Origin: an uncultured Oscillospiraceae bacterium
GTDB taxonomy: Bacteria > Bacillota > Clostridia > Oscillospirales > Oscillospiraceae
Length of the DNA stretch: 64,000 bases
Direction: 5' to 3'
NCBI GenBank assembly: GCA_934561515.1
Contig: CAKTGM010000002.1
Span: 45,384-109,383 of the forward strand
Under the pieces are notes generated by a model. The model saw nothing but the letters and a program-made list of their open reading frames with translations, made no database searches and was not told the DNA's origin. Positions 1 through 64,000 of the stretch are shown here, piece by piece (the stretch's first letter is position 1; every line of letters starts with the position of its first letter). A program made the position numbers and the translations under genes.

Positions 1-1
1 T

Positions 2-1021
2 TTGATCGCCATGAGCGGCGGCGTGGATTCGTCCGCCGCCGCCCTGCTTTTGCAGCAGCAGGGCTACGAATGCGCGGGCGCGACGCTCTCGCTCTGCGGA
101 AACGATGTTTCCGGCGCGAGAAAGATCGCCGAGGGTCTCGGTATGCCCTTTTACGTCTTCGACGAGCGCGAGCGCTTTGCACGCGAGGTGATGGACCGCT
201 TTGTGAGCGAATACTGCGCGGGCCGCACGCCGAACCCCTGCATCGACTGCAACCGCTGCCTGAAGTTCGGCGCGTTTCTTGACCGCGCGCTCGAGATGGG
301 CTTTGACTATATCGCCACGGGCCACTATGCCCGCGTCGACTATGACGAGGCGCGCGGCCTTTACCGCCTGCTTCGCGGCGAGAGCCGCGCCAAGGACCAG
401 AGCTACGTGCTCTATCAGCTCACGCAGCGCGAGCTTTCGCACCTGCTGCTGCCCGTGGGCAGCTTTGAAAAGCCGGAGATCCGCGAGCGGGCGGAGGAGG
501 CAGGCCTTGCGAACGCCCATCAGGCGGACTCGCAGGACATCTGCTTCATCCCCGACGGGGACTATGTGCGCTTCCTGCGCGACTACGGCGGCGTCGAGCC
601 GCAGCCGGGCAACTTCGTGGACGCCTCGGGCCGTGTGCTCGGCCGTCACCGCGGGCTTGAGTGCTACACGGCGGGCCAGCGCAAGGGCCTCGGCGTGAGC
701 GCGGACCGTCCCCTCTATGTGATAGCCAAAAATGCCGAAGATCATACCGTGCTCCTCGGCGACAACGAGGAATTGTTTTCCTCCGCGCTGCTTGCCTCGC
801 GCGTGAACTTCATCATGGGTGCGCCCGAGGGCGAGGTGCGATGCACTGCCAAAACGCGCTACTCCCAGAAGGAATGCGAGGCCGTGGTCACGCCGCTGCC
901 GGACGGCGGCGCGCACGTCGCACTCCTCGCGCCCCAGCGCGCCGTGACGGCGGGGCAGGCCGTCGTCTTCTACAACGGCGAGGAAGTCCTCGGCGGCGGC
1001 ACGATCGAAAAGGCGCTCTGA
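2..1021 (+). CDS. mnmA: tRNA-specific 2-thiouridylase MnmA (5' end truncated by window edge)
   Basis: PP-loop motif SGGVDSS, conserved catalytic Cys pair, full-length similarity to MnmA/TrmU; intrinsic terminator at 1039-1073. Confidence 0.9.
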   Translation: MIAMSGGVDSSAAALLLQQQGYECAGATLSLCGNDVSGARKIAEGLGMPFYVFDERERFAREVMDRFVSEYCAGRTPNPCIDCNRCLKFGAFLDRALEMGFDYIATGHYARVDYDEARGLYRLLRGESRAKDQSYVLYQLTQRELSHLLLPVGSFEKPEIRERAEEAGLANAHQADSQDICFIPDGDYVRFLRDYGGVEPQPGNFVDASGRVLGRHRGLECYTAGQRKGLGVSADRPLYVIAKNAEDHTVLLGDNEELFSSALLASRVNFIMGAPEGEVRCTAKTRYSQKECEAVVTPLPDGGAHVALLAPQRAVTAGQAVVFYNGEEVLGGGTIEKAL

Positions 1022-1038
1022 ACATTGGATAAGTGATG

Positions 1039-1073
1039 AAAAAGGCTCCGTGCTGTGCACGGAGCCTTTTTTG
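1039..1073. terminator. Bidirectional intrinsic terminator (mnmA / minus-strand micro-ORF)
   Basis: GGCTCCGTGC-loop-GCACGGAGCC hairpin flanked by an A-run and a T-run. Confidence 0.7.
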
Positions 1074-1081
1074 ATGTGTCT

Positions 1082-1165
1082 TCAGCGTTCGCTGACATAC
1101 GCCTCATTGCCGAAAATCATGTCATCGACGTCGCCGCAGCGGCAATCCTTCTCTTTCTCCTTCAT
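1082..1165 (-). CDS. Putative 27-aa Cys-containing micro-protein (MKEKEKDCRCGDVDDMIFGNEAYVSER)
   Basis: ATG preceded by AAAGGAA SD, TATACT -10 about 35 nt upstream, terminator 1039-1073 directly downstream; too short for the ORF track. Confidence 0.3.
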   Translation of the reverse strand: MKEKEKDCRCGDVDDMIFGNEAYVSER

Positions 1166-1281
1166 CGTATCATTCCTTTCTGATTTCAGTTCACCCGGAC
1201 AGTATATGCGGGCAAACGCAAAAAGTTGTACGAAAAAAGGCAGCGGAAAGTAAAAAAGATGGCAGAGCCATCTTTTTGAAT

Positions 1282-2124
1282 TTAGTATCGCCTGTCGAGG
1301 ATCTCCACCACGTCGGCGAGCGCGCCGTCCTTGCAGTGGCAGACGATCTGCGCGCCGCAGGCTTTGACCTCGGCGGTGGCGTTTTCGGGCGCAAAGCCGA
1401 GCGCGGAGACCTCGAGCATCGGAATATCGTTGTTGTGGTCGCCGACGCAGTAGATGTCCTTGCGCGCAACGCCGAGCAGGGAAGCAAGCTTTAAGATCAT
1501 ACCGCCCTTCGTTGCACCGCGGCGCGTCAGCTCAAGCAGATGGTCGCTCGAGAAGATCAGCTCGTAGTTTTTTCCCCAGTCCTGCGCGCGGATGAAGGCA
1601 CGCACCTCGTCGAGCAGCGGCTTGTCCTCTTCAAAGAGCAGCTTGATGATCGGAAGATCCACCTCGCGGAAGTCTTTGACCTCGACCGTCTTCGCGCGCG
1701 TCAGGTGCTCGTGGTTGCGGACGTAATGGTTGGGGTGCAGGGCGTGGATGCGGCGGTCGTCATGGTAGACCTCAAAGCACAGGCCGGGGAAGCGCACGAG
1801 CAGCGCGTCAACGTGGTCGTAGAGATCAGCATCAAGAAAGGCGGTCTCCACATAGCGGTCCTGCGCAAAATCATAGATGGCCGCCCCGTTGGCGATGACG
1901 CAGGGAACGTTGCAGGGAATGTCCTGCGCGTAGCGCGCGAAGGCGGGCAGGGCGCGGCCGGTCGAAATGGAGAAATAGCCGCCGTTTTGAACGAAATACT
2001 CGACTGCCTCGCGGTTGCGCGCGCTCATCGGCGGGATATCCTCGCCGCGCGCGAGCGCGCCCTCCGTGTAGACGAGGGTGTTGTCAAAGTCGCTGGCGAG
2101 CAGCACCTTGTCGAATTTCGGCAT
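1282..2124 (-). CDS. Cof-type HAD-IIB family hydrolase
   Basis: N-terminal motif DFDNTL (HAD motif I) and C-terminal GDHNND (motif IV); the 468-aa ORF was trimmed to the internal MPKFDKVLL start with an AAGAGGTG SD; terminator hairpin 1252-1278. Confidence 0.85.
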   Translation of the reverse strand: MPKFDKVLLASDFDNTLVYTEGALARGEDIPPMSARNREAVEYFVQNGGYFSISTGRALPAFARYAQDIPCNVPCVIANGAAIYDFAQDRYVETAFLDADLYDHVDALLVRFPGLCFEVYHDDRRIHALHPNHYVRNHEHLTRAKTVEVKDFREVDLPIIKLLFEEDKPLLDEVRAFIRAQDWGKNYELIFSSDHLLELTRRGATKGGMILKLASLLGVARKDIYCVGDHNNDIPMLEVSALGFAPENATAEVKACGAQIVCHCKDGALADVVEILDRRY

Positions 2125-2255
2125 GAATGTCACCTCTTCGGATGTTGTCGTTTTTTCGGGAAAAGTATACCACAGCGGGCAAAAAAAGAAAAGAGCGCCG
2201 CGCTGTGGGCAGAAGAAAAGACCTGCGAAGCGCACTTCGCAGGTCTTGCCACTTT

Positions 2256-3626
2256 TTACAATTCGCTTCTGGGCGTGCCGCTCTCGCCGCCCTGACTGCC
2301 GCTTCTGCGGCGGCCCCTTCCGCCGCGATGGCTGCGGCGGTGCGGCTTGTTCTCGCCGCCCTCGCCTTCTGCCTTCGGCGCGCGGGGAGGACGCGGCGCC
2401 TTCGGCGCGTCGCCCGTTTCGGCGGCAGGCTTGTTTGCGCGCGTGGCGCGGCGCTTGCCGTTTCGCTGCGGACGCTCTCCGTTCGGCTTTTCGCCGCGCG
2501 TGGCGCGCTCGCTGCGCTTTTCGCTCTTTTCTGCCTTTTCGGCGCTCTGCGCGGTCTTCTCGCCGCCCTCGCCGCCCTTTCCGCGGCCTCTTCCGCCGCG
2601 ATGACCGCGCCCGCTGCGGCGGGAACGGCGCTTTTCCTTCTCGCCCTCGTCGGCGTCCGCTTCCTTCTTTTCGGCGGGAGCGGACCACTGCTCGGGCGGG
2701 ACGATGGGCGTTGCGTTGGAGAAGAAGCTCACCGTCAGCTGCGGCTCTTCCTCCTGCGGCTCCTGATAGCGCTCGGGCAGCGTCGTGGGAAGCTCGATGC
2801 CGTCGCGCGAGCCCTTGCCGTTGCGCAGCACCTGAATTTCGCAGGTGCGGTAGCGCTTGGGGGCTTCGTTCTGCCCGTCGAGGCGCACGAGCACCTGCTC
2901 GCGCAGGATGTCCACGCTGCTCACGTTGCCGAGGCCGTCGGGCGTTGCCACGAACGAATCCTGCTTCGGACAGCGGCGCATCGCGTCCTCATAGGCGTTC
3001 TGCTCGTACTTGAGGCAGCACATGAGACGGCCGCAGGTGCCGGAGATCTTTGTCGGGTTCAGGCTGAGATTCTGCGTCTTGGCCATCTTGATGGACACAG
3101 GCACAAAGTCGTCCAAAAACTGCGAGCAGCAGAAGGGCCTGCCGCAGATGCCGAGGCCGCCGAGCATCTTTGCCTCGTCGCGCACGCCGATCTGGCGCAG
3201 CTCGATGCGCGCGCGGAACACGCCGGCGAGGTCGCGCACAAGCTCGCGGAAGTCCACGCGCCCGTCGGAGGTGAAGAAGAAAATGATCTTGCTGCCGTCA
3301 AAGTTGCTCTCCACGCGCACGAGCTTCATGTCGAGCCCGCGCTCTAGGATCTTCTTCTGGCAGACCTCGAAGGCGTTCTTCTCCCTGTTCTTGTTGTAGG
3401 CGTAGGTGCGGTCGTCGTTCTCCGTCGCCACGCGCACGAGCGGGCGCAGCGGCTGAACGACGGCGTCGTCCTCTACCTCGTGGTTGCCCGAGACGCAGTG
3501 GGCGTACTCAAGCCCCTGCGCGGTCTCTACGATGACGAACTCGTTGGGCTCAACCGCAATACCGTGCGGGTCAAAAAAATATTCTTTACATCCGCCGCGA
3601 AAGCGGACACCGATCACTTCTGTCAA
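2256..3626 (-). CDS. ricT: PSP1-domain protein RicT/YaaT with a long low-complexity C-terminal tail
   Basis: PSP1 core (GICGRPFCC, CGRLMCCLKYE) matches YaaT; TTG start with a GGAGGA SD and a 4-nt overlap with the holB stop; terminator 2217-2248; about 180 C-terminal residues are R/G/K/E-rich. Confidence 0.85.
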   Translation of the reverse strand: MTEVIGVRFRGGCKEYFFDPHGIAVEPNEFVIVETAQGLEYAHCVSGNHEVEDDAVVQPLRPLVRVATENDDRTYAYNKNREKNAFEVCQKKILERGLDMKLVRVESNFDGSKIIFFFTSDGRVDFRELVRDLAGVFRARIELRQIGVRDEAKMLGGLGICGRPFCCSQFLDDFVPVSIKMAKTQNLSLNPTKISGTCGRLMCCLKYEQNAYEDAMRRCPKQDSFVATPDGLGNVSSVDILREQVLVRLDGQNEAPKRYRTCEIQVLRNGKGSRDGIELPTTLPERYQEPQEEEPQLTVSFFSNATPIVPPEQWSAPAEKKEADADEGEKEKRRSRRSGRGHRGGRGRGKGGEGGEKTAQSAEKAEKSEKRSERATRGEKPNGERPQRNGKRRATRANKPAAETGDAPKAPRPPRAPKAEGEGGENKPHRRSHRGGRGRRRSGSQGGESGTPRSEL

Positions 3627-4477
3627 AGGAGTTCCTCCAATTCAACGGCGAAGCCGCCCAGTGTGGGCCCGACGCCAACGTTATAGCTGCAATGGTCGCG
3701 ATAGGTTTGCAGCAGATCTATTGTGCCGAGAATTTTGCCTTTTGTCAAGCGGGAAGAAAGCTCGCGCGCGATCTCGCGCTCCGCTTCCGGGACGGGAGAG
3801 CCGTAAGAGCGCAACAGCGCGTCTGCGAGCAGCAGCCTTGTGCGCTCGAAGAGCGCGGCAAGCTCGTCGCGCGTGATCTTTCCCGTTTCGAGCCGGGCGC
3901 AGAAGGCCGCGCGGGATGCGCGCGTGCCGGAGGCAATGCGGTGGGCAAGCTCCAGCGCGCGCTCGTCGGGCGCATCCTCCGCCTGCGAGACGGGAGAGAG
4001 CTTCACCTCCACGCAGCGCGAGCGGATGGTCTGCAAGAGCGCGGCGGCATTTTCCGCGCAGAAGAAGAACGCCGCGTAGGCGGGCCCCTCCTCCACCAGC
4101 TTTAAGAGGACGTTCTGGTCCTTCTCCGTCAGGATGGCGCAGTCCTCGAAGATGTAGATCTTGCGCGCGCCCTCGTTCGGGCGGATGAAGGCATCGGCGC
4201 GCATGGCGCGCACCGTATCGATCGAGAGCTCCTTGTGCTCTGCGTCGCGCACGAAGGAGACGTCGGGGTGGATGTCCTGCATCACCTTGCGGCAGGCGGG
4301 GCAGGCGAGGCAGGGTCTGTGCGCGCCTGTGCACTCCATCGCGGCGGCGGCGTAGCGCGCCGCACAGACTCGCTCGCCGCTTCCGCTGAAGATGAGCGCG
4401 TGCGACAGCGCGCCGCGCGCGGCGGCGGCACGAAGGCGCGCGGCGGTATTGGTTTTTGCAAAGTCGAGCAGCTCCAT
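3623..4477 (-). CDS. holB: DNA polymerase III subunit delta' (HolB)
   Basis: AAA+ clamp-loader fold with a C4 zinc module (CxxC..CxxC), conserved holB-yaaT synteny; start trimmed to MELLDFAK with a GGAGGA SD. Confidence 0.85.
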   Translation of the reverse strand: MELLDFAKTNTAARLRAAAARGALSHALIFSGSGERVCAARYAAAAMECTGAHRPCLACPACRKVMQDIHPDVSFVRDAEHKELSIDTVRAMRADAFIRPNEGARKIYIFEDCAILTEKDQNVLLKLVEEGPAYAAFFFCAENAAALLQTIRSRCVEVKLSPVSQAEDAPDERALELAHRIASGTRASRAAFCARLETGKITRDELAALFERTRLLLADALLRSYGSPVPEAEREIARELSSRLTKGKILGTIDLLQTYRDHCSYNVGVGPTLGGFAVELEELL

Positions 4478-4645
4478 GCATTCCTCCGCGAACAAAGCAA
4501 TAATCTGCTCCCTAGTATATCGCAAAATCGGGCGGTGCGCAAGAAATATCACGGCTTTTTAGCATAAAAACGGCGTTCCTTCCTGCAAAATGTGATGGAA
4601 TTTGCAAAAAACAGGGGAGTAAGACAAAAATTTCACAACTTCGTA

Positions 4646-4674
4646 TTGAAACTCCTGCAATTTCTGTCTATAAT
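4646..4674 (+). promoter_or_regulatory. Consensus sigma-A promoter TTGAAA-17-TATAAT for ppdK
   Basis: Perfect -35/-10 hexamers with a 17-nt spacer, about 65 nt upstream of the ppdK ATG; GGAGG SD at 4728. Confidence 0.6.
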
Positions 4675-4740
4675 AGTAGGGCTTTGATATTTGTTTTATC
4701 TGCAAACCACAGCGATACATTTTGATATGGAGGAAAACCA

Positions 4741-7377
4741 ATGAGCAAAAAGTATGTCTACCTGTTCTCGGAAGGCAACGCGAGCATGCGTGAGCTTCTG
4801 GGCGGCAAGGGCGCGAACCTCGCCGAGATGACCAACATCGGTCTGCCCGTCCCCCAGGGCTTCACCATCACCACCGAGGCCTGCACCCAGTATTATGAGG
4901 ACGGCCGCAAGATCAACGACGAGATCATGTCCCAGATCATGGAGTTCGTCGGCAAGATGGAGGAGATCAACGGCAAGAAGTTCGGCGATCTGAAGAACCC
5001 CCTGCTCGTCTCCGTCCGCTCCGGCGCACGCGCTTCCATGCCCGGCATGATGGATACCATCCTGAACCTCGGCCTGAACGACGAGGTCGTTGCCGCCATG
5101 ATCGCGGGCAACCCCGACCCCAACTTCGAGCGTTTCGTTTACGACTCCTATCGCCGCTTCATCCAGATGTTCTCCGACGTCGTCATGGAGGTGGGCAAGA
5201 AGTACTTTGAGCAGCTCATCGACGCGATGAAGGAAAAGCGCGGCGTCAAGCTCGACGTTGAGCTGACCGCTGCCGACCTCAAGGAGCTTGCCGAGCAGTT
5301 CAAGGCCGAGTACAAGCAGCAGATCGGCGAGGACTTCCCCTCCGACCCCAAGACCCAGCTCTACGAGGCCATCCGCGCCGTGTTCCGCTCCTGGGACAAC
5401 CCGCGCGCGAACGTCTATCGCCGCGACAACGACATCCCCTATTCCTGGGGCACTGCCGTCAACGTCATGCCGATGGTCTTCGGCAACCTGAACGAGAATT
5501 CCGGTACCGGCGTTGCCTTCACCCGTGACCCCGCCACCGGCGAGAAGAAGCTCATGGGCGAGTTCCTGACCAACGCCCAGGGCGAGGACGTCGTCGCCGG
5601 CGTCCGCACCCCGATGCCCATCTCCCAGATGGAGGCGAAGTTCCCCCAGGCCTACGCCGACTTTGTCAAGGTCTGCGACCTGCTCGAGGATCACTACCGC
5701 GATATGCAGGACATGGAGTTCACCGTTGAAAACGGCAAGCTCTATATGCTCCAGTGCCGCAGCGGCAAGCGCACCGCGCAGGCAGCTCTCAAGATCGCCT
5801 GCGACCTTGTCGACGAGGGTATGATCGACGAGAAGAAGGCCGTCTCCATGATCGAGCCCCGCAACCTCGACACCCTGCTCCATCCCCAGTTCGACGCTGC
5901 CGCGCTCAAGGCGGCTCCCGCCATCGGCAAGGCGCTGCCCGCCTCCCCCGGCGCTGCCTGCGGCAAGATCGTCTTCTCCGCTGAGGATGCCAAGGAGTGG
6001 CAGGAGCGCGGCGAGAAGGTCGTTCTCGTCCGTCTCGAGACCTCCCCGGAGGACATCGAGGGCATGAAGGCTGCTCAGGGCATCCTGACCGTCCGCGGCG
6101 GTATGACCTCCCACGCGGCTGTCGTCGCGCGCGGCATGGGTAAGTGCTGCGTCTCCGGCTGCGGCGAGATCAAGATGGACGAGGAGAACAAGAAGTTCGA
6201 GCTCGCCGGCAAGACCTATCACGAGGGCGACTTCATCTCTCTCGACGGTTCCACCGGCAACATCTACGACGGCATCATCCCCACGGTCGACGCCACCATC
6301 GGCGGCGAGTTCGGCCGCGTTATGGCTTGGGCCGACAAGTATCGCCGTCTGGGCGTTCGCACCAACGCCGATAACCCGCACGATACCGAGCAGGCCGTGA
6401 AGTTCGGCGCCGAGGGCATTGGCCTTTGCCGCACCGAGCATATGTTCTTCCAGCCCGACCGTATCCCCGCCATCCGCGAAATGATCTGCTCCGACACCGT
6501 CGAGCAGCGCGAGAAGGCCCTCGCCAAGCTCGAGCCGATGCAGCAGGGCGACTTTGAGGCCATGTATATCGCCCTCGAGGGCCGTCCGATGACCGTCCGC
6601 TTCCTCGATCCCCCCCTGCACGAGTTCGTTCCCACCGACGAAGCTGACATTGCCAAGCTCGCCAAGGACATGGGTAAGAGCGTCGAGGAGATCAAGAACA
6701 TCATCGCCTCCCTGCACGAGTTCAACCCCATGATGGGTCACCGCGGCTGCCGTCTGGACGTCACCTTCCCCGAGATCGCTGCCATGCAGACCCGCGCGGT
6801 CATCAAGGCTGCGCTCAACGTCAGCGCCGCGCACCCCGAGTGGAACATGGTCCCCGAGATCATGATCCCGCTCGTTGGCGAGGTCAAGGAGCTCAAGTAC
6901 GTCAAGGACGTTGTCGTCGAGATCGCTGACAAGCTGATCGCCGAGGCCGGCAGCTCCATGAAGTACAAGGTCGGTACCATGATCGAGATCCCGCGCGCCG
7001 CTCTGACCGCGGACGAGATCGCCAAGGAGGCAGACTTCTTCTCCTTCGGCACCAACGACCTCACCCAGATGACCTTCGGCTTCAGCCGTGACGACGCCGG
7101 CAAGTTCCTCGGCGCGTACTACGACAAGAAGATCTACGAGAGCGATCCCTTCGCCCGTATCGACCAGACCGGCGTTGGCAAGCTCGTTGACATGGCCGTG
7201 AAGCTCGGCCGCGAGACCAATCCCCACATCCACCTCGGCATCTGCGGCGAGCACGGCGGCGACCCCATGTCCGTCGAGTTCTGCCACAAGGTGGGTCTGG
7301 ACTATGTCTCCTGCAGCCCGTTCCGCGTGCCCATCGCCCGCCTCGCCGCCGCTCAGGCTGCCATCAAGGAGATGTAA
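4741..7377 (+). CDS. ppdK: Pyruvate, phosphate dikinase
   Basis: 878 aa; PEP-utilizing enzyme motifs (GGMTSHAAVVARGMGKCCV, CGEHGGDP); full-length match to PPDK. Confidence 0.95.
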   Translation: MSKKYVYLFSEGNASMRELLGGKGANLAEMTNIGLPVPQGFTITTEACTQYYEDGRKINDEIMSQIMEFVGKMEEINGKKFGDLKNPLLVSVRSGARASMPGMMDTILNLGLNDEVVAAMIAGNPDPNFERFVYDSYRRFIQMFSDVVMEVGKKYFEQLIDAMKEKRGVKLDVELTAADLKELAEQFKAEYKQQIGEDFPSDPKTQLYEAIRAVFRSWDNPRANVYRRDNDIPYSWGTAVNVMPMVFGNLNENSGTGVAFTRDPATGEKKLMGEFLTNAQGEDVVAGVRTPMPISQMEAKFPQAYADFVKVCDLLEDHYRDMQDMEFTVENGKLYMLQCRSGKRTAQAALKIACDLVDEGMIDEKKAVSMIEPRNLDTLLHPQFDAAALKAAPAIGKALPASPGAACGKIVFSAEDAKEWQERGEKVVLVRLETSPEDIEGMKAAQGILTVRGGMTSHAAVVARGMGKCCVSGCGEIKMDEENKKFELAGKTYHEGDFISLDGSTGNIYDGIIPTVDATIGGEFGRVMAWADKYRRLGVRTNADNPHDTEQAVKFGAEGIGLCRTEHMFFQPDRIPAIREMICSDTVEQREKALAKLEPMQQGDFEAMYIALEGRPMTVRFLDPPLHEFVPTDEADIAKLAKDMGKSVEEIKNIIASLHEFNPMMGHRGCRLDVTFPEIAAMQTRAVIKAALNVSAAHPEWNMVPEIMIPLVGEVKELKYVKDVVVEIADKLIAEAGSSMKYKVGTMIEIPRAALTADEIAKEADFFSFGTNDLTQMTFGFSRDDAGKFLGAYYDKKIYESDPFARIDQTGVGKLVDMAVKLGRETNPHIHLGICGEHGGDPMSVEFCHKVGLDYVSCSPFRVPIARLAAAQAAIKEM

Positions 7378-7404
7378 TTCTCCCTGCGCGGGCATCCGAT
7401 AAAC

Positions 7405-7446
7405 GCAAAAAGAAGCTCCCGGCCCTCGGCCGGGAGCTTCTTTTAC
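7405..7446. terminator. Bidirectional intrinsic terminator between ppdK and the SNF transporter
   Basis: GAAGCTCCCGGCC-CTC-GGCCGGGAGCTTC hairpin flanked by A- and T-runs. Confidence 0.75.
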
Positions 7447-7482
7447 ATTTTGGAGTCTTTGAAAGGCCGGTGCGGCTTTTCC

Positions 7483-8886
7483 TCAGCCGCCGAAGATCAG
7501 GCTGCCAAGGCCCGTGGAGGTCAGAAACAGGACGAGCATGACCACGGGCACAATGTACTTCATCATCGCGCTGTAGAGCTTTGCCCTGCCGAAGTGCTCG
7601 CCGTTTTTCTCGACCTCGGCGATGATCCACTTCGGCCCCACGACCCAGCCGATGAGGATGCTCGTCAGCAGGCTGATGAAGGGCATGAGGAAGCTGTTGC
7701 TGATGTAGTCCATCACGTCGAGCAGCTGCGCGGTCGAGCCGTTGGGCAGCGGCAGCTCAAAGTAGAGCGCGTTGTAGCCAAGGCAGATGAGAACTGCCGT
7801 TGCGAGCGAGTAGATGCCGACGATGGCGCACATCTGCCGGCGCGACTTGTGGAAAAGCTCCATGCAGTTGGCAACGAGCGTCTCCATGACGGACACGCAG
7901 CTCGTCAGCGCGGCAAAGCCGAGGGCGAGGAAGAACACCGCGCCGATGACGCGGCCCACGCCGCCCATCGCGGCGAAGACCTTCGGCAGGCTGATGAACG
8001 TCAGGCTTGGGCCGCTGGCCATGCCCTCGGTGCCGAGGAAGACATAGACCGCCGGGATGATCATAAGGCCCGCGAGGAAGGCAACGCCCGTGTCGAAGAT
8101 CTCGATCTGGTTGTTGGCCTTGCTGAGATCAACGTCGTCCTTGACATAGCTGCCGTAGGTGATCATGATGCCCATGCTCACGCTGAGGGAGAAGAAGAGC
8201 TGGCTCATCGCGTCGAGCACGATGTTCAGAAAGCGCTGGACGGTCAGGCCCGTAAAGTCGGGCGTGATGTAGACAAGGAAGCCCTCCATGCCCGTGCGCG
8301 TCACGCCGCTCTCGTCCGTATAGCTGAGCGTGAGCGAGAAGATCGCAATGCCGATGATGAGCAGCAGCAGCCCCGGCATAATGTAGCGCGAGTACTTTTC
8401 AATGCCCTTTTCCACGCCCCGGTAAACGACCCACGCCGTCAGCGCGAGGAAGAGCAGCATGAAGACGATGGGGGAGACGGGGGAGGTGATGAAGGAGGTA
8501 AAAAAGCCGTCCTGCGCCGCCGCGTCGCCGCCCGAGAAGAGGTAGAGGGCGAAATACTTCGTGATCCAGCCGCCGATGACGGAGTAGTACGTCATGATGA
8601 GCGTGGGGACGAGGAAGGTGAGGTAGCCGAGGAAGCGCCACTTCTTGTTGAGCGTTGCGAAGGCGTTCAGCGCGTTCTGCTTGGTGCGGCGGCCGATGGC
8701 CACGTCGGTCGTCAGCAGGGCGAAGCCGAAGGTCAGCACCAGCACAAGGTAGATGAGCAGGAACAGGCCGCCGCCATCCTTGGCGCAGAGGTAGGGAAAG
8801 CGCCAGATGTTGCCGACGCCCACCGCGCTGCCTGCCGCGGCCAGCACAAAACCGAGCGAGCCGCTGAAGCTGCTGCTTTTCTTCAT
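7483..8886 (-). CDS. Sodium-dependent transporter, SNF (neurotransmitter:sodium symporter) family
   Basis: GNIWRFPY signature and 11-12 predicted TM helices; start trimmed to MKKSSSFSG; extended -10 promoter TGCTATAAT with TTGCCA -35 at about 8925-8955 (minus). Confidence 0.85.
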   Translation of the reverse strand: MKKSSSFSGSLGFVLAAAGSAVGVGNIWRFPYLCAKDGGGLFLLIYLVLVLTFGFALLTTDVAIGRRTKQNALNAFATLNKKWRFLGYLTFLVPTLIMTYYSVIGGWITKYFALYLFSGGDAAAQDGFFTSFITSPVSPIVFMLLFLALTAWVVYRGVEKGIEKYSRYIMPGLLLLIIGIAIFSLTLSYTDESGVTRTGMEGFLVYITPDFTGLTVQRFLNIVLDAMSQLFFSLSVSMGIMITYGSYVKDDVDLSKANNQIEIFDTGVAFLAGLMIIPAVYVFLGTEGMASGPSLTFISLPKVFAAMGGVGRVIGAVFFLALGFAALTSCVSVMETLVANCMELFHKSRRQMCAIVGIYSLATAVLICLGYNALYFELPLPNGSTAQLLDVMDYISNSFLMPFISLLTSILIGWVVGPKWIIAEVEKNGEHFGRAKLYSAMMKYIVPVVMLVLFLTSTGLGSLIFGG

Positions 8887-8997
8887 GTTGGATTCACTTC
8901 TTTCATGTAAATGTAATACTGGTGCCCTATTATAGCAGAAAGAATGGAATTGGCAAGAGGGGAAATGATGAAAATGCAGCATTTCTTGCAGAAATAC

Positions 8998-9036
8998 GAA
9001 AAAATATCTCACCAACCCGCGGCTGGTGAGATATTT
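8998..9036 (-). terminator. Intrinsic terminator after ftsH
   Basis: TCTCACCA-loop-TGGTGAGA hairpin followed by a T-run on the minus strand. Confidence 0.6.
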
Positions 9037-9054
9037 CATTCATTCATGGAGCTA

Positions 9055-10908
<1,854 letters not shown>

Positions 10909-10960
10909 TGGGATATCCTCCTTGCACTGCAAAGGTAAAAAGCCTCAGCTGTTTTTTGAA

Positions 10961-11515
10961 TCAGTTCGAGTAGACCTCGGGCTTGAGCACGCCGATATAG
11001 GGCATATTGCGGTACTTCTGCGCATAGTCGAGGCCGTAACCGACGACGAATTCATCGGGTACTTCAAAGCCCGCAAGGTCGGCGGCGATGGGCTTTGCGC
11101 GGCGGGAGGGCTTGTCGAGCAGCGCCACGACCGTCACGCTGGCCGCGCCCTTGGTCATGAAGTAGTTCTTGAGGAAGTAGAGCGTGTTGCCGGAGTCGAG
11201 AATGTCCTCGATCACAACGATATCGCGGCCCGTGATGTCCTGCTGGAGATCGTGCGTGATCTGCACCACGCCGGAGGAGGTCGTCGCGTTCTGGTAGGAC
11301 GAAACGGCGATGAACTCGATGTCGCTCTTGAGCTGGCAGGCGCGCACGATGTCGGCCATGAAGATGAACGAGCCCTTCAGCACGCCGAGGAACAGAGGAT
11401 TCTTGCCCTTCAGGCGCTCATAGAGCTCATCGCCCATCTCCTGCACGCGCGTTCTCAGCTGTTCTTCGGAATACAGTACCTTCAGAATGTCCTGATCCAT
11501 ATTGTTCTTAGCCAT
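10961..11515 (-). CDS. hpt: Hypoxanthine phosphoribosyltransferase
   Basis: PRPP-binding motif VVIEDILDSGNTL; aligns along its length with B. subtilis HprT; start set at MAKNNMDQD with a GGAGA SD; tilS-hpt-ftsH synteny. Confidence 0.85.
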   Translation of the reverse strand: MAKNNMDQDILKVLYSEEQLRTRVQEMGDELYERLKGKNPLFLGVLKGSFIFMADIVRACQLKSDIEFIAVSSYQNATTSSGVVQITHDLQQDITGRDIVVIEDILDSGNTLYFLKNYFMTKGAASVTVVALLDKPSRRAKPIAADLAGFEVPDEFVVGYGLDYAQKYRNMPYIGVLKPEVYSN

Positions 11516-11592
11516 AGCTTTTTTCTCCATTTTCTTTATATTCGTGTTGCTTGTATCGGATGCGGCGTTCCGCCGCGAGCGTGCAGAATGAT

Positions 11593-12921
11593 TCAAAGCG
11601 GGACGATGCGCACAAAGCGCGCCTCCTCCTTGCTCTGCGGCAGGAAGGAAACGTCCGTTCCCAACCGCCAGACGGCGGCGAGCCGGCCGCCCAGGTAAAT
11701 TGCGGGCAGCGTGTCGCGCTCGGGCAGTGCGATCTTTTTGTCCACGCACAGGCGCTTGACGCTGCGCGCGCCGTTCGCGCCCTCGAGCGTCAAACGCGCG
11801 GAGAGATCGCAGGGGGCAGCGAGGAATCCTTCGCCCGCCTTCGCTGCGCGGAGCGTCAGCCCCTCGCCCTGCGGATATCGCAGCAGCGTCAGCTCGAAGT
11901 TTCCCCAGCGCAGGGGAACGCCCTCCGTAAGCGCCGCTCTTTGCGGCGCGGCGGGGGAGAGGGACATGGTAAAAAGACCGTCTGCCATGCGGACGGTCGC
12001 CCCGCGCGGCAGCGCGAGCTGCCGGGCCGCCGCGTCGTCTCTTTGTGCGAGTGCGAGAACGGCGCTCAGCGTTTCGCGGCCAATGTCCCGTCGCCCGACG
12101 CCGCTCTCGTCCGCCATGCGCAGCACAGCGCGCGCCTGCACCGATGCATCGAACACGCGGAAGGCTGCAAGCGGCAGCGAAATGCCTCCCTCTTTCCGCA
12201 CTGCGGCGGAGAGAAGCTTATCTGCCTGCCGCTCGATCGAATCGTCGAGCGAAGCAAGCGAGCGCGCCGTTGCGGCGATGTGTTCGCCTGCACGGGGATT
12301 GATCTCACGAAGGCGGGGCAGAATTTCAAGGCGCAGATAATTTCGCGCGGCAGCGTTCGGGTCTGCGTTCGTGCGGTCCTCAACGTGCGGGATGCCGTGA
12401 GAGCGCGCGTAGGCGGCAAGCTCCGCGCGCGTCTGCTCCAGAAAGGGGCGGACGAGGCCATCCTGCTTTGGGCGCATGGCGCAAAGCCCGCGCAGATCCG
12501 TCCCGCGGACGAGGTTCAGAAGCACCGTTTCGGCGTTGTCGTCCGCGTGATGCGCCAGCGCAAGCTGCGCATTCAGGGCTTTCGCCGTTTCGCGCAGAAA
12601 GGCATAGCGCAGGTCGCGCGCGGCCTCCTCCTCGCTCTTCCCCGTCGCCCGCGCGTGCGCGCGCACGTCGCCGGAGCCTGCGTAGAAGGGAACGCCCTCC
12701 TTTTCGCACCACGCGCGGACGAAGGCCTCGTCACGCGCGGCCTCTTCGCCGCGCAGACGGTGGTTGAAGTGCGCGCAGCAGACCGCATAGCCCTGCGCGC
12801 GCAGGAAGTGCAGCAGGCACATCGAGTCCACGCCGCCGGACACGGCGGCGAGCACGGGGCGGCCTTTTTCGAGATACTGCGCGCAGAGCGCACTTGCCCG
12901 CGGCAGCTCAGTCCTCTTCAT
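11593..12921 (-). CDS. tilS: tRNA(Ile)-lysidine synthetase
   Basis: N-terminal PP-loop SGGVDS; the 14-nt overlap with the dnaB stop suggests translational coupling. Confidence 0.85.
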   Translation of the reverse strand: MKRTELPRASALCAQYLEKGRPVLAAVSGGVDSMCLLHFLRAQGYAVCCAHFNHRLRGEEAARDEAFVRAWCEKEGVPFYAGSGDVRAHARATGKSEEEAARDLRYAFLRETAKALNAQLALAHHADDNAETVLLNLVRGTDLRGLCAMRPKQDGLVRPFLEQTRAELAAYARSHGIPHVEDRTNADPNAAARNYLRLEILPRLREINPRAGEHIAATARSLASLDDSIERQADKLLSAAVRKEGGISLPLAAFRVFDASVQARAVLRMADESGVGRRDIGRETLSAVLALAQRDDAAARQLALPRGATVRMADGLFTMSLSPAAPQRAALTEGVPLRWGNFELTLLRYPQGEGLTLRAAKAGEGFLAAPCDLSARLTLEGANGARSVKRLCVDKKIALPERDTLPAIYLGGRLAAVWRLGTDVSFLPQSKEEARFVRIVPL

Positions 12922-14254
12922 GGCGGTAGTCGAGAGAGGAGAAGGTCGTATACTGCGGCGACCAGGCGAGCTCTACCTTGCCCGTTTCGCCGTGGCGGTT
13001 CTTGGCGAGGATGCACTCGGCGATGTTGCGCTTTTCCGAGTCCTCATTATAGTAGTCGTCGCGGTAGAGGAACATGACGATGTCCGCGTCCTGCTCGATG
13101 GCGCCCGATTCACGAAGGTCGGAGAGCATGGGGCGCTTGTCCTCGCGCTTTTCGTTCGCACGCGAGAGCTGCGAGAGACACAGCACGGGCACTTGCAGCT
13201 CCTTTGCCATGATCTTGAGCATACGGGAAATGTCGCTGACCACCTGCTGGCGGCTCTCGCCGCTGTAGCCCTTCGTGCCGGAGGAGGCCATCAGCTGCAA
13301 GTAGTCGATGACGACGAGACCCAGATTGTCGATGCGGCGGCACTTGGCGTTCATGTCCGCGGCGGTGAGCAGGGGATTGTCGTCAATGAGAATGTCGAGC
13401 CCCGAGAGGATCGAGGCGGCGTTTGCGATGTTGACCCAGTCCTGCTCGCGCAGGTTGCCCGTCACGAGCCGCTGGTTTTCGACCGTCGCCTGATTGGACA
13501 GAATGCGCGTGACGAGCTGCTCGCGCGACATTTCGAGCGAGAAGATGGCCACCGCCTGCCCGCTCGCGCGGGCGACATTGAGCGCAAGGTTCAGCGCCAT
13601 ACTGGTCTTACCCATACCGGGACGCGCGGCCAGCAGCACAAGGTCTGATTTATTGAGACCGTTCATCTTATCGTCGAGCACGCCAAAGCCTGTGGAAAGG
13701 CCCGGCAGCGTCTTGCCGCCGTTCGCGCTCAGCTCGCTCAAGTGGTCGAGCACGCCCTGGAGCACCACGCCGATGCTCGTCATGCTCTGCGCGCTGCGCC
13801 CGCGGCGCACGGCGTAGATCTTCTGCTCCGCCGCGTCGAGCACGCCGGAGGCGCCGCCCGTGCCGTCCTGCACCATGGAGGAGATCTCCCCCGCCGCGGT
13901 GTAGAGCGCGCGCAGCAGCGCCTTGTCGCGCACGATGCCGACGTATTCCATCACGTTTGCGCTCGTGGGCGTCACGTCCATGAGCTGGGCGAGGTACGGG
14001 CGCGTGGTGTTTTCATCGTAGGTGCCGTTTTTCTCCATCTCGCCCGCGACGGTCACGCCGTCGATGGGCTTGGAGTAGACGAACATGGAGTAGATCGTCT
14101 CGAAGATCTCGCGGTTCTGCTTTAGGTAAAAATCGTCGGGGCGGAGCTGCTCCATCACGTCCTTGACGCAGTTTGCGTCGATGAGCATCGAGCCGATGAC
14201 GGCCTGCTCCGCCTCGAGGGAGTGAGGCATCTGCCGGTAGAAGATATCCTCCAC
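12908..14254 (-). CDS. dnaB: Replicative DNA helicase (DnaB-family; called DnaC in Bacillus)
   Basis: Walker A GMGKT and the DnaB C-terminal RecA-like domain; GTG start 7 nt after an AAGGAGG SD. Confidence 0.9.
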   Translation of the reverse strand: MEDIFYRQMPHSLEAEQAVIGSMLIDANCVKDVMEQLRPDDFYLKQNREIFETIYSMFVYSKPIDGVTVAGEMEKNGTYDENTTRPYLAQLMDVTPTSANVMEYVGIVRDKALLRALYTAAGEISSMVQDGTGGASGVLDAAEQKIYAVRRGRSAQSMTSIGVVLQGVLDHLSELSANGGKTLPGLSTGFGVLDDKMNGLNKSDLVLLAARPGMGKTSMALNLALNVARASGQAVAIFSLEMSREQLVTRILSNQATVENQRLVTGNLREQDWVNIANAASILSGLDILIDDNPLLTAADMNAKCRRIDNLGLVVIDYLQLMASSGTKGYSGESRQQVVSDISRMLKIMAKELQVPVLCLSQLSRANEKREDKRPMLSDLRESGAIEQDADIVMFLYRDDYYNEDSEKRNIAECILAKNRHGETGKVELAWSPQYTTFSSLDYRHEED

Positions 14255-14291
14255 GTAGAAGCCCTCCTTATCGCGTAATGTTGCGCCTTTT

Positions 14292-14738
14292 TTACTCCTC
14301 GCTCACGCTGACGGAGAACTTGGCGCTGACCTCGTAGCCGAGCTTTGCCTTCACTTCATAAGTGCCGTAGGCCTTGATGGGCTCGTCGAGCACGATCTTC
14401 TGCTTGGGTACGTCGAGCCGGAACTGGCTCATAAGTCCCTCGGAGATCTCCTTGCTCGTGATGGCGCCGAAGAGCTTGCCCTCCTTGCCGCCCTTGGCCG
14501 TGAGCTTCACGGTCACGCTCTTGAGCTTCGCGCCCATCTCAACGGCGGCCTGACGGTTCGCGGCTTCCTCGGCTCTGCGGGCCTTTTCCTTCAGGTTCAT
14601 GGTGTTGATCGCGTCGGCCGTGGCGAGCACGGCGAGCTTGCGCGGCAGCAGGAAGTTTCTGGCGTAGCCTTCGGCTGCGTCGATGAGCTGGCCCTTCTTG
14701 CCCTGACCTCTGACGTCCTGCGTTAAAATGACTTTCAT
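14292..14738 (-). CDS. rplI: 50S ribosomal protein L9
   Basis: MKVILTQDVRGQGKKGQLIDAAEGYARNFLLPRKLA is canonical L9; AAGGAGGA SD. Confidence 0.95.
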   Translation of the reverse strand: MKVILTQDVRGQGKKGQLIDAAEGYARNFLLPRKLAVLATADAINTMNLKEKARRAEEAANRQAAVEMGAKLKSVTVKLTAKGGKEGKLFGAITSKEISEGLMSQFRLDVPKQKIVLDEPIKAYGTYEVKAKLGYEVSAKFSVSVSEE

Positions 14739-14762
14739 GTGTATGTCCTCCTTATGGGTGAT

Positions 14763-16754
14763 TTACTCTTCTGTATATTCGTCGATGGCGGTGAGCAGAC
14801 GCTCGCGCACCTCGTCCACGGTGGCGTCAGCCACCTGTCCGCCGGCGGTGGTGGAATTTCCGCCGCCGCCGAGCTTTTCCATGATGAACTGCACGTTGAT
14901 CTCGCCGAGCGAGCGCGCGGAAAGGTTCACGCCCGTGCCGAGCTTGAAGAGAACGAACGAGGCGTGGATGCCCGAGAGCGTCAATAGCTCGTCGGCCGCC
15001 TTGGCCGCCGTCACGCGGTCGATCTCCTTTTCGACCGCCGCCACCGCAATGTCGCCGTGGACGAGCTCTGCATGGCGGATGATGTCGTAGCGCTCGATCA
15101 TGCCGGCAAGGTCGCTCTGGAAGAGGCGTTGCACATCCGAGGTGTCCGCGCCCGCGCGGCGCAGGAAGGCGGCGGCCTCGAAGGTGCGCCCGCCGGTGCG
15201 CATCGTAAAGTTCTTCGTGTCGAGCACGATGCCCGCGAGCAGCGCCTCGGACTCCGCGCGAAGCAGGTCGGTGGGGTCGGCGAGGTACTGCAAAAGCTCC
15301 GTGACAAGCTCGGACGCGCTCGAGGCGTAGGGCTCGTGGAAGTTGAGCGCGGCGGATTCAATGTAATTGGCGGCTCTTCTGTGGTGGTCGATGACCGCCA
15401 CGCGGTTGCACGCGTCGAGCAGCTGCTCGGATTCGACAAAGTCGGGGCGGTTGGTGTCCACCACAACGAGCAGCGCGCCGGGCTGGGCGGAGATGAAAGC
15501 GTCGCTCCCGGAGATGAACACATCCTTATACTCGGGCAGGGAGGCGAGCTTTGTGAGGATGGGCTTTGCAACGTTGTCCTCCATGTCGATGACGATCTGC
15601 GCCTTCTTGCCGCGCTTGCGCGCGATGCAGCAGATGCCCGCCGCCGCGCCGACGGCGTCCATGTCCGCGTGCTTGTGGCCCATGACGAAGATCTGCCCCG
15701 CGTCGGAGATGAGCTCGCCGAGGGCGTTGGCCATCACGCGGGATTTGACCTTCGTGCGCTTTTCGGTGGATTTCGACTTGCCGCCGTAGAACTCAAAGTC
15801 GAGGCGGTTGCGCACAACGACCTGGTCGCCGCCGCGCGAGAGCGCCATTTCGATCGAGAGCATGGCGTTCTGGTAGAGCGTTTCATAGTCGTCCACATCC
15901 TTGCCCACGCCGATCGAGAGCGTCGCGGCCACGCCGTCCTCGGTGACGACGCTTCGCACCGTGTCGAGCACGGAGAATTTGCCCTCGAGCAGCTTCTGAT
16001 ACTCCTGCTCGGTCGTGACGAGCATATAGCGGTTGCGGTCGAACTTGCGCAGCAGGCTGTGGGAGTCGGTGAGCCATGCGCTGAGCTTTTCGTCGATGGC
16101 GGCGAGCACTGCGCTGCGCGAGGCCTCGCTGCCGGCCTTCATCAGCTCTTCATAGTTGTCGATGACGATGACCGACACGATGGGGCGGCGGCTCTCGTTC
16201 TCCTCGCGCAGCGCGTCCTGCTCGGTCACATCCATCCAGTAGGTCGTTGCGAGAAGACCCTGCCCGCCGCGGCGGGAGGAGGGATGACTCAGGTTGCCGA
16301 ACACGCGGAAGTGCCGCCCGCCGAGCATGACCGTTTCGGGGCATTCGCTCTTGCCCTCGAGCAGCCAGTGGGTCGGGAAATCGGGCAGGACATCGTCAAC
16401 GCGGTTGTCGAAGATGTCCTCCTGCACGCCCGTGAGCTGCAAAAAGCTGTCGTTGCTCCAGAGGATCTCCTGCGTGTCGGGGCGGAAGACCATCATCGCA
16501 AACGGGGCCGAGAGCATCGAGGCCTTGTCGGCCGAGGTCATATCGTCGGTCATGTCGTCGATGTAGCGGCGGATACCCTCGCGGCGCTTCTGCGCCGTGT
16601 GGCGGAAGTACCACAGGAGGAATGTGACCGCCGCGGCCTCGCACACGGCGAGCGGAACGTTCACGCGCAGCGTGACGGCGGCAAATAGAAAGCCGACGAC
16701 AAAGTAGAGCCGGAAGCTGGGGTCCACCAGCTTGCTGATCTTTTTGTTCTTCAT
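14763..16754 (-). CDS. gdpP: Cyclic-di-AMP phosphodiesterase GdpP
   Basis: Two N-terminal TM helices, a PAS-like region, a degenerate GGDEF domain, and DHH (DHH motif) plus DHHA1 (GGGH-type) domains; conserved gdpP-rplI-dnaB synteny; start trimmed to MKNKK with a GGGAGG SD. Confidence 0.85.
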   Translation of the reverse strand: MKNKKISKLVDPSFRLYFVVGFLFAAVTLRVNVPLAVCEAAAVTFLLWYFRHTAQKRREGIRRYIDDMTDDMTSADKASMLSAPFAMMVFRPDTQEILWSNDSFLQLTGVQEDIFDNRVDDVLPDFPTHWLLEGKSECPETVMLGGRHFRVFGNLSHPSSRRGGQGLLATTYWMDVTEQDALREENESRRPIVSVIVIDNYEELMKAGSEASRSAVLAAIDEKLSAWLTDSHSLLRKFDRNRYMLVTTEQEYQKLLEGKFSVLDTVRSVVTEDGVAATLSIGVGKDVDDYETLYQNAMLSIEMALSRGGDQVVVRNRLDFEFYGGKSKSTEKRTKVKSRVMANALGELISDAGQIFVMGHKHADMDAVGAAAGICCIARKRGKKAQIVIDMEDNVAKPILTKLASLPEYKDVFISGSDAFISAQPGALLVVVDTNRPDFVESEQLLDACNRVAVIDHHRRAANYIESAALNFHEPYASSASELVTELLQYLADPTDLLRAESEALLAGIVLDTKNFTMRTGGRTFEAAAFLRRAGADTSDVQRLFQSDLAGMIERYDIIRHAELVHGDIAVAAVEKEIDRVTAAKAADELLTLSGIHASFVLFKLGTGVNLSARSLGEINVQFIMEKLGGGGNSTTAGGQVADATVDEVRERLLTAIDEYTEE

Positions 16755-16893
16755 AAGGGGCTGCCTCCCGTCCGGATAATGATTGCACAGGGGAATAATC
16801 CATTTCATTATAGCACGCCGCATGGAGCGGTGACAAGGGGTGACAAGGCGGATACACCTATAAAAAACAAAAATTTATTCGCTCGACAAAAAA

Positions 16894-16927
16894 TGTGGTA
16901 TACTTTTTGCGCGGAATGTGCTATACT
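16894..16927 (+). promoter_or_regulatory. Tandem extended -10 promoter elements ATGTGGTATACT and ATGTGCTATACT in the gdpP/rnj divergent region
   Basis: Two TGnTATACT elements 23 nt apart, facing rnj; the same 12-mer recurs upstream of mnmE and the HAD hydrolase. Confidence 0.4.
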
Positions 16928-17194
16928 ATCCCGTGCACAGCAGGAAAACGCGCGATTTTCTCCGCGCGGGGCGCTGTTCTTTCTACGGTTTTGGCCGCGG
17001 CTTGATCGCGGTTTTTATAAAAAATGTCCATATGGGTCTTCAAGGCGCCGCAGGTGCAATTGCTTCGTGATGCAGGGCGAAGTATGCGCACGGACGTCTC
17101 TTCTGCCTTGCGCCCGTTGACCCGGACAGAGAACAAATTCAAAACAAATCTATCGTTTTTATACGTCAAACGAATCAAAGGAGTTGAACCAGCA

Positions 17195-18856
17195 TTGGCT
17201 GAACAGTTAAAAATCATCCCCCTCGGCGGTCTCAATGAGATCGGCAAGAATATGACCGTGTACGAGTACGGCGGCGAGATCATCGTGGTCGACTGCGGCA
17301 TGGCCTTCCCCGGCGACGATATGTACGGCATCGACTGCGTCATTCCCGACGTGAGCTATCTTGTTAAGCACAAGAACCGCATCCGCGGTATGTTCATCAC
17401 CCACGGGCACGAGGACCACATCGGCGCCGTGCCCTACATCCTCAAAAAGGTCAATATGCCCATCTACTGCACGCGTCTCACGGCAGGGCTCATCCGCTTA
17501 AAGCTCGAAGAGCACGGCCTTCTTAAGTCGACGAAGATCGTCACGGTGGAAAGCGGCATGACCGTCAAGGCCGGCAAATTCAGCGTGGAGTTCATCCACG
17601 TCAACCACTCGATCGCGGACTCTGTGTCCTTTGCCATCCACACGGGACTCGGCACGGTCGTCCACACGGGCGACTTCAAGATCGACTCGACGCCCATCGA
17701 CGGCGAGGTGATCGACCTTGCCCGCTTCGGCGAGCTCGGCAAGCAGGGCGTTCTCGCGCTGCTTGCGGATTCGACGAACGTTGAGCGCCCCGGCTACACG
17801 ATGAGCGAGCGCACCGTGGGAAGGACCTTCAACCGCCTTTTCCAGGGCTGCAAGCAGCGCATCATCGTCACGACCTTCGCCTCCAACGTCCACCGCATCC
17901 AGCAGATCATGGACGCGGCGGCGGAGTGCGGGCGCAAGGTGGCCGTCACGGGCCGCAGCATGGAGAATGTGACAAAGGTCGCGATGGACCTCGGCTATAT
18001 GAAGCCGCCGAAGAACACCGTCGTCGAGCTCAATAAGATCAAGTCGATGCCGCTTGAAAAGCAGGTCATCGTCACCACCGGCTCGCAGGGCGAGGAGATG
18101 TCCGCCCTGTACCGCATGGCCTTCTCCCAGCACAAGCAGATCGAGGTCGGCCCCGGCGACCGCGTCATCATCTCGGCTTCCGCCATCCCCGGCAACGAAA
18201 ATACCGTCTCGCGCGTCATCAACGAGCTCTTCCGCAAGGGCGTGGAGGTCATCTACGACCGCGCGGATATGCTGCACGTTTCGGGCCACGCCTGCCAGGA
18301 GGAGCTCAAGATCATCCACGCGCTGACAAAGCCCAAGTACTTTATCCCCGTCCACGGCGAGCAGCGGATGCTCCAGATCCATAAGGACCTTGCCCTCCAG
18401 ATGGGCATGGACCGCAGAAACATCGTCATCTGCGACAATGGCGACGCCGTTGAGATCGGCGCGCGCTCGATGAAGTGCGTGCCCGGCTACGCGCCTGCGG
18501 GCGAGGTGTTTGTCGACGGCTACGGTGTCGGCGACGTCGGCGCGGTGGTGCTGCGCGACCGCAAGCACCTTGCAGAGGACGGTATGGTCGTCGTCGTGCT
18601 GCCGGTCTCCGCGCAGAACGGCGACCTGCTCGCAGAGCCGGAGATCATCACGCGCGGCTTCATCTACGTCAAGGATTCCGAGGAGCTCCTGCAAGATCTC
18701 AGGAATCTCACGATGTCCACGGCGGAGGCGTTCCGCGGCAAGCGCGGACGCGACATGAACGAGCTCAAGGGCGCGATCCGCAGCGCTGTGAGCAACTATC
18801 TCTTCAAGGCGACCAGGCGCAGCCCCATGGTGCTGCCGGTCATCACGAGACTTTAA
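17195..18856 (+). CDS. rnj: Ribonuclease J (metallo-beta-lactamase / beta-CASP)
   Basis: HGHEDH motif and a beta-CASP domain; aligns along its length with B. subtilis RNase J1; the TTG start with an AAAGGAG SD is inferred from alignment (the in-frame ATG at 17024 would add 57 aa). Confidence 0.8.
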   Translation: MAEQLKIIPLGGLNEIGKNMTVYEYGGEIIVVDCGMAFPGDDMYGIDCVIPDVSYLVKHKNRIRGMFITHGHEDHIGAVPYILKKVNMPIYCTRLTAGLIRLKLEEHGLLKSTKIVTVESGMTVKAGKFSVEFIHVNHSIADSVSFAIHTGLGTVVHTGDFKIDSTPIDGEVIDLARFGELGKQGVLALLADSTNVERPGYTMSERTVGRTFNRLFQGCKQRIIVTTFASNVHRIQQIMDAAAECGRKVAVTGRSMENVTKVAMDLGYMKPPKNTVVELNKIKSMPLEKQVIVTTGSQGEEMSALYRMAFSQHKQIEVGPGDRVIISASAIPGNENTVSRVINELFRKGVEVIYDRADMLHVSGHACQEELKIIHALTKPKYFIPVHGEQRMLQIHKDLALQMGMDRRNIVICDNGDAVEIGARSMKCVPGYAPAGEVFVDGYGVGDVGAVVLRDRKHLAEDGMVVVVLPVSAQNGDLLAEPEIITRGFIYVKDSEELLQDLRNLTMSTAEAFRGKRGRDMNELKGAIRSAVSNYLFKATRRSPMVLPVITRL

Positions 18857-18890
18857 ATGGAAGGCGTGGCTTTTGCCACGCCTTCCATTT
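18855..18890 (+). terminator. Intrinsic terminator of rnj
   Basis: GGAAGGCGTGGC-TTTT-GCCACGCCTTCC hairpin followed by a T-run. Confidence 0.75.
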
Positions 18891-18957
18891 AATTTTGAAA
18901 ATACACTCCGCTTCGTGCCTCGCCGCCCACAGGGCGGCTGCGACACGCGCGGAGCGA

Positions 18958-19135
18958 GAAGAGTTTTTTCTGACGCGCATGTCGTCAGAAAAAACGGATT
19001 TGAATTGCTTTCGCGTCTGCGGGCGCGAAAGGCTGCGGTGCTTTTGCGACGCGCATGTCGTGACAATTTACGATTTGAATTGATTTCGCGTCTGCGGACG
19101 CGAAAGTCTGCGACGCGAAAGTCTGCGGTGCGTTG
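18958..19135. repeat. Two tandem imperfect direct repeats of about 80 bp with internal palindromes
   Basis: GACGCGCATGTCGT..GATTTGAATTG.TTTCGCGTCTGCGG.CGCGAAAG.CTGCG occurs twice (18973-19042, 19047-19132); the first copy carries a 12-bp-stem hairpin TTTTTTCTGACG/CGTCAGAAAAAA. Confidence 0.6.
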
Positions 19136-19140
19136 AACAG

Positions 19141-19177
19141 GGCAGGGAATGCAAATTTTGCATTCCCTGCCTTTTTT
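19141..19177 (+). terminator. Strong intrinsic terminator upstream of the padR promoter
   Basis: GGCAGGGAATGCAAA-TTT-TGCATTCCCTGCC followed by TTTTTTCTG. Confidence 0.7.
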
Positions 19178-19266
19178 CTGTTGACAGACTGCGTGGGATG
19201 TGATAATTTATCGGTAGACGATATATCGGCTGCCGTTATATCGGGAGACGAAAGGAGAGATGCGGC

Positions 19267-19581
19267 ATGGGAACGACGGCGCTGACCGAAGCGGTCTTTT
19301 ATATCCTGCTCTCGCTCGACGCACCGCTGCACGGCTACGGCATCATGCAGAATGTGGAAAACCTGAGCGGCGGGCGCGTGCGCCTTGCCGCGGGCACGCT
19401 CTACGGCGCGCTGGCAACGCTCACCGAGCGCGGCTGGATCGCATCGCTCGGCGATGAGAGCGAGGGGCGCAAGAAGGAATATCAGCTCACGCCCGCAGGG
19501 CGCGAGGCCGTGCGCGCGGAGCTGCGGCGTCTGCACGAGCTGACGCAAAATGGCGACAAACTGACGGAAAGCTGGAGCTGA
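19267..19581 (+). CDS. PadR-family transcriptional regulator (copy 1)
   Basis: Winged-HTH signature (HGYGI..L....G......GTLY.L..L...G); GAAAGGAGAG SD; promoter TTGACA..TGtGATAAT at 19181-19207. Confidence 0.85.
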   Translation: MGTTALTEAVFYILLSLDAPLHGYGIMQNVENLSGGRVRLAAGTLYGALATLTERGWIASLGDESEGRKKEYQLTPAGREAVRAELRRLHELTQNGDKLTESWS

Positions 19582-19595
19582 AAGGAGGACGCGCG

Positions 19596-20213
19596 ATGGC
19601 GAAGGACAAAAAGACAAGGCTGCATCTGTCGAGCTATGCCATTGACCCCGAGCGGATCGAAAGACGGGCAAACGAAATGGCGAAAGAGGGCTGGCTTCTT
19701 GAAAAGTTTGGCTCGCTACTTTCCACCTATCGCCGGGGGGAGCCGGGCGAATACGAGTACCGCGCGCAGGTGAAGGAGGCGGGGATAGACCGCCTCACCT
19801 ACATCGCAGAGCTTACGGAGTTCGGCATTGAAGAGGTCGGCAGCGTGGGCGACCTGCTCGTTCTGCGCAAAAAGGCGGACGGCACGCCCTTTGATCTGTA
19901 CTCAGACCTCGACTCCCTCATCGCCCAGCAGAAAAAAGCCGTGCGCTACCTGCGCGCGGGCCTGATCATGAGCTTTTTCTGGGGAAGCATGATGCTGATG
20001 AATGTGTTGACAACACTGATGAATGCGAACGTCATCGGTAGGTATGCGGGCGTGGCTGCTATCAGATTCAGCTCAGCGCAAATCATTCTCCTTACGGCAG
20101 CTTCGCTGCTTCTACTCGTTTGTATTGTGGGGCTTGTCGATTGTCCGCGGGGACTGCGCCGCGCGAAACGGAAGATCGCATCGCTCGAAGCCGAGCGCGT
20201 CGTGCAGGAGTAA
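19596..20213 (+). CDS. DUF2812-domain membrane protein (copy 1)
   Basis: Conserved PadR partner family; N-terminal soluble domain then two TM helices; AAAGGAGGA SD. Confidence 0.75.
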   Translation: MAKDKKTRLHLSSYAIDPERIERRANEMAKEGWLLEKFGSLLSTYRRGEPGEYEYRAQVKEAGIDRLTYIAELTEFGIEEVGSVGDLLVLRKKADGTPFDLYSDLDSLIAQQKKAVRYLRAGLIMSFFWGSMMLMNVLTTLMNANVIGRYAGVAAIRFSSAQIILLTAASLLLLVCIVGLVDCPRGLRRAKRKIASLEAERVVQE

Positions 20214-20288
20214 GACACCTTGCAAAATGCCGCCGGGCGTTGTACAATATCTCGTCGAAAGAAACAAACGACCGGGAGGAAAGCCGAC

Positions 20289-21152
20289 ATGATCCAGGAT
20301 ATCGAGCCGAAGCATCTTTTTAACGAGTGGAAGAAAAACGCCGTGCCGAAGGACAGCAGCGCCGTGGTGCAGTTCCGCGGGAACGAGCTTTTGTGCCGCG
20401 TGGACGATACGGGGTTGCATTTCCCCTCGCGCGCGCAGTTTGCAGAGAGCGACGCGGCGTTCATCTATCTCTTCGAGCTGGACGGGCGGGAGTATTACCT
20501 GCTCTTTGACGAAGAAATGCGCGCGCTCGAGGGCTATTCCTACCGCAATATCGCCCTCTTCCGCACGGAAAAGCCGCAGGAGCTTGCCTACGCCGCCGTG
20601 AGCGCGTGGCATCTGTGCTCGTGGTATCGCAGCGAGCGCTATTGCGGCTGCTGCGGAGAGAAGCTCGTCCGCGACGAAAACGAGCGCATGATGCGCTGCC
20701 CCAGGTGCGGCAACATGATCTTCCCGCGCATCAACCCCTCGGTCATCGTGGCGGTGACGCACGGGGACTACCTGCTGCTCACAAAGTACGCCAACCGCCC
20801 CGGCGCGCAGCGCACGGCGCTCGTTGCGGGCTTTACCGAGTTTGCCGAGAGCTTTGAGCAGACCGTGCACCGCGAGGTGATGGAGGAGGTCGGGCTCAGG
20901 GTCAAGGACCTGCGCTATTACCGCTGCCAGCCCTGGGGCATCAGCGGCAACATCATGATGGGCTACTGGTGCAGGCTCGACGGCGATGACGACACCATCC
21001 ATCTCGACAACTTTGAGCTGGCGGAGGGCGCGTGGGTCAGCCGCAAGGAGCTGCGCGAGAGCTTTGCCAACAACGGTATCGCCCTGACGGCGGAGATGAT
21101 CTCCGAATTTGCCGCCGGTCACGACCCCTACAGCATGGAAGCAAGGCACTGA
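20289..21152 (+). CDS. nudC: NAD+ diphosphatase NudC (NADH pyrophosphatase)
   Basis: Zinc ribbon CGCCG..CPRCG followed by a Nudix box; start trimmed to MIQDIEPK with a GGGAGGAAAG SD; TTGCAA-17-TACAAT promoter at 20219-20247. Confidence 0.85.
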   Translation: MIQDIEPKHLFNEWKKNAVPKDSSAVVQFRGNELLCRVDDTGLHFPSRAQFAESDAAFIYLFELDGREYYLLFDEEMRALEGYSYRNIALFRTEKPQELAYAAVSAWHLCSWYRSERYCGCCGEKLVRDENERMMRCPRCGNMIFPRINPSVIVAVTHGDYLLLTKYANRPGAQRTALVAGFTEFAESFEQTVHREVMEEVGLRVKDLRYYRCQPWGISGNIMMGYWCRLDGDDDTIHLDNFELAEGAWVSRKELRESFANNGIALTAEMISEFAAGHDPYSMEARH

Positions 21153-21157
21153 AACAG

Positions 21158-21194
21158 AAAAAACGTCTGTCCCCGCCGGGACAGACGTTTTTTT
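21158..21194. terminator. Bidirectional intrinsic terminator (nudC / ytrA-like operon)
   Basis: ACGTCTGTCCC-loop-GGGACAGACGT hairpin flanked by an A-run and a T-run. Confidence 0.75.
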
Positions 21195-21203
21195 CATATG
21201 ATT

Positions 21204-21737
21204 TCAGATGAGGCCGATTGACAGCAGGCGCATATTGTCCCACTGGCAGAGCGCGCGGAGCGCTCCGTCCTCGTACTCGTACAGCGTGCACGGGGTCCAC
21301 CAGTTGACGTTGAACTTGACAAAGGCAAAGCAGCGCTGACCGTTCACAACGATGATCTGAAAGGAAAAGATCGCGTGGTCGAGCTGGTCGGCGGCGGCGC
21401 GCATCATGGCGATCATCGTCTCACTGGGGGTGACGGTGTTGCCTGCGGAGTCGTAGAGCGTGGTGGCGACAAGCGTGTTGACCCTGTGCGAGCGAAGCGC
21501 GGAGGTGTCAAAGTCTGCATCGTCTGCGGTGTAGAAGACTGCACTATCGGGCGTGAAGGCCTCGCAGCGGCGGCTTTTGCCGCTTGCGTAGACCGTTTCG
21601 CAGACGCAGGCTGCGTCCTGCTCAGCCTCACTTTTCAGCGCGACATGGAGGAGCGCTTCGTCTGGTTCGCTCCGGAGGGAGAGAACCAGCGTAAGACCCA
21701 GCGCAAGGCAGAGCAGCGCGGCAAAAAGGCGTTTCAT
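21204..21737 (-). CDS. Hypothetical secreted protein (signal peptide), last gene of the ytrA-like operon
   Basis: N-terminal signal peptide MKRLFAALLCLALGLTLVLSL; AGGAGGA SD; no terminator between it and the upstream permease gene. Confidence 0.6.
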   Translation of the reverse strand: MKRLFAALLCLALGLTLVLSLRSEPDEALLHVALKSEAEQDAACVCETVYASGKSRRCEAFTPDSAVFYTADDADFDTSALRSHRVNTLVATTLYDSAGNTVTPSETMIAMMRAAADQLDHAIFSFQIIVVNGQRCFAFVKFNVNWWTPCTLYEYEDGALRALCQWDNMRLLSIGLI

Positions 21738-21794
21738 GGCGAATCCTCCTTACCTTGCGGCGGTCAGCGCCGCCGCTTTGTTTTTTCTGCCATG

Positions 21795-23744
21795 TTAGTT
21801 CGCGCTTTCCGTGGTGGAAGCGTCCTCGGCGGCGGGCAGGGTGTGAATGCCGTCGTCGCTGGGCGGCGTTACGGTGTTGGATTTCAGCTCGGACAGCAGC
21901 TCGCTGAGTACTTGCAGGGCGTTGGGCGTCGAGCCGTTCACATTGGGGGCGAGCGTATATACCTCCGGGCGGCCTTTTTCGTTGGTGGACTCAAAGTACA
22001 GCTCGGGCGAGAAGTGGGTGGGGGAATCGTACTGGTATTCCTGCACGGCGAAGATGTCGCTGCCGCCGTTATCGGAATCCTGAACGTCCTGCATCAGCGC
22101 GGCGTAGACCTGCCCGGCCTGCGCGGCGGTGAGAGAATAGTCCTTTCCGCCGGAGTTATCATCATAATAGTAGCAGTAGCTCTCGAGGAAGCGCGGCGTG
22201 TCGCCGAGGTGCTCGTAGCCGTAGCCGAGGACGCGGCGGAGCACGGATTCTCTGCACATATAGAGCGCGTTCACGCGCGCCGTGGCGGACGAGGGCACGG
22301 TGAGGTCGCTTCTCCGCAGATAGAGCGAATAGGAGCGCGAGAGCTGCGAGCCGTCCTTGAGGTAGTAGGTCAGGCGCAGGGAGAAAGGTTCGATGTCGGC
22401 ATAATCGCTCTGGGAGAGCGTATCTGCGTCCCATGCGTCTGCGATGCGCGCCTGCTCGTTCCGGTTTTTGACGATGGCCTGGTGCGCCGCGGTGAGGCGG
22501 CGGATGGTGTCGGCGTCGCCGGTCGTGACGTTCGTCATGCCGGAGAAGGTGTAGTAAACGGATTCGATCTCGCTCTCGTCCGGCACGCGCTTTTCATAGC
22601 CCGTGAGGTCGAAGCTCATCGCAACGCCGAGCAGCACGAGAGCAAGCGCGACGATGGCCGCGCCCTTTGCACCCGCGCGGAAGACGCGGAAGCTCTTTTT
22701 GATGAGCATCTCGGCGACAAAGTAGCCCACAAGCCCCGCCGCCGCCATGCAGAGGATCGTGCCGGGCAGGGAATCGTTGCCGCTCGAACGGTACTGGCCG
22801 AAGAGGAAATAGTAGAGGAACTGCCCGAGGGCAGCGGCGGTACAGAACGCCACGCCGTACTTGAAGATGGGCGTCGCCCACGGGAAGGCGACCGTCGAGC
22901 CGGTCATCTCGCTCTTGCGCGTGCGGTAGAGGAGCAGCGCGATGAGGGCGATGACAAGTCCCGCGAGCGCGTAGGCGGCGAGGATCATGAGCGAGCGGCG
23001 ATCGAGCGCGTAGGCGGTCACATAGTACGAGTCGCTCTCGCAGGTCTCGATCGAGGCGATGGCCACCTCGGTGCACATGGTGTACATATAGAGGGGCGGG
23101 GAGAGGAAACCGAGCGCAACGTCGACGTGTCCGCTGTAACCGTAGAGGAAATTGCCCGCAAAGTTGCGCAGCAGATATTCCATCGCCGGGACGAGGATAT
23201 TGCCGACGAAATAGAAGACGGGCGCGGCGAGGATCTGCCCCGTCATCATCATGCACAGCACGGCGAAGGAGTAGAAAAAGACGGCTTCGAGCATGGCGCT
23301 GCCCATGGCCGCGCTACTGACGCTCCAGAAGCTTAAGTGCAGCGGGGCAGAGACCGCCGCGCCGAGCAGGAACGTGACGAGGATGGTGGAAATCTGGCAG
23401 AACAGTCCCGTGAGGTAGGCGGTCAGAAAGATGGTCTCGCGCCGCACGGGGAGCGCGTGGAAGCCGTTCGTCGCGCGGCTCTGCGTCAGGTGCGAGAAGG
23501 CGAGCATCGCAAAGAAAAGGCCGAAGAAGAAGGAAATGAAGACGCCGCCGCGCACGCCGGCATTGAGCAGCAGGCTGGACGCATCCGCTGCGCTGTAACC
23601 GCCCTGATAGGCGGTAAGCTCTGAAAAGAGCGCGACCGGCACGAGGAAGAGCCACAAGGCGGTGTAGCCGAGCCAGAGCGGCCAGGTGTGCTTGAGCTGG
23701 CTGCGGAATAGGGTCTTATCAAAGAACGATGTCGCGGATCGCAT
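21795..23744 (-). CDS. ABC-2 type transporter permease with a large C-terminal extracytoplasmic domain
   Basis: About 10 TM helices in the N-terminal ~420 aa followed by a ~230-aa soluble domain; start trimmed to MRSATSFFDK with a GGAGGTGA SD; overlaps the upstream ATPase gene. Confidence 0.75.
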   Translation of the reverse strand: MRSATSFFDKTLFRSQLKHTWPLWLGYTALWLFLVPVALFSELTAYQGGYSAADASSLLLNAGVRGGVFISFFFGLFFAMLAFSHLTQSRATNGFHALPVRRETIFLTAYLTGLFCQISTILVTFLLGAAVSAPLHLSFWSVSSAAMGSAMLEAVFFYSFAVLCMMMTGQILAAPVFYFVGNILVPAMEYLLRNFAGNFLYGYSGHVDVALGFLSPPLYMYTMCTEVAIASIETCESDSYYVTAYALDRRSLMILAAYALAGLVIALIALLLYRTRKSEMTGSTVAFPWATPIFKYGVAFCTAAALGQFLYYFLFGQYRSSGNDSLPGTILCMAAAGLVGYFVAEMLIKKSFRVFRAGAKGAAIVALALVLLGVAMSFDLTGYEKRVPDESEIESVYYTFSGMTNVTTGDADTIRRLTAAHQAIVKNRNEQARIADAWDADTLSQSDYADIEPFSLRLTYYLKDGSQLSRSYSLYLRRSDLTVPSSATARVNALYMCRESVLRRVLGYGYEHLGDTPRFLESYCYYYDDNSGGKDYSLTAAQAGQVYAALMQDVQDSDNGGSDIFAVQEYQYDSPTHFSPELYFESTNEKGRPEVYTLAPNVNGSTPNALQVLSELLSELKSNTVTPPSDDGIHTLPAAEDASTTESAN

Positions 23745-24618
23745 AGTCCTCACCTCCCAGTTCATAGATGAAAATTTCTTCAAGTGACAGCGGCACCGCG
23801 TCGATGAAGACCGGGTGCAGCGCGGAGAGCTGCTGCACGAGCGCCTCGGTCTCGCCGCGGCAGATGAGCGTGTGGACGCGCCCGGTCTGCGCGTGGTGCA
23901 GCACCTTGATCTCCTGCGGCAGCTCGGGCAGCTCCGCGCTCTCAAAGGCGAGCTGGAGCTTCACGGTATAGTCCTGCAATTCGCTCAGCGAATGCTCGAG
24001 CAGGAGCTTGCCGCGGCTCATCACGCCCACATGGTCGCACACGTCCTCCAGCTCGCGCAGGTTGTGCGAGGAGACGAGCACTGTCGTGCCGCGCTCGGCA
24101 ACGTCCTGCAAAATGAGGCTCCACACCTGACGGCGCATCACGGGGTCGAGGCCGTCCACCGGCTCGTCGAGAATGAGGTAGTCCGGCATCGTGCACATGG
24201 CGAGCCAGAAGGCCGCCTGCTTCTGCTGGCCCTTGCTCATGCGGCGCAGCGGCCGCTTTTCGTCGAGCGCGAAGACCTCGCGGAGCTTTTCAAAGCGCTC
24301 CTGATTGAACCTCGGGTACAGCCCGCGGTAAAAGTGCATCATATCGCGCAGGCCCGCCTGCATAAAGTAGAACCAGTCGTCGGGGATGGAGGCGATGCGC
24401 GCCTTCACGCCCGCGTTTTCCCAGACCTCCTCGCCATCGAGGGTCACGCTGCCCTCGTCCTGACGGTAAACGCCCGTGAGGTGGCGCAGCAGCGTTGTCT
24501 TGCCCGCGCCGTTCGGCCCGACAAGACCGTAGACCGCGCCGCGCGGCACGCTCAGATCCGCGCCGTCGAGCGCGGCAAAGCCGTCAAAGGTCTTTTTAAG
24601 ACCGCGTACTTCAATCAT
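23719..24618 (-). CDS. ABC transporter ATP-binding protein
   Basis: Walker A GPNGAGKTT, signature LSKGQQ, Walker B ILDEP; ATGA overlap with the GntR gene. Confidence 0.85.
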   Translation of the reverse strand: MIEVRGLKKTFDGFAALDGADLSVPRGAVYGLVGPNGAGKTTLLRHLTGVYRQDEGSVTLDGEEVWENAGVKARIASIPDDWFYFMQAGLRDMMHFYRGLYPRFNQERFEKLREVFALDEKRPLRRMSKGQQKQAAFWLAMCTMPDYLILDEPVDGLDPVMRRQVWSLILQDVAERGTTVLVSSHNLRELEDVCDHVGVMSRGKLLLEHSLSELQDYTVKLQLAFESAELPELPQEIKVLHHAQTGRVHTLICRGETEALVQQLSALHPVFIDAVPLSLEEIFIYELGGEDYAIRDIVL

Positions 24619-24980
24619 TTCGCTTCTCCCTCCCTGCACAATGCCTGAATCTCTTCTTCGCTCGCGCCCATGGCGCGCAGCTCCTGCAGGAGCTCTTTGA
24701 CCTGCTCTTCCAGCGCGCGGCGGCGCTTGTCGTTGCGCTCGCGGTAGGTGTGCACGGCAAAGCAGCCCTTTCCCGGCACCGAGCAGCAGTAGCCGCTCGA
24801 TTCCAGCTCGTTGTAGGCGCGCTGGATGGTATTGGGGTTGATGGCCAGCTGCGTCGCCAGCGCGCGCACCGAGGGGAGCTTGTCCCCGTCGGCGATGACG
24901 CCCGAGACGATCAGCCGCCGCAGCCCGTCGCACACCTGCTCGTAGATCGGGCGCGAGTCGCGGTAATTCAAGGTGATCAT
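24615..24980 (-). CDS. GntR-family (YtrA-subfamily) transcriptional repressor
   Basis: Short GntR protein (121 aa) with an N-terminal winged HTH (LPSVRALATQLAINPNTIQRAY); AGGAGG SD; heads a GntR-ABC operon as in ytrABCDEF. Confidence 0.8.
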   Translation of the reverse strand: MITLNYRDSRPIYEQVCDGLRRLIVSGVIADGDKLPSVRALATQLAINPNTIQRAYNELESSGYCCSVPGKGCFAVHTYRERNDKRRRALEEQVKELLQELRAMGASEEEIQALCREGEAK

Positions 24981-24996
24981 GACACGCCTCCTGTAC

Positions 24997-25080
24997 TCAC
25001 TGTCTGCACAGCACGGCAAGCAGCAGGATGCCGAGCAGGAGCAGGCCGAGTGCCGGGATCAGAAGGATCGAATGGAACAT
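24997..25080 (-). CDS. Putative 27-aa hydrophobic leader micro-protein (MFHSILLIPALGLLLLGILLLAVLCRQ)
   Basis: ATG 6 nt after a perfect AAGGAGG SD; single predicted TM helix; lies between the palindromic operator (25093-25117) and the GntR start (24980). Confidence 0.4.
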   Translation of the reverse strand: MFHSILLIPALGLLLLGILLLAVLCRQ

Positions 25081-25092
25081 AGGCGCCTCCTT

Positions 25093-25117
25093 GCTGTACT
25101 AAGTGTTCTAGTACAGC
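25093..25117. promoter_or_regulatory. Candidate GntR/YtrA operator: 9-bp inverted repeat GCTGTACTA-N7-TAGTACAGC
   Basis: Perfect palindrome directly upstream of the leader ORF / GntR operon; contains the GT..AC core typical of GntR operators. Confidence 0.45.
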
Positions 25118-25373
25118 AAGGATAGCATACGCGCGGCGCGCTTGTCAAGCTCTTTTTCACGTCCCGACAAGCGGATAAAAACCACATGGCATTCATGAAA
25201 AACAACAAAATATAGTCTGCTTTCTGCATAAATACAAAATTTTACTCATTCTTAGCGGCAGAAAACGCCGCATTGCCCGTTGACAGCGGGCGCGTGTTTT
25301 GGTATGCTTTGACCATGAAATATTTTCATCCGATGTTTCATAACGTGTCATTTTTTCGGAAAGGGGAAAGAAT

Positions 25374-26768
25374 ATGGAGCAATTTATGCAAATCAACAAG
25401 GCGATCAACGGCTTTGTGTGGGGCCCTGTGATGCTGGCGCTGCTCGTGGGTACGGGCGTGTACCTGAGCATCGCCGTGGGCTTTATCCAGTTTTCCAAGA
25501 TCGGCTACTGGTGGAAAAACACCATCGGCAGAATTTTTAAGAAGAGCGAGGCGGGCGAGGGCGAGATCACGCCCCTGCAGGCCGTGTCCACGGCCCTTGC
25601 CTCCACCGTCGGCACGGGCAACATCGCCGGCGTCACGGGCGCGATCATCCTCGGCGGCCCGGGCGCGGTGTTCTGGATGTGGGTCTCGGCGCTGTTCGGC
25701 ATGGTGACGAAGTTCTCCGAGGTGACGCTGGCCGTCAAGTACCGCGAGCGCAACGAAAAGGGCGACTGGTGCGGCGGCCCGATGTACTACATTAAAAACG
25801 GACTCGGCCCGAAGTGGAAGTGGCTCGGCGGCGTGTTCTCCGTCCTCGGTGCGATCGCGGCCTTCGGCATCGGCAACATTGCGCAGGTGCATTCCATCGC
25901 GGACTCCGTCAAGTCCGTTGCCGTTGCCTTCAACGAGAATGCGGCCAGCAGGGAAAGGCTCATCTGCCTCATCACGGGCATCTGCGTTGCGGCCTTTGTG
26001 GCGCTCGTGCTCATCGGCGGCGTGAAGCGCATCGGTCAGGTCACGGAAAAGCTCGTGCCCCTCATGGCGGTCATCTACATCGTCTGCGCGCTCATCGTGG
26101 TGTTTGCCAACGCCTCTCAGGTGCCGGCGGTCTTCGCCTCCATCTTCAAGGGCGCGTTCAACCCCGCGGCCGTCACCGGCGGCGCGGCGGGCATCGGCAT
26201 CAAGCTTGCGATGACCAAGGGCGTCGGCCGCGGCGTTTTCTCCAATGAGGCAGGTCTCGGCTCCGCGCCCATCGCGCACGCCGCCACCTCGGAGAAGAAC
26301 CCCGTCAAGCAGGGCCTCTACGGTATTTTCGAGGTCTTCATGGATACCATCGTCATCTGCACGCTCACGTCCCTCGTCGTCCTCTGCTCCGGCGCGGCGG
26401 ACGGCAACTACGGCAACGATGCCCTTGCGGGCGTGCCCACCGCGGTCGCGGGCTTTTCGAGCGTCTTCGGCGACAAGGCCGGTTCGATGATCCTCGCCGT
26501 CGGCCTGCTGCTCTTTGCAACGTCCACCATCCTCGGCTGGGCGCTCTACGGCACGCGCTGCGCGGAGTTTCTCTTCGGCAGCAGGATCATCCGTCCCTAT
26601 CAGATCGTCTTCTGCCTTGTGGTCATCGGCGGCGCGGTCGCGGACCTCTCGCTTGTGTGGGATATCTCCGATACGCTCAACGGCCTCATGGCCATCCCCA
26701 ACCTCATCGCGCTGCTGCTGCTCAGCCCCGTCGTTATCAAGCTGACGCGCGAGCACTTCAGAAAATAA
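25374..26768 (+). CDS. Sodium:alanine symporter family protein (AGCS)
   Basis: AGCS family signature (TGNIAGVTGAI) and multiple TM helices; TTGACA-17-TATGCT promoter at about 25290; terminator 26799-26829. Confidence 0.85.
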   Translation: MEQFMQINKAINGFVWGPVMLALLVGTGVYLSIAVGFIQFSKIGYWWKNTIGRIFKKSEAGEGEITPLQAVSTALASTVGTGNIAGVTGAIILGGPGAVFWMWVSALFGMVTKFSEVTLAVKYRERNEKGDWCGGPMYYIKNGLGPKWKWLGGVFSVLGAIAAFGIGNIAQVHSIADSVKSVAVAFNENAASRERLICLITGICVAAFVALVLIGGVKRIGQVTEKLVPLMAVIYIVCALIVVFANASQVPAVFASIFKGAFNPAAVTGGAAGIGIKLAMTKGVGRGVFSNEAGLGSAPIAHAATSEKNPVKQGLYGIFEVFMDTIVICTLTSLVVLCSGAADGNYGNDALAGVPTAVAGFSSVFGDKAGSMILAVGLLLFATSTILGWALYGTRCAEFLFGSRIIRPYQIVFCLVVIGGAVADLSLVWDISDTLNGLMAIPNLIALLLLSPVVIKLTREHFRK

Positions 26769-27022
26769 GCAAAGCAGCGGCAAAGTCTTTGGCGCTGAAA
26801 AGAGACGGCCCCGGCCGTCTCTTTTTCTGCCCCCTTTTGCCGCGCGGGGCGGGAAAACGCAAAAAAATTCGACAGAAAGCCAAAGGTTTTGCTTTACAAC
26901 GGGGAAAAGCTGTGTTACTATAATTCAGCACGCTTATCGTGCATTCCCGCACTTGGGACGTGGAGGACTCACCGACCCGCCGCTCAGTGCAGGGAGAATT
27001 TCAGAAAGGTGGATCATACACT

Positions 27023-27289
27023 ATGATGCTCAAAGACCAGAAGACGGCCATCATCGAGGCCAACCGCACCCACGAAAGCGACACCGGTTCTCCGGAGGTT
27101 CAGGTCGCTATCCTCACCGAGCGTATCGCTCAGCTCACCGAGCACCTCAAGCAGCACCCGCAGGACAACCACTCCCGCCGCGGCCTGTACAAGATGATCG
27201 GTAAGCGCCGCAGCCTTCTCGATTACCTCATGAAGAAGGACATCGAGCGCTATCGTGCCCTGATCGCCAAGCTGGGTATCCGTAAGTAA
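27023..27289 (+). CDS. rpsO: 30S ribosomal protein S15
   Basis: [27 protein letters not shown] is canonical S15; start trimmed to MMLKDQ; terminator/processing hairpin 27301-27330. Confidence 0.95.
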
Positions 27290-27471
27290 GTTTGAAAACA
27301 GGGTGATGCGCACGCATCACCCTTCTTTTCTTACTCCCGCCCTGCACTTTCCCCGCGCGTATGAGAGCCTGCTATGCTTTAGCAGTTGAAAAAGCGGCGG
27401 CGCGCCGACGTTTTTTCAAGTGCTAAACGGTCGGCTCCCATACGGAATTTTTACAAAAAGGAGATCGACAA

Positions 27472-29625
27472 ATGTCTACCATCATCACCAGGAGACAGTT
27501 CCCCAATTACCGCAAGTACGAGATGGAGCTCGCAGGCCGTCCCCTCACGCTCGAGGTCGGCAAGCTCGCCGAGCTCGCCAACGCCGCCGTCATGGTCGGC
27601 TACGGCGATACCCGCGTGCTCGTCTGCGCCACCGCTTCCGCCCGTCCCCGCGACGGCATCGACTTCTTCCCCCTCTCCGTTGACTTTGAGGAGAAGCTTT
27701 ACTCCGTCGGCCGCATCCCCGGCTCGTTCAACCGCCGCGAGGGCCGTCCCGGCGAAAAGGGCATCCTGACGAGCCGCGTCATCGACCGCCCCATCCGCCC
27801 CCTCTTCCCCTATGACTTCCGCAACGACGTTTCCATCATGGCGACGGTCATGAGCGTCGATCACGACTGCTCCCCCGAGATCGCGGCCCTGATCGGCACC
27901 TCCGCCGCCCTCGCCATCTCTGACATCCCCTGGAACGGCCCTGTCGGCGCGCTCAAGGTCGGCCTTGTGGACGGCGAGCTCGTCCTCAACCCCACGAGCG
28001 AGCAGCGCAAGGTCTCCGACCTTGACGTCACCGTCGTTTCCACCGGCAAGAAGGTCGTCATGATCGAGGCCGGCGCGAACGAGGTCGATAACGACACCAT
28101 GTACAAGGCCATCGAGCTTGCCCACAACGAGAACCAGAAGCAGGTCGAGCTCATCAACCGCATGGTCGCCGAGATCGGCAAGCCCAAGTTCGACTACCCG
28201 CACGCGAGCTTCAACCAGGAGCTGTTCGACAAGATCGTCGAGAACTTCATGGACGAGGCCAAGGCCGCGATGGACACCGACGACAAGAACGTCCGCGAGG
28301 CCCGCTGGAACGAGATGATCGAGCACTGGCACGAGAAGTACCTCGAGGAGTATCCCGACATGGATCAGTTCCTCGACGAGATCACCTACAAGTTCCAGAA
28401 GAAGATCGTCAAGGCATGGCTGCTCGAAGGCCACCGCGTTGACGGCCGCGCCAAGAACGAGATCCGCCCCCTCGACGCCGAGGTCGGCGTGCTGCCCCGC
28501 GTCCACGGCTCGGGCCTCTTCACCCGCGGCCAGACGCAGGTGCTCTCCGTCTGCACGCTCGACACGCTTTCCGCCGCCCAGAAGCTCGACACCATCTGGG
28601 AAGAGACCGAAAAGCGCTATATGCACCACTACAACTTCCCCGGCTACTCTGTCGGCGAGGCCAAGCCCTCCCGCAGCCCCGGCCGCCGCGAGATCGGCCA
28701 CGGCGCTCTTGCCGAGCGCGCGCTGCTGCCGGTCATCCCGTCGGTTGACGACTTCCCGTATGCCATCCGCGTTGTGAGCGAGGTCGTCTCCTCCAACGGC
28801 TCGACCTCTCAGGGCTCCATCTGCGGCTCCACGCTCGCGCTGATGGACGCAGGCGTTCCCATCAAGGCGCCCGTCGCCGGTATCTCCTGCGGCCTCATCC
28901 AGGATGGCGACGATTTCACCACCTTTATCGACATTCAGGGCGTTGAGGACTTCCACGGCGAGATGGACTTCAAGGTCGCCGGTACCAAGAAGGGCATCAC
29001 CGCCATCCAGATGGACCTCAAGAACGACGGCCTCACCATGGCCATCATCAAGAACGCTCTCGAGATCACCTATGACGCGCGCGTGCAGATCCTCGACCAG
29101 ATCATGCTGCCCTGCATCGCAGAGCCGCGCGCCGAGGTCAGCGAGTACGCGCCCAAGATGATCACCATGCACATCGACCCCGAGCGCATCCGCGAGGTCA
29201 TCGGCAAGGGCGGCAGCGTCATCCAGAAGATCGTGGCCGACACCGGCGCCAAGGTCGACATTGAGGACGACGGCACCATCCACATCGCCTCTGCCAACGC
29301 CGCCGCGTGCGACGCTGCGAAGAAGTGCATCGACGATATCGTCTTCGTGCCCGAGGTCGGCAAGCTCTACTACGGCCGCGTCGTGCGCCTGATGCAGTTC
29401 GGCGCGTTCGTCGAGATCGCCCCGGGCAAGGACGGCCTTGTCCACATCTCCAAGCTCGACCGCAAGCGCGTCGAGAAGGTCGAGGACGTGGTCACCGTCG
29501 GCGACATGATCTGGGTCAAGTTCATGGAGATCGACGAGAAGGGCCGCTGGAACCTCTCCCGCAAGGACGCTCTCATCGAGATCGAGGCCCAGCAGGCCGC
29601 CGCGAAGGCTGCCAAGCAGCAGTAA
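27472..29625 (+). CDS. pnp: Polyribonucleotide nucleotidyltransferase (PNPase)
   Basis: Two RNase PH domains, KH and S1 domains; conserved rpsO-pnp arrangement; terminator 29652-29680. Confidence 0.95.
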   Translation: MSTIITRRQFPNYRKYEMELAGRPLTLEVGKLAELANAAVMVGYGDTRVLVCATASARPRDGIDFFPLSVDFEEKLYSVGRIPGSFNRREGRPGEKGILTSRVIDRPIRPLFPYDFRNDVSIMATVMSVDHDCSPEIAALIGTSAALAISDIPWNGPVGALKVGLVDGELVLNPTSEQRKVSDLDVTVVSTGKKVVMIEAGANEVDNDTMYKAIELAHNENQKQVELINRMVAEIGKPKFDYPHASFNQELFDKIVENFMDEAKAAMDTDDKNVREARWNEMIEHWHEKYLEEYPDMDQFLDEITYKFQKKIVKAWLLEGHRVDGRAKNEIRPLDAEVGVLPRVHGSGLFTRGQTQVLSVCTLDTLSAAQKLDTIWEETEKRYMHHYNFPGYSVGEAKPSRSPGRREIGHGALAERALLPVIPSVDDFPYAIRVVSEVVSSNGSTSQGSICGSTLALMDAGVPIKAPVAGISCGLIQDGDDFTTFIDIQGVEDFHGEMDFKVAGTKKGITAIQMDLKNDGLTMAIIKNALEITYDARVQILDQIMLPCIAEPRAEVSEYAPKMITMHIDPERIREVIGKGGSVIQKIVADTGAKVDIEDDGTIHIASANAAACDAAKKCIDDIVFVPEVGKLYYGRVVRLMQFGAFVEIAPGKDGLVHISKLDRKRVEKVEDVVTVGDMIWVKFMEIDEKGRWNLSRKDALIEIEAQQAAAKAAKQQ

Positions 29626-29755
29626 GCGGTTTACCCCCAAAAAGCAAACAGAAAGCAGCGCCGAGGGCGCTGCTTTTTTTGCGCCTGCGCGCCCCTCTTT
29701 TCAAATTCCCAGTCATGTGCTATACTTTCTCCATATGAGAAAAGGGGGGAGCTGC

Positions 29756-31126
29756 ATGGAGCTGATCGCAGCCATCGCCACGGCGCAGAGCCCGTCGGCC
29801 GTCGGCATTGTCAGGCTGAGCGGAGAGGGGACGCGAGACGCGCTCGCTGCGCTCTTTACGCCGGCAAACGGCATGGCGGTTTCTGACCTTCCGTACCGCC
29901 GCATGACCTACGGCGATGTGCGCGACGAAACGGGCGCGCTGCTCGACCGCTGCATGGCGGTCTGCTTTTCCGCTGCCCACAGCTACACCGGCGAGGAAAG
30001 CGCCGAGCTCCACTGCCACGGCTCGCCCGTGGTGCTCGGCGAGGTGCTGTGCGCCGCGTTCCGCGCGGGCGCGCGGCAGGCAAGGCCCGGCGAATTCACG
30101 CAGCGCGCCTTCCTGAATGGCAAAATGGATCTCACCGAGGCGGAGGCGGTCATCGACCTCATCGACGCCGAGACTGCGGAATGCGCGCGCAACGCCGCCG
30201 CCCAGCTCTCCGGCGCGCTGCGCCGCCCGATCGAGGCGGTCTACGACCGTTTGCTCGATATTTCGAGCCGTTTTTACGCCATCGTCGACTATCCCGACGA
30301 AGAGATCGAGGACCTATCGCGCGAGGAGACCGCCGCCTCGCTCACAGCGGGCGAAGCGTCGCTTTCCGACCTGCTCGGCACGTTTGCGCGCGGCAGGGTG
30401 CTCAAAAGCGGCGTGGCGACGGCCATCGTCGGCGCGCCGAATGCGGGCAAAAGCTCGCTTTTGAATGCGCTCGTCGGCTTTGAGCGCGCCATCGTCACGG
30501 ACATCGCGGGCACGACGCGCGACACCGTGGAGGAAAAGGCGACGCTTGGCGGCGTGCTGCTGCGGCTCATCGACACCGCCGGCATCCGCGAGACGGCGGA
30601 CACGGTGGAAAAGCTCGGCGTGGAGCGGTCGAAAAAAGCCGTCGAGGACGCGGACCTCATCCTCGCGCTGCTCGACGGCAGCGCTTTGCCCGCACCGGAG
30701 GCGCTCGCACCGCTCGCGCTTGCCGCGAAAAGCGACAAGCCGTGGCTCCTGCTGCTGACAAAATCCGACCTCGGCGGCGCGCCGGGAATCGTGCCCGATG
30801 AAAGCTTGCGCGCGCCCGAGGACGTGATCTCGCTTTCCAGCGTGACGCACGAGGGCTTTGACGCGCTTGCATCCGCCGTGCGCAGGCTCTATCCCGCGCC
30901 GCGCGCGGGCGCGGCGCTCGTGACGAACGCCCGTCAGGCCGAGGCCGTCCGCCGTGCGCTCGAGAGCGTCCGCGCGGCGAAGGAGGCACTGCTCGGCGGC
31001 ATGACGCCGGACGTGGTGCTCACCGAGGTAGAGCAGGCGCAGACGGCTCTCGGCGAGCTCACCGGCCGCACGGCGCGCGAGGACATGGTCGCGCGCATCT
31101 TCGAGCGCTTCTGCGTCGGGAAATAA
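29756..31126 (+). CDS. mnmE: tRNA modification GTPase MnmE
   Basis: G-domain GAPNAGKSSL, DTAG, TKSD, and the C-terminal CxGK motif (FCVGK); start trimmed to MELIAAIATA; ATGTGCTATACT extended -10 at 29715-29726. Confidence 0.85.
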   Translation: MELIAAIATAQSPSAVGIVRLSGEGTRDALAALFTPANGMAVSDLPYRRMTYGDVRDETGALLDRCMAVCFSAAHSYTGEESAELHCHGSPVVLGEVLCAAFRAGARQARPGEFTQRAFLNGKMDLTEAEAVIDLIDAETAECARNAAAQLSGALRRPIEAVYDRLLDISSRFYAIVDYPDEEIEDLSREETAASLTAGEASLSDLLGTFARGRVLKSGVATAIVGAPNAGKSSLLNALVGFERAIVTDIAGTTRDTVEEKATLGGVLLRLIDTAGIRETADTVEKLGVERSKKAVEDADLILALLDGSALPAPEALAPLALAAKSDKPWLLLLTKSDLGGAPGIVPDESLRAPEDVISLSSVTHEGFDALASAVRRLYPAPRAGAALVTNARQAEAVRRALESVRAAKEALLGGMTPDVVLTEVEQAQTALGELTGRTAREDMVARIFERFCVGK

Positions 31127-31200
31127 TTTGCGCAGATATTTACAGAATATGGAACAATTTGCTATAATAAGTCACTCGAAGTCCGGAAAGGAGAAAACGC

Positions 31201-32079
31201 ATGCGTGATTATATTATCATGACCGACAGCTGCTGCAGCTTGAACCGGCAGGAGGTCGACGAGCTGGGCATTACCGTTTTGCCGCTCTCGTTTACGATGG
31301 AGGGCAAAACCTATCTTGATACGCCCGACCATGCGGCGATGTCGCCGGAAACCTTCTTCCAGAAGATCGCCGACGGCGTGGACTGCACGACCGCGGCCGT
31401 CAACGTCGGCCAGTTCACCGACGCGATGAAGACGGCGCTGGACGCGGGGCAGGATATCCTGTGCATCTGCTTTTCGAGCGCGCTCTCTACCACCTATCAG
31501 TCCGCGTGCATCGCGGCGGAGGATCTGCGCGCGGAGCATCCGGAGGCGAAGATCATCGTGATCGACTCCCTCTCCGCCTGCCGCGGGCAGGGAATGCTCA
31601 TTTACCGCACGGTGCGCGAGCGGCGCGAGAAAGACCTTGACATCGAGGCACTGGCCGACTTCGTGCGCGGCACGATCCAGCATCAGGACCACTGGTTTTT
31701 TGTCGATGACCTCAACCACTTGAAGCGCGGCGGCCGCGTGAGCGCGACGGCGGCACTGGTCGGTACGATGCTCGGCATCAAGCCCGTCATGCACACCGAC
31801 AGCGAGGGACGTCTCACCCCCGTGAGCAAGGCGCGCGGCAGCAAGGGTGCGCTGCGCGCGCTGGTGGACAAGATGGAGGAGCTGGGCATCGAGCCGGAGA
31901 AGAACCAGCCCATCTTCATCTGCCACGCCAACTGCCCGGACTATGTGGACTATGTCAAGGAGCTGCTCCGTGAGCGCTTCAACATCACCGATGTGCGCGC
32001 GGACTTTATCGGCCCCGTCATCGGTGCGCATACCGGCTGCGGCACGCTGGGACTTTTCTTTGTGGGGACGAAACGATGA
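31201..32079 (+). CDS. DegV-family fatty-acid-binding protein
   Basis: DegV fold signatures (DSCCSL, FVDDLNHLKRGGR); GGAAAGGAG SD; TGCTATAAT extended -10 upstream. Confidence 0.85.
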   Translation: MRDYIIMTDSCCSLNRQEVDELGITVLPLSFTMEGKTYLDTPDHAAMSPETFFQKIADGVDCTTAAVNVGQFTDAMKTALDAGQDILCICFSSALSTTYQSACIAAEDLRAEHPEAKIIVIDSLSACRGQGMLIYRTVRERREKDLDIEALADFVRGTIQHQDHWFFVDDLNHLKRGGRVSATAALVGTMLGIKPVMHTDSEGRLTPVSKARGSKGALRALVDKMEELGIEPEKNQPIFICHANCPDYVDYVKELLRERFNITDVRADFIGPVIGAHTGCGTLGLFFVGTKR

Positions 32080-33029
32080 AATGGTTAGAATTACACCTTG
32101 ATACGCGGCCCGAGGGCATCGAGCCTGTGACGGAGCTTTTGAGTACCTACGGCATCGACAGTCTGATGATCGACGAGGAGGGCGACTTCAAGGACTTCCT
32201 TGAGAACAATCACCAGTACTGGGACTATGTCGACGAAGAGCTGATGCAGTCCATGCGCGGCAAGAGCCGCATCACCTTCTACCTTGAAGACGGCGAGGAG
32301 GGCTTCAATACCCTCGCGCAGTTCCGCATCGGCCTTGCGGCCTTCAAAAAGCAGCACCCCGAGTATGCTCCCTTGATCCTCAGCATGGAAAACGTGGAGG
32401 ACGCGGACTGGGAGAACAACTGGAAGCAGTTCTATAAGCCCATGGAGATCGGCGAGCGGCTGCTCGTCGTGCCCGAGTGGGAGCAGGCGAGAGAGGACGG
32501 GCGCGTCAGGCTCGTCTTAAACCCCGGTCTCACCTTCGGCACCGGCAGCCACGCCACGACGCGCCTTTGCCTCACGGCGCTGGAACAGCACATCCACGGC
32601 GGGGAAAAGGTGCTCGACCTTGGCTGCGGCAGCGGCATCCTCTCCATCGCCGCGCTGCTGCTCGGCGCGAAGGACGCCTTCGCCTGTGACATTGACGACA
32701 AGTGCGTGGGCGTCGCCTACGAAAATGCCGCGCTCAACGGCGTGGGAAAAGAGCATTACACCGTCCGCGCGGGCGACGTGCTCAGCGACAAGGGCTTGCA
32801 GAAGGAATTCGGCGGCGATTATGATGTGATCGTTGCGAACATCGTGGCGGACGTCATCATCGCGCTTGCCCCGCAGGTGGGGAGGCTGCTCAAACAGGGC
32901 GGCATCTTCCTCTGCTCCGGCATCATCGACGACCGCGCCGACGAGGTGCGCGGAAAACTCGTCGAGGCGGGCTGGACGATCGAGGAAACGCGCAGCAGCG
33001 AGGGCTGGTTTTCCTTCCTCTGCCGGTAA
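32076..33029 (+). CDS. prmA: Ribosomal protein L11 methyltransferase
   Basis: SAM-binding motif LDLGCGSGILSIAA and the PrmA N-terminal domain; ATGA overlap with degV; terminator 33039-33080. Confidence 0.85.
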   Translation: MKWLELHLDTRPEGIEPVTELLSTYGIDSLMIDEEGDFKDFLENNHQYWDYVDEELMQSMRGKSRITFYLEDGEEGFNTLAQFRIGLAAFKKQHPEYAPLILSMENVEDADWENNWKQFYKPMEIGERLLVVPEWEQAREDGRVRLVLNPGLTFGTGSHATTRLCLTALEQHIHGGEKVLDLGCGSGILSIAALLLGAKDAFACDIDDKCVGVAYENAALNGVGKEHYTVRAGDVLSDKGLQKEFGGDYDVIVANIVADVIIALAPQVGRLLKQGGIFLCSGIIDDRADEVRGKLVEAGWTIEETRSSEGWFSFLCR

Positions 33030-33168
33030 AAAGGAACAAAAAAGACCATCCTCTTTTGTGGAAGAGGATGGTCTTTTTTTGTTCTGTAAAATATACTTGA
33101 CAATATCGATTATCGATAATACACTCGGATCAAAGAATATCGAATATCGATACAGTGGGGGTGAGCGC

Positions 33169-33480
33169 GTGGCGCGAGAAAAATTCGGCACGCTGACCGA
33201 GCAGATGTTTTATATCCTCCTGTGCCTGCGCGAGGAGTGCTGCGGCATGGACGTGATGGCGCGCGTGAGCGAGCTGACGGGCGGCCGCGTAGCCGTCGGC
33301 CCCGGCACGCTCTACAACCTGCTCGAGCAGTTTCTGGCGGCGGGCTACATCGTCGAAACGCGCGCGGAGGGGCGGCGGCGCAGCTACCGTCTCACCGGCG
33401 CGGGAGAAGCGCTGCTGAAAGGCGAGGTGGAGCGCCTGAAAATGCAGGTGCGGGATTACCAGGCGATAGTTGAAGGATAA
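33169..33480 (+). CDS. PadR-family transcriptional regulator (copy 2, paralog of 19267-19581)
   Basis: Same length (104 codons) and motif spacing as copy 1; GTG start inferred from alignment with copy 1 (GGGGGTGA SD); promoter TTGACA-17-TACACT with a TATCGAT-t-ATCGATA palindrome in the spacer. Confidence 0.7.
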   Translation: MAREKFGTLTEQMFYILLCLREECCGMDVMARVSELTGGRVAVGPGTLYNLLEQFLAAGYIVETRAEGRRRSYRLTGAGEALLKGEVERLKMQVRDYQAIVEG

Positions 33481-33526
33481 CGCCCCTTCGCATCTGGCGA
33501 AGGATGAGAGAAAGTGAGGTTTTCTG

Positions 33527-34954
33527 ATGCGCAATACCAAATGGGAATGCAATTTCTATTCTTTTTTTGACCACACAGGCATTGAGCGGCATCTTGAAAA
33601 GATGGCGGCAAAGGGCTGGCTCATCGAAAAACTGGGATACCTCTGGCGCTACCGGCGCATTGAGCCGCAGGATGTGCGCTTTGCCGTCGTCTATTATCCG
33701 GAGGCCTCGGAATTTGACCCCGACAAGCCGAGCGAGGGGGAACTGACGTTCTGGGACTTCTGCGCGCAGGCAGGCTGGGTCAAGGCCGTGAGCCGCGCAC
33801 AGATGAACATCTTCTATCACAAAGACGCCAATGCTGTGCCGATCGAGACAGACGCGGCGCTTCAGGTGAAAACGCTGCATCGGTCGATGAAGAAAGAGCC
33901 GCTCATAGCGTCCTTTCTGCTGCTGGCGGTGGCGGTGTGGATGCTTTTCGATGCGTGCAAAAGCTTCGTCACAAATTTTGCCGCAGCGATCTCTAGAACG
34001 ACGGTGCTGATCGGCCTGCTGGACTGGGCGCTCCTTCTGGCGCTGTGCGCGCTGGAGCTTGGCGGCTACTACCTCTGGCGGCGCAGGGCGAAACGCGCGG
34101 CAGAGCGCGGCGTATTTTTGCCGACGCGCTCTTATCCGGCAATTCAGGTGCTGGCGCTTGCACTGGTGCTGGGCGGCGTAGGGATCATCCTGTGCAGCAG
34201 TGACAGCGGGGGAAGGAGAGTATACCTGCTCTTACTCGCGGGATATGCGCTGCTCAATGTACTCATACAGGGCATTAAGGCGCTGCTCAAGCGCCGCGGC
34301 GGCAGCGCGGGGGTAAATAAGGGCGTTACGATAGCGGTGACAATGATGCTCGCGTTTGTTTTTACATATGTCCTTTTAGACAAAGTGAGCGACGGGGAGC
34401 TGAACCGCGTTCCCGAGAATGCCGTACCTTATGAGGTCGTGTGGTCCAGCGGTGAAACCTCACGCTATTACGCGTATGAAGATTCCCTGCCTCTCTATGT
34501 GCAGGACCTGACGAAAACGGACTACGACCAGTATTCCTGCGAGTTGACGAAGCATTCTTCGCTGCTGGCGGCTCAGACCTATGGGAAGCAGGAAATGCGC
34601 ATGGGCGATGGAGAAATTGACGCACCAGAGCTGAGTTACTGCATCACAGATGTAAAGGCCGCGCCGCTTTTTAACGCCTGTTTGCAGGGGGAGTTGGATT
34701 ATTTCAAAAATTTCACCGTGACGTTTCGCAGGACGTACCATCCCTTTCGAAATATTGAGTTCCGAGCGGTCGATGCCGCGCCGTGGGGCGCGGAGCGCGC
34801 ATGGAGAGCGTTTAACACCGAAGATGGGGAATGGGGGGTGTCGTGGGTCCTGACACGCGGGACACGCATCGTGCGGGTAAGCGGCAGCGCGCTGGACGGC
34901 ACACTGACCGATGCCCAAAAGGCGACCGTCGGCGAAAGGCTGCTGGGCAACTGA
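33527..34954 (+). CDS. DUF2812-domain membrane protein (copy 2, 475 aa)
   Basis: N-terminal region aligns with the copy-1 DUF2812 protein (GIERHLEKMAAKGWLIEK vs ERIERRANEMAKEGWLLEK); multiple TM helices; terminator 34957-34996. Confidence 0.75.
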   Translation: MRNTKWECNFYSFFDHTGIERHLEKMAAKGWLIEKLGYLWRYRRIEPQDVRFAVVYYPEASEFDPDKPSEGELTFWDFCAQAGWVKAVSRAQMNIFYHKDANAVPIETDAALQVKTLHRSMKKEPLIASFLLLAVAVWMLFDACKSFVTNFAAAISRTTVLIGLLDWALLLALCALELGGYYLWRRRAKRAAERGVFLPTRSYPAIQVLALALVLGGVGIILCSSDSGGRRVYLLLLAGYALLNVLIQGIKALLKRRGGSAGVNKGVTIAVTMMLAFVFTYVLLDKVSDGELNRVPENAVPYEVVWSSGETSRYYAYEDSLPLYVQDLTKTDYDQYSCELTKHSSLLAAQTYGKQEMRMGDGEIDAPELSYCITDVKAAPLFNACLQGELDYFKNFTVTFRRTYHPFRNIEFRAVDAAPWGAERAWRAFNTEDGEWGVSWVLTRGTRIVRVSGSALDGTLTDAQKATVGERLLGN

Positions 34955-34956
34955 TG

Positions 34957-34996
34957 AAAAGGCGGCCTTCTCCCATCGGGAGAAGGCCGCCTTTTT
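34957..34996. terminator. Bidirectional intrinsic terminator (DUF2812 copy 2 / folD)
   Basis: GGCGGCCTTCTCCC-ATC-GGGAGAAGGCCGCC hairpin flanked by A- and T-runs. Confidence 0.8.
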
Positions 34997-35007
34997 CAGC
35001 AAGGTCT

Positions 35008-35862
35008 TTACTTGTTCGCCGCGCGCTCCGCCGCCTCGACGACGTGGCTTGCGAGAATGCTGCTCGTCACCGTGCCGACGCCGCCGGGCACGGGGGTGAT
35101 GGCCTCGACAACCGGCTCGACCTCGGCAAAGCGGGTGTCGCCGCAGAGGCTGCCGTCCGCACCGACGTGGATGCCGACGTCCAGCACGATCTGGCCCTCG
35201 CGCACGCTCTCCGCGCCCACCATGCCGGCCTTACCGGCGGCGACAACGAGAATGTCGGCCTCGCGGCAGATCGCGGGCAGATTCTCGCTGCGGCTGTGGC
35301 AGATGGTCACGGTCGCGTGCTCGGCGAGCAGCAGCAGGGAAACGGGCTTGCCGATGACAAGGCTGCGGCCGATGACGACCACGCGCTTGCCCTTGATGGG
35401 GATGTTGTAGTGCTTGAGCAGCGCCACGCAGGCCGCGGCGGTGCAGGGAGGATAGCCGCCCTTGGTGCCGGCGTAAACGGCGGTCATGGAGCCGTCGGTG
35501 ATGCCGTCCATATCCTTTTTGGGGTCGAGCGCCGCGCGCGCCGCCTCATCGTCGAGGTGCCCCGGCAGCGGGCGGAACATCAGCACGCCGTGGACCTTCT
35601 CGTCCGCGTTAAGCGCGTGGATGCTCTCCATCAGCTTATCCTGCGTCACATCCTCGGGCAGGACGACCTGACGCACCGCCACGCCGACCTTCTCGCAGCG
35701 CTTAAGCGCGCCGCGCTCGTAGGCAAGGTCATCCTCGCGCGCGCCGACGCGCAGGATCGCAAGGCAGGGCTCAACGCCGTTTTTCTTCAGTTCCTCAGTC
35801 TTTGCATGGAGCTCCTCGGTCAGCGCCTTGGCGACCTCGGCTCCCTTGAGCAGCATAGCCAT
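35008..35862 (-). CDS. folD: Bifunctional methylenetetrahydrofolate dehydrogenase / methenyl-THF cyclohydrolase
   Basis: Full-length FolD similarity (VIGRSLVIGKP, GGVGTVT motifs); start trimmed to MAMLLKG with a GGAGGA SD. Confidence 0.9.
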   Translation of the reverse strand: MAMLLKGAEVAKALTEELHAKTEELKKNGVEPCLAILRVGAREDDLAYERGALKRCEKVGVAVRQVVLPEDVTQDKLMESIHALNADEKVHGVLMFRPLPGHLDDEAARAALDPKKDMDGITDGSMTAVYAGTKGGYPPCTAAACVALLKHYNIPIKGKRVVVIGRSLVIGKPVSLLLLAEHATVTICHSRSENLPAICREADILVVAAGKAGMVGAESVREGQIVLDVGIHVGADGSLCGDTRFAEVEPVVEAITPVPGGVGTVTSSILASHVVEAAERAANK

Positions 35863-36055
35863 GGTAGTGTTCCTCCTCAATTGCGCGGCAGCGCCGCGTT
35901 TGCATTCTTCCTTCAGGATAACAAAATAAAAAAATACTGTCAATTTCTTTTCGCAAGCAGCGCGGGGAAAAAGTTTTACTTTATTCAGCTCCTTGCCTTT
36001 TGCCGCGCTTTTTGCTACGATAGATAAAATATTTACGGATCGGGAGGAGATACCC

Positions 36056-36628
36056 ATGTCTGTCATTGAAGAAAAGAAGGCGCTGCGCACCTTTATCCGC
36101 AAGAAGGAGCGCACGCTCGACCCCGCCTACAAGGCGGAAAGCTCCGAGGCCATCTGCCGCCATCTGCTCGCGCTCGAGGAATACAAGCGCGCGAAGGTCG
36201 TCTTTGCCTTTGCCGGCACGGAAAAGGAGATCGACACCTCGCTCTTTATGAATGAAACCATCGCCGCGGGCAAGACGCTCATCCTGCCCCGCTGCGCAGC
36301 CGAGCACGCGATCGACCTTTGCGTCGTGCGCTCAATGGACGATCTGGAGGCGGGCGCTTACGGCATTCTGGAGCCGAAGACGAGCTGCGCGCTCGTCACC
36401 GCGGCGGACATCGACTTTGCCGTTGTGCCCTGCCTGTCGTTCGACCGCAAGGGCCGCCGTCTCGGTCAGGGCGGCGGTTACTATGACCGCCTGCTGCCCC
36501 GGCTCAGCTGCCCCACGGCGCTCATCTGCCGCGAGCAGCTCATGTCGGACGAAGTCCCGGTCGAGGAGCACGATATGCGCTGCACCATGCTCATCACCGA
36601 GAAGGGCATCCTGACGCCGGAGGCGTAA
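36056..36628 (+). CDS. 5-formyltetrahydrofolate cyclo-ligase
   Basis: MTHFS family motifs (GQGGGYYDR, LILPRC); GGGAGGAGA SD; divergent from folD (folate module). Confidence 0.8.
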   Translation: MSVIEEKKALRTFIRKKERTLDPAYKAESSEAICRHLLALEEYKRAKVVFAFAGTEKEIDTSLFMNETIAAGKTLILPRCAAEHAIDLCVVRSMDDLEAGAYGILEPKTSCALVTAADIDFAVVPCLSFDRKGRRLGQGGGYYDRLLPRLSCPTALICREQLMSDEVPVEEHDMRCTMLITEKGILTPEA

Positions 36629-36799
36629 GCGCCGTTTCGACGAAGCTTTTTTGCCGCAAGGCGCAAATTCATAAAAAATTTATCACATTGTTGCAAATGC
36701 AACTTCTATAAAGCGCGCAAAATGTGTTAGACTAACGCCAGTGAAAGGCAAGCAAGAACAATTCACATTTCAATATAAAACTTTATGGAGGTAGTAACT

Positions 36800-37387
36800 A
36801 TGAAAAAGTGGCTTTGCAAGGTTTGCGGTTATATCTATGAAGGTCCCGAGGCGCCCGCGGAGTGCCCCGTGTGCCATGCCAAGAGCAATATGTTCGAGGA
36901 AGTCAAGGGTGAGCTGAAGCTCGCCGCCGAGCATGAGTTCGGCGTTTACGGCAAGACCGTGAAGAACAACCCTGACATCTCCGAGGAGGACAAGAAGTAT
37001 ATCTTCGAGCAGCTGATGGCCAACTTCAACGGCGAGTGCAGCGAGGTCGGTATGTACCTCTGCATGGCGCGCATCGCGCACCGCGAGGGCTATCCCGAGA
37101 TCGGCCTGTACTGGGAGAAGGCGGCCTACGAAGAGGCGGAGCACGCCGCGAAGTTCGCCGAGCTCCTCGGTTCCGACCTTGAGCCCAACATGAAGGCGAC
37201 CACCAAGGACAACCTCGCCTGGCGCGTCGACTGCGAGTTCGGCGCCACCGCCGGCAAGTTCGACCTCGCCGCCTGCGCGAAGAAGAACGGTCTCGACGCC
37301 ATCCACGACACCGTCCACGAGATGGCCCGCGACGAGGCCCGCCACGGCAAGGCGCTCAAGGGTCTGCTTGAAAGATACTTCAAGTAA
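36800..37387 (+). CDS. Reverse rubrerythrin (N-terminal rubredoxin-like CxxC..CxxC plus ferritin-like di-iron domain)
   Basis: [16 protein letters not shown] at the N-terminus followed by E..EAEH ferritin-like motifs; GGAGGT SD; terminator 37419-37453. Confidence 0.85.
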
Positions 37388-37661
37388 GCCGAAGGCACTG
37401 AAAAATCAAGAGATTTTTAAGGGGAAGCTGAGAGATCGGCTTCCCCCTTTTTTGCGCCGCGGGAGAGCGGGGGAGTGGAAGCTTTGCGGAAGTTAAGATG
37501 AAAATTCACCCGCTGAAAAGCCAATGTGGAAGTCTGCCGTGTGGATGTTGCTTTGCCGAGCACCTATCCGATGACATGGCGGAAAACGAGTTGAGATTTT
37601 GCTCCTCGGATGATATGATACGGAAAGAAAAATGAATCATAAGCGAAGGAGGGCGAATTCT

Positions 37662-38036
37662 ATGAAACGAAGAAAGCGGCTGTATGCCATCCTTGGCATT
37701 CTTGCGCTCGTTTTCGGCACGTTTGCGCTGATGAAACAAGGGGAGGCGAAGGTTTCCTGCGTCCCGAACGAGGAGCGCACGGCCATCTGCCTTGTCGCTC
37801 AAAATGCGCAGATCGATGCGGTCACGCTGAAATACGACGACGGCTTTTTACAGCTCAAGCAGGAAACGGGCGAGATGAGCATCCGCGGCTGCGGCACGGA
37901 ATATGTGAGAATTGATTACCTCGACCGCAGCGGCGAGCAGTACCATACGGATTTTAAGATCGACGCTTCGGCGAATTCCCTCCTCATCGCGCGGCTCAAT
38001 GCTGCGGGGATAGAAGAAGAGTCTCGCGCCTATTGA
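37662..38036 (+). CDS. Hypothetical membrane-anchored protein
   Basis: N-terminal basic stretch plus one TM helix (LYAILGILALVFGTFAL); AAGGAGGG SD 8 nt upstream. Confidence 0.5.
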   Translation: MKRRKRLYAILGILALVFGTFALMKQGEAKVSCVPNEERTAICLVAQNAQIDAVTLKYDDGFLQLKQETGEMSIRGCGTEYVRIDYLDRSGEQYHTDFKIDASANSLLIARLNAAGIEEESRAY

Positions 38037-38062
38037 AGCGGCAAAAAGAAAGGATCGGGAGC

Positions 38063-38971
38063 ATGAAAAAAACCAAGATGATGAAACGCTGCGCGCTTGC
38101 GCTTCTGCTTGCAGCCCTCGTGCTGAGCGGCTGCGGCAGGAAGGATGAGTCTGACGCGCCCGAAGCACCCGAGCAGGCGGCGCAGACGGTGGAGTACAGC
38201 AACCTCAGCGACGCATCCTCCAGGGAACTGCTCGCAAAGCTCTTTGCGGACGCGGGGGTCGCGCCGGAGCGCTCGGACAAATTCTTTGCCTGCCTTGACC
38301 AGTTCAACGGCAGCGTCAAGGCAGAATGGCTGACGGACGGCTTTGAAACGGCCGCCCCCACGGAGACGAAGTACGACCCCTACGAGATGCAGGATATGTG
38401 GATGGAAAAGCAGGAGGACTTCCCCGGCTACAACTGCCGCATCACGGCCTTTCTGCTCTTCGGCGACCACATCGCCGCCGGCGCGGACCAGCCGGAAACC
38501 AACGGGGAAGACTGGCTTTTTATGGACCTCGAAACGCTCAAGCGCGATCCGGACGTCCTCTGCGGAAGGAGTACGGCGGACTTTTGCGCCCTGTTTGCGC
38601 CGGTGGAGGCGGCGGACTCGACGGAGCCCTCCGTGCAGGCCGAGGCTCTGCGCAAGGGCTGGGCGGAGCGCGGCGTCACCTTCTCGGACGGCGGGTGCAG
38701 CATGATCTCCGTCGTCTTCCACGACCGCTTTTCCGACACGGAGAATACGCTCTTTATCGGCCACGTCGGCATTCTCCTTCCCGCCGGGGACGATGCGCTC
38801 TATTTTGCCGAAAAGGTCGCCTTTCAGGAGCCGTACCGCCTGACGAAGTTCGAGAGCCGCGCCGCGCTCAAAAGCTATCTCATGGCAAAGTACGACACCG
38901 GCTGGGGACAGGATACAACGCCTCCGTTCCTCATGGAAAACGACGCGCCGATGGACGACGCAGCGCGCTGA
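38063..38971 (+). CDS. Hypothetical lipoprotein
   Basis: Signal peptide with lipobox LVLSGC; high GC3 consistent with coding; terminator 38987-39027. Confidence 0.6.
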   Translation: MKKTKMMKRCALALLLAALVLSGCGRKDESDAPEAPEQAAQTVEYSNLSDASSRELLAKLFADAGVAPERSDKFFACLDQFNGSVKAEWLTDGFETAAPTETKYDPYEMQDMWMEKQEDFPGYNCRITAFLLFGDHIAAGADQPETNGEDWLFMDLETLKRDPDVLCGRSTADFCALFAPVEAADSTEPSVQAEALRKGWAERGVTFSDGGCSMISVVFHDRFSDTENTLFIGHVGILLPAGDDALYFAEKVAFQEPYRLTKFESRAALKSYLMAKYDTGWGQDTTPPFLMENDAPMDDAAR

Positions 38972-39096
38972 GTGAAAATCGGACGGCCCGGCGCTGCACC
39001 CCTGACCGGTGCGGCGCCGGGCTTTTTCGCGCGCGTTTTTCCGGTATGCGCGCGCCGCGCGCTGCATACCCATAGGGGAGAAAAGGGGGACGGGGC

Positions 39097-39690
39097 ATGA
39101 GAAAAAAGGGGATTTTGCTGCTCGCGGCGCTTTCGCTGCTGCTCGCGGGCTGCGGGGAAAAGACGCAGAACGCCGCGGAGGACTTACAGGCGCGCTATGC
39201 GCAGATATCCGGCTATGAAGCGGTCGTGGAGGTCGCCGTGCCGCGCGAGGACGAGACGCTGCGCTACACGCTCTCGCTTGAACATTCAAGCGATGAGACG
39301 CGGGCGGCGGTGCTTGCGCCGGAGGCGCTCGCGGGCATTTCGGCAACGCTTGCGGGCGATGGGCTGACGCTTTCCTACGACACGCTGACGCTGGATGCGC
39401 TGACGCTCTCGCCGCGCGTCTCGGCGCTCAACTGCGTGCCGCTCGTGCTGGAAGCCTTCCCGCGCGCGTATCTTGAGAGCGTGGGGCGCGAGACGCTGGA
39501 CGGGCGCGAAACGCTGCGCGCGGACTTTTCCATGACGCTCGCGGGCGACAAGCTCGGTGCGTCGCTTTTCCTCGCCGCCGACGGCGCGCCGGTCTGCATG
39601 GAAGTGAGCGAGGACGGAAAAATTATTGCCGCGGCGGAGTTTACGAATTTTATTTTTGGTGATATACTACCTCCGAGTACACAGAATTAG
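39097..39690 (+). CDS. Hypothetical lipoprotein (LolA-like size)
   Basis: Lipobox LLLAGC; the 3' end carries the shared promoter 17-mer TGATATACTACCTCCGA. Confidence 0.6.
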   Translation: MRKKGILLLAALSLLLAGCGEKTQNAAEDLQARYAQISGYEAVVEVAVPREDETLRYTLSLEHSSDETRAAVLAPEALAGISATLAGDGLTLSYDTLTLDALTLSPRVSALNCVPLVLEAFPRAYLESVGRETLDGRETLRADFSMTLAGDKLGASLFLAADGAPVCMEVSEDGKIIAAAEFTNFIFGDILPPSTQN

Positions 39691-39731
39691 ACTGTTGTAG
39701 ATCCCAAAAGCAAGAGAGGGCGGAAAAAACC

Positions 39732-49626: not shown

Positions 49627-49824
49627 ATGCCCAAGCTGAAAACCCACAGCGGTGCCAAAAAGAGATTTAACCTGACCAAGACCGGCAAGGTCAAGGTCGC
49701 CAAGGCTTTCAAGAGCCACATCCTGACCAAGAAGCCCACCAAGCGTACCCGTCGTCTGCGTCAGGGCGGCTATGCTGACAAGACCACTGCCAGCACGGTT
49801 CGCAAGATGATCCCCTACAAATAA
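49627..49824 (+). CDS. rpmI: 50S ribosomal protein L35
   Basis: [14 protein letters not shown] is canonical L35; AAGGAGA SD. Confidence 0.95.
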
Positions 49825-49859
49825 TCTGATAACGATACGCTTTAAGGAGGCTTTACAAT

Positions 49860-50210
49860 ATGGCACGTGTTAAAGGCGCGATGATGACGCGCAAGAGAAG
49901 AAACAAGACCCTCAAGCTCGCCAAGGGCTACTGGGGCAACAAATCCCGTCACTTCAAGATGGCCAACGAGCAGGTCATGAAGTCCCTGACCTACGCTTAC
50001 GTCGGCCGCCGTCTGAAGAAGAGAGACTTCCGCTCCCTGTGGATCACCCGTATCTCCGCAGCCTGCAAGCTCAACGGCATGAACTACTCCACGTTCATGC
50101 ACGGCCTGAAGACCGCCGGCATCGAGATCAACCGCAAGATGCTCAGCGAGATGGCCATCAACGATCCCGTCGCTTTCACCAAGCTCGTCGAGGTCGCCAA
50201 GAACGCCTGA
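49860..50210 (+). CDS. rplT: 50S ribosomal protein L20
   Basis: [26 protein letters not shown] is canonical L20; AAGGAGG SD; terminator 50225-50259. Confidence 0.95.
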
Positions 50211-50272
50211 TCGAATCGGCTTACAAAAACGCCGCTGCTTAGAGCAGCGGCGTTTTTTGCGTCCTGCGTCGT

Positions 50273-51208
50273 TTACGGGAAGAGAAAGGGCAGCGCGGGC
50301 AGGGCGAAAAGAAGCGAGAGCAGGGCCTGCACGGCCTTGCCGCGCAGGTAATACCTGCCGTGCAGCGGCGAGGCGCTCAGCACGCCGAGCGTCTGGCAGT
50401 GGACGCTCAGCCCGCCCCAGGCAAGGAGCGCGGCGCAGGCGAGAAAGCCCGCGGGGGTGTTCGGCAGCGCCATGACGCCGCTCGTCAGCTCGAAAAAGCC
50501 GATGAGCAGCGCGCAGGGGAGCGATGCGCGGAAGGGGGTCGGCAGCGCGCAGAGCAGAAGGCGCATAAAGACCTGAAAGGCGACAACGAAGGCGCAGACA
50601 TTCAAAATCCCTGTGAGCGCGCCCTGCACCGCGGCGGGAAGGGCGGCGGAGAGGGAGACAGGGCTGCGCCGCTTTGCCGCCTGAAACGCCTCGGCGCGCG
50701 GGGGAGGCAGGCGGCGCGTGAGCAGCATCCCCGTGAAGAGCGCCGAGGCGGTGTGGATGAGATAGAGCGCCGCGCCCGCGCGCGGCGAGGAAAAGACCGC
50801 CCCGCCGCAGATGCCCAGCAGGAAGCCCGGCCCTGCATTGTTGCAGAAGGCGAGCAGACGCTCGCCCTCCTCGCGCGAAAGCGCGCCGCTTTCCGTCAGC
50901 GCGGCGGCGGTGCGCGCGCCGACGGGATAGCCGCCGCAAAGCCCCAGCCCCAGCGCCGCCGCCCCCGTGCCGGAAAGGCCGAAGAGCGGGCGCATCAGCG
51001 GCGCAAGCAGATGGGAGAGCGCATCCGCCGCGCCGCAGGAGACGAGCAGCGAAGAGAGCACGAAGAAGGGAAAGAGCGAGGGGACGACCGTCTGCGCGCA
51101 CAGCGCGAGCGCATCACGCGCGGCCTGCATACCGACGTCCGGCAGGAAAAGCAGCGATAGAAGGCAAAAAACCAGCGCCGACAGCGCTGCAAGCGTGCGA
51201 AAGAACAT
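50273..51208 (-). CDS. ylbJ: Sporulation integral membrane protein YlbJ (nucleoside-recognition/Gate-domain family)
   Basis: Polytopic membrane protein with Gate-domain-like repeats; start trimmed to MFFRTLAAL with a GGGAGGGG SD; shares bidirectional terminator 50225-50259. Confidence 0.65.
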   Translation of the reverse strand: MFFRTLAALSALVFCLLSLLFLPDVGMQAARDALALCAQTVVPSLFPFFVLSSLLVSCGAADALSHLLAPLMRPLFGLSGTGAAALGLGLCGGYPVGARTAAALTESGALSREEGERLLAFCNNAGPGFLLGICGGAVFSSPRAGAALYLIHTASALFTGMLLTRRLPPPRAEAFQAAKRRSPVSLSAALPAAVQGALTGILNVCAFVVAFQVFMRLLLCALPTPFRASLPCALLIGFFELTSGVMALPNTPAGFLACAALLAWGGLSVHCQTLGVLSASPLHGRYYLRGKAVQALLSLLFALPALPFLFP

Positions 51209-51320
51209 TCCCATCCCCTCCCGAAAGAGCCTATGCGCGAGGGAAGACAAACTTGCCGCCGCGCGGACAGGCAAGCCGGGGCGCAAGGGCGCATAGGGTG
51301 TTGCCGAAGGGGAGATGAAG

Positions 51321-51605
51321 ATGGAACGAAACGAACGCTCCCGCCGCGCCATGACGCGCGCGGCAGAGCTATTTGACCTCCCGGCAGACATCGTGGCGGG
51401 GCTGTGCCATCTGGAGCTGCTCGGCGACCGCCAGCTTTTTCTCGAGGGGCACGGGGGGATCTTATCCTACGGCCCGGAGCAGATCGACGTGAGCGCGGGC
51501 GCGCTCATCCTGCGCGTGAGCGGCGAAGAGCTGACGCTTTGCAGCATGACGGACGCGGAGGTGCGCATTTCCGGCAGGATCGACAAGGTGGAGTATGTGA
51601 GATGA
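51321..51605 (+). CDS. yqfC: Sporulation protein YqfC
   Basis: YqfC family pattern (LPADIV..L.H.EL.G...L.LEGH.GILSY); immediately precedes yqfD as in Bacillus; an alternative ATG at 51315. Confidence 0.75.
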   Translation: MERNERSRRAMTRAAELFDLPADIVAGLCHLELLGDRQLFLEGHGGILSYGPEQIDVSAGALILRVSGEELTLCSMTDAEVRISGRIDKVEYVR

Positions 51606-51612
51606 GGGCAAT

Positions 51613-52824
51613 ATGCTGAGTAAAACGGTCAAGCTGCTGCGCGGCAGCGTGCGCGTGCACGCGCAGAGCGTCTACCCCGAGCGGGTGCTGAATCTGTGCT
51701 CGGCGCGGGGCATTGAATTCTGGGGCCTTGAATGGCGCGGCGCAACGGCGCTTTCCTTCTGCCTTGCGCGCAGAGACCTGCGCGCGCTGCGGCGGGCGGC
51801 AGAAAAGATCGGCGCGGAGATCACGGTGGAGCGCAGGGAGGGCGCACCATTTTTCCTCGCGCGCTTTCGCCGCCGCTACGCCCTGCTCGCAGGCGGAGCG
51901 CTGTGCCTTGCGCTGCTGGTCTTAAACTCGTTTTTCATCTGGGACTTTGAGGTGACGGGCAATGAGACCGTGCCGGCGGAGACCATCCTGCGCGCGCTGC
52001 GCGAGCAGGGCGTGCACCGCGGGACCTTTGCCTATTCCTTTCGCTCGCAGGACATCTGCAACCGCGTGCTGCCGGAGCTGAACGACCTCTGCTGGCTCGC
52101 GGTCAATGTGCGCGGGTGCAGGGCCTATGTGCAGGTGCGCGAGCGCGTGCGCGCGCCCGAGCGGGTGAACGAGAGCGCGCCGACGAATGTCGTGGCCGCA
52201 AAAGCGGGGCTTGTGACGGTGGTGCGCGCGCTCGACGGGGAGAAAAAGGTCCTGCCCGGCACGAGCGTGCAGGAGGGTCAGCTTCTCATCGCGGGCGTGG
52301 TGGAAACGGGCGGCGCGGAAAAGCCGAGCGTCGCGACGCGCTTTTTGGCAGGAAAAGGCGAGGTCTGGGCGCGAACGTGGTACGATCTGAGCGTGCGCGT
52401 GCCGCTCACCTATGCGCAAAAGACCTACACCGGCGGCCAAAAACACGCCTATGCGCTCCTTTGGGGCGAAAATCGGCTGAAACTTGGCAGAAATGGGAGT
52501 AGCATTTGTCATAGCGATTGTGATAAAATAAAGAATCAAACACCGTGGTCGCTCTTCGGCATCGTTTCGCTCCCCGTGACATGGGAGACGGAGACCTATC
52601 TCCCCTACGAGACGGCGGTTGTCGCGCGCTCGCGCGCGGAGGCAGAGACGATCGGCGCGGCGGTGCTCAAAGCGCAGCTCGCCGCCCTTTTGGGAAAGGA
52701 CGGCAGTGTGACAAGCGAGCGCCTTGCCTCGGCCGTGCAGGGGGATACGCTGCTCGTGACGCTCAGCGCGGAATGCAAGGAGCAGATCGGGCGGGAAGTG
52801 CCCATTGCGATCAACGAAGGATAG
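51613..52824 (+). CDS. yqfD: Stage IV sporulation protein YqfD
   Basis: YqfD family (N-terminal domain, one TM, C-terminal domain); yqfC-yqfD-phoH synteny. Confidence 0.8.
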   Translation: MLSKTVKLLRGSVRVHAQSVYPERVLNLCSARGIEFWGLEWRGATALSFCLARRDLRALRRAAEKIGAEITVERREGAPFFLARFRRRYALLAGGALCLALLVLNSFFIWDFEVTGNETVPAETILRALREQGVHRGTFAYSFRSQDICNRVLPELNDLCWLAVNVRGCRAYVQVRERVRAPERVNESAPTNVVAAKAGLVTVVRALDGEKKVLPGTSVQEGQLLIAGVVETGGAEKPSVATRFLAGKGEVWARTWYDLSVRVPLTYAQKTYTGGQKHAYALLWGENRLKLGRNGSSICHSDCDKIKNQTPWSLFGIVSLPVTWETETYLPYETAVVARSRAEAETIGAAVLKAQLAALLGKDGSVTSERLASAVQGDTLLVTLSAECKEQIGREVPIAINEG

Positions 52825-52849
52825 CATTTTTTTCAGGAGGAAACACAGC

Positions 52850-53821
52850 ATGGAACAGCGCATCAGCATCGAGCGCATGGAGCAGGCGGTCAATTTGTTC
52901 GGCTCGTTCGACGAGAACGTGCGCCTGATCGAATCGGAATTCAAGGTCACGGTGTCGAACCGAGAGGGGGAGCTGCGCGTGAACGGCGAGGTCGAGGATA
53001 CGATGCTTGCCTGCAAGGCGCTGCAAGCACTGCTGACGATCTCGAACCGCGGCGAGCCCATCACCGAGCAGAACGTGCGCTATGTGATCTCGCTCGTGCG
53101 CGCGGGGCAGGAGGAGCGCATCAGCGAGCTGACGCAGGACGTTATCTGCATCAGCTCCAAGGGCCGCCCCATCAAGCCCAAGACCATCGGACAAAAGCGC
53201 TACATCGAGTCCGTTTTGAAAAATACCATCACCATCGGCGTCGGCCCCGCGGGTACGGGCAAGACCTACCTCGCCGTTGCCGCGGCGGTCGCGGCCTTCC
53301 GCGAGCGCAAGGTGAACCGCATCATCTTGACGCGCCCCGCGGTCGAGGCAGGCGAGCGCCTCGGCTTTTTGCCGGGCGACTTGCAGAGCAAGGTCGACCC
53401 GTATCTGCGCCCGCTCTATGACGCGCTCTTCGATATGCTCGGCGCGGAAACGTACCAGAAGTATTTAGAGCGCGGCAACATCGAGGTCGCGCCCCTTGCC
53501 TATATGCGCGGCCGCACGCTGGACGACAGCTTCATCATCCTCGACGAGGCGCAGAACACCTCCTGCGAGCAGATGAAAATGTTCCTGACGCGCATGGGCT
53601 TCAACTCGAAAATGGTCATCACCGGCGACGTGACGCAGATCGACCTGCCGGCGGACAAGATGAGCGGACTCAAGCAGGCCGTGCGCGTGCTCAAAAATGT
53701 CGAGGGCGTCGGCATCTGCGAGCTGACCGATCAGGACGTGGTGCGTCATGTGATGGTGCAGCGCATCATCAAGGCCTACGCGGACTACGAGAGCGAACGA
53801 AACGAAAAGAGGAAAAAGTGA
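52850..53821 (+). CDS. phoH: PhoH-like ATPase
   Basis: Walker A GPAGTGKTYLAVA and Walker B ILDEAQN; start trimmed to MEQRISIE with an AGGAGG SD. Confidence 0.9.
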   Translation: MEQRISIERMEQAVNLFGSFDENVRLIESEFKVTVSNREGELRVNGEVEDTMLACKALQALLTISNRGEPITEQNVRYVISLVRAGQEERISELTQDVICISSKGRPIKPKTIGQKRYIESVLKNTITIGVGPAGTGKTYLAVAAAVAAFRERKVNRIILTRPAVEAGERLGFLPGDLQSKVDPYLRPLYDALFDMLGAETYQKYLERGNIEVAPLAYMRGRTLDDSFIILDEAQNTSCEQMKMFLTRMGFNSKMVITGDVTQIDLPADKMSGLKQAVRVLKNVEGVGICELTDQDVVRHVMVQRIIKAYADYESERNEKRKK

Positions 53822-54315
53822 TGGCAAAGAGACATTATATCCCCATTACGGCGGAAAATGTGCCCGATGTGAGCAGCAGCAAGCGCGCCTTTATCCGCAA
53901 GGTCATCCGCACGGCGCTCACCGCCGAGGGCGTGGATTTTCCCTGCGAGATCGACGTGGAGCTGACGGACGATGAGACCATCCACGAGATCAACCGTGAG
54001 ATGCGCGAGGTCGACCGCGCGACGGACGTTTTGAGCTTCCCGATGTTTGAGCTTTTGCCCGGAGAGCTGCCGGATACGGAGGACGCCGACCCCGGCACGG
54101 GTCTCGTGCCGCTCGGCGACATGGTCATCTCGCTCGAGCACGTCGCCGCGCAGGCAAAGGAGTACGGCCATTCCAACCGCCGTGAGCTTGCCTACCTTGT
54201 GACGCACTCGGTGCTGCACCTGCTGGGCTACGACCATCTGGACGAGGGCCCCATGAAGAAACAGATGCGCGAGCACGAAGAGCGCATCATGAAGCTTCTT
54301 GCGCTCGAACGATAA
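53818..54315 (+). CDS. ybeY: Endoribonuclease YbeY
   Basis: H..HS.LHLLGYDH zinc motif; ATGA overlap with phoH. Confidence 0.9.
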   Translation: MMAKRHYIPITAENVPDVSSSKRAFIRKVIRTALTAEGVDFPCEIDVELTDDETIHEINREMREVDRATDVLSFPMFELLPGELPDTEDADPGTGLVPLGDMVISLEHVAAQAKEYGHSNRRELAYLVTHSVLHLLGYDHLDEGPMKKQMREHEERIMKLLALER

Positions 54316-54396
54316 AAAAGTAAAACGGGACAGCCCTGCGCTGTCCTTACAATAAAACAATGTTCAACGAACAAAGAAAGTTGAGGATCACCTGTC

Positions 54397-55293
54397 ATGA
54401 ACAAAACGAAGATCGCCATGATCACCGTCTGCGGACGGCCGAACGTCGGCAAGTCCAGCCTGACCAACGCCCTTGTGGGCGAGAAGATCGCCATCGTCTC
54501 CAACAAGCCCCAGACCACGCGCAACCGCATCTACGGCGTGGTGAACCGCGATGATACGCAGTATGTGCTGCTTGATACGCCGGGCTTTCACAAGGCGCGC
54601 AACCGCCTTGGCGACTATATGGTGAAGGTAACGCGCGAGTCCATCACGGACGTGGACGCGGTGCTGCTGCTCGTCGAGCCCGTGCCGCACGTCGGTATCC
54701 CTGAAGCGGAGCTCATTGAAAAGATCAAGGCCTCGCACCTGCCGGCCATTCTTTGCATCAACAAGATCGACACCATCGAGCGCAAGGACGACCTGCTTGC
54801 CGTCATCGCGGCCTACAGCGAGGCCTATCCCTTCGACGCCATCATCCCCATCTCCGCGCGCACGCACGAGGGGCTGGAGGAGCTGATGAGCGAGCTTTCG
54901 AAGTACGCCGCCGAAGGCCCCCAGCTTTTCCCCGACGGCATGACGACCGACCAGCCCGACCGTCAGGTCGTGGGCGAGATCGTGCGCGAGAAGCTGCTGC
55001 GCAACCTCGATAAGGAGATCCCGCACGGCACGGCCGTCGAGATCACGCGCTTCATCGAGCGCGACGACGAGGTCATCGAGGTCGACGCGACCATCTACTG
55101 CGAAAAGGCAAGCCACAAGGGCATCATCATCGGCAAAAACGGCGCGATGCTCAAAAAGATCTCGACCGAGGCGCGTCAGGACATCGAGCGCTTCATGGGC
55201 ACGAAGGTCTACCTCGAAACCTGGGTCAAGGTCAAGGAAAACTGGCGCGATAACATGAATTATATCCGCTCATTCGGCTACGACGAGCAGTAA
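54397..55293 (+). CDS. era: GTPase Era
   Basis: G1 GRPNVGKSSL, G3 DTPG, G4 NKID, and a C-terminal KH domain. Confidence 0.95.
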   Translation: MNKTKIAMITVCGRPNVGKSSLTNALVGEKIAIVSNKPQTTRNRIYGVVNRDDTQYVLLDTPGFHKARNRLGDYMVKVTRESITDVDAVLLLVEPVPHVGIPEAELIEKIKASHLPAILCINKIDTIERKDDLLAVIAAYSEAYPFDAIIPISARTHEGLEELMSELSKYAAEGPQLFPDGMTTDQPDRQVVGEIVREKLLRNLDKEIPHGTAVEITRFIERDDEVIEVDATIYCEKASHKGIIIGKNGAMLKKISTEARQDIERFMGTKVYLETWVKVKENWRDNMNYIRSFGYDEQ

Positions 55294-55446
55294 AAAACGC
55301 GGAAGAACCGATACGCCGGTTTTCCTGCGCGCGCCAGCGGGCCGCCGCGCGTGCGGCGTCATTCGGAGCAAAAGCGGAGAATGCCATAGGGCGGATTCAT
55401 TCCGCCCGTCAATGGAACGATGGGTTCCCGCGCGGCCTGCCGCAAG

Positions 55447-55503
55447 GGACAAACTGGCGCGATAACATGAACTATATCAGAAGCTTCGGCTACGACGAGC
55501 AGT
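55447..55503 (+). pseudogene. Duplicated 3' terminal fragment of era (encodes NWRDNMNYIRSFGYDEQ*), not linked to a start codon
   Basis: 52-57 nt are near-identical to 55237-55293 and differ only at synonymous positions (AAT/AAC, CGC/AGA, TCA/AGC); separated from the live copy by a 153-bp insert. Confidence 0.6.
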
Positions 55504-55725
55504 AAAAAATTTTCCCAGCCATATTGCCGGCGCCTTTCCTCATGCTAAGCATGAGGTGAGGGCAGTGGAAGAAGGATATCTGGCGCTTTTTATGCAGACC
55601 GGGCAGCCGCTATTTTATCTCATGGCGGCGGAAAGCCGATCCTGCGAGAAATGAACGCTGTTCCCCGCGCGCGGGGAGCAGCGCTTCGCGCCGCCGCGAG
55701 CAGAGAAAGGACGTGCTGCGCAGCT

Positions 55726-56481
55726 ATGGAAAAAATCGTCATAAAGGGCATCGTCCTTCGCGCAACGGCGACGAAGGAGGCCGACTACATCCTCAACATC
55801 CTGACCGACACCCTCGGGCGGATCGCGGTCGTTGCGCGCGGCGCACGGCGCAAGGGAAGCCGCGTCGCGGCAAGCTGCGAGCTGCTGGCCTTCTCCGAGC
55901 TGACGCTCTATCAGCGCGGGGGCTGGTACTATCTCGACGAAGCGTCGACGATCTCGCTCTTTGCCGGTCTGCGGCAGGACATTGAGCTTTTGTCGCTTGC
56001 GTCGTATTTTGCCGAAATGACCGAGTACGTCACAGCAGAGGAAGAGCCTGCGCCGGAAGTTCTGTCGCTGCTGCTCAATTCCCTCTACGCACTCGATACG
56101 CTGCAAAAGCCGCAGAGCATCGTCAAGGCGGCCTTCGAGCTCAAGCTCCTCGCGCTCTCGGGCTACGAGCCGCTGCTCGACGGCTGCGCCGTCTGCGGCA
56201 CGCACAACCCAAAGGAGCCGGTGTTCGACGCGCAGCAGGGTGTGCTCTTATGCAGGGAGTGCGCAGCGCACGGCGGGGCGGGACTGCTGCCGCTGGACGC
56301 AGGCTCGTTCGCCGCGATGCGCCATGTGCTCTTTGCAGAGCCCAAGCGGATGCTCTCGTTTTCCCTCTCGGGGGAGACGGAGAAGCGCTTTACCGCCGCC
56401 TGCGAGGTCTTTGCACAGGTGCAGCTCGACCGGCGATTCAAGACGCTGGACTTCTATAAAAGCATCAAAACTGTCAACTAA
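55726..56481 (+). CDS. recO: DNA repair protein RecO
   Basis: N-terminal OB fold and a C-terminal zinc motif CAVCG...CREC; era-recO synteny; start trimmed to MEKIVIKG (weak SD). Confidence 0.8.
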   Translation: MEKIVIKGIVLRATATKEADYILNILTDTLGRIAVVARGARRKGSRVAASCELLAFSELTLYQRGGWYYLDEASTISLFAGLRQDIELLSLASYFAEMTEYVTAEEEPAPEVLSLLLNSLYALDTLQKPQSIVKAAFELKLLALSGYEPLLDGCAVCGTHNPKEPVFDAQQGVLLCRECAAHGGAGLLPLDAGSFAAMRHVLFAEPKRMLSFSLSGETEKRFTAACEVFAQVQLDRRFKTLDFYKSIKTVN

Positions 56482-56535
56482 ACGTATAAACTGTCGAAAT
56501 CATTACGAATCGGAATCAAAATTTCGGAGAAAACT

Positions 56536-58917
56536 ATGAGTGAACTGTTTGAAAAATCCATTCGCGTGCTGGAGCTGCCGCGCCTTTTGGAGCGGCTGGA
56601 GCGCCATGCCGTGAGCGCCGACGCCAAGGCCCGCGCGCGGCGGCTCACACCCTCAGACGACTTTGGCGAGGTGAACCGCCTGCTCGACGAGACGGACGCT
56701 GCGCGCAAGATGATCGCCCTGCGCGGCAGCCCGTCGTTCGGCGGCGTGAGACCTGTGGCGGAGGCGCTGGGCCGCGCCGAGCGCGACGGTATGCTCAACA
56801 CGCGCGAGCTTTTGGACATTGCGGCGCTCCTGACGAACGTGCGCCGCGTGAAGGACTATTACCGCGAGGACGAAGAGGGAACGGTCATCGACAAGCTCTT
56901 CCTCTCGCTGCATCCCAACCGTTTTTTGGAGGAGAAGATCACGACCGCCATCCTCGATGAGAACGAGATCGCGGACAATGCCTCGCCCGAGCTTGCCGAG
57001 ATCCGCCGCCACAAGCGCGCGGCGGCGGCCAGAGGCCGCCAGATCCTGCAGCGCATCATTTCTTCGCCGAGCTATCGCAACGTCTTGCAGGATGCGCTCA
57101 TCACGCAGCGCGGCGGGCGCTTCGTCGTGCCGGTGAAGGCCGAGTGCCGCGCGGAGCTGCCGGGACTGGTGCACGACACATCCTCGAGCGGCGCGACGAT
57201 CTTCGTCGAGCCGATGGGCGTGGTGCAGGCCAACAACGAGCTCAAGGAGCTGGAGGCGAAGGAGGAAAAGGAGATCGACCGCATCCTCTACGCCCTCTCC
57301 GGCGAGGCGGCGAGCTTCAGCCGCGATATCCTGTGGGATTACGACATCCTCGTGCACCTTGACCTCATCTTCGCGCGCGGCGAGCTGAGCTACGAGATGA
57401 ACGCCATGCGCCCGGAGATCAAAAAGGACGGCAGCGTTTATCTGCGCCATGCGCGCCACCCGCTGCTCGACCCGGCGAAGGCCGTGCCCATCGACATTGA
57501 GCTGGGCCGGAGCTTTGATACGCTCGTCATCACCGGCCCCAACACCGGCGGCAAGACGGTGAGCCTCAAGACGCTGGGCCTTCTCTGCCTGATGGCGCAG
57601 TGCGGGCTGCACATCCCCTGCGACGACCGCAGCGCCGTCAGCGTTTTCACGGCCGTCCTTGCCGACATCGGCGATGAGCAGAGCATCGAGCAGAGCCTTT
57701 CGACCTTCTCGGCGCACATGAAGAACATCGTGCAGATCTTAGACGAGGCCGACGGCCAGAGCCTCATCCTCTTCGATGAGCTGGGCGCGGGCACCGACCC
57801 GGTCGAGGGCGCGGCGCTTGCCATCGCCATCATCGAGCAGGCGAGAAACTGCGGGGCGAAGATCGCCGCGACGACGCACTACGCCGAGCTCAAGACCTAC
57901 GCCATGACGAGCGCGGGCGTGGAGAACGCGAGCTGTGAATTCGACGTGGAGACCCTCTGCCCGACCTATAAGCTGCTCATCGGCATCCCCGGCAAGTCGA
58001 ACGCCTTTGCCATCTCCAAGCGCCTCGGCCTTGCCGAGAGCGTCATCGAAAAGGCCAAGGCGCAGATGGACAGCGAGAGCCTGCGCTTTGAGGACGTGCT
58101 GACGCAGCTGGAGCAGAAGAGGCAGCAGCTCGAAAAGGAAAAGGCAGAGGTCGACCGCCTCTATGCCCAGCGCGAGGAGGACGCGCGAAAGGCGCGCGAA
58201 TTCCGCACGCAGATGGAAAGGGCGAAGGAGAACGCCCGCAGCCGCGGCGAGGCCGAGGCCAAGCGCCTGCTTGCCGAGGCAAAGTCCGCTGCGGACGAGA
58301 CCTTCCGCGAGCTGGACGCGCTGCGCAAGCAGCAGAAAAAGCTCGACGCCCAGCAGATGAACGCCCAGCGCGCCGGGATCATGCACAACATCAAGGAGGC
58401 GCGCGAGGCAGTGGGCCTTCGCGACGAGAGCGCCGAGCCCATCCCCAAGCCCTCGCGCCCCATTCAGGCCGGCGACCTTGTCGAGATCCCCGGCACGAAG
58501 CGCCAGGCCGAGGTCGTGGCCGTCAAGGGCGACAGCCTGACGCTCAAGGCGGGCGTTTTGCAGATGAAGGTCAAAGCGGACGAGGTGCGCCTCATCGAAG
58601 AGGCCGAGCGCGCGGCAACGGCGAGAAAGCAGCCGCAGTTTGCCCCCTCGCAGCGCATCCTGCGCACGGCGAGCGCAGCGCGTGAGCTTGACATCCGCGG
58701 CATGGAGACGCTGGAGGCTGAGAGCGTGCTCGATAACTACATCGACGCCGCCGTGATGGCCCATCTTGAAACGGTGACCATCATCCACGGCAAGGGAACA
58801 GGCGCGCTGCGCAAGGCGGTGCACGCCTCTCTCCGGCGCAACAAGGCCGTGAAAAGCTTCCGCCTCGGCAACTACGGCGAGGGCGAGTCGGGCGTAACTG
58901 TGGTCGAGTTGAAGTAA
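56536..58917 (+). CDS. mutS2: Endonuclease MutS2
   Basis: MutS domain with Walker A GPNTGGKT and a C-terminal Smr domain. Confidence 0.95.
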   Translation: MSELFEKSIRVLELPRLLERLERHAVSADAKARARRLTPSDDFGEVNRLLDETDAARKMIALRGSPSFGGVRPVAEALGRAERDGMLNTRELLDIAALLTNVRRVKDYYREDEEGTVIDKLFLSLHPNRFLEEKITTAILDENEIADNASPELAEIRRHKRAAAARGRQILQRIISSPSYRNVLQDALITQRGGRFVVPVKAECRAELPGLVHDTSSSGATIFVEPMGVVQANNELKELEAKEEKEIDRILYALSGEAASFSRDILWDYDILVHLDLIFARGELSYEMNAMRPEIKKDGSVYLRHARHPLLDPAKAVPIDIELGRSFDTLVITGPNTGGKTVSLKTLGLLCLMAQCGLHIPCDDRSAVSVFTAVLADIGDEQSIEQSLSTFSAHMKNIVQILDEADGQSLILFDELGAGTDPVEGAALAIAIIEQARNCGAKIAATTHYAELKTYAMTSAGVENASCEFDVETLCPTYKLLIGIPGKSNAFAISKRLGLAESVIEKAKAQMDSESLRFEDVLTQLEQKRQQLEKEKAEVDRLYAQREEDARKAREFRTQMERAKENARSRGEAEAKRLLAEAKSAADETFRELDALRKQQKKLDAQQMNAQRAGIMHNIKEAREAVGLRDESAEPIPKPSRPIQAGDLVEIPGTKRQAEVVAVKGDSLTLKAGVLQMKVKADEVRLIEEAERAATARKQPQFAPSQRILRTASAARELDIRGMETLEAESVLDNYIDAAVMAHLETVTIIHGKGTGALRKAVHASLRRNKAVKSFRLGNYGEGESGVTVVELK

Positions 58918-59058
58918 ACAGCCGCCCGGGAAAGCGTTTTGTCTGTGTTTATTGCCAAATCCGCGACATTTCGCGAAAAATGACATTGACGAATGGCGGG
59001 GCAATGGTATATGATACGGTATAGTCCGAAAGATTTTTTGGAGAGGGAGAAAGTAACG

Positions 59059-59322
59059 ATGTATACTCAGAATGTTACGATCAACAATGAGGTAGGCCTG
59101 CACGCACGTCCCGCCACGTTCTTCATTCAGAAAGCCAATGAGTTCAAGAGCGGCATCTGGCTGGAGAAGGACGAGCGCCGTGTGAACGCCAAGAGCCTGC
59201 TGGGCGTGCTGTCCCTCGGGATCGTGAAGGGCACGACCATCACGCTGCTGGCCGACGGCGCGGACGAAAAGGAAGCCGTGACCGCTCTGTGCGAGCTGGT
59301 TTCCAGCAATTTCGGCGAATAA
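59059..59322 (+). CDS. ptsH: Phosphocarrier protein HPr
   Basis: Active-site motif GLHARPA (His15) and regulatory Ser46 (NAKSLLGV); start trimmed to MYTQNV with a GGAGAGGGAGA SD; terminator 59336-59368. Confidence 0.85.
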   Translation: MYTQNVTINNEVGLHARPATFFIQKANEFKSGIWLEKDERRVNAKSLLGVLSLGIVKGTTITLLADGADEKEAVTALCELVSSNFGE

Positions 59323-59443
59323 AAGACAAACAGGAAAGGCGGCTTCGCAAAGAAGCCGCCTTTTTCCATCTTTCATACCGATTCCGACACGATATATTAT
59401 ATAGTATCATGGAACGACACACAGCCGGAAAGGAGGGACAGAC

Positions 59444-64000: not shown

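Follow-up and report, generated by a model that had tools for sequence, protein, structure and literature searches.

The window, by which we mean the whole 64,000-nucleotide stretch of DNA that was analysed, carries the genes phoH-ybeY-era-recO-mutS2 in this order, all on the + strand according to its open reading frames. The 3′ end of era is present in two copies (D1 and D2), the functional one comprising the final 17 era codons and the stop, and between them lie a spacer, a short guide and a scaffold of five hairpins. The guide forms the 3′ strand of a predicted helix, P1, the 5′ strand of which lies within era. The features of the locus are as follows (in the P1 motif, a slash marks the left boundary of the duplication).

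54397..55293, + strand: era (GTPase Era, 298 aa), the host gene, from its ORF and translation and from Pfam domains MMR_HSR1/KH_2 on the identical protein
55235..55247, + strand: P1 5′ strand (AGGAAAACTGGCG), within the era coding sequence and spanning the left boundary of the duplication (GGAA/AACTGG), from the inverted repeat, RNAalifold and the single-sequence MFE fold
55239..55297, + strand: D1, gene-end copy 1, the functional era tail plus AAAA, with the stop at 55291-55293
55298..55313, + strand: spacer from D1 to the guide
55314..55326, + strand: guide (CGCCGGTTTTCCT), the P1 3′ strand, complementary to 55235-55247 with one G.U
55327..55448, + strand: scaffold, five hairpins
55327-55342, + strand: scaffold hairpin Pa, with tandem G.A mismatches conserved in the consensus
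55343-55358, + strand: scaffold hairpin Pb
55360-55383, + strand: scaffold hairpin Pc
55389-55407, + strand: scaffold hairpin Pd, loop UUCAY, the most conserved
55427-55448, + strand: scaffold hairpin Pe, preceded by a linker and GGGTT
55449-55451, + strand: ACA after Pe
55451..55509, + strand: D2, gene-end copy 2, beginning on the final scaffold base
55726..56481, + strand: recO, the downstream neighbour, outside the element

D1 and D2 are 59 nt each, identical at 53 of 59 positions and spaced 212 nt from start to start, and when a degenerate pattern of the repeat was scanned over the 64 kb they were its sole matches (0 expected from 100 shuffles). The initial annotation had put the repeat at ~52 nt and its recurrence at about 210 nt downstream, which is essentially what we find, and its statement that the copies differ only synonymously is also correct. 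The six nucleotide differences are confined to three codons (AAT/AAC, CGC/AGA and TCA/AGC, the latter two being multi-step codon switches), and both copies translate as NWRDNMNYIRSFGYDEQ followed by the stop. The repeat extends 4 nt beyond the stop codon (TAAAAAA) and its left end is one A ahead of AAC; therefore, the non-repeated insert occupies 55298-55450. The length of 153 nt given previously thus stands, but the coordinates (55294-55446) were shifted by 4. Being offset by 212, D2 is not in the reading frame of era; it lacks a start codon, although the frame itself is intact, and it runs directly into the native era-recO spacer. A promoter and terminator scan of the era insert yielded no match.

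For comparison, 80 era loci from related species were gathered (Oscillospiraceae; the nearest Era is 99% identical). In about 20 of the 80 species, era is followed by a homologous insert and a second copy of the species' own era tail 142-220 nt downstream; according to the alignment, these inserts are mutually homologous, and one locus (L028) has three era tails and two inserts. The duplication is by no means common to all relatives: the insert is absent from the closest ones (L001-L006), and Hominicoprocola fusiformis has both a filled strain (L007) and an empty one (L009). Contigs encoding exactly the Era protein of the window comprise nine filled alleles, 100% identical to the window from era through recO, and one empty allele (L239). 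The distance from the era stop to recO is 432 nt in the filled alleles and 220 nt in L239. Large homologous-recombination tracts end near the era locus within the window's species (L239 and L241), and the conspecific empty allele L239 shows such a large tract. With species-level relatives, whose background divergence is 4-6%, a co-conversion tract beside the element would not stand out. Scaffold sub-families roughly track the host clades. Across species the offsets between the copies take all three phases and the indels fall in hairpin loops, which rejects a frameshift, read-through or small ORF that would make use of copy 2. The era-recO gaps of the 80 loci contain either the insert or unrelated genes only (e.g. 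a gene for an LTA-synthase-like membrane protein). Thus, of the two things anticipated from such a comparison, empty sites do exist (L239 and L009), whereas no intact larger parent element or integrase was found at the era site in ~90 related loci.

Copies of the element share the layout of gene body (L), D1, a spacer of 0-47 nt, a guide of 11-15 nt, the five-hairpin scaffold (~130 nt), D2 and native flank (R). The initial annotation missed the guide complementary to the junction, the covarying scaffold and the existence of a family. In the era set, the guide segment GCCRRTTTTCC occupies an invariant position and is the reverse complement of era GGAAAAYTGGC, a stretch lying across the left boundary of the duplication (GGAA/AAYTGG). 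The guide being the reverse complement of the L/D1 junction, the transcript would form helix P1 with D1 looped out; the 5′ half of the guide is equally able to pair with the start of D2 just after the scaffold. P1 of the window is also present in the single-sequence minimum-energy fold. RNAalifold reports compensatory pairs in the era set (CG14/UA5/UG1 and GC14/AU3), and P1 covaries with synonymous changes in era, namely AAC/AAT with G/A and the wobble of Lys AAG/AAA with C/T. Deviations in P1 of the era set amount to nine G.U and zero A.C. Across the family as a whole there is no excess of G.U over A.C beyond the perfect guide core, so that the argument for pairing at the RNA level is limited to the era set. 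The spacer at 55298-55313 bears no relation to the native downstream flank, and its conservation is restricted to element sub-lineages.

The scaffold of the window matches the covariance model with 121.7 bits. Covariation was measured on an alignment of 72 sequences that had been fitted to the model, and with this fitting the helices are 96.8% paired versus 74.2% in shuffles, compensatory changes occur in 26 of the 31 scaffold pairs, and the covariation score is 0.53 compared to 0.15 for shuffled and at most 0.11 for slid controls. In the era-set alignment, Pe is followed by GGGRCA and copy 2 comes immediately next.

The element is not confined to era. A covariance model (R1), built from era-linked scaffolds only, was used in a wider search in which metagenome and viral contigs were scanned by the Pd hairpin motif and then by the model, and 131 further scaffolds, spread over more than 50 targets, were retrieved from contigs of metagenomes and phages. 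In two species, R1 matches just after mutS2, the tail of which is duplicated with a spacing of 172-176. The guide is different here (GCCCTCGCCGT); its match, ACGGCGAGGGC, spans the left end of the mutS2 duplication, and the guide covaries with a change between Tyr and Phe codons. Of the 115 scaffold matches analysed, ~65 lie between direct repeats 30-201 nt long (median 58), and in these copies D2 begins no more than about 2 nt from the scaffold end. Perfect guide complementarity of at least 9 nt (maximum 15) across the left repeat boundary was found for 29 of 56 distinct targets, as against 0 when the window of comparison was shifted by 45 nt and 1 for the right (R) flank. The targets are conserved housekeeping genes, identified by Pfam as those for RNase III (rnc), AsnA, PolC, AlaRS (alaS), PheRS-beta (pheT), PGI, GDH (gdhA) and an ABC permease; inspection added LepA, PrfC, RNase HI (rnhA), V-ATPase D, phage baseplate genes and an rRNA/tRNA operon.

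Most copies (~30) are co-oriented with the gene, lie directly downstream of it and duplicate its 3′ end, whereas about eight are antisense to the gene and duplicate its 5′ end. An example of the reversed arrangement is L037, in which the scaffold lies upstream of era and the era 5′ end is duplicated. In both tail-type and antisense head-type copies, the gene body is on the guide-target side. The family also includes tandem arrays, truncated second units and one chimeric element fusing two loci, and in phage L218 and the L154/L165/L168 sub-family D2 is reduced to just 7-13 nt or is nearly absent. We conclude that the ~150-nt element is a non-autonomous mobile family of gut Oscillospiraceae, other Clostridia and their phages. 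The initial annotation was accordingly right to consider a miniature mobile element, given the conspecific empty and filled alleles and the more than 50 other targets, but the insert in the window is a full-length family member, not a remnant. Scaffolds that are at least 88% identical have the same guide and the same target in every case, and near-identical scaffolds with differing guides, as expected from recent retargeting, were not encountered among the copies compared; hence there is no direct sign of recent transposition to new sites. In addition, the guide target is still intact in filled alleles, which means that the guide alone is unable to tell empty from filled sites.

The divergence between the two gene-end copies follows the same trend throughout. 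Codon differences in the 20 era pairs are 49 synonymous to 14 non-synonymous, every one of the latter being in copy 2, and 33 other non-redundant tail pairs give 72 to 20; ~16% synonymous is expected by chance in both sets. In 27 of 32 cases, D2 has kept an intact frame of unchanged length, even where nucleotide identity has dropped to 81-89%, and in several lineages D2 has premature stops or radical changes. Both codon haplotypes of the window (..AATTATATCCGCTCA.. and ..AACTATATCAGAAGC..) serve as the sole functional era tail in close empty-site relatives. Together with the family-wide synonymous excess, this supports the proposal that the two tail copies were under coding selection, each in a different lineage.

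Similarity between D1 and D2 often ends 0-6 nt past the stop codon, the coding part being 94-97% identical, and identity to the flank of empty sites is 0.93-1.0 after D2 (native flank) and 0.35 after D1 (unrelated sequence). Similarity that stops near the stop codon and a native flank after D2 only fit a unit that moved between lineages, with homology limited to the conserved coding sequence. When the copies are compared to the nearest empty relative, D1 is closer in four cases and D2 in two to three, so the incoming copy is not consistently identifiable. In L078 the functional tail reads GYNEE, whereas the displaced tail, GFNEE, is the native form of the clade. This makes it plausible, as initially suggested, that the element brings a replacement gene end along with it; the suggestion falls short of proof, given the inconsistent identity of the incoming copy and the alternative offered by inter-lineage homologous recombination, which is rampant in the window's species and can give the same pattern. 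Recombination breakpoints adjoin the element in this species and, therefore, the synonymous divergence does not require active homing. The synonymous-biased divergence of D1 and D2 is real and general, yet it is no proof of active homing.

Partner enzymes and known relatives of the RNA were sought at several levels. No integrase, reverse transcriptase (RT), nuclease or recurrent neighbouring protein family was detected in ~230 loci, and clustering of the ORFs within 4 kb of 115 copies returned only housekeeping and ABC families as recurring ones. Searches of the window region and 12 further loci against Rfam 15 (cmscan, E ≤ 10) produced only chance-level matches over the elements, with nothing near gathering thresholds, which rejects a known Rfam family such as a riboswitch, ribozyme, sRNA or tRNA-like RNA. 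ARAGORN found no tRNA or tmRNA. BLAST of the scaffold against annotated phages and plasmids gave one unannotated partial match and nothing else, and no description of comparable elements was found in the literature searched. As far as tools and libraries tell, the insert family is apparently undescribed and outside every known kind.

Several specific candidates were rejected. Terminal inverted repeats are absent and the flanking repeats are variable (30-201 nt), which does not agree with a MITE. A diversity-generating retroelement was dismissed because the differences are not adenine-specific (three of the six fall at copy 2 adenines, all of them synonymous) and the loci contain no RT. In a retron ncRNA the inverted pair would enclose the scaffold, whereas here the junction/guide pair encloses the gene end; an adjacent RT is also absent. 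The single contiguous 5′ guide and the absence of a recombinase gene nearby speak against an IS110 bridge RNA element. An omega-RNA (TnpB/IscB) or PATE was rejected since there is no match to HEARO, IS605-orfB or RAGATH and the junction-proximal bases vary among targets. Apart from these rejected candidates, a SINE-like, target-primed retroelement would agree with the architecture, namely the fixed 3′ junction and the long variable duplication.

On balance, we favour the view that the era duplication results from insertion of a ~150-nt mobile element whose guide-scaffold RNA specifies homing by an unlinked enzyme, and we hold the specific mechanism with less assurance than the insertion itself. 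In this scheme, the scaffold-plus-guide RNA would be the specificity determinant of homing by a trans-encoded or host enzyme. The guide would pair across the target junction in conserved coding sequence, and the element would be copied or integrated at the junction together with a copy of the gene end, possibly because an RNA with gene-end flank is copied in a target-primed or annealing-dependent manner, or else through Campbell-type recombination of a unit consisting of gene end, guide and scaffold within D. The host gene would consequently stay intact and one gene-end copy would be left over as a displaced, untranslated duplicate. Precise loss could then follow from D1-D2 recombination, restoring empty sites and sometimes swapping the tail codons, and re-invasion from other lineages, in combination with ordinary homologous recombination, could generate D1/D2 pairs that differ mainly synonymously. 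Loss followed by re-invasion would complete a homing cycle that shuffles tail codons. More tentatively, and with rather less than even confidence, we suggest that these elements represent a new class of protein-less RNA-programmed homing element, in which the ~130-nt scaffold, with an 11-15-nt guide on its 5′ side, would bring an enzyme acting in trans, possibly one of the host, to a junction in a conserved gene and be inserted there with a gene-end copy.

The most serious competitor, although we consider it unlikely, is a passive structured RNA of the 3′-UTR or gene boundary that acts in cis (e.g. in mRNA end protection or processing), originated rarely at each gene and has no guide-directed mobility today. 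The duplication would then be a by-product of unequal crossing-over or tandem duplication, with the patchy distribution and the synonymous differences arising from recombination and repeated precise loss. Consistent with this explanation, there is no linked partner enzyme, near-identical scaffolds are never at different targets, the P1 pairing looks selected in cis at the RNA level, recombination breakpoints lie near the element in conspecific contigs, the scaffold sub-families roughly follow host clades and most copies are co-oriented with the gene directly upstream of them. However, a single homologous scaffold recurs at over 50 unrelated targets, phage structural modules and an rRNA/tRNA operon among them, and at each of these it comes with a guide that matches perfectly; this requires both movement and re-specification of the guide. 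Moreover, ~8 copies duplicate the 5′ end of a gene to which they run antisense, so that a 3′-UTR function cannot be general, D2 retains an intact frame of the same length at 81-89% nucleotide identity, and no known UTR function needs a duplicated gene end.

Another possibility, which we regard as improbable, is that D1, spacer, guide and scaffold are removed from the transcript in the manner of an intron, joining L to D2 by splicing between the L/D1 and scaffold/D2 boundaries, either unaided or with the help of a protein. The guide would act as a group I internal guide sequence (IGS), forming P1 with the end of the 5′ exon and the start of the intron, and P10 with the start of D2; spliced and unspliced mRNAs would encode the same protein, keeping D2 under coding selection. 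The 5′ part of the guide does complement the start of D (that is, the start of the 3′ exon) and its 3′ part the end of L, which is the order expected of an IGS. Likewise, the 27 of 32 intact D2 frames with synonymous-biased divergence and the choice of conserved housekeeping targets, as for homing introns, would be accounted for. However, no group I or group II core is recognizable. Rfam Intron_gpI (window and 12 loci), group II and all ribozyme families had no match at E ≤ 10; the consensus consists of five separate, independent hairpins, and copies without whole hairpins persist (L028, L036, L053 and L073). A U.G at the junction is not conserved, being found in only six of the 20 copies at era, and the 3′ end of the element is ACA, GCA, AAA or a similar triplet, without a terminal G. 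For group II, the size of ~150 nt and the absence of an RT nearby are further objections. In addition, several lineages have a D2 with premature stops or radical changes, and the synonymous bias extends to head-type copies; as these run antisense to the gene, host mRNA splicing cannot account for the bias in general.

A remnant or cis-mobilisable derivative of a classical integrase island, in which a tyrosine or serine recombinase would target and restore the era 3′ end and D1 and D2 would be its attL and attR, is highly improbable. In its favour, the insert does lie between direct repeats at the 3′ end of a gene, filled as well as empty alleles occur, and the functional tail of L078 differs from that native to its clade. 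Against it, no integrase or larger element was found in ~90 era loci or beside the 131 other copies, the repeats differ in length (30-201 nt) and sequence from target to target, with no common core recognized, and att sites are not characterized by covarying hairpins or by guides complementary to the junction. No att-type core, which the initial annotation had proposed to look for within the repeat, was found.

If the guide truly directs insertion, the element would be a further, unusually small natural solution to RNA-programmed DNA insertion, in which the target gene is spared by duplication of its end, and would matter to the biology of mobile elements and perhaps as a tool. Should these elements indeed form a new class, their guide would be a targeting module that is reprogrammable in nature and differs from the CRISPR, OMEGA, bridge-RNA and intron systems. 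Even conservatively, the family accounts for recurrent "pseudo gene ends" in the genomes of gut Clostridia, otherwise ignored by annotators, and for the abrupt multi-nucleotide switches of synonymous haplotype, and now and then the swapped amino acids, that essential genes (such as era, polC and aminoacyl-tRNA synthetase genes) show at their termini. Its repeats mediate tandem expansions, precise deletions and locus fusions, and it constitutes a large structured RNA family absent from Rfam.

Among known systems, the REP/BIME/REPIN, ERIC, BOX, RUP and Correia repeats resemble the element in being small, structured, multi-copy, protein-less and located mostly just downstream of genes. They differ in having terminal inverted repeats or palindromic units with target duplications of 0-2 nt, and they have no site-specific guide and never duplicate a gene end. 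Non-LTR retrotransposons and SINEs, which move by target-primed reverse transcription, share with the element non-autonomy, a fixed 3′ junction with a variable 5′ side, a long variable target duplication and co-transcription with the host gene. However, the duplications of the element end near stop codons and differ synonymously, and simple staggered nicks do not explain this. We know of no bacterial counterpart of SINE-type target-primed insertion, nor of an RT partner for it.

Guide RNAs of the OMEGA/CRISPR type (IscB/IsrB/TnpB) and the bridge RNAs of IS110 likewise combine a scaffold with a short programmable guide, are encoded by mobile elements and serve (by hypothesis in the case of our element) in homing, and exist as many orphan copies without a protein gene. 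In contrast to these, the guide of the element is the reverse complement of a junction 30-200 nt upstream rather than plain flanking DNA, and the element has no constant TAM-like junction motif, bipartite target and donor loops or nearby nuclease or recombinase. In mobile group I and group II introns (IGS-P1/P10 and EBS-IBS interactions, respectively), as in the element, a short internal sequence pairs with both sides of the junction and covaries with them, conserved sites in housekeeping genes are targeted and the host product is preserved. Unlike these introns, the element has no detectable ribozyme core or intron-encoded protein, keeps the gene functional by gene-end duplication and not, as far as shown, by splicing, and has its guide at a distance of 30-200 nt from the junction, the gene end forming the loop between them.

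Finally, certain integrative elements (prophages, ICEs and CIMEs) enter the 3′ end of a gene and supply a new end for it; much as with the era element, the gene is left intact and a partial copy of its end flanks the insert as a direct repeat. They show the same presence/absence polymorphism, precise loss between the repeats is plausible for both, and the host terminus is occasionally swapped. The element, ~150 nt in all, differs from them in showing neither an integrase nor a recognizable att core, and in possessing a repeat that is the target's own (30-200 nt), a matching antisense guide and a covarying multi-hairpin body.

Two further sequences from the window's own species, L239 (which carries the empty allele of era, lacking the element) and L241, each match the window exactly as far as an abrupt breakpoint and are then 8–10% divergent, from position 55110 onward in L239 and from 56210 onward in L241. 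These switches in divergence mark tracts of mosaic recombination inside era and recO. Rearrangement involving the element itself is suggested by a chimeric scaffold located directly upstream of recO in two loci, L139 and L143, where an unrelated membrane-protein gene precedes the scaffold and an era-tail fragment follows it. This scaffold has a 5′ half of one type and a 3′ half almost identical to the era-type scaffold found in L019. The chimera looks like the product of recombination between two elements, by which the locus was rearranged.

Scaffold copies and displaced era tails in the compared loci
L139 1978-2108 and L143 4861-4991: chimeric scaffold directly upstream of recO
L149 601-741 and L178 3947-4087: scaffold copy inside an rRNA operon tail
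L218 2734-2861 and 3305-3432: scaffold copies in a phage baseplate module
L030 4376-4429, L050 903-956 and L064 2050-2103: displaced era tail (copy 2) with Tyr-to-Asp

Within the displaced copy 2 of the window, at 55475-55492, the codons AGA AGC TTC form an 8-bp palindrome, GAAGCTTC, containing a HindIII site. Since the native era tail of L001, L003, L006 and L009 has the same AGA AGC TTC haplotype, the window sequence is natural rather than engineered. An identical Tyr-to-Asp change (TAT to GAT), creating GATATC, is present in copy 2 of three loci (L030, L050 and L064), which represent three different scaffold sub-families; its recurrence looks like convergence or a hotspot.

Only a few bases of copy 2 are left in the sub-family comprising L154, L165, L168, L169, L170 and L175, in which the host stop codon (TAG/TAA) is the start of the 5′ strand of P1, the helix formed by the guide, and what is looped out is an A-rich 3′ UTR that the element carries along. 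Phage L218, like L120, L201, L225 and L231, has nearly identical scaffold copies between baseplate-module genes; in these cases only 7–13 nt are duplicated, around overlapping stop and start codons. For the copies bordered on the opposite strand by 5S rRNA and tRNA genes (L149, L178), no flanking duplication was detectable.

The era-recO spacer also varies between clades and hosts a conserved small ORF (~25–32 aa), located 3′ of copy 2 in the window.

Features of the era-recO spacer
Window 55556-55654, + strand: small ORF (equivalents in L015, L019, L031, L037, L045)
L007 1347-2504 and L009 4898-6048 (also L050, L001): spacer with extra segment, H. fusiformis clade
L024 4884-6686: gene for an LTA-synthase-like membrane protein, found in other clades

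The extra segment of ~1.1 kb starts with gaaggaaaaacatgtccgataaga and contains no long ORF. The small ORF has the motif Y-x-LF-x-TG-x-P-x-FY-L and no Pfam match at E ≤ 0.001; it could be the counterpart of the small gene located between these two genes in Bacillus.
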